From assembly GCA_963816495.1 (NCBI GenBank), contig CAWFKY010000006.1, positions 53,677 through 85,676 of the forward strand: a stretch of DNA of 32,000 nucleotides, written 5' to 3'. The stretch's first letter is position 1. Every line of letters starts with the position of its first letter. The notes under the pieces are model-generated. The model worked only from the letters and a program-made list of their open reading frames with translations. It was not told the origin of the DNA and did no database searches. Origin of the DNA: an uncultured Actinomycetota bacterium. Its GTDB lineage: Bacteria > Actinomycetota > Actinomycetes > Mycobacteriales > Mycobacteriaceae. Positions 1 to 32,000 of this stretch are shown here, in pieces. The position numbers and the translations under genes were made by a program.

Positions 1-123
1 TGTGAGCTCTCCAACGGCGAAGCCAAGAACAACCGAGCCGTTTGCGACCTCGACCTCCTCGACGCCGAGAATCTCTTGGTTGCCAGCTTCAAACGACTCG
101 AGTTGTATCCCTACGGCGGCTGA
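1..123 (+). CDS. 3' end of an upstream CDS (ends ...LVASFKRLELYPYGG*). Function cannot be assigned from 40 residues. Probably the preceding gene of the synthase operon.
   Basis: Frame 1 is open from the window edge to TGA at 121-123. By my count 31 of 40 codons end in G/C, which is coding-like for this genome. Only 6 nt separate the stop from the GTG at 130. Confidence 0.45.
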   Translation, partial: CELSNGEAKNNRAVCDLDLLDAENLLVASFKRLELYPYGG

Positions 124-129
124 GTCGCC

Positions 130-3100
130 GTGAATTTTGAGCCCATTGCGATTGTCGGTCAGGGCTGCGTCCTTCCCGGAGGCCTGAACCCCGACGAGTT
201 ATGGGCGACGGTGCGCGACGGTCGCGACGCGCTCGGCGCAGCGCATCCGGATTATTGGGGGGTATCCCCGGCACGCGTACTGCAAGACCGGCAGGACGCG
301 TCCTACCTCGACCACACGTGGTCTGATCGCGGTGGATATGTGCGCGGGTTTGACGACGCTTTCGATCCCCGTGGTCTCCTGCTCGACGCCGACGAATTCG
401 ACGGCCTCGATCCCCTATACCTGTGGGTAGTTGACGCGGCCCGTCAAGCGCTGGACAGCGCCGGCTGGAGCGCCGGTGCAATCCCGGGTTCAGCCGGGGT
501 TGTTCTCGGCAACTTGAGCTATCCGACGAACAGCATGATCGACCTGGCTGAAAAGGTCTGGCGCGGTGGCGAACACGGGCTTGACTGGCGAAATCGTTTC
601 GTCTCCGGGCTGCCGGCCCATATCGTCGCCAACGCATTGGGATTGACCGCAGGAGCTACGGCCCTCGATGCCGCATGCGCCTCGTCCTTGTATGCGATCA
701 AGCTGGCGTGCGATCGGCTGCACGACCACACCGCGGACGTCATGTTGGCGGGGGGTGTCAACGGCGCCAGCGACTTGCTGCTCCATGTCGGCTTCAGTGC
801 ATTGCAGGCCCTGAGCCGCTCCGGCCAATCGCGCCCCTTCCACCAAGGCGCGGACGGATTGGTACCTGCCGAGGGCGCGGCCGTTCTGGTGCTGCGGAGA
901 CTGCAAGACGCAATCGCCGACGAGAACACCATTTTGGGCGTCATCCGGGGCGTCGGTCTGAGCAACGACGGCCGGGGACGCGGTCTGCTCGTACCCTCGC
1001 AAGAGGGTCAAGAGCGCGCGATGCGGCTCGCCTACGAAATGGCCGGACTTGAGCCGCGCGACATCTCGCTCGTCGAGTGCCACGCCACTGGAACCTCACG
1101 CGGCGACCTGACCGAACTGGTCAGCATGGCAAGCATCTTCGCCGGCCTCGCGGACATACCCATCGGATCCCTGAAATCCAATCTGGGACACTCCATCACA
1201 GCCTCCGGTGCCGCGGGAGCCATCAAGGTGCTCGCGGCGATGCGCGCGGGCGTACGTCCCCCCACGCTGCACGTCGACGACCCGCTACCTTTCATCGCCG
1301 AGTCCCCATTCCGTCTGCTCACCGCGGCCGAACCCTGGGAATGTGACGGGCCACGTCGCGCCGCGATCAACAACTTCGGATTCGGTGGCAATAACGCCCA
1401 CCTCCTGCTCGAAGAATGGATCGAGCCCACCGACAAGCGGGACACTCGCCCGGGAAGGCCGATAACCGAACCTCGAACCGACGATGACATCGCGATCGTG
1501 GGACTCAGCCTGCTGGTGGGTGACGGATGCGAAACCGCTTCCGTCGCAGACCATCTGATGGCGGGCCAGCCGATCCCCAGCCGCGACCGCGGCGGCGCAC
1601 TCGGTGTAAGGATGGCCGAGATCTGCCTCGACCTGACCCAGACCCGTTTTCCGCCAGTCGATCTCAAACAAACCCAGCCGCAGCAACTCGCGCTGCTGGG
1701 CGCCGCTCTCAACATCGACGAGCTCATCAAAGGGCTGCCTCCGGACAGAACCAGCGTCATCGTTGGGATGGGTTGCGATGCCGAAGTGACGCGATTCGGA
1801 GTGCGCTGGCGATTGGCCGACGAGATCGACGACCCCGAGGCGTTGGCGACAGCCCGCGATGATGTCGTCCAAGGGTGGTCGACCGCCGGCGTGGTGGGCG
1901 CCATGCCGAACGTTGTGGCCAATCGGTTGAACAGTCAGTTCGACTTGCGCGGGCCAAGTTTCACGGTATCCAGAGAAGAGCTCTCCGGGACCACAGCCCT
2001 CGAGCTGGCCGCGCGCGCATTACGGCGGGGAGAGATCGACGCCGCCGTGGTCGGTGCGGTGGACCTCAGCTGCGAACCAGTACACGAAGGAGCGGCGCGT
2101 GCGTTGCTCCGACCGGACGAGCAGCTACCTGGCGACGCCGCGATTGTGCTGGTACTCAAACGCGCCGACGATGCCCGCCGTGACGGCGACACAATTCTGG
2201 CCACGCTGCCCGCCGATCAGACTCCACAAGGTGAGTGCCTGCACCTGGGCACCGCGCCAGGCGCGTTGAACCTCTCACCGCTACTGGGCCACGCCCATGC
2301 CGCATCGGGTCTGCTGCACGTTGCCGCCGGCGCGCTCTACGGGCTGCTGGAGGTTTGGCCCGATGGCGAACTGTGGACAGCTCAAAAGCGCGCTGTCGTC
2401 GTTGCGCTCAACGCCTTGGCGGGCCAGGAACAACACATCGTGCTGGTACCACCCGTTGCCGGACATCGCGACGCCGACGAGCTCACCGCCTTGCTCTCCC
2501 CCACCGGCCGAAACCAAACGGGGAAACCCGCGTTGTTGTATTTCCCGGCTCACCTGTCTCCGGTTCGGCTCCCGAGTCACGTTCTGGCTACTGAAGATTC
2601 AGCGTCAGAACCAGATGACCAGCCGGCCTACGTCGCGGAGCCCGTACCGATTTCCGCCGGAGTTACCAGCAGTATCGATCCCCCGCCGGTGCCGATCCGC
2701 ACGGACGCACCGAGATACCAGACCAAGACCTCCCGACTGGAGCAACCCATGACACACCTGCCGGTTCCGCCAGCGCTGCCCAAAGTCGCCGAGGCATTGG
2801 CGCGCGTTCCGCTGGGCGACGACCTGGCCGGGCAAATGCCACCGGAGCCACTGTCGATCGCTGTTGACCTTGATTCCCGAAAGGCCCGCGACACAACGGC
2901 TCACGTGGGCGCTGGCAACGGTCTCGGTGCACCCGACACATTGCCGGAAAAGCCGCAGACGCCACCGAAGAATGAGCCGAGCGACCCGAAACCACCTACC
3001 CACAACCAAGTCATAAAGGTCGACTATTTGCCGGACGGAGGCGCCTACCGGACGATCCAACCCGCGAGGCCCGCCGACAAAGAGGTGCCGAAGCCGACAG

Positions 3101-4515
3101 TCAAGCGTGACCCGGTAGGCCTCACGCTCGACAAGGCCGGCCTGAACGTGCACGCCTCGGGCAAGATTTCAGAGATCTACGGTCCGGCGTTCACCGTGCA
3201 AGACGACTACCTCCGCCAGGTGCGGATGCCCGAACCGCCGCTGTTGCTGGCGGATCGGCTGCTGGGCATCGACGCCGAGCCGGGTAAGGCCGGCAAGGGA
3301 ACGCTGTGGACCGAAACCGATGTCACCGCCGACGCGTGGTGGCTGCATCAGGGGCGGATGCCGGCCGGAATCATGATCGAAGCCGGGCAGGCCGACCTCA
3401 TGCTCATCTCCTGGATGGGTGCGGACTTCGCCAACAAGAGCGATCGGGTGTACCGGCTCCTGGGCTGCGAAGTGACCTATCTGGGGGGCTTGCCCGAGAT
3501 CGGCGACACCCTGCGCTTCGATATCCACGTCGACGGCCACGCCCGTCAGGGCGCTATCCGCATGTTCTTCTTCCACTACGACTGCACGATCGACGGCGTC
3601 GAGCGGATGTCCATGCGCAACGGCCAGGCCGGATTCTTCTCCGACGAAGAGCTGGCCGCGTCCGGCGGAATCCTCTGGCGCCCCGAGGATGAGACCGTCG
3701 ACGGCCCGATGGAACCCATGCCGGCGCAAACGTCGCGCACCTCGTTGCAGCGCGCCGACCTCGACGCGATGGCGGCCGGAGAAATCTTCCACACCTTCGG
3801 CCCCGGCTTCGAGCGCGCCGCCAGCCACACCCGCCCGCCGATCATCTCGGGCGGCGACATGCTGTTCGTCGACGAGGTCACCCAGCTGGACTTCACCGGC
3901 GGCCCCTGGGGTCGGGGCTACCTGCGCGCGGTCTCGCACGTGACCCCCGAAACCTGGTATTTCGACGGTCATTTCAAGAACGACCCCTGCATGCCCGGCA
4001 CACTGATGTTCGAGGGCACGATGCAGACGATGGCGATCTACATGACCGCCCTCGGCATGACCATGGGATGCGACGGGTGGCGCTTCGAGCCCGTACCGTT
4101 CGAGACATACAAGTTGGTCTGCCGCGGACAGGTCACGCCGCAATCGCGCGAGGTAGTCTACGAGGTCTTCGTGCGCGAGGTCATCGCCGGGCCCGAGCCC
4201 ACGCTCTTCGCCGACTTACTCGTCACCGTCGACGGATTGCCCGCTTTCCATTGCGGCCGAATGGGATTGCGGCTCTCTCCCGGCTGCCCGATGGACATGG
4301 GCCTGAAAGAGCTGGTGGGCTATGTCGAGCCCAAGCCCGTCGCCGAAGGCCACGGAGTCAAATTCGACCTCACAGGCGATGCTCGCCTGCGCCGTCGGCA
4401 AGCCCTCCCTGGCCGTCGGCCCGCTCTACGAGAAGTTCGATACCCACCGCAGGGTCGCCCGGCTCCCCGGTCCGCCGTATCACTTCATGTCCCGGGTCAC
4501 CGAGGTCGTCGGTGA
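130..4515 (+). CDS. Synthase fragment 1: KS, CLF, Pro-rich linker, pseudo-DH, FabA-type DH. Meaningful sequence ends near 4378.
   Basis: KS catalytic triad: Cys in DAACASSLYA (codon 676-678), His in ECHATGT (1081-1083), His in KSNLGHS (1189-1191). The second KS-like domain (about 1486-2454) has FTVSREELSG where the Cys motif should be, so it is CLF-like. Pro-rich low-complexity linker at about 2527-3114. PfaC-type pseudo-DH: ISEIYGPAF..VRMPEPPLLLADRL..GQADLMLISWMG. FabA-like active site: DGHFKNDPCMPGTLMFEG (His codon 3970-3972). After ...GVKFDLTGD the translation becomes RLRRRQALPGRRPALRE. Confidence 0.85.
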   Translation: MNFEPIAIVGQGCVLPGGLNPDELWATVRDGRDALGAAHPDYWGVSPARVLQDRQDASYLDHTWSDRGGYVRGFDDAFDPRGLLLDADEFDGLDPLYLWVVDAARQALDSAGWSAGAIPGSAGVVLGNLSYPTNSMIDLAEKVWRGGEHGLDWRNRFVSGLPAHIVANALGLTAGATALDAACASSLYAIKLACDRLHDHTADVMLAGGVNGASDLLLHVGFSALQALSRSGQSRPFHQGADGLVPAEGAAVLVLRRLQDAIADENTILGVIRGVGLSNDGRGRGLLVPSQEGQERAMRLAYEMAGLEPRDISLVECHATGTSRGDLTELVSMASIFAGLADIPIGSLKSNLGHSITASGAAGAIKVLAAMRAGVRPPTLHVDDPLPFIAESPFRLLTAAEPWECDGPRRAAINNFGFGGNNAHLLLEEWIEPTDKRDTRPGRPITEPRTDDDIAIVGLSLLVGDGCETASVADHLMAGQPIPSRDRGGALGVRMAEICLDLTQTRFPPVDLKQTQPQQLALLGAALNIDELIKGLPPDRTSVIVGMGCDAEVTRFGVRWRLADEIDDPEALATARDDVVQGWSTAGVVGAMPNVVANRLNSQFDLRGPSFTVSREELSGTTALELAARALRRGEIDAAVVGAVDLSCEPVHEGAARALLRPDEQLPGDAAIVLVLKRADDARRDGDTILATLPADQTPQGECLHLGTAPGALNLSPLLGHAHAASGLLHVAAGALYGLLEVWPDGELWTAQKRAVVVALNALAGQEQHIVLVPPVAGHRDADELTALLSPTGRNQTGKPALLYFPAHLSPVRLPSHVLATEDSASEPDDQPAYVAEPVPISAGVTSSIDPPPVPIRTDAPRYQTKTSRLEQPMTHLPVPPALPKVAEALARVPLGDDLAGQMPPEPLSIAVDLDSRKARDTTAHVGAGNGLGAPDTLPEKPQTPPKNEPSDPKPPTHNQVIKVDYLPDGGAYRTIQPARPADKEVPKPTVKRDPVGLTLDKAGLNVHASGKISEIYGPAFTVQDDYLRQVRMPEPPLLLADRLLGIDAEPGKAGKGTLWTETDVTADAWWLHQGRMPAGIMIEAGQADLMLISWMGADFANKSDRVYRLLGCEVTYLGGLPEIGDTLRFDIHVDGHARQGAIRMFFFHYDCTIDGVERMSMRNGQAGFFSDEELAASGGILWRPEDETVDGPMEPMPAQTSRTSLQRADLDAMAAGEIFHTFGPGFERAASHTRPPIISGGDMLFVDEVTQLDFTGGPWGRGYLRAVSHVTPETWYFDGHFKNDPCMPGTLMFEGTMQTMAIYMTALGMTMGCDGWRFEPVPFETYKLVCRGQVTPQSREVVYEVFVREVIAGPEPTLFADLLVTVDGLPAFHCGRMGLRLSPGCPMDMGLKELVGYVEPKPVAEGHGVKFDLTGDARLRRRQALPGRRPALREVRYPPQGRPAPRSAVSLHVPGHRGRR

Positions 4516-5500
4516 GCTCGGTGTTCCCAAGGCCGGCACGTCTGTAATCGCCGAGTACGACGTCCCCAGCGACGCCTGGTATTTCGCCGAGAACAAGGGC
4601 GCGAACGGAAAGCCGACGATGCCCAACGCGGTCCTCATGGAGATCGCGCTGCAACCATGCGGCTGGGTCGGCGCCTACGCCGGCTGTCCACTGGACTTCG
4701 ACGTGGACCTGTTCTTCCGCAACCTCGACGGAACGGGTGTGCAGCACCGCGAGATCACGCCCTCGACCGGGACATTGCGGATAAGGGCCACGCTGAAGAA
4801 CATCGCCCAGGCCGGTGGAACCATCATCGCGACCTTCGACGGCGAGATCTCCGATGACGACGGACCCGTCTACACCTACGACACGGTTTTCGGATACTTC
4901 CGCCTCGAAGCGTTGCAGCAGCAGGTGGGGCTGCCGGTCAGCGACGAGCAGCGCGCGCTGCTAGAGCTTCCGTGCTCGGCGCCGGTCGTCGACCTTCGCA
5001 CCCGCCCGGCGGAATTCTTCGGCCCAGGGCCTCGGTTGGCCGACCCGATGCTGTTGATGATGGACCGGGTCACCGGCCGCTGGCCCACCGACGGCGCCGC
5101 CGGGCTGGGCCGGTGGCGCGGCGTCAAGGACGTCAATCCCGACGAGTGGTTCTTCAAGGCCCACTTCTATCGGGATCCGGTGCAGCCCGGATCGTTGGGC
5201 ATCGAGATGCTGCTCCAGCTACTCCAATTCGCGATGCTCGATCTCGGATTGGGCGAGGAGTTGGGGCCGTCGGCGCGCTTCGAGCCGGTGGCGCTGCAAG
5301 ACCCGATCACGTGGCGTTACCGCGGTCAGATCGTGCCGACCAACAAGCAGATCACGGCGCAACATCGAGATCATCCGCATCGAGCGCGGCGCCGACGGCG
5401 TCCTCGCCGTGGCCGAAGCCTCCCTGTGGAACGACGGAATCCGGATCTACAGCGCCTCCAACCTGGGCATGCGTATCACCGGCAGTGCGTCAGACGATGA
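4322..5500 (+). CDS. Synthase fragment 2: second pseudo-DH plus FabA-type DH unit. Meaningful sequence runs about 4379-5359.
   Basis: From 4379 the frame reads MLACAVGKPSLAVGPLYEKFDTHRRVARLPGPPYHFMSRVTEV, the PfaC-type DH lead-in motif. Second FabA-like active site: FFKAHFYRDPVQPGSLGIEMLLQ (His codon 5162-5164). The tail after ...PTNKQITA is Arg-rich nonsense. The first 19 codons of the listed ORF (MSSPSPSPKATESNSTSQA) are probably not translated. Confidence 0.8.
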   Translation: MSSPSPSPKATESNSTSQAMLACAVGKPSLAVGPLYEKFDTHRRVARLPGPPYHFMSRVTEVVGELGVPKAGTSVIAEYDVPSDAWYFAENKGANGKPTMPNAVLMEIALQPCGWVGAYAGCPLDFDVDLFFRNLDGTGVQHREITPSTGTLRIRATLKNIAQAGGTIIATFDGEISDDDGPVYTYDTVFGYFRLEALQQQVGLPVSDEQRALLELPCSAPVVDLRTRPAEFFGPGPRLADPMLLMMDRVTGRWPTDGAAGLGRWRGVKDVNPDEWFFKAHFYRDPVQPGSLGIEMLLQLLQFAMLDLGLGEELGPSARFEPVALQDPITWRYRGQIVPTNKQITAQHRDHPHRARRRRRPRRGRSLPVERRNPDLQRLQPGHAYHRQCVRR

Positions 5501-7670
5501 GCCGCAGGTCCAAACCGGCTCGGCCACGACGGCGACTCCGGCTGAGCCTTGCGAGTCATCTGAGGCGCCGGCGACGACGCTGGAGACGACCCTCGATCCC
5601 GCGAACGACACCTGGGTCGTCGATCACTGCCCCTCGTATGTAATCCCTTCGCTGCCAATGATGTCGGTGCTGGACCTGTTCGCCCAGGCGGCAACTCGTG
5701 CGGCGGCACCGGCCAAGGCCGTCGAAATCAACGACCTACGGCTGCTTCGCTGGATTGTCGTCGATTCGCCGACGAGACTGCGGGTGGTCGTCGAGCCGAC
5801 CGAGCCCGGACGTTTTGAGGGCCGCTTGGAGGTCTGGCGTGATGCACGACGAGCCGAGTTCTCGCGGTGGGAGACACACGCGGAGGCGGTGATCGTCACC
5901 GCGGACGGCTACGAAGGCGAGCCGGCAGCTCCTGCCCCGCTGAAAGATGCTGTCCCTTATGCCAACCCGTATGACGGCACGGTGTTCCACGGGCCCGCGT
6001 TCGCAACCCTGATGGACGGCGCCCGGATAGGCCGCAACGGTTCGTCCGGGACGCTTGCGGTTGATCGGTGCAAGGTCCCCGTGGGCCAGCAACATCCCGG
6101 TCTCCTCGATGGTGCGTTTCACATCGTTCCGCACACCGCGATGAACGTATGGACCACGAACAGTTCGGCTGTCGCGTCGTATCTCGACGCCACGGACCCG
6201 ACCGTCGGGTTTCCGCGTCGCGTCATTTGGGCGCGGTTCTACGGCGAGCCTCCCGAGGACGGGACGGTCGACGTGGAGACCCGGTTTGTCGGGTTCGACG
6301 ACGCGGACGGCCGCATGCCGATCATCGATCTGTGGCTCTACGTCGCGGGCAAGCCGTGGGCCTATCTCCGCATGGTCGAAATCCTGCTGGACAAAGGACC
6401 TCTCGCTGCGGTCAGCGGCCCCCAGCGGCGCGCCTTCGTCGGTGAGCGACGCGCGGTGCCCGGGGTGTCGTTGAGCGATCGAGAGGGCCCCGGGGTGGTG
6501 ACGCTCAGTTCCGCGCGTGCGGCGACCCAGGAGTGGTTCAAAGGGACCCTGAAAGCGGTGTACGACACCGACAGCCAACGGGATGCGCTGATTGCCGACA
6601 TCGCGATCAAAGAAGCGGTCGCCGACGCCGCCCACAGCGCGATCCACCCATCGCAGGTTCACGTCGTCGATGGTCAGGCGAGCTGTCCGGCGCTGCCGCT
6701 GGAGCGCATCGCCGTCGAGCTGGAACAACCTTCTCCGCACGCATGTCGTGCGAGCGCGTCGTTACAGACGGACTGGCAACCACTGCGCAGCTGGTACAAC
6801 GACAAGCTGGGAATGCAGCAAGGCGGATTCGGAGATCTCCTGCACTGGGCCTTGCTGTCGCGCTATGTCAGGCACATCGTGGTCGCGGATCCAGCCGCGA
6901 TGACGGCGATTCGCGGGCGCCCCGTGCTGTTACTGGGCAACCACCAAGTGCAGATCGAGTCGATCCTGGGCACCACGGTCGCGTCGTGGCTGACCGGCAC
7001 GCAGGTCGCGACGATCGCCCATGCCAAACATGAAACCCGTTGGGTTGGCGTTCTTTTGCGGCTTGTGGAAGCGGTGACGGGCAGCGAACTGGGCCACATC
7101 CGATACTTCGACCAGCAGAATCCGCAGCAGTTCATCAGCCTGGTCGAAGAAATCAAGCGCGATGTCGCCGCCCGCGGAGTGTCAACGATGGTGCATGCCG
7201 ACGGAACGCGATACGTGCGCTCCGGTCAGCGCGTCGAAAGGCTCACCTCCACGCTCTTGGATATGGCGGTGGAGCTGTCGATGCCGATCGTGCCGCTGTA
7301 CTTCGCGGGAGGCCTGCCCGAGGAACCGTTGGCCGGCAAGCTCGAGGTGCCTTATCGCCAGGCCGCGCAGGACTACATCTTTGGGCGCCCGATCATGCCC
7401 GAAGAGCTGACCGCGCTGCTCTACCCGGATCGTCGACGCTACGTCATCGACGCCATCAACGCGCTGGCACCATTCAGCGACGCGCCGCACGAGCCAAATT
7501 ACGCGGCGGAGAACCGGATTGCTGCTGCGTTCCCCGGTGCTTCCCCGCTGGAGTCGATATGGGGTTGCATCGAAGACGCCCTGGATGCCCTACCCGTGGA
7601 CTGGCGAACCACGATCGGCCGCGACGAATGGATGGCGGCTAGATCGGCCCAACAGCACACCACCACCTAG
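5409..7670 (+). CDS. Synthase fragment 3: Ser/Thr/Pro linker, PKS-type DH, C-terminal AGPAT/PlsC-family acyltransferase. The frame is meaningful from about 5361.
   Basis: This frame already reads NIEIIRIERGADGVLAV upstream of the listed GTG. DH motifs: VVDHCPSYVIPSLP (His codon 5625-5627), FHGPAF, LLDGAFH. Acyltransferase motifs: LLLGNHQVQIES (His 6942-6944, Glu 6957-6959), HADGTR (about 7194-7211), PIVPLYFAGG. Stop TAG at 7668-7670. Confidence 0.8.
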   Translation: MAEASLWNDGIRIYSASNLGMRITGSASDDEPQVQTGSATTATPAEPCESSEAPATTLETTLDPANDTWVVDHCPSYVIPSLPMMSVLDLFAQAATRAAAPAKAVEINDLRLLRWIVVDSPTRLRVVVEPTEPGRFEGRLEVWRDARRAEFSRWETHAEAVIVTADGYEGEPAAPAPLKDAVPYANPYDGTVFHGPAFATLMDGARIGRNGSSGTLAVDRCKVPVGQQHPGLLDGAFHIVPHTAMNVWTTNSSAVASYLDATDPTVGFPRRVIWARFYGEPPEDGTVDVETRFVGFDDADGRMPIIDLWLYVAGKPWAYLRMVEILLDKGPLAAVSGPQRRAFVGERRAVPGVSLSDREGPGVVTLSSARAATQEWFKGTLKAVYDTDSQRDALIADIAIKEAVADAAHSAIHPSQVHVVDGQASCPALPLERIAVELEQPSPHACRASASLQTDWQPLRSWYNDKLGMQQGGFGDLLHWALLSRYVRHIVVADPAAMTAIRGRPVLLLGNHQVQIESILGTTVASWLTGTQVATIAHAKHETRWVGVLLRLVEAVTGSELGHIRYFDQQNPQQFISLVEEIKRDVAARGVSTMVHADGTRYVRSGQRVERLTSTLLDMAVELSMPIVPLYFAGGLPEEPLAGKLEVPYRQAAQDYIFGRPIMPEELTALLYPDRRRYVIDAINALAPFSDAPHEPNYAAENRIAAAFPGASPLESIWGCIEDALDALPVDWRTTIGRDEWMAARSAQQHTTT

Positions 7671-15870: not shown

Positions 15871-16614
15871 ATGCATCTCAGGCTGCCAGGCCCGCTTGGC
15901 CGTCGGACCACTCACCCAAACCGGCTGTTGCTGCGTGCTGATGCCGGAACCGGCTTTTACGGCAACCAACAGGCCCGGCTGCTCAAGATTTACCTTGGCG
16001 CGACGACATTCCTCTATACCTACGGTGTTGTGTTCACCTTGTTTCCGATCCACCGAGGATTCAAGGGGGCGCATCCAATCGGGGGCATCGTGGCGATTGT
16101 CCTTGGTCTGGCGGCACTGCTGTGGCTTGCCGCTCGGCCCGACAAAACCGCGGCCTGCACGGATCCGCTGACGGGCTTGCTCAACCGCGCCGGCTGGGAG
16201 ATCGGGACGGTCGATCTGCTGACGCGATCACGTTCTTGGACAGCCACAATCACGGTCATCGCATTGGACATCGACAACCTCAAACAGATCAACGACATCG
16301 AGGGACACCTGGCGGGGGACGAACATCTGATCAGTTGTGCGGAACGCTGGCGGGAATTGCTTCCCGCCAACGCCGTCCTGGCCGGGCTCGGTGGCGACGA
16401 GTTCGCGGTGTGCGTCGCCGAGCGGGCGGGCTCGACGCCGACCTCAGCGGAGCTCTTCGTCGCCGGCGTCCGGCTGCGCACCCCGGAGACGAGCATCGGA
16501 ACGGCGGTCCACAGCGGCGACGCTGCCGATCCTGCCGACCCAGCCGACATAGCCGCGTTATACGCGAGCGCCGACGCCAGTCTCTACGCTGCCAAGTGCG
16601 AGAGATCGCGCTAG
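15871..16614 (+). CDS. Membrane-anchored GGDEF-domain diguanylate cyclase.
   Basis: Motifs: LTGLLNR...ALDIDNLKQINDIEGHLAGD...GLGGDEFAV (GGDEF codons 16390-16404) and ADASLYAAK. Two hydrophobic N-terminal spans. ATG 15871 is preceded by GGAGAGTCGAGGA. The ORF is open from 15712, but that would overlap hrpA. Confidence 0.85.
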   Translation: MHLRLPGPLGRRTTHPNRLLLRADAGTGFYGNQQARLLKIYLGATTFLYTYGVVFTLFPIHRGFKGAHPIGGIVAIVLGLAALLWLAARPDKTAACTDPLTGLLNRAGWEIGTVDLLTRSRSWTATITVIALDIDNLKQINDIEGHLAGDEHLISCAERWRELLPANAVLAGLGGDEFAVCVAERAGSTPTSAELFVAGVRLRTPETSIGTAVHSGDAADPADPADIAALYASADASLYAAKCERSR

Positions 16615-16649
16615 AGCATCCGCCGAATTCCTCTGGCGCCGTTGGTTAC

Positions 16650-17114
16650 TCACGCGTTCAGCGGATCGAACATGACCGAGGGGTCGATGCCGAGCTGGCG
16701 CGCGACGTGCGCGGCGTCCCAGTATTCGCGCCAGTGGGCGATCTTGCCGTCGCGGACCTCGAAGATCGCCACGACGTTGAACGAAACCTCCACGCCATTC
16801 ATGGCATTGATGTCCACGCGCTCGACGACCACGGTGTCATCGTTGGACACGATGGTGCGGATTTCACTCCCCTCGATCATGCCCGTCGAGAGCTGGCTGT
16901 GCTTTTCGAGCTCGGCGCGCGCTGCGTCGCGCCCGACGACCACCGGCGAAAGCGGCACATGGAGCTGCCAAACGAAATCGTCAGAAATCATCGCGGTCAT
17001 CGCATCGACGTCCATGCGCTCGCCGTAAGCGGCGTGTATAAAATCGACCACGATCTTTTCGATCTCACTTTTTGCCGCAACACTTTTGGCCATCACGTGT
17101 CCTTTTCTGGTCAT
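16650..17114 (-). CDS. SnoaL-like / limonene-1,2-epoxide hydrolase family (NTF2 fold) protein.
   Basis: About 150 aa, with a C-terminal motif DGKIAHWREYWD resembling the LEH-family DGKI..WRDYFD. GGAGG lies 8 nt upstream of ATG 17114. Confidence 0.6.
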   Translation of the reverse strand: MTRKGHVMAKSVAAKSEIEKIVVDFIHAAYGERMDVDAMTAMISDDFVWQLHVPLSPVVVGRDAARAELEKHSQLSTGMIEGSEIRTIVSNDDTVVVERVDINAMNGVEVSFNVVAIFEVRDGKIAHWREYWDAAHVARQLGIDPSVMFDPLNA

Positions 17115-17195
17115 CGGTACGCCTCCGACAATAGAAGACGATATGCGTCCTCCGGGCGTCAGCGAAAGACTCGGGCCAGACTTATTTTTGGCCGG

Positions 17196-18776
17196 CTAGC
17201 GGTTGGATTCGCGCCAGCCCCGCTCAAACGGCAACCGCCACGCATTGGGCGCGATCAACTGATGAATGGCGTTGGGGCCCCACGTGCCGGGCGGGTAACT
17301 CTTCACCGGCGGCGGGTCGTCGAGCAGATCCTGCGAACGCTCCCACAACGATTCGATGCCCTCGGCGGTGGTGAACAACGTGTGATCGCCACGCATCGCG
17401 TCGAGGATGAGGCGTTCGTAGGCCTCCAGCACGTCGGCGGAGGAAGAGATCTCCTTCGTGGAGAACTGCATGGACAATTTGTCGAGCTTCATACCAGGCC
17501 CGGGCCGCTTGCCGTAGAAGGACAGCGACACCTTGGAATTGTCGGCGAGGTCGAACGTCAAGTGGTCAGGGCCTTGGGTCCCCACCCCGGATCCCGGCGG
17601 GAACATGCTTCGAGGCGCCTCCCTGAACGCGATCGAGATGATACGGATGCCATCGGCCATCTTCTTGCCGGTACGCAGGTAGATCGGAACGCCGGCCCAG
17701 CGCCAGTTGTCGATGCCGACCTTGAGCGCGATAAACGTCTCGGTGTCGGAATCGTTTGCCACGCCGGGTAATTCGCGGTACCCCCCGAACTGGCCGCGCA
17801 CCACATTCGAATTCTGGATCGGCAGCATCGACCGGAACACCTTGTTCTTCTCTTCGCTGATGGCGTACGGCTCGAGTGCCGTCGGCGGCTCCATGACGAC
17901 GAACGCCATGACCTGGAGCAGGTGGGTGACCACCATGTCCTTATAGGCGCCGGTGCTTTCGTAGAAGTTGGCCCGCTCATCCAGGCCGAGGGTTTCGGGA
18001 ATGTCGATCTGCATGTGGTCGATGAAGTTGCGGTTCCAGATCGGCTCGAACAGACCGTTGGCGAAGCGGAACGCCAGGATGTTCTGGGCCGCCTCCTTGC
18101 CCAAGAAGTGGTCGATGCGGAAAATCTGGGATTCGTCGAACGTCTCGTGCACGAAATCGTTGAGCGCGACCGCGCTGGCCAAGTCGGTTCCGAATGGCTT
18201 TTCCATCACCACCCGCGAGCGCTCGACGAGATAGGCCTCGCGCAGCAGATTGATGACGTCGCGTGCCGCTTTCGGGGGAACCGACAGGTAATGCAGTCGC
18301 CGCGTTTTCGGGCCCAGGTTGACTTCGGCTTCGGCGACCGCGGCGGCCAGTGATGCGGGTCCGGCGCTCTGCGGGACGTACCTGAGGATTTTCGCGAAGT
18401 CGGCCCACTGTTCGTCGGTGAGCTTATGGGTGCCGAACGAGTCGATCGCGCTCTTGGCGAGTTCCCGGAACTCGTCGTCGGTGAGGTCCTCCAACGACGA
18501 CGCGATGATTTGGATGTCCGGCGCGAGCTCGGACTGATCCAGGTAGGCCAGGCCGGGGATCAGCTTGCGTTTGGCCAAGTCCCCGGTCGCCCCGAACAGG
18601 ACGATGACATGGGGGTCGAGGGGGTCGTAGTCGTGGCGGCGCGGCCGCGAGCCCGGCGCCGGATACGAGATAGTCTGCGGTTTCTTGGTGGCCACTCCCG
18701 CGATACTTCCACCGCCGCGCCATGTTCGCAGCACCGATGGCGTGTCGTTTACGGAAAAGCCACGTGCCGAACGCAA
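17196..18776 (-). CDS. zwf: Glucose-6-phosphate 1-dehydrogenase (NAD(P)-dependent Zwf type).
   Basis: Motifs: VLFGATGDLAKRKL (dinucleotide fold), RIDHFLGKE (active-site motif), DNWRWAGVPIYLRTGK. The start is uncertain: ATG 18776, or GTG 18695 (VATKKPQ...). Confidence 0.9.
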   Translation of the reverse strand: MRSARGFSVNDTPSVLRTWRGGGSIAGVATKKPQTISYPAPGSRPRRHDYDPLDPHVIVLFGATGDLAKRKLIPGLAYLDQSELAPDIQIIASSLEDLTDDEFRELAKSAIDSFGTHKLTDEQWADFAKILRYVPQSAGPASLAAAVAEAEVNLGPKTRRLHYLSVPPKAARDVINLLREAYLVERSRVVMEKPFGTDLASAVALNDFVHETFDESQIFRIDHFLGKEAAQNILAFRFANGLFEPIWNRNFIDHMQIDIPETLGLDERANFYESTGAYKDMVVTHLLQVMAFVVMEPPTALEPYAISEEKNKVFRSMLPIQNSNVVRGQFGGYRELPGVANDSDTETFIALKVGIDNWRWAGVPIYLRTGKKMADGIRIISIAFREAPRSMFPPGSGVGTQGPDHLTFDLADNSKVSLSFYGKRPGPGMKLDKLSMQFSTKEISSSADVLEAYERLILDAMRGDHTLFTTAEGIESLWERSQDLLDDPPPVKSYPPGTWGPNAIHQLIAPNAWRLPFERGWRESNR

Positions 18777-18805
18777 GCCGCCGTCGGCAGCGCAGAATAG
18801 CGGTC

Positions 18806-19081
18806 ATGAACGACATTGACGTATCGCTCTTCTGCCCCGCGCAGCATCACGTCGGCAATCTCGTCAAGAACGGCGCTCAGATCGGCTATCGGGCGCGCGA
18901 TAAGCAACAGCTGGGGGCCTGGCCCCAACATCAGGCCGATATGTGGTGGGAAGTCTCGTGCCCCGACGGCTGCCCCGGCGCGTTCGGTGGTGCTGTCGAT
19001 CCGATCCGGCAGGAAGTCGACCGGCTCGCGGCGGACCCGAGTCGGACGACAGCCCACTACACGCTCAAGCGCGTGGGCTGA
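18806..19081 (+). CDS. Small hypothetical protein (91 aa) with Cys/His clusters.
   Basis: ATG at 18806 inside the 18722..19081 ORF. By my count about 77% of codons end in G/C. The sequence is not Arg/Pro-rich. It fills the gap between zwf and the PE_PGRS gene. Motifs: FCPAQHH and SCPDGCPG. I recognise no homologue. Confidence 0.45.
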   Translation: MNDIDVSLFCPAQHHVGNLVKNGAQIGYRARDKQQLGAWPQHQADMWWEVSCPDGCPGAFGGAVDPIRQEVDRLAADPSRTTAHYTLKRVG

Positions 19082-19089
19082 GACTCACA

Positions 19090-20682
19090 TCAGGGCATGT
19101 AATCGAAGTATGTCGTCCCTTGACCGCTGGGGGTGTAGGAGATGTACACCGGTCCCTGCGCGAAGGGCTCGAATCCGGTGTTCATCGAGCCGCCCGACAC
19201 GCTAGTTGGGCTGTTCGCGGCCGTCGTCGTGTAGTGGTACAGCTCTGTGCCGTTTGGGTCGTAGACCGTGATGAGCGACCCCGTCGGCACCGATCCGACG
19301 GACGACGGGATGGTCCCGGTCACGCCGCCGGAGTCGATGAACGAGCCAGGAACAGCCACCTTAGTCCCTCCATCGATTGATACCTGCAGGTAGCTGATTG
19401 GCGCCCCGTCAGTCGAGTGCACGGCGGGCAGCGGGTTGGTGTTAGCGAACTGCAGATAACCCTGAGGTTCGTTGATCAGCACACCGTTGTTCATGGTGCT
19501 CGGCAACCCCGAGACCGGTGAGGCGCCGGGGCTCGGACCCCCCGCGTTGACCCCGATCCCCATGATCCCGGCCGCGCCGTTGCCGCCGGCGAAGTTTCCG
19601 AACGGTGTCGGGAAACTCAAGACGACGACGTCAACGGGGATCGAGGAGACGATGCCATTGCCGAAGTTCACCGTCGTGTCGAACTTGACGAAAAAGTACG
19701 TCAGCCCCCCGCTGTACGCGCCCATCCCGAGCCCGGTGGGCAGGCCGAGCTTGAACAGCCCGACGTCCCTGAGCGGGATGACCAGGCCGGTAGATCCGGT
19801 GTCGACCAAGACGGGCACGCTGGGTCCGCCGTTGACGGAGACGTCCACCACGGGTTCAGTGGTTTGGTATATCTGCATCGACACCCCGTTGGTCACCCCG
19901 GTGGTCCCGGTTTGCCCGCCGGCACCCCAGCTGCCGAACAATCGGCCGGGGACGCCTCCGGCTCCGCCGGCGACGTTGGGTCCGCCGTCGCCGCCGTGCC
20001 CGCCCGAACCGATGAAGAAGCCCCCGCTGCCGCCGGCGCCGCCGACGCCACCGGTCCCGCCGCCTCCAAGACCTCCGCCCTGGCCGCCGTTCCCGCCGTT
20101 ACCGAGCAGGGTCCCGCCGGCACCGCCGGCCCCGCCGGCGGCGCCGGTCCCACCGTTCCCGCCGTTACCCCCGTTGCCGACCAGCCCGGCGTCGCCGCCG
20201 TTGCCGCCGGCCATTCCGGTCCCACCCGAGCCGCCGTTGCCGCCGTTGCCGACGATCCACCCGCCGTCTCCGCCGGCGTCTCCGCTGCCCGGGGCTGCGT
20301 TGGCGCCGTTGCCGGCCAGGGGCCGCCCCGTCAGGTCCTTCCACGGCGAAAACCACTGGATCCCCGAGGCCGCGCTCTCCACAGCCTGCAGCGGCGAGGC
20401 GTTGGCGGCCTCCGCGGCCGCATACGCGCCTTCGGCGCCGCTCAACGTTTGCACAAACTGGGCATGAAACGCGCTGGCCTGCCCGCCGAGCGCCTGAAAG
20501 GCTTGGCCGTGCCCGGAAAACAGCGCCGCCACCGCGGTAGATACCTCGTCAGCGGCGGCAGCCACCAGCCCGGTGGTCGGAACAGCCGCCGCGGCGTGCG
20601 CCGCATCCAGCGCCGAACCGATGCCCCGCAAATCCGCCGTCGCTGACGCCAGTAATTGGGGGGTCACGTCCAGGAGTGACAC
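19090..20682 (-). CDS. PE_PGRS protein with a C-terminal pepsin-like aspartic protease domain (PecA / PE_PGRS35 type).
   Basis: GTG start (MSLLDVTPQLL...), PE domain with YAAAE, PGRS stretch. Protease motifs: VLVDTGSTGLVIP (Asp codon 19801-19803) and FIDSGGVTG (Asp codon 19333-19335). GAGGGGG lies upstream of the start. Confidence 0.9.
   Translation of the reverse strand: MSLLDVTPQLLASATADLRGIGSALDAAHAAAAVPTTGLVAAAADEVSTAVAALFSGHGQAFQALGGQASAFHAQFVQTLSGAEGAYAAAEAANASPLQAVESAASGIQWFSPWKDLTGRPLAGNGANAAPGSGDAGGDGGWIVGNGGNGGSGGTGMAGGNGGDAGLVGNGGNGGNGGTGAAGGAGGAGGTLLGNGGNGGQGGGLGGGGTGGVGGAGGSGGFFIGSGGHGGDGGPNVAGGAGGVPGRLFGSWGAGGQTGTTGVTNGVSMQIYQTTEPVVDVSVNGGPSVPVLVDTGSTGLVIPLRDVGLFKLGLPTGLGMGAYSGGLTYFFVKFDTTVNFGNGIVSSIPVDVVVLSFPTPFGNFAGGNGAAGIMGIGVNAGGPSPGASPVSGLPSTMNNGVLINEPQGYLQFANTNPLPAVHSTDGAPISYLQVSIDGGTKVAVPGSFIDSGGVTGTIPSSVGSVPTGSLITVYDPNGTELYHYTTTAANSPTSVSGGSMNTGFEPFAQGPVYISYTPSGQGTTYFDYMP
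19897..20325 (-). repeat. PGRS coding repeat.
   Basis: GGxGGx periodicity. The antisense strand gives the 331-aa poly-Pro ORF 19472..20467. Confidence 0.8.
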
Positions 20683-20774
20683 ATGGCCCCCTCGATCGCC
20701 GACTCAATGTGGGCTATAGCGTATCCAGAACGGGTCTGCGCAGGTGGGTTTTCATTGGACGTTCATGGGACTGG

Positions 20775-22232
20775 TCAGTCGAACTGCAGTGTCCCGTTGG
20801 TGTAGTCGAGGTAAATCGGCGTGTTTGCGAACGCTTCATACCCGGTGTTCTGGCTGCCCGAGGTGATGACCGTCGGGGCGTTGGTGCTGTTCACGACGTA
20901 CGAATAGACCGGGTTGGAGTAGCCGGGTGCATAGACGCTGATTTCTGTTCCATTCGGCACGGAGCTCGTCTGGCCCGGCAATTCGGACTGCAGGATGGTT
21001 CCGTACACGCCACCGGCATCGACGATCGTGCTCGGGTTCGGCGTGGTGACCGTGGTGGTGGCGCCCGGGTTGGTGACTACGTAAGTCAGGCCGCTGGTGG
21101 TGGACCCGCCGGGGACGGTGGCTACGGGTGTGTACGGGTTGGGCCCGAAGGTCAGCTGTCCGGCCGGCTCGTTGATGAGCACACCTTGACCGAGGCTGCC
21201 TGGCAACGCCGTGAGCGGGCTGCTGGTGTTTGGGCCCCCGGTGTTCGTCCCGACACCCAGAATCCCTACCGCGCCGTCGGATGAAGCAAAGCTAGAGAAC
21301 GACCCCGGGAATGAGAAGAAGACCGCGTCAATGGTGGTCGGCGAGGTGACGATCCCATTCCCGAAATTCACGGTGCCGTTGAACTTGAGGTAGAAGTAGG
21401 TGTCTCCGCCGCTGTAGGCGCCGACACCAATCCCCGTCGGCAGCCCCAGGTGCTGTAATCCGATGTCCTTCAACGGGATCACCAGACCGGTCGATCCGGT
21501 GTCGACCAGCAAGGGCACACTCGATCCGCCGTTGACCGAGGCGTGCACGATCGGCTCGGTGGTTCCAACCATGGTCAGCGGCACCGTCGCGTTCACGTTG
21601 GTACCGCCGGCTAGCCCGCTGGATCCGTTGGTGCCGAGCAGGGCGCCGCCGGTGCCTGCTGCGCCACCGATACCGACGGATCCGGTCGAAGCGGCCGCTC
21701 CTCCGGTGCCCCCGTTTCCGCCGACGCCGATCAGCCCGGCGTTACCGCCGTTGCCGCCGGCCTGCCCGGTCGCGCCTGAGCCGCCATTGCCGCCGTTGCC
21801 GAAGATCCACCCGCTGTCGCCGCCGGCCGCTCCAGTGCCCGCGGCTCCGTGAGCGCCATTGCCCACCAGTGGGCGTCCCGTCAGCGTCTGCCACGGTGAA
21901 AAGACCGCCAGGCTCTGCGCATCGGCTACCACGGCCTGCAGCGGCGACGCGTTGGCGGCCTCGGCGGCCGAGTAGGCGCTTTGCGCGCCGCTCAGGGCCT
22001 GGACGAACTGGCGGTGAAATGCGCTGGCTTGCGCGCTGAGCGTGTGAAAGGCCTGACCATAGTCGCTGAACAGCGCCGTCACCGTCGCCGAGACTTCGTC
22101 CGCGCCGGCGGCCGCCAGCCCCGTGGTCGGAGCGGCGGCCGCGGCGTGCGCCGCATTCAGCTCCGCACCGATGCGCTGCAAATCCGCTGCCGACGACTCC
22201 AGCAGCCCAGGAACCACGTTAAGAAGCGACAC
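20775..22232 (-). CDS. PE_PGRS protein with a C-terminal pepsin-like aspartic protease domain; tandem paralogue of the previous gene.
   Basis: GTG start (MSLLNVVPGLL...), YSAAE, short PGRS. Protease motifs: LLVDTGSTGLVIP (Asp codon 21501-21503) and a second site reading IVDAGGVYG (Asp codon 21018-21020, DAG instead of DSG/DTG). Confidence 0.9.
   Translation of the reverse strand: MSLLNVVPGLLESSAADLQRIGAELNAAHAAAAAPTTGLAAAGADEVSATVTALFSDYGQAFHTLSAQASAFHRQFVQALSGAQSAYSAAEAANASPLQAVVADAQSLAVFSPWQTLTGRPLVGNGAHGAAGTGAAGGDSGWIFGNGGNGGSGATGQAGGNGGNAGLIGVGGNGGTGGAAASTGSVGIGGAAGTGGALLGTNGSSGLAGGTNVNATVPLTMVGTTEPIVHASVNGGSSVPLLVDTGSTGLVIPLKDIGLQHLGLPTGIGVGAYSGGDTYFYLKFNGTVNFGNGIVTSPTTIDAVFFSFPGSFSSFASSDGAVGILGVGTNTGGPNTSSPLTALPGSLGQGVLINEPAGQLTFGPNPYTPVATVPGGSTTSGLTYVVTNPGATTTVTTPNPSTIVDAGGVYGTILQSELPGQTSSVPNGTEISVYAPGYSNPVYSYVVNSTNAPTVITSGSQNTGYEAFANTPIYLDYTNGTLQFD
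21597..21875 (-). repeat. PGRS coding repeat.
   Basis: GGxGGx periodicity. An antisense poly-Pro ORF lies at 21463..21852. Confidence 0.75.
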
Positions 22233-22375
22233 CGAGCCCCCCGCGTAAGACGTGCACAGATGCGTACGCCCATCAGCCTATCCAGATACTGCCCCCGGAT
22301 CCCGGCTTTCGCCACACGGGAGACCGGGCCCACGTCGATTCGAAGTCGTCGCCGGCCGTGTGCCAGGATTTGGGA

Positions 22376-23029
22376 ATGAGTCCACGCAGCCTTGCTCGCA
22401 TCTTTGGCGCCGTGTTCGTGACGACGTTGGCGCTGCTGAGCACTCCGATTTCAAGTCCCGCCGCTTCAGCCGATCCCTGCTCGGACGTCGCGGTGGTGTT
22501 CGCACGCGGCACCCACCAGGACCCCGGCCTCGGCAACATGGGACAGGCCTTCGTCGACTCGCTGACCTCCCAAGTTGGTGGGAAGTCCGTCGACGTCTAC
22601 GCGGTCAACTACCCGGCGAACGACGACTACCACAACAGCGCGAGTGCCGGCGCCAATGACGCGAGCGCCCACATTCAAGGCATCGTCGCCAGTTGTCCGA
22701 ACACGAAGATCGTGCTCGGTGGGTATTCACAAGGCTCGACGGTGATCGACTTGGCCACGACGCAAATGCCGCCCTCGGTGGCCGACCATGTCGCCGCGGT
22801 CGCCCTCTTCGGCGAGCCGTCCAGCGGGTTCTCGACCATGTTGTGGGGTGGCCAGCCGCTGCCGACGATCAACCCGGTGTACAACAACAAGGTCCTCAGC
22901 TTGTGCGCTCCCGACGACCCGATCTGCTCCGGGGGCGGCAACATCATTGCGCACGTCTCTTACATCGAGTCCGGCATGATCAACCAGGCCGCGACGTTCG
23001 CGGCCAACAAGGTCAATCAGGGGCGCTAG
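22376..23029 (+). CDS. cfp21: Secreted cutinase-family serine esterase, Cfp21 (Cut7)-like.
   Basis: Signal peptide [22 protein letters not shown]. Motifs: [19 protein letters not shown] (nucleophile Ser), [20 protein letters not shown]. Near-collinear with M. tuberculosis Cfp21 (Rv1984c) as I remember it. It sits next to a PE_PGRS35-type gene, as in M. tuberculosis. The ORF is open from GTG 22358. Confidence 0.85.
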
Positions 23030-23060
23030 CGCACCGCAAACCCGAAAAAGCCGGGAAAGC

Positions 23061-23714
23061 ATGGTGAAACCCGTTGTTGACTTGTTCCGCGACACGGTCG
23101 CGGTCCGGTTATCGGTCACCGTGGCGCTCGGGGTCGCGGTCGCCGTGGTGGTGGGCAACACCGTCAGTTGGCGTTTCGCGCTGGTCGGTTGGATCGCCGG
23201 TGCCGGTGTGTATGTCGCGTGGACGCAGCTCATCGTGTTGGGCATGGATGCCGACCAAACCCGCAGATGGGCGACGCGGGAGGACCCCACCCGCTGGGTC
23301 GCCGACGTGGTCGTCCTGTCGGCGAGCGTCGCGAGCCTGGGCGGGGTCGGCTACGTGGTGGCCGCCGGGTCACACACGGGGGCGGTCGCCCTGGCGGCCG
23401 CCATCGTCGGGGTCCTGACCGTAGCGGCGTCCTGGTTCGCCGTGCACACGCTGTTCACGGTGCACTACGCGCGGCTCTACTATTCGGGCGAGCCAGGAGG
23501 AATCAACTTCCACGATCCGGAGCCGCCGCGCTTCCGCGACTTCGCCTACGTCGCATTCACCGTGGGCATGACCTTCCAGGTATCAGACACCGAGATCTGC
23601 CTGACCTCGATCCGGGCGACCGTGCTGCGCCACGCACTGCTGTCCTACTTGCTTGGTGCGGTTGTCCTGGCCGTCACGATCAACTTGATCGCGGGGCTGG
23701 GTTCCAAGCTCTGA
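23061..23714 (+). CDS. DUF1345-family integral membrane protein.
   Basis: Several TM spans. The block [48 protein letters not shown] is typical of DUF1345. Confidence 0.7.
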
Positions 23715-23742
23715 TCGGCCCGCGCGAGTTACTCTGGCGGAC

Positions 23743-24291
23743 ATGGCCATTGAGTCCACCATGCTCGCCCTCGGCACCCCCGCACCGCACTTCGCACTTC
23801 CCGAGCCGGCCACCGGCAACACGGTCAGCCTCGACCAGCTCTCGGGTCCGGCCCTCGTCGTCACATTCATCTGTAACCACTGCCCTTACGTCCAGCACGT
23901 CGCCGCCGGGCTGGCCGCGCTCGGCCGGGACCTCGCCGACCGAGGCGTCGCGATGGTCGGCATCTCCAGCAACGACGTCGTCACCTACCCACAAGACGGA
24001 CCCGAGCAGATGGTCGCCGAAGCCGGCCGCCACGGCTGGACGTTTCCCTACCTCTACGACGAGACACAAGACGTCGCCCGGGCCTTCTCCGCGGCCTGCA
24101 CCCCCGACACATTCGTCTTCGACGGCGAGCGTCGACTCGTCTACCGCGGCCAGCTCGACGACTCGCGGCCCCGCAACGACCTACCGGTCACCGGCGCCGA
24201 TATCCGGGCGGCGGTCGACGCGCTTCTCGCCGGGCGGGAGGTAAACCCCGACCAGCGGCCGTCGATCGGCTGCGGTATCAAGTGGCGTTGA
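23743..24291 (+). CDS. Thioredoxin-fold (AhpC/TSA-redoxin-like) protein.
   Basis: Motifs: GTPAPHFALPE...ALVVTFICNHCPYV and TPDTFVFD. About 180 aa. Confidence 0.75.
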   Translation: MAIESTMLALGTPAPHFALPEPATGNTVSLDQLSGPALVVTFICNHCPYVQHVAAGLAALGRDLADRGVAMVGISSNDVVTYPQDGPEQMVAEAGRHGWTFPYLYDETQDVARAFSAACTPDTFVFDGERRLVYRGQLDDSRPRNDLPVTGADIRAAVDALLAGREVNPDQRPSIGCGIKWR

Positions 24292-24297
24292 GCGAGG

Positions 24298-24882
24298 TCA
24301 CCAACCGCCGGGCCAGATCAATGACACCTCGTCGTGGCCGGGTTCGCCGGCCGCAGTGGCGAACCGATCGAAGGCCGCGGCGACGAGTTCACGTTCTCTG
24401 GGAGAGATACCCCGCAGCACCTTGGTGATGGCCCTGCGCCGATGTCTGACCACCTTGGTGACCAGCCGACGTCCGTCCGGGGTGAGACTCAACGTGATGT
24501 TTCGCCGGTCGGTCGGCGATTCGCGCCGGTCAAGCCAACCGGCCTTGATCAGGCGATCACAGATGCGGCTGGCGTTCGACGGGTTGACATCGAGACCGGC
24601 GGCCACCGCGGCCAGGTTTAGCGGGCCGCGCGTGTCCACCATGACCAGCACCCGCCACTGCGGCACGGTCACGTCGTCGACGACCGAGGCTATCGAGGAG
24701 GCGGCGATGCCCACTAACGCACGGGATGCGCGTGACACGGCCTCGATCTGGTCGGCGGGGGGTCCCTCGGTGCCGGTGCCACGGCGTTGTGCTGCTGCGG
24801 TCATCACAGCATCATCGCTCAGGGTTCGGCGCAACCGCGGACGGCGAGCGGGATTCATAGCAAATCCTTTGCTCTTGGGCAT
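24298..24882 (-). CDS. MarR-family transcriptional regulator.
   Basis: Winged-helix block: QWRVLVMV...LNLAAVAAGLDVNPSNASRICDRLIKAGWLDRRESPTDRRNITLSLTPDGRRLV. The start is ambiguous (ATG 24882, 24858 or 24804). The low proportion of G/C-ending codons at the 5' end favours a later start. Confidence 0.85.
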   Translation of the reverse strand: MPKSKGFAMNPARRPRLRRTLSDDAVMTAAAQRRGTGTEGPPADQIEAVSRASRALVGIAASSIASVVDDVTVPQWRVLVMVDTRGPLNLAAVAAGLDVNPSNASRICDRLIKAGWLDRRESPTDRRNITLSLTPDGRRLVTKVVRHRRRAITKVLRGISPRERELVAAAFDRFATAAGEPGHDEVSLIWPGGW

Positions 24883-24963
24883 CGGCGTCCGTGGCGACCG
24901 GTAATTCGGTCAGCGAATCGGCTCCCAGCGGTTGTCGGCCGGGCCCTGCAGCGCTCGCCCAGT

Positions 24964-24977
24964 CGGTTCGCGAACCG
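24964..24977. promoter_or_regulatory. Perfect 14-bp palindrome CGGTTCGCGAACCG in the MarR/cutinase divergent region; candidate operator.
   Basis: I verified by hand that it is self-complementary. It lies 82 nt upstream of the longest MarR start and 143 nt upstream of the cutinase ATG 25120. Confidence 0.35.
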
Positions 24978-25119
24978 CGTTCGGGCCGTGCCGCATTGGC
25001 GTCCACTCAACCTGCGGCGGGTTGTAAATTCTTGATGAACCAGTGCTCCCCGGCAATGGTGGCCGAGCGTTCAGCGAAAATCATGGTTAGAGATGCGCTG
25101 TGGTGGGCACAATTGCGGC

Positions 25120-25872
25120 ATGATCGCACTTCACATCAGGCGTTGCCTTGGTTCTGCAACCATCGCGGCATCGGGTCTTGGGGCTGCTGTCCTTTCCGTG
25201 CCCGCTCTCCCCTCCGCATCCGCCCAGCCGTGCCCCGACGTTGAGGTGGCTTTCGCCCGCGGTACCGGCGAGCCGCCCGGCGTCGGACCCACCGGACAGG
25301 CATTCGTCGACTCCCTGCGTGCGCGCGCTGGCGGGAAGTCGGTCGATGTATATCCGGTCAACTACCCCGCAAGCAACGAGTGGTCCACCGGTATCGACGG
25401 CATCAGAGATGCGGGCGCCCATGTCGTTTCGGAGGCGACGAGCTGTCCCCAGACCAAGATGGTGCTCGGCGGCTATTCCCAAGGCGCGGCGGTGATGGGC
25501 TTCGTCACCTCGGCGGCGGTGCCGGACGGCGTTGATCCGGCGACCGTACCCAAACCGCTGGCCCCCGACGTGGCCAACCATGTTGCCGCTGTCGTGTTGT
25601 TCGGCACGCCGAATGTCCGGGCCATGAACTTCCTCGGCGAGCCTCCTCTCGCCATCGGCCCGACCTATCAGGCCAAGACCATCAAGGTGTGCGCCCCCGA
25701 GGACCCGGTCTGTTCCGACGGGATGAATTTCGCCGCACACGACACCTACGCCGACGACGCCAGCATCGTCGATCAAGGAACAGCGTTCGCCGCCAATCAG
25801 CTTGGCGCGGGTCCGAGTGCGCCCGCGCCCGTGACGGTGGTGCAGGCTCCGCGCCCAGGCGCCGGGAATTGA
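25120..25872 (+). CDS. Secreted cutinase-family serine esterase (second paralogue) with a Pro/Ala-rich C-terminal tail.
   Basis: Signal peptide MIALHIRRCLGSATIAASGLGAAVLSVPALPSASA. Motifs: QPCPDVEVAFARGT, GYSQG, CAPEDPVCSDGMNFAAHDTY. The ORF is open from ATG 25093. Confidence 0.85.
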   Translation: MIALHIRRCLGSATIAASGLGAAVLSVPALPSASAQPCPDVEVAFARGTGEPPGVGPTGQAFVDSLRARAGGKSVDVYPVNYPASNEWSTGIDGIRDAGAHVVSEATSCPQTKMVLGGYSQGAAVMGFVTSAAVPDGVDPATVPKPLAPDVANHVAAVVLFGTPNVRAMNFLGEPPLAIGPTYQAKTIKVCAPEDPVCSDGMNFAAHDTYADDASIVDQGTAFAANQLGAGPSAPAPVTVVQAPRPGAGN

Positions 25873-25905
25873 CCTAACGCCTGCACCGTTCGCCCTGCCG
25901 GATCG

Positions 25906-26910
25906 GTGGGCACGCGTAGGTTCAACAACGTGCCCCAGGTAGCGATACTCGATGACTACGTCGGTGTGGCCCTCGACCTCGCCGACTGGTCGCAGGTGCG
26001 GAGCCGGGCCGAAATCACCGTCTTCGACCGGCACCTGTCCGCGGAGGAAGCCGCAAACGCACTCAGGCCGTTCGATGTCCTGTGCACCCTGCGCGAGCGG
26101 ATGGCGCTACCGCGCGCCCTCATCGAGCGGCTGCCGAACCTCAAACTGATCACCATCGTCGGCAAGAGCCTGCCGAATCTGGACATGGCCGCGGCCACCG
26201 AGCACGGTGTCCTTGTCGCCCACTCGAACTTCGCCAACCCAAGATTCAGCTCCGTGCATGACGCCACCCCGGAATTCGCCTGGGGGTTGATGATCGCGAC
26301 CGTGCGCAACCTTGCCGAAGAGCACCTACGCATGCGTGCCGGCGGGTGGCAGGCCAGTACTGGCATGACGCTGTCGGGCAAAACGCTGGGGCTCCTGGGG
26401 CTCGGCAGGATCGGTAAGCGCATGGCCGAATACGCGAAAGTCTTTGGCATGCAAGTCATTGCGTGGAGTCAAAACCTCACCGACGAGGCCGCGGCCGCGG
26501 TCGGCGTGCGACGGGTCGACAAAGCCGCGCTGTTCGCAGAGTCCGACGTGGTCTCCATCCACCTGGTGCTTTCGGAGCGCACCCGTGGTCTGGTCGCCGC
26601 GCCCGAGCTGGCCTTGATGAAGCCACACGCCTACCTGATCAACACCTCCAGGGGACCGATCGTCGATGAGGGCGCTCTGATCGCTGCGCTCAGGACGAGG
26701 CGCATCGCCGGAGCCGGGCTCGATGTCTACGAGAGCGAACCGCTTCCGCCCGACCATCCGTTGCGGCAGTTACCCACCGCGACGTTGTCGCCCCACCTTG
26801 GGTACGTCACGCGCGAAATGCTCAGCGCGTTCTATTCCGACACCGTCGAAGCGGTGGAGGCGTGGCTGAACGGGACGCCCGTTCGGATCGCCAATCCCGA
26901 GGCGCTGTAA
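25906..26910 (+). CDS. D-isomer-specific 2-hydroxyacid dehydrogenase family, NAD-binding.
   Basis: Motifs: GKTLGLLGLGRIGKRMA (Rossmann GxGxxG), INTSRGPIVDE, PHLGY. The start is uncertain (GTG 25906 or the downstream GTG). Confidence 0.85.
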   Translation: MGTRRFNNVPQVAILDDYVGVALDLADWSQVRSRAEITVFDRHLSAEEAANALRPFDVLCTLRERMALPRALIERLPNLKLITIVGKSLPNLDMAAATEHGVLVAHSNFANPRFSSVHDATPEFAWGLMIATVRNLAEEHLRMRAGGWQASTGMTLSGKTLGLLGLGRIGKRMAEYAKVFGMQVIAWSQNLTDEAAAAVGVRRVDKAALFAESDVVSIHLVLSERTRGLVAAPELALMKPHAYLINTSRGPIVDEGALIAALRTRRIAGAGLDVYESEPLPPDHPLRQLPTATLSPHLGYVTREMLSAFYSDTVEAVEAWLNGTPVRIANPEAL

Positions 26911-26917
26911 AGACTGA

Positions 26918-26935
26918 GAGCGGCGCGCACCGCTC
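26918..26935 (+). terminator. Hairpin GAGCGG-CGCGCA-CCGCTC, 8 nt after the dehydrogenase stop.
   Basis: Perfect 6-bp stem, extendable to 8 of 9 bp. No U-tract, which is common in mycobacteria. Confidence 0.3.
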
Positions 26936-26966
26936 ACACAGCTAACCACCACGGGCGAACGCTAAG

Positions 26967-26989
26967 CCGCCCCGCGGAATGCGGGGTGG
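26967..26989. terminator. Hairpin CCGCCCCGC-GGAAT-GCGGGGTGG between two convergent genes.
   Basis: 9-bp stem with one G-U pair when read on the plus strand. It lies 13 nt from the DUF732 stop. Confidence 0.3.
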
Positions 26990-27001
26990 GCAAGGAATCG
27001 A

Positions 27002-27325
27002 TTAACCCGGGCAGTACACGGATTCGGCGGCACTCACCATTCCGGTGATGTCCGCGAACGAGTATCCCTTGGCACTCAACTGGCCGTGAAGATCAGCGGC
27101 GATCGCGTCCGGCGTTTTACCGGCCAGGCGGTCAGAGCAGATGCTGTGGCCCATCCCGATAATGTCGGAGTCCGCTCCCTGCTGCCACGTAAAGCCCAGG
27201 TTCTTCAGCTTTGAAAGGTACGTGTCGTCAGTGGAATCGGCGGCCGCGACCGCGGTTCCAGTGGTCAAAGCGGCACCAATGATTACCGGGATAGTCAGTT
27301 TGGTGAGCCAGCGGTGTGAAGACAT
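27002..27325 (-). CDS. DUF732-family secreted protein.
   Basis: Signal peptide ending VAAADS. Typical DUF732 layout: D..YL..L...G......D.......G...C..L..G followed by a terminal YCPG. Two Cys residues. Confidence 0.75.
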   Translation of the reverse strand: MSSHRWLTKLTIPVIIGAALTTGTAVAAADSTDDTYLSKLKNLGFTWQQGADSDIIGMGHSICSDRLAGKTPDAIAADLHGQLSAKGYSFADITGMVSAAESVYCPG

Positions 27326-27746
27326 TTAATGTCCCTTCTTTTGTTGGCGGCGTAGCCGCAATTATGAAGCGTGGTTGGCCAGCGACGCAGAAAATAAGCG
27401 AAGCTGGGAAGTAGCTTGTGAGAACCTGTAAATCGCGCCTAGGCTCCGGCCTCAGCGAACACGTGGCGGCCCGAGGGTTCGCGTCGATGCGGCCCGGCCG
27501 CGGGCCGCGCTTCCGCTCAAGTGAGTTCCTATCGCCGAGGGGACGTGAACCGCCTCACCGTAGGAAGGTTCGATTTCAAGCTTGTTGCGGCTGCGTCAAC
27601 GATTTTCTGCGACGTCGCGAACGTGCGGCTCAGCCCCGGCCGGCCAGCAGGCTGTGCCACGCGATCAATTCCGGCTTGTATGTGGCTACGCCGTTACCCT
27701 TCGATGCATCTCATTACCGTGTCGTCGTCAAGCGAGCGGAGCAGGA

Positions 27747-28145
27747 GTGACAAGGGATCAAGCGGGCGCACTTGGCCAACAGCGTTTTGTGTCGCTGACC
27801 ACGTTCAAGCGCGACGGACAAGGCGTTTCGACGCCCATGTGGATCGGTCGTGACGGCGGTGACCTTTTCGTCTGGACGCCGGCGGACAGCTGGAAAGTCA
27901 AACGGGTCCAAAACAATCCACGTGTCCTGCTGGCGCCGAGCAACCGCTTCGGCAAGGTCCCTGACGGAGTCTCGGCCATCGAGGGCGCCGCGCAAGTGGT
28001 CAGCGATCCCGCGACAGTGCAACGACTCGGGGGCGAGATCCGCAAAAAGTATGGCCTGCAATACCGCCTGGTGACGTTCGTCGAAGCGATCGCGGCGCGG
28101 GGGCGCAAGCCACGGGTCATCCTGCGGATCGCTCTGTCACACTGA
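27747..28145 (+). CDS. PPOX-class (pyridoxamine 5'-phosphate oxidase-like) probable F420-dependent enzyme.
   Basis: GTG 27747 is preceded by GGAG at 5-nt spacing. Motif: FVSLTTFKRDGQGVSTPMWIGRDGGDLFVWTPADSWKVKRVQNNPRV. The upstream part of ORF 27582..28145 is Arg/Cys-rich and unconvincing. Confidence 0.7.
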   Translation: MTRDQAGALGQQRFVSLTTFKRDGQGVSTPMWIGRDGGDLFVWTPADSWKVKRVQNNPRVLLAPSNRFGKVPDGVSAIEGAAQVVSDPATVQRLGGEIRKKYGLQYRLVTFVEAIAARGRKPRVILRIALSH

Positions 28146-28255
28146 GGCGTTCGAGCGCGATCGCACCGACGGTCAATGTTTCCCGATGAATTTCGGGTGC
28201 GCCGGCAGTCATACCTTCGACACCACAATTCGGATAGCGAAGGAGCAGGTCCTCC

Positions 28256-28948
28256 ATGTCCAATGCCCTACCGCCGATCGTCGATCACCAGACCTGGCGC
28301 GCCAGGCTCGACGAACTGCGCGAGCGCGAGAAGGCCGCCACCCGCGAACTGGACGCGATCGCGGCCCAGCGTCGGCGTCTGCCGATGGTTGAGCTGCCCG
28401 ACTACACCCTGATCGGCGCCGACGGGCACGTCCGCCTCGTCGACGTGTTCGATGGCCGCTCGCAGCTGATCGTCTACCACCACATGTGGTCGGACGGCGC
28501 GCGGTGGCAGTGCGGCGGGTGCACGGGATTCACGTCGCAGTTCACCCGCATGGAGTTCCTCGACAACTACGACGCCCGCTTCGTCATCGTCACCAACGGA
28601 CCGATCGACGAAGCGCTGGCCTACAAGCGCAGGGTCGGCAACCGGATGCAGTGGTACTCGTCGTCGCAGAGCACCTTCGGCGCGGACATGGACGCGCCCC
28701 CGGACGGGGGCTTCGCGGTCAATGTGTTCCTGCGCGACGGTGACACGGTGTACCGGACATGGCACACCAACGGGCGGGGCACCGAGCAGCTCAGCCACAG
28801 CTTCGCGCTGATCGACCTGCTGCCGTGGGGCCGCCAGGAGGAATGGCTCGATTCGCCTGACGGCTGGCCTTCCCGGCCCACATACTCGGGTTGGCTCGAC
28901 TCTCCCGATATCGCGCTCGCATACGGGCCAAGTGAGGACAATTCATGA
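28256..28948 (+). CDS. DUF899-family thioredoxin-like protein.
   Basis: Motifs: WRARLDELREREKAATRELDAIAAQRRRLPMVEL...Y.L.G.DG...L.DVFDGRSQLIVYHHMW and CGGCTGF. GAAGGAGCAGG lies upstream of the ATG. Confidence 0.75.
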   Translation: MSNALPPIVDHQTWRARLDELREREKAATRELDAIAAQRRRLPMVELPDYTLIGADGHVRLVDVFDGRSQLIVYHHMWSDGARWQCGGCTGFTSQFTRMEFLDNYDARFVIVTNGPIDEALAYKRRVGNRMQWYSSSQSTFGADMDAPPDGGFAVNVFLRDGDTVYRTWHTNGRGTEQLSHSFALIDLLPWGRQEEWLDSPDGWPSRPTYSGWLDSPDIALAYGPSEDNS

Positions 28949-29427
28949 CCGCGACCACCGACAGCTACGCCGTCACCCGCACGATCGCCGCCAGCCCGGC
29001 ACAGATCTTCGCGATCCTGGCCGACCCGTCCCGTCACCAGAACACCGAGCCCACCGATTGGGTCCGCGATGCGGTGGAGACCGCACCGATCACAGCCGCC
29101 GGGCAGGTGTTCGCGATGAACATGTTCCTGGAACGGGCCGGTGGTCACTACGTGGTTCACAACGTGGTCAATGTGTTCGATCAGGACCGTGCCATCGGCT
29201 GGATGCCGGGTCGGCTCGACGACGCGGGCAATCACGACCCCGGCGGATGGTTCTGGCGCTACGACCTCGTTCCCAACGGCGACGGCACGGACGTCACCCT
29301 CACCTACGATTGGAGCGCGACGCCGCAGGATTTCCGCGACGAAGTCGGCGGGATGCCGGTGTTCCCGGAGGACTACCTCGGCGCATCGCTGATCACCCTG
29401 GAGCGCACCCTCACTTCTGCAAGGTGA
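28945..29427 (+). CDS. SRPBCC-superfamily (polyketide cyclase/dehydrase-like) protein.
   Basis: 160 aa. The N-terminal block VTRTIAASPAQIFAILADPSRH is typical of SRPBCC proteins. ATGA start/stop overlap with the DUF899 gene. Confidence 0.65.
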   Translation: MTATTDSYAVTRTIAASPAQIFAILADPSRHQNTEPTDWVRDAVETAPITAAGQVFAMNMFLERAGGHYVVHNVVNVFDQDRAIGWMPGRLDDAGNHDPGGWFWRYDLVPNGDGTDVTLTYDWSATPQDFRDEVGGMPVFPEDYLGASLITLERTLTSAR

Positions 29428-30274
29428 ACTGGTTGAGGTCGATATAACCGGATCGGAACAACTTCGCGCAGCCGGTGAGGTATTTCATATACCGCTCGTA
29501 AACCTCTTGCGACTGCAGCTGTATCGCTTCGCTTTCGCGTTCCTGCAAGGCGTGTGCCCACAGATCGAGGGTCCTCGCGTAGTGCAGTTGCAGCGAATGC
29601 CGGCGGGTCAAGGTGAAGCCCGCTGCCGCCGACTGTTCCTCAACCATCTCGATCGAGGGCAGCTGACCGCCGGGGAAGATCTCGGTGGCGATGAACTTGG
29701 TGAAACGGAGCATGTCGATCGTTATGGGCAGACCCTGCTCCTCGAACTGCTCGAGTGTTAGCCCGGTGATCGTGTGCAGCAGCATCACACCGTCGGTGGG
29801 CAGGATTTTGTGCGCCAATCCGAAGAAGTCGCCGTAGCGATCGCGCCGGAAATGCTCGAACGCACCGATGGACACGATGCGGTCGACGGATTCCGTGAAC
29901 TCTTCCCAGCCTTGCAGCAGGATCCGCCTGCTGCGCGCGGTGTCCATCTCGTCGAAGACCCTCTGCACGTGCGCGGCCTGGTTCTTCGACAACGTCAAGC
30001 CGATGACGTTGACGTCGTACTTCTCGATCGCGCGGCGCATGGTGGCTCCCCACCCGCATCCGACGTCGAGCAGCGTCATGCCGGGTTGCAGGCCCAGCTT
30101 GCCCAGCGCCAGATCGATCTTGGCGATCTGGGCCTCGTGCAGCGTCATGTCGTCGCGCTCGAAGTACGCGCAGCTGTATGTCTGGGACGAATCGAGGAAC
30201 AGGCGAAAGAAATCGTCGGATAGGTCGTAATGCGCCTGGACGTCGGCGAAATGCGGGGTCAGCCCGTAAGTCAT
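29411..30274 (-). CDS. Mycolic acid cyclopropane synthase / SAM-dependent methyltransferase (CmaA1/PcaA/MmaA family).
   Basis: 287 aa. Motifs: PHFADVQAHYDLSDDFFRLFLD..QTYSCAYFERDDMTLHEAQIAKIDLALGKLGLQPGMTLLDVGCGWGATM, EIFPGG.LPS, YMKYLTGCAKLFR.GY...QFTL.K. Near-collinear with CmaA1 and PcaA as remembered; I cannot decide which orthologue it is. Confidence 0.9.
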   Translation of the reverse strand: MTYGLTPHFADVQAHYDLSDDFFRLFLDSSQTYSCAYFERDDMTLHEAQIAKIDLALGKLGLQPGMTLLDVGCGWGATMRRAIEKYDVNVIGLTLSKNQAAHVQRVFDEMDTARSRRILLQGWEEFTESVDRIVSIGAFEHFRRDRYGDFFGLAHKILPTDGVMLLHTITGLTLEQFEEQGLPITIDMLRFTKFIATEIFPGGQLPSIEMVEEQSAAAGFTLTRRHSLQLHYARTLDLWAHALQERESEAIQLQSQEVYERYMKYLTGCAKLFRSGYIDLNQFTLQK

Positions 30275-30416
30275 GATCGTGTGCCTTTCTGGACCCTGGG
30301 GCCTCCGCTAATGTGCAAACTTCGCACGATTACCCACGAATATGCGTTCGAAAACAAACCCGCTCACCGGGTTTACCGAGCCCTCCCTTCCGGCTACACG
30401 GAACGCAACAGCGTCG

Positions 30417-31733
30417 ATGCGCGGGTCGGCCGCGAGTCAGCAAGCAAGAAAGCGCGACGGTTTGCCAACTTCGATAACGTCTCAGAGCAGCGGTCGGTTC
30501 ATCCGGCCGCTGGTCCGCCTCAGCCAGCAGCGGCTGCTGCTGCTTACCGTATTCGTTGCGGTGGGGGTGGTCGGATGGCTCCAGATTGCGTTATTTCCGC
30601 ATTGCCCGGGCTGCTCGTCGAAAACGCTTGGAGCGGCGCAGGTCACGATCACACCCGACGCCAACGCGCACGACGTCGATCCGGTCGAGCACGTGCTGGT
30701 CAAAGCCAATGTTGGGACGCTGACCGACGTTCGCATGGTCAACGACGACAACAAACAAGTCGAGGGCGTGCTGACCCCCGATAACAAGGTCTGGAAACCC
30801 ACCGTCCCGTTGGGCTACGGACGCACGTACACGCTCAGGGTCAGCAGCCGTGGCCCCAATCGCGTTGAGTCGACTCAGATGTCGTCATTCTCGACGCTGC
30901 GCCCGCCCAATCAGACCAAGGTTTCGTTCACCACGACGTCGGAGGCGGCGCTGAAAGACGGTGCCACGTATGGCGTCGGAACGGTGGTCGTCGCCCATTT
31001 CGATGAGCGGATCGCCGATCGCGCGGCCGCCGAGAAACAGCTGGCGGTGTCGACGAACCCTGCGGTGCAGGGTTCGTGGTTCTGGGTCGACGACCAGAAC
31101 GCCCACTGGCGGCCGGAGCACTATTACACGCCGGGCACGACGGTCACCGCCGAGGCCAAGATCTACGGAATCGCTTTGGGAAATGGCCTATTCGGGCAAG
31201 ACGACAGCCGGGTCTCGTTCCGGATCGGCGACGCCCACGTATCCATCGCCGACGATGCCACCAAGCTGGTCAGCGTCTTCGACAACGGCGCCCTCGTTCG
31301 CACCATGCCGACCTCCATGGGGATGGGTGGCACGGAAAATGTTGCCGGGCACACCATTTCGTTGTGGACTCCGCCGGGCATTTACACCGTGCTGGACAAG
31401 GGCAACCCGGTCGTGATGGACTCCTCGACATTCGGGCTGCCCAAGAACTCACGCCTCGGGTATCGCGAGACCATCAACTACGCGACCAAGATCAGCACCG
31501 ACGGCATCTATCTACATGAGCTCGACGCGACCGTGTGGGCCCAGGGGCACACCGACACCTCGCACGGGTGCCTGAACCTCAACGCCGACAACGCGAAATG
31601 GTTCTACGGTTTCTCCGTCCCCGGTGACGTGGTAGAGATCCGCAACAGCGGCGGACCGCCGCTCAAACTGGAGCAAAACGGCGACTGGACGCTCAGCTGG
31701 GATCAGTGGCGCAACGGCAGCGCCCTGAAGTGA
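30417..31733 (+). CDS. L,D-transpeptidase (YkuD domain), LdtMt2-like.
   Basis: Motifs: FDERIADRAAAEKQLAVSTNPAVQGSWFWVDDQNAHWRPEHYY, MPTSMG, GHTDTSHGCLNLN (catalytic His/Cys), and the end DWTLSWDQWRNGS. The start is uncertain: the ORF is open from 30342, ATG lies at 30417, and codons up to about 30470 have few G/C third positions, so the true start may be further downstream. Confidence 0.85.
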   Translation: MRGSAASQQARKRDGLPTSITSQSSGRFIRPLVRLSQQRLLLLTVFVAVGVVGWLQIALFPHCPGCSSKTLGAAQVTITPDANAHDVDPVEHVLVKANVGTLTDVRMVNDDNKQVEGVLTPDNKVWKPTVPLGYGRTYTLRVSSRGPNRVESTQMSSFSTLRPPNQTKVSFTTTSEAALKDGATYGVGTVVVAHFDERIADRAAAEKQLAVSTNPAVQGSWFWVDDQNAHWRPEHYYTPGTTVTAEAKIYGIALGNGLFGQDDSRVSFRIGDAHVSIADDATKLVSVFDNGALVRTMPTSMGMGGTENVAGHTISLWTPPGIYTVLDKGNPVVMDSSTFGLPKNSRLGYRETINYATKISTDGIYLHELDATVWAQGHTDTSHGCLNLNADNAKWFYGFSVPGDVVEIRNSGGPPLKLEQNGDWTLSWDQWRNGSALK

Positions 31734-31779
31734 CGAATCAGGCCAACCGGATATTCATCCGACCGCCCGAAATGAACTC

Positions 31780-31808
31780 TTGACTGATTCCAGATAAGGG
31801 GCCATATT
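31780..31808 (+). promoter_or_regulatory. Candidate furA promoter: -35 TTGACT (31780-31785), 17-nt spacer, -10 CATATT (31803-31808).
   Basis: The hexamers and spacing were read directly from the sequence. The -10 element ends 3 nt before ATG 31812 and 6 nt before GTG 31815. Confidence 0.5.
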
Positions 31809-31811
31809 GTC

Positions 31812-32000
31812 ATGGTGTCCTCAACGGCGGAGCACGCGGAGCGGTTGCGGATGGCCGATCTTCGTGTGACCCGGCCTCGGCTCGCCGTGCTGGAGGTAGT
31901 CGACGCCCGCCCTCATGCCGACACCGAAACGATCTTCTCGGCGGTGCGGAAAGGGCTGCCCGAAGTCTCGCGCCAAGCCGTTTACGACGTGCTTAATGCA
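31812..32000 (+). CDS. furA: Ferric uptake regulator family protein FurA; 5' part, runs off the window.
   Basis: The translation MVSSTAEHAERLRMADLRVTRPRLAVLEVVDARPHADTETIFSAVRKGLPEVSRQAVYDVLNA closely matches M. tuberculosis FurA (MSSIPDYAEQLRTADLRVTRPRVAVLEAV..HPHADTETIF...VSRQAVYDVL) as I remember it. GTG 31815 aligns with the M. tuberculosis start. Confidence 0.85.
   Translation, partial: MVSSTAEHAERLRMADLRVTRPRLAVLEVVDARPHADTETIFSAVRKGLPEVSRQAVYDVLNA

Follow-up and report, generated by a model that had tools for sequence, protein, structure and literature searches.

In an uncultured soil Mycobacterium, positions 130 to 7670 of the window (the whole stretch of 32,000 nucleotides analysed here) very probably hold pfa3, a pfaC-like gene that closes a PUFA-like secondary-lipid synthase cluster of the "Type L" or myxobacterial type. 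Of the three genes in such a cluster, a pfaD-like ER gene comes first, a pfaA-like KS-AT-ACPn-KR-DH gene second and pfa3 last. On the forward strand, the gene encodes a KS, a Cys-less CLF, a Pro-rich linker without AT, two units of pseudo-DH plus FabA-type DH, a PKS-type DH and a C-terminal PlsC/LPLAT-type acyltransferase. All elements listed in the original prediction were found where it had placed them, to the base. One point is absent from its reasoning: the gene is not a single ORF but lies in three overlapping frames (130-4515, 4322-5500 and 5409-7670). Given this broken frame in the assembly, the organism may no longer have a working pathway.

Domain content of the subunit

The KS domain (130-1449) opens at a GTG start at 130 and matches PF00109, PF02801 and PF16197 over residues 4-440. 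Over residues 4-382 the Pfam scan gave E 2e-66 for PF00109 and E 1e-32 for PF02801. The triad predicted to be intact could be located in full: Cys183 in DAACASS (nucleotides 676-678), His318 in ECHATGT and His354 in NLGHS. The second ketoacyl-synt stretch (1492-2499) is CLF-like, and when it is aligned pairwise with the KS a Glu stands opposite Cys183, in agreement with the predicted loss of the active-site Cys. The Pro-rich linker (2512-3117) occupies the place of the AT in Aetherobacter/Archangium-type Pfa3 proteins. A Pfam scan found no Acyl_transf_1 match in it, and residues 698-1411 of an Archangium Pfa3-like protein have no counterpart in the window gene.

The two predicted repeats of pseudo-DH plus FabA-like DH each match PF07977 on two stretches. 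The first (3118-4299, E 1e-43) contains the dehydratase/isomerase DH2 with HFKNDPCMPG, the second (4376-5486, E 4e-36) the dehydratase DH3, and the histidines of H-F-x-x-D-P-x-x-P-G lie exactly at 3970 (DH2) and 5162 (DH3). Together with the FabA structures matched in a PDB profile search (E 1e-15), PF07977 assigns 3127-5358 to FabA-like hot-dog folds. The PKS-type dehydratase that had been proposed next (DH4, 5577-6401) has its His at 5625 as well as FHGPAF and DGAFH, and reaches 29.8 bits for PKS_DH_N (cut-off 27). A profile search matched it to the borrelidin and CurK DH structures (E 5e-4 to 5e-3), and it corresponds to DH4 in the Pfa3 of Minicystis rosea (PMC6731297). The interdomain region that follows (6402-6728) is conserved in the alignment; the family scan gave no match for it.

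The C-terminal domain (6729-7670, stop codon included) is a PlsC/LPLAT-type (AGPAT-like) acyltransferase. The motifs predicted for it are present, namely NHQVQIE (motif I, His at 6942), ADGTR (motif III, 7197-7211) and PIVPL (motif IV, 7284-7298), and YFDQ (7104-7115) is motif II. The family match is marginal. For PF01553, a scan of a 753-aa piece gave 21.5 bits, under the cut-off of 23, and the 326-aa domain by itself reached 23.6 bits (E 5e-5, covering profile positions 12-131 of 132); 13 of 20 homologues match the profile too. The best two Foldseek PDB matches of an AF2 model of the domain (pLDDT 80) are squash glycerol-3-phosphate acyltransferase (1K30) and LpxM (5KN7). A sequence-profile search of the PDB found no PlsC structure. 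PF01553 and Foldseek thus assign 6816-7510 to the PlsC/AGPAT family marginally but consistently.

The motifs of E. coli PlsC are NHQNNYD, LIDR, PEGTR and PIIPV. The window domain has the four-motif layout in common with PlsC (1-acyl-sn-glycerol-3-phosphate acyltransferase; PF01553, LPLAT superfamily), and its predicted fold best matches GPAT and LpxM; it differs by its fusion to a megasynthase, a Glu in motif I, a Gln in motif II and threshold-level sequence similarity. Its motif I is HX4E rather than HX4D, and the Glu is found in 103 of 104 representatives of the Pfa3-linked family. In motif II the Gln replaces Arg in the mycobacterial subclade; the Arg is implicated in binding the acceptor phosphate. 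These two changes make the acceptor uncertain. The family of the acyltransferase domain comprises 571 representative clusters, and in the listed proteins of full length (about 2000-3000 aa) the domain is C-terminal.

Partner genes and related clusters

Translation of positions 1-123 and comparison with relatives identify the 3' end of a pfa2/pfaA-like gene (40 codons and stop), so that the window holds pfa3 and 40 codons of the upstream gene, as predicted. The translation is identical to the C-terminus of a 2212-aa protein in L018, a relative 97% identical to the window, and is kept in L001, L002, L008 and L014; the L018 protein contains KS, AT, PP-binding (ACP), KR and PS-DH. A survey of related mycobacterial genomes, suggested along with the prediction, found orthologous loci that are intact in Mycobacterium numidiamassiliense and in MAGs from soil, where a PfaD-family ER precedes a PfaA-family synthase and then a Pfa3 of 2449-2520 aa. 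With NCBIfam models, the synthases score 1470 bits for PfaA TIGR02813 (cut-off 1010) and the ERs 586-606 bits for PfaD TIGR02814 (cut-off 449). The synthases carry 2-5 tandem ACP motifs. Upstream genes of the ordinary modular PKS or FAS kind, lacking ACP-repeat and ER partners, are not what these loci contain, and the view of the gene as the last subunit of a pfa-like lipid pathway stands. Since the window does not reach the ER gene or most of pfa2, the completeness of the cluster in this genome rests on the relatives. That the host is a Mycobacterium, as had been proposed, is indicated by the PE, PGRS and PE-PGRS aspartyl-peptidase genes on the flanks and by the nearest loci, which belong to Mycobacterium species.

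We reject, as having next to no probability, an ordinary mycobacterial modular type I PKS (Mas/Pps/Pks13-like): the KS domain partly matches Pks13, Pks2 and a generic type I PKS model, but these KS-only matches reach 251-308 bits against cut-offs of 1740-2400, a Pfam domain scan found no AT, ACP, KR or TE in the polypeptide, the Cys-less CLF and tandem FabA-type DH domains form the PfaC signature, and the partner genes in orthologous loci exceed the PfaA and PfaD family cut-offs.

A terminal AGPAT, which the original prediction had ascribed to myxobacterial Pfa3, is indeed a literature hallmark of myxobacterial PUFA synthases (PMC4882568, PMC6731297). The myxobacterial systems (Sorangium cellulosum So ce56, Aetherobacter spp. 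and Minicystis rosea) have the same order of pfa1 (ER), pfa2 and pfa3, and share KS-CLF-[DH'-DH]x2 with a C-terminal AGPAT. The window Pfa3 lacks an internal AT, like that of S. cellulosum, and has a PKS-like DH4 before the AGPAT, like that of M. rosea (PMC4882568, PMC8436480, PMC6731297). The Archangium Pfa3-like protein is colinear, 55% identical in KS-CLF and 46% in DH2-DH3-DH4-AGPAT, with the same NHQxxxES motif. Differences are motif II (YFDQ in place of FFDR), the actinobacterial host and the broken frame in this assembly. Marine gammaproteobacterial PfaC (pfaABCD of Shewanella, Photobacterium and Moritella) has the same KS-CLF-DH'-DH-DH'-DH core and likewise depends on PfaA tandem ACPs and a PfaD ER, but it is without DH4 or terminal acyltransferase, works with a separate PfaB AT and releases its product by a thioesterase or by PlsC in trans (PMC4882568).

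The kind of cluster is less new than the original prediction, which knew of no characterised mycobacterial example, supposed. Type L clusters were described by Shulse and Allen in 2011 from Streptomyces coelicolor A3(2), S. ghanaensis, Nakamurella multipartita, Plesiocystis, Saccharophagus and Sorangium. Both of their defining features, a 5' pfaD homologue and a fused pfaC with terminal acyltransferase [KS-CLF-DH2-AT], are shared here; no Mycobacterium was included in that survey (PMC3098273). Pfa-like genes in Mycobacterium were noted in 2026 (PMC13291983). What does stand apart is the combination of no AT with a DH4, which is not among the characterised myxobacterial forms. Type L is thus a published kind already present in Actinobacteria, and our locus is a further member.

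Frame breaks in the assembled gene

Two +1 insertions on the forward strand break the frame: TCA[C]AGG at 4373 shifts frame 1 to frame 2, and GCAA[C]ATC at 5363 shifts frame 2 to frame 3, removing the last ~40 residues of DH3. Both are private to this assembly, being missing from L018, L020 and all intact orthologues, and deletion of the two bases gives 2512 stop-free codons with all motifs. As assembled, the gene can give only a KS-CLF-DH2 protein without DH3, DH4 and acyltransferase. Against close relatives the dN/dS of pfa3 is 0.06-0.5 (about 0.2 overall; 0.06 for DH2 against L018, and 0.06 for DH3), so nearly all divergence accrued under purifying selection. Five of six neighbouring genes tested give 0.06-0.21; the short WhiB gene gives 0.92, with only four substitutions. 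If the lesions are real at all, they must be very recent.

We consider it somewhat better than an even bet that the insertions are real, which would make pfa3 a recently inactivated pseudogene and the pfa locus now dispensable in the lineage. First, between the window and L018 or L020 there are 7-8 indels in ~1.2 kb of intergenic DNA and none across intact coding genes (~5.2 kb for L018, ~3.9 kb for L020). Such selection-filtered indels argue that the assemblies are accurate in coding DNA. Second, the window has two 1-bp indels that break a frame, and they sit in the same gene (P ~0.07 under uniform noise, by our own calculation). Third, a private 7-bp deletion frameshifts hrpA in the window and a GGDEF gene is short by ~99 codons, which counts for real lesions because polishing errors do not make such lesions. 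Fourth, the pfa3 of sibling L017 is cut at window-equivalent position 5540, beside an IS110 transposase, and sibling L019 keeps only the last ~380 codons; we read these truncations as independent structural losses. L018 and L020 also have insertions in common at 5705 and 6310. However, the 2512 codons hold no further lesion, the catalytic motifs are all intact and a dN/dS of this size speaks against decay. Both insertions are, moreover, a non-duplicative C between two As, which is unusual for slippage and resembles the non-templated 1-bp insertions of L018.

One could also argue, with a probability just short of even, that the gene is intact in the organism and that the insertions arose as consensus errors when a metagenome was assembled from Nanopore reads alone. 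The provenance shown is that of the relatives, which come from MFD (Microflora Danica) MAGs and ENA "contig_N" assemblies, made with Flye and one round of Medaka from Nanopore reads only (PMC12313526). In L018, pfa3 has ~15 single-base indels, mostly insertions, inside ~1.6 kb where dN/dS is 0.25 and the indel:substitution ratio ~0.4, which points to local consensus noise and not to neutral decay. At 6310 the L018 and L020 insertions share the site but differ in base, and removing two bases from the window gene restores a perfect ORF. Against errors, there are no 1-bp indels between the window and L018 across ~9 kb of further coding sequence (the intact genes, 5.2 kb, together with hrpA, whose lesions are 7 and 12 bp), and 4373 and 5363 both lie outside homopolymers.

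It is very unlikely that the breaks serve a function, be it programmed +1 frameshifting or a set of subunits split on purpose. An ATG at 4322 opens the second frame and a GTG at 5409 the third, and a KS-CLF-DH-DH protein, the canonical PfaC layout, may be viable alone, since the pfa3 of M. rhizamassiliense is broken at the DH3/DH4 boundary and L018 retains an intact KS-CLF-DH2-DH3 ORF. Yet neither break site is conserved in any relative, the second interrupts the hot-dog fold of DH3 and does not coincide with a domain boundary, and the internal starts have no clear Shine-Dalgarno.

The proposed lipid pathway

If the enzymes work like their characterised homologues in myxobacteria and marine bacteria, a malonyl-derived chain would be carried by the tandem ACPs of Pfa2 and lengthened iteratively by the KS of Pfa2 together with the KS-CLF pair of Pfa3, each round being processed by KR, DH and a trans-acting ER. 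The two FabA-type DH/isomerase units and the PKS-type DH4 would set the double-bond pattern. The C-terminal LPLAT-type domain would then take the finished acyl chain from the ACP and esterify it to a lipid acceptor. If this acceptor is, as presumed, 1-acyl-glycerol-3-phosphate, release and membrane insertion would occur in one step. In myxobacteria, too, direct transfer to a lysophosphatidate-type acceptor is presumed (PMC6731297).

Alternatively, pfa3 could belong to a hybrid PKS-NRPS-PUFA-synthase cluster and supply the lipid tail of a specialised metabolite instead of a membrane phospholipid, which we regard as improbable. Such hybrids, which we liken to our locus by description only, occur in M. 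fortunisiensis TNTM28, Mycolicibacterium sp. CBMA 234 and M. simulans FB-527 in the Mycobacteriales; they too have PUFA-synthase-like genes with nearby PE genes, and a poorly conserved spacer that includes PE genes separates pfa from PKS/NRPS (PMC13291983). M. numidiamassiliense has, 1.7 kb downstream of its pfa3, an AMP-binding gene that is FAAL/CAL-like. The published hybrids are tied to PKS, CAL and NRPS genes, however, and in the window none of these follows pfa3 over the next 24 kb; L008 and L014 likewise have no large PKS or NRPS ORF within 5 kb downstream. A lipid acyltransferase as part of the subunit itself also speaks for direct transfer of the product to a lipid.

Domains of the pfa3-like gene and its broken frame

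The host is a Mycobacterium, and the window encodes PE-PGRS proteins, WhiB paralogues, cutinases, an L,D-transpeptidase and a cyclopropane-fatty-acyl-phospholipid-synthase family protein. A megablast search of positions 1–8000 against plasmids returned only a 236-bp match between the FabA region and an Azospirillum replicon; this lone match gives no sign of a plasmid origin.

Several of the neighbouring genes are unusual in their own right. Convergent with pfa3, and overlapping its stop codon by 4 nt, lies a gene (7667–9070, −) that joins a PE-PGRS protein to a complete GH12 glycosyl-hydrolase domain (PE, PGRS, PF01670), which is 99% identical in sibling genomes with a dN/dS of 0.06. A tandem pair of PE-PGRS genes with a C-terminal aspartyl-peptidase-like domain (PF20729) is found at 19090–20682 (−) and 20775–22232 (−), and two adjacent WhiB-family paralogues at 10549–10854 (−) and 11258–11536 (−) share about 72–74% identity. 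In the gene for an HrpA-like DEAH helicase (hrpA; 11845–15776, −), a private deletion of 7 bp near 12739 shifts the frame, and a private in-frame insertion of 12 bp lies near 14790; the gene is intact in our 97%-identical relative, L018, and split at other positions in two further sibling assemblies, L019 and L020. Finally, a GGDEF-domain gene (about 15871–16611, +) is missing some 99 codons (about 290 bp) found in L018, in the most divergent segment of the region (74–120 mismatches per kb).

As assembled, the pfa3-like gene (130–7670, +) consists of three overlapping frames, 130–4515 (+), 4322–5500 (+) and 5409–7670 (+). Pfam identifies residues 4–382 of the first piece as a KS (PF00109 and PF02801), and all three residues of its catalytic triad (Cys183, His318 and His354) can be located in the frame-corrected translation. 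Behind the KS, the same piece holds another ketoacyl-synt stretch and a pair of FabA-like stretches, and the second piece contains two further FabA-like stretches, so that PF07977 occurs as two stretches in each of two pieces. In the second ketoacyl-synt stretch a Glu aligns opposite Cys183, as expected of a CLF, which lacks the nucleophile. When the PDB was searched by sequence profile, FabA structures matched at an E-value of 1e-15, and in the corrected frame the HFxxDPxxPG histidines lie at nt 3970 and nt 5162. The third piece contains a PKS-type dehydratase (PKS_DH_N, 29.8 bits; cut-off 27) with its His at nt 5625 and the motifs FHGPAF and DGAFH; taken whole, this piece matches the Acyltransferase profile below threshold (21.5 bits; cut-off 23). 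The original prediction, made from the sequence alone, had named all of these elements: the KS with its Cys-His-His triad, the CLF lacking the Cys, two units of pseudo-DH plus FabA-like DH, the PKS-type DH and the acyltransferase motifs NHQVQIE, ADGTR and PIVPL, every one of which is found in the frame-corrected translation. It had also treated 130–7670 as one subunit; the domain content is confirmed, and the reading frame as assembled is not continuous.

The gene is not a mycobacterial modular type I PKS such as Mas, Pps, Pks2 or Pks13. Pfam finds no AT or PP-binding match, and apart from FabA the NCBIfam matches of the pieces are confined to the KS (Pks13, Pks2 and generic PKS models), with scores of 251–308 bits against cut-offs of 1740–2400.

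Searching with an intact orthologue (tblastn) shows the frame to change close to 4370 and 5362, and DNA alignments with nine related loci reduce each of them to one extra base in the window: TCA[C]AGG at 4373 (+) and GCAA[C]ATC at 5363 (+), with the inserted base in brackets. Once both bases are deleted, a frame of 2512 codons with zero stops is restored. Among the relatives compared, both insertions are private to the window, and for this reason we reject programmed frameshifting or deliberate splitting of the subunit.

Partner genes and the type of cluster

In the window itself only the junction between pfa2 and pfa3 is visible; the upstream context was read in relatives. The window shows no gene for a dedicated PPTase (pfaE), which often sits at a separate locus. 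Positions 1–123 encode the C-terminal 40 residues of an upstream protein. This C-terminus is conserved across every related locus, and the 40 codons, noted earlier as part of an upstream gene, can thereby be assigned to a PfaA-like protein. Sixteen loci came out of a scan of species-representative genomes, including M. numidiamassiliense AB215, M. rhizamassiliense AB57, Mycobacterium sp. E1747 and several Microflora Danica (MFD) soil MAGs (68–81% identity). Remoter copies occur in Archangium, Propionivibrio, Desulfobacteraceae and Micromonosporaceae, and the closest non-mycobacterial match seen is a Propionivibrio MAG at 54–56% identity.

An intact pfa3 of 2449–2520 aa is present in six of the nine orthologous mycobacterial loci checked, preceded on its 5' side by a gene of 2088–2547 aa and another of roughly 550 aa. 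The larger upstream protein of M. numidiamassiliense (2147 aa; L002) reads KS-AT-ACP-KR-PS-DH in Pfam and scores 1470 bits for the PfaA family (TIGR02813, cut-off 1010); that of L018 (2212 aa) reads KS-AT-ACP-KR-DH. The proteins of roughly 550 aa in L001 and L002 pass the PfaD cut-off (TIGR02814, 586–606 bits against 449). The PfaA-like proteins of the relatives carry 2–5 tandem ACP motifs, and the order ER, PfaA-like, Pfa3 is kept in L001, L002, L004, L008, L009 and L014. If the upstream partners had been ordinary modular PKS or FAS genes, the prediction of a pfa-type lipid synthase would have fallen; since the relatives pass both family cut-offs and carry the ACP motifs, this test fails to refute it. 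Domain content, the partner genes of the relatives and family membership are shown directly, and the predicted identity as a pfa-type lipid-synthase subunit is supported.

Two of the related loci deserve separate mention. In M. numidiamassiliense AB215 (NZ_FUEZ01000003.1) one contig carries the pfa locus twice (L002 and L003); the copies are 99.95% identical across 15.3 kb, and one of them lies at the end of the contig. Either a large segment has been duplicated recently or the doubling is an artefact of assembly. In the isolate genome of M. rhizamassiliense AB57 (L005, 15247–15346) pfa3 is split at the boundary between the FabA-type DH3 and the PKS-type DH4, giving one ORF for KS-CLF-DH2-DH3 and one for DH4-acyltransferase, and the sole intact pfa3 ORF of L018 encodes a 1723-aa KS-CLF-DH2-DH3 protein. 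The DH4-acyltransferase module may be separable or dispensable.

The architecture is that of a known cluster type, already seen in Actinobacteria and noted in Mycobacterium. Two features define the Type L secondary-lipid clusters, a pfaD homologue at the 5' end and a pfaC fusion that ends in an acyltransferase, and their hosts include Streptomyces coelicolor, S. ghanaensis, Nakamurella and Sorangium (Shulse and Allen, PMC3098273). The myxobacterial literature describes Pfa3 as KS-CLF-(AT)-DH2-DH3-(DH4)-AGPAT (PMC4882568, PMC8436480, PMC6731297), with no AT in S. cellulosum (PMC4882568, PMC8436480) and a PKS-like DH4 in Minicystis rosea (PMC6731297). The window gene shares with both types the terminal AGPAT/LPLAT domain fused to a PfaC core, and its lack of an AT together with the presence of DH4 is a minor variation on the myxobacterial forms. 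It aligns with the Pfa3-like protein of Archangium over residues 1–727 and 997–2447; where Archangium has an AT-containing insert of roughly 710 residues, the window has a Pro-rich linker of roughly 270. A 2026 survey lists pfa-like genes within hybrid clusters of Mycobacterium fortunisiensis, Mycolicibacterium sp. and M. simulans (PMC13291983). In our literature search, none of the mycobacterial or other actinobacterial clusters, SCO0125–0127 included, had a product that has been characterised. The mechanism of pfa3 we infer by homology; in myxobacteria the chain is 'presumably' moved to the 2-position of 1-acylglycerol-3-phosphate (PMC6731297).

The terminal acyltransferase

Searched alone, the C-terminal domain (6690–7667) scores 23.6 bits against PF01553 (cut-off 23, E 5e-5), aligning with positions 12–131 of the 132 in the profile, and the same profile is matched by 13 of 20 homologues of the domain. 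An AlphaFold2 model built on 20 sequences (mean pLDDT 80, pTM 0.81) has as its best two Foldseek matches in the PDB the squash glycerol-3-phosphate acyltransferase 1K30 (probability 1.00) and the lipid A acyltransferase LpxM 5KN7 (probability 0.98), both of the HX4D acyltransferase superfamily, at low TM-scores of 0.37–0.38. The sequence-profile search of the PDB with pfa3 returned FabA and PKS-DH structures and no PlsC-like chain. The Archangium Pfa3-like protein has the motifs ANHQVGVES, FFDR, VEGTR and PIIPV, and the domain is homologous to the 'AGPAT' domain of myxobacterial Pfa3. Together, the profile score, the structural matches and this homology to the Archangium C-terminus uphold the predicted terminal PlsC/AGPAT-family domain.

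An exhaustive search for the domain among 1.84 billion representatives gave 571 clusters, 488 of them at E ≤ 1e-10. In the full-length proteins listed (about 2000–3000 aa) it lies at the extreme C-terminus; many other listed matches are shorter fragments. With this terminal position in full-length megasynthases, the domain forms a distinct branch of the LPLAT superfamily, linked to megasynthases. In L013, a Micromonosporaceae MAG, the homologue (2481–9776) has an internal AT and DH4 and ends without an acyltransferase; the terminal domain has therefore been gained or lost independently of the core.

The motifs depart from the canonical ones in two places. Motif I is NHQVQIE, i.e., H-X4-E, and fails the H-X4-D pattern of PlsC/AGPAT enzymes; the Glu is invariant in the alignment of the domain, and NHQxxxE occurs in 103 of 104 family representatives. 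Motif II is YFDQ and fails for the canonical Arg (F-x-x-R), a residue that in PlsC/AGPAT is implicated in binding the acceptor phosphate. Most of the family has F-D/E-R at this place, and F-D-Q is found in the subclade that holds the window and its closest relatives. Motifs III (ADGTR) and IV (PIVPL) pass the canonical patterns EGTR and P-I/V-x-P-V; across the family motif III is EGTR or DGTR, with the G, T, R and the prolines nearly invariant.

Because the H-X4-D and the motif II Arg are both missed, the acceptor of the acyltransferase is one that we infer. One could speculate, on what we regard as a long shot, that the acyltransferase of the mycobacterial subclade (HX4E, Arg-to-Gln, preceded by DH4 and without an AT) no longer acylates lysophosphatidate, and would instead load the unsaturated chain made by the pfa enzymes onto a non-phosphorylated, Mycobacterium-specific acceptor, e.g., a glycolipid or diacylglycerol-type lipid. 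If so, environmental mycobacteria whose clusters are intact, such as M. numidiamassiliense, would produce envelope lipids of an undescribed class through an oxygen-independent pathway, and repeated loss within the lineage would mark a shift of niche.

Loss of the locus or errors of assembly

Are the two insertions real? We lean slightly towards a real and recent inactivation of pfa3. Set against L018 or L020, the window differs by 7–8 indels in about 1.2 kb of intergenic DNA and by none in those intact coding genes that were aligned, which span about 5.2 kb for L018 and about 3.9 kb for L020. Such a split between coding and intergenic DNA is what selection would produce, which argues against heavy uniform assembly noise. 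The 7-bp deletion private to the window's hrpA and the roughly 99 codons by which its GGDEF gene falls short of that of L018 point the same way.

Sibling assemblies also show independent damage. The pfa3 of L017 breaks off at window-equivalent 5540, next to an IS110 transposase, and L019 retains only about 380 pfa3 codons. In L020 both pfa2 and pfa3 are fragmented, and L018 has about 15 single-base indels, mostly insertions, in window-equivalent 5258–6846. In both L017 and L019 it is the 5' part of pfa3 that is gone, at different breakpoints: in L017 at 4472, with the IS110-family transposase at 1584–2603, and in L019 at window-equivalent 6508.

Against a real inactivation stands the low dN/dS of the gene. 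Compared with L018 it is 0.20 for the KS, 0.50 for the CLF and linker, 0.06 for DH2, 0.06 for DH3 and about 0.25 for the 3' part, and over the last 593 codons it is 0.2 compared with L017. Almost all of the divergence of pfa3 therefore built up under constraint. The neighbouring genes have values of 0.06–0.21 in five of six tested; the exception, at 0.92, is a short WhiB gene that differs by just four substitutions.

That both insertions are errors of assembly is a serious alternative, to which we give a little under an even chance. The MFD assemblies are Nanopore-only, made with Flye and one round of Medaka (PMC12313526). The cluster of indels in L018 has a normal substitution density, a dN/dS of 0.25 and an indel-to-substitution ratio near 0.4, and L018 and L020 both have an insertion at window-equivalent 6310, but of a different base. 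The window insertions are non-duplicative Cs between As and resemble the noise of L018. In L018 and L020 the non-templated 1-bp insertions form a dense local cluster in the DH4 region of pfa3, and the other coding DNA is clean; this cluster is probably local consensus noise over a deletion polymorphism, perhaps through the low coverage that such a polymorphism would cause. The four tests (dN/dS, the partition of indels between coding and intergenic DNA, the three-way comparison of siblings and the indel signatures) point in different directions. Whichever reading of the insertions is right, part of the lineage can clearly do without the pfa locus and is losing it.

The lipid biology of mycobacteria is dominated by FAS-I and FAS-II, mycolates and multimethyl-branched polyketide lipids. 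To our knowledge, the genus Mycobacterium has no characterised anaerobic-type PUFA or secondary-lipid synthase, and one with a built-in lipid acyltransferase lies outside the mycobacterial lipid canon. The copy in the window is broken as assembled, and its architecture is already catalogued as Type L. Its value is that of a pointer to an intact orthologue in a culturable host, M. numidiamassiliense AB215, and to a split version in M. rhizamassiliense, while the sibling assemblies amount to a small natural experiment in the loss of a pfa locus.
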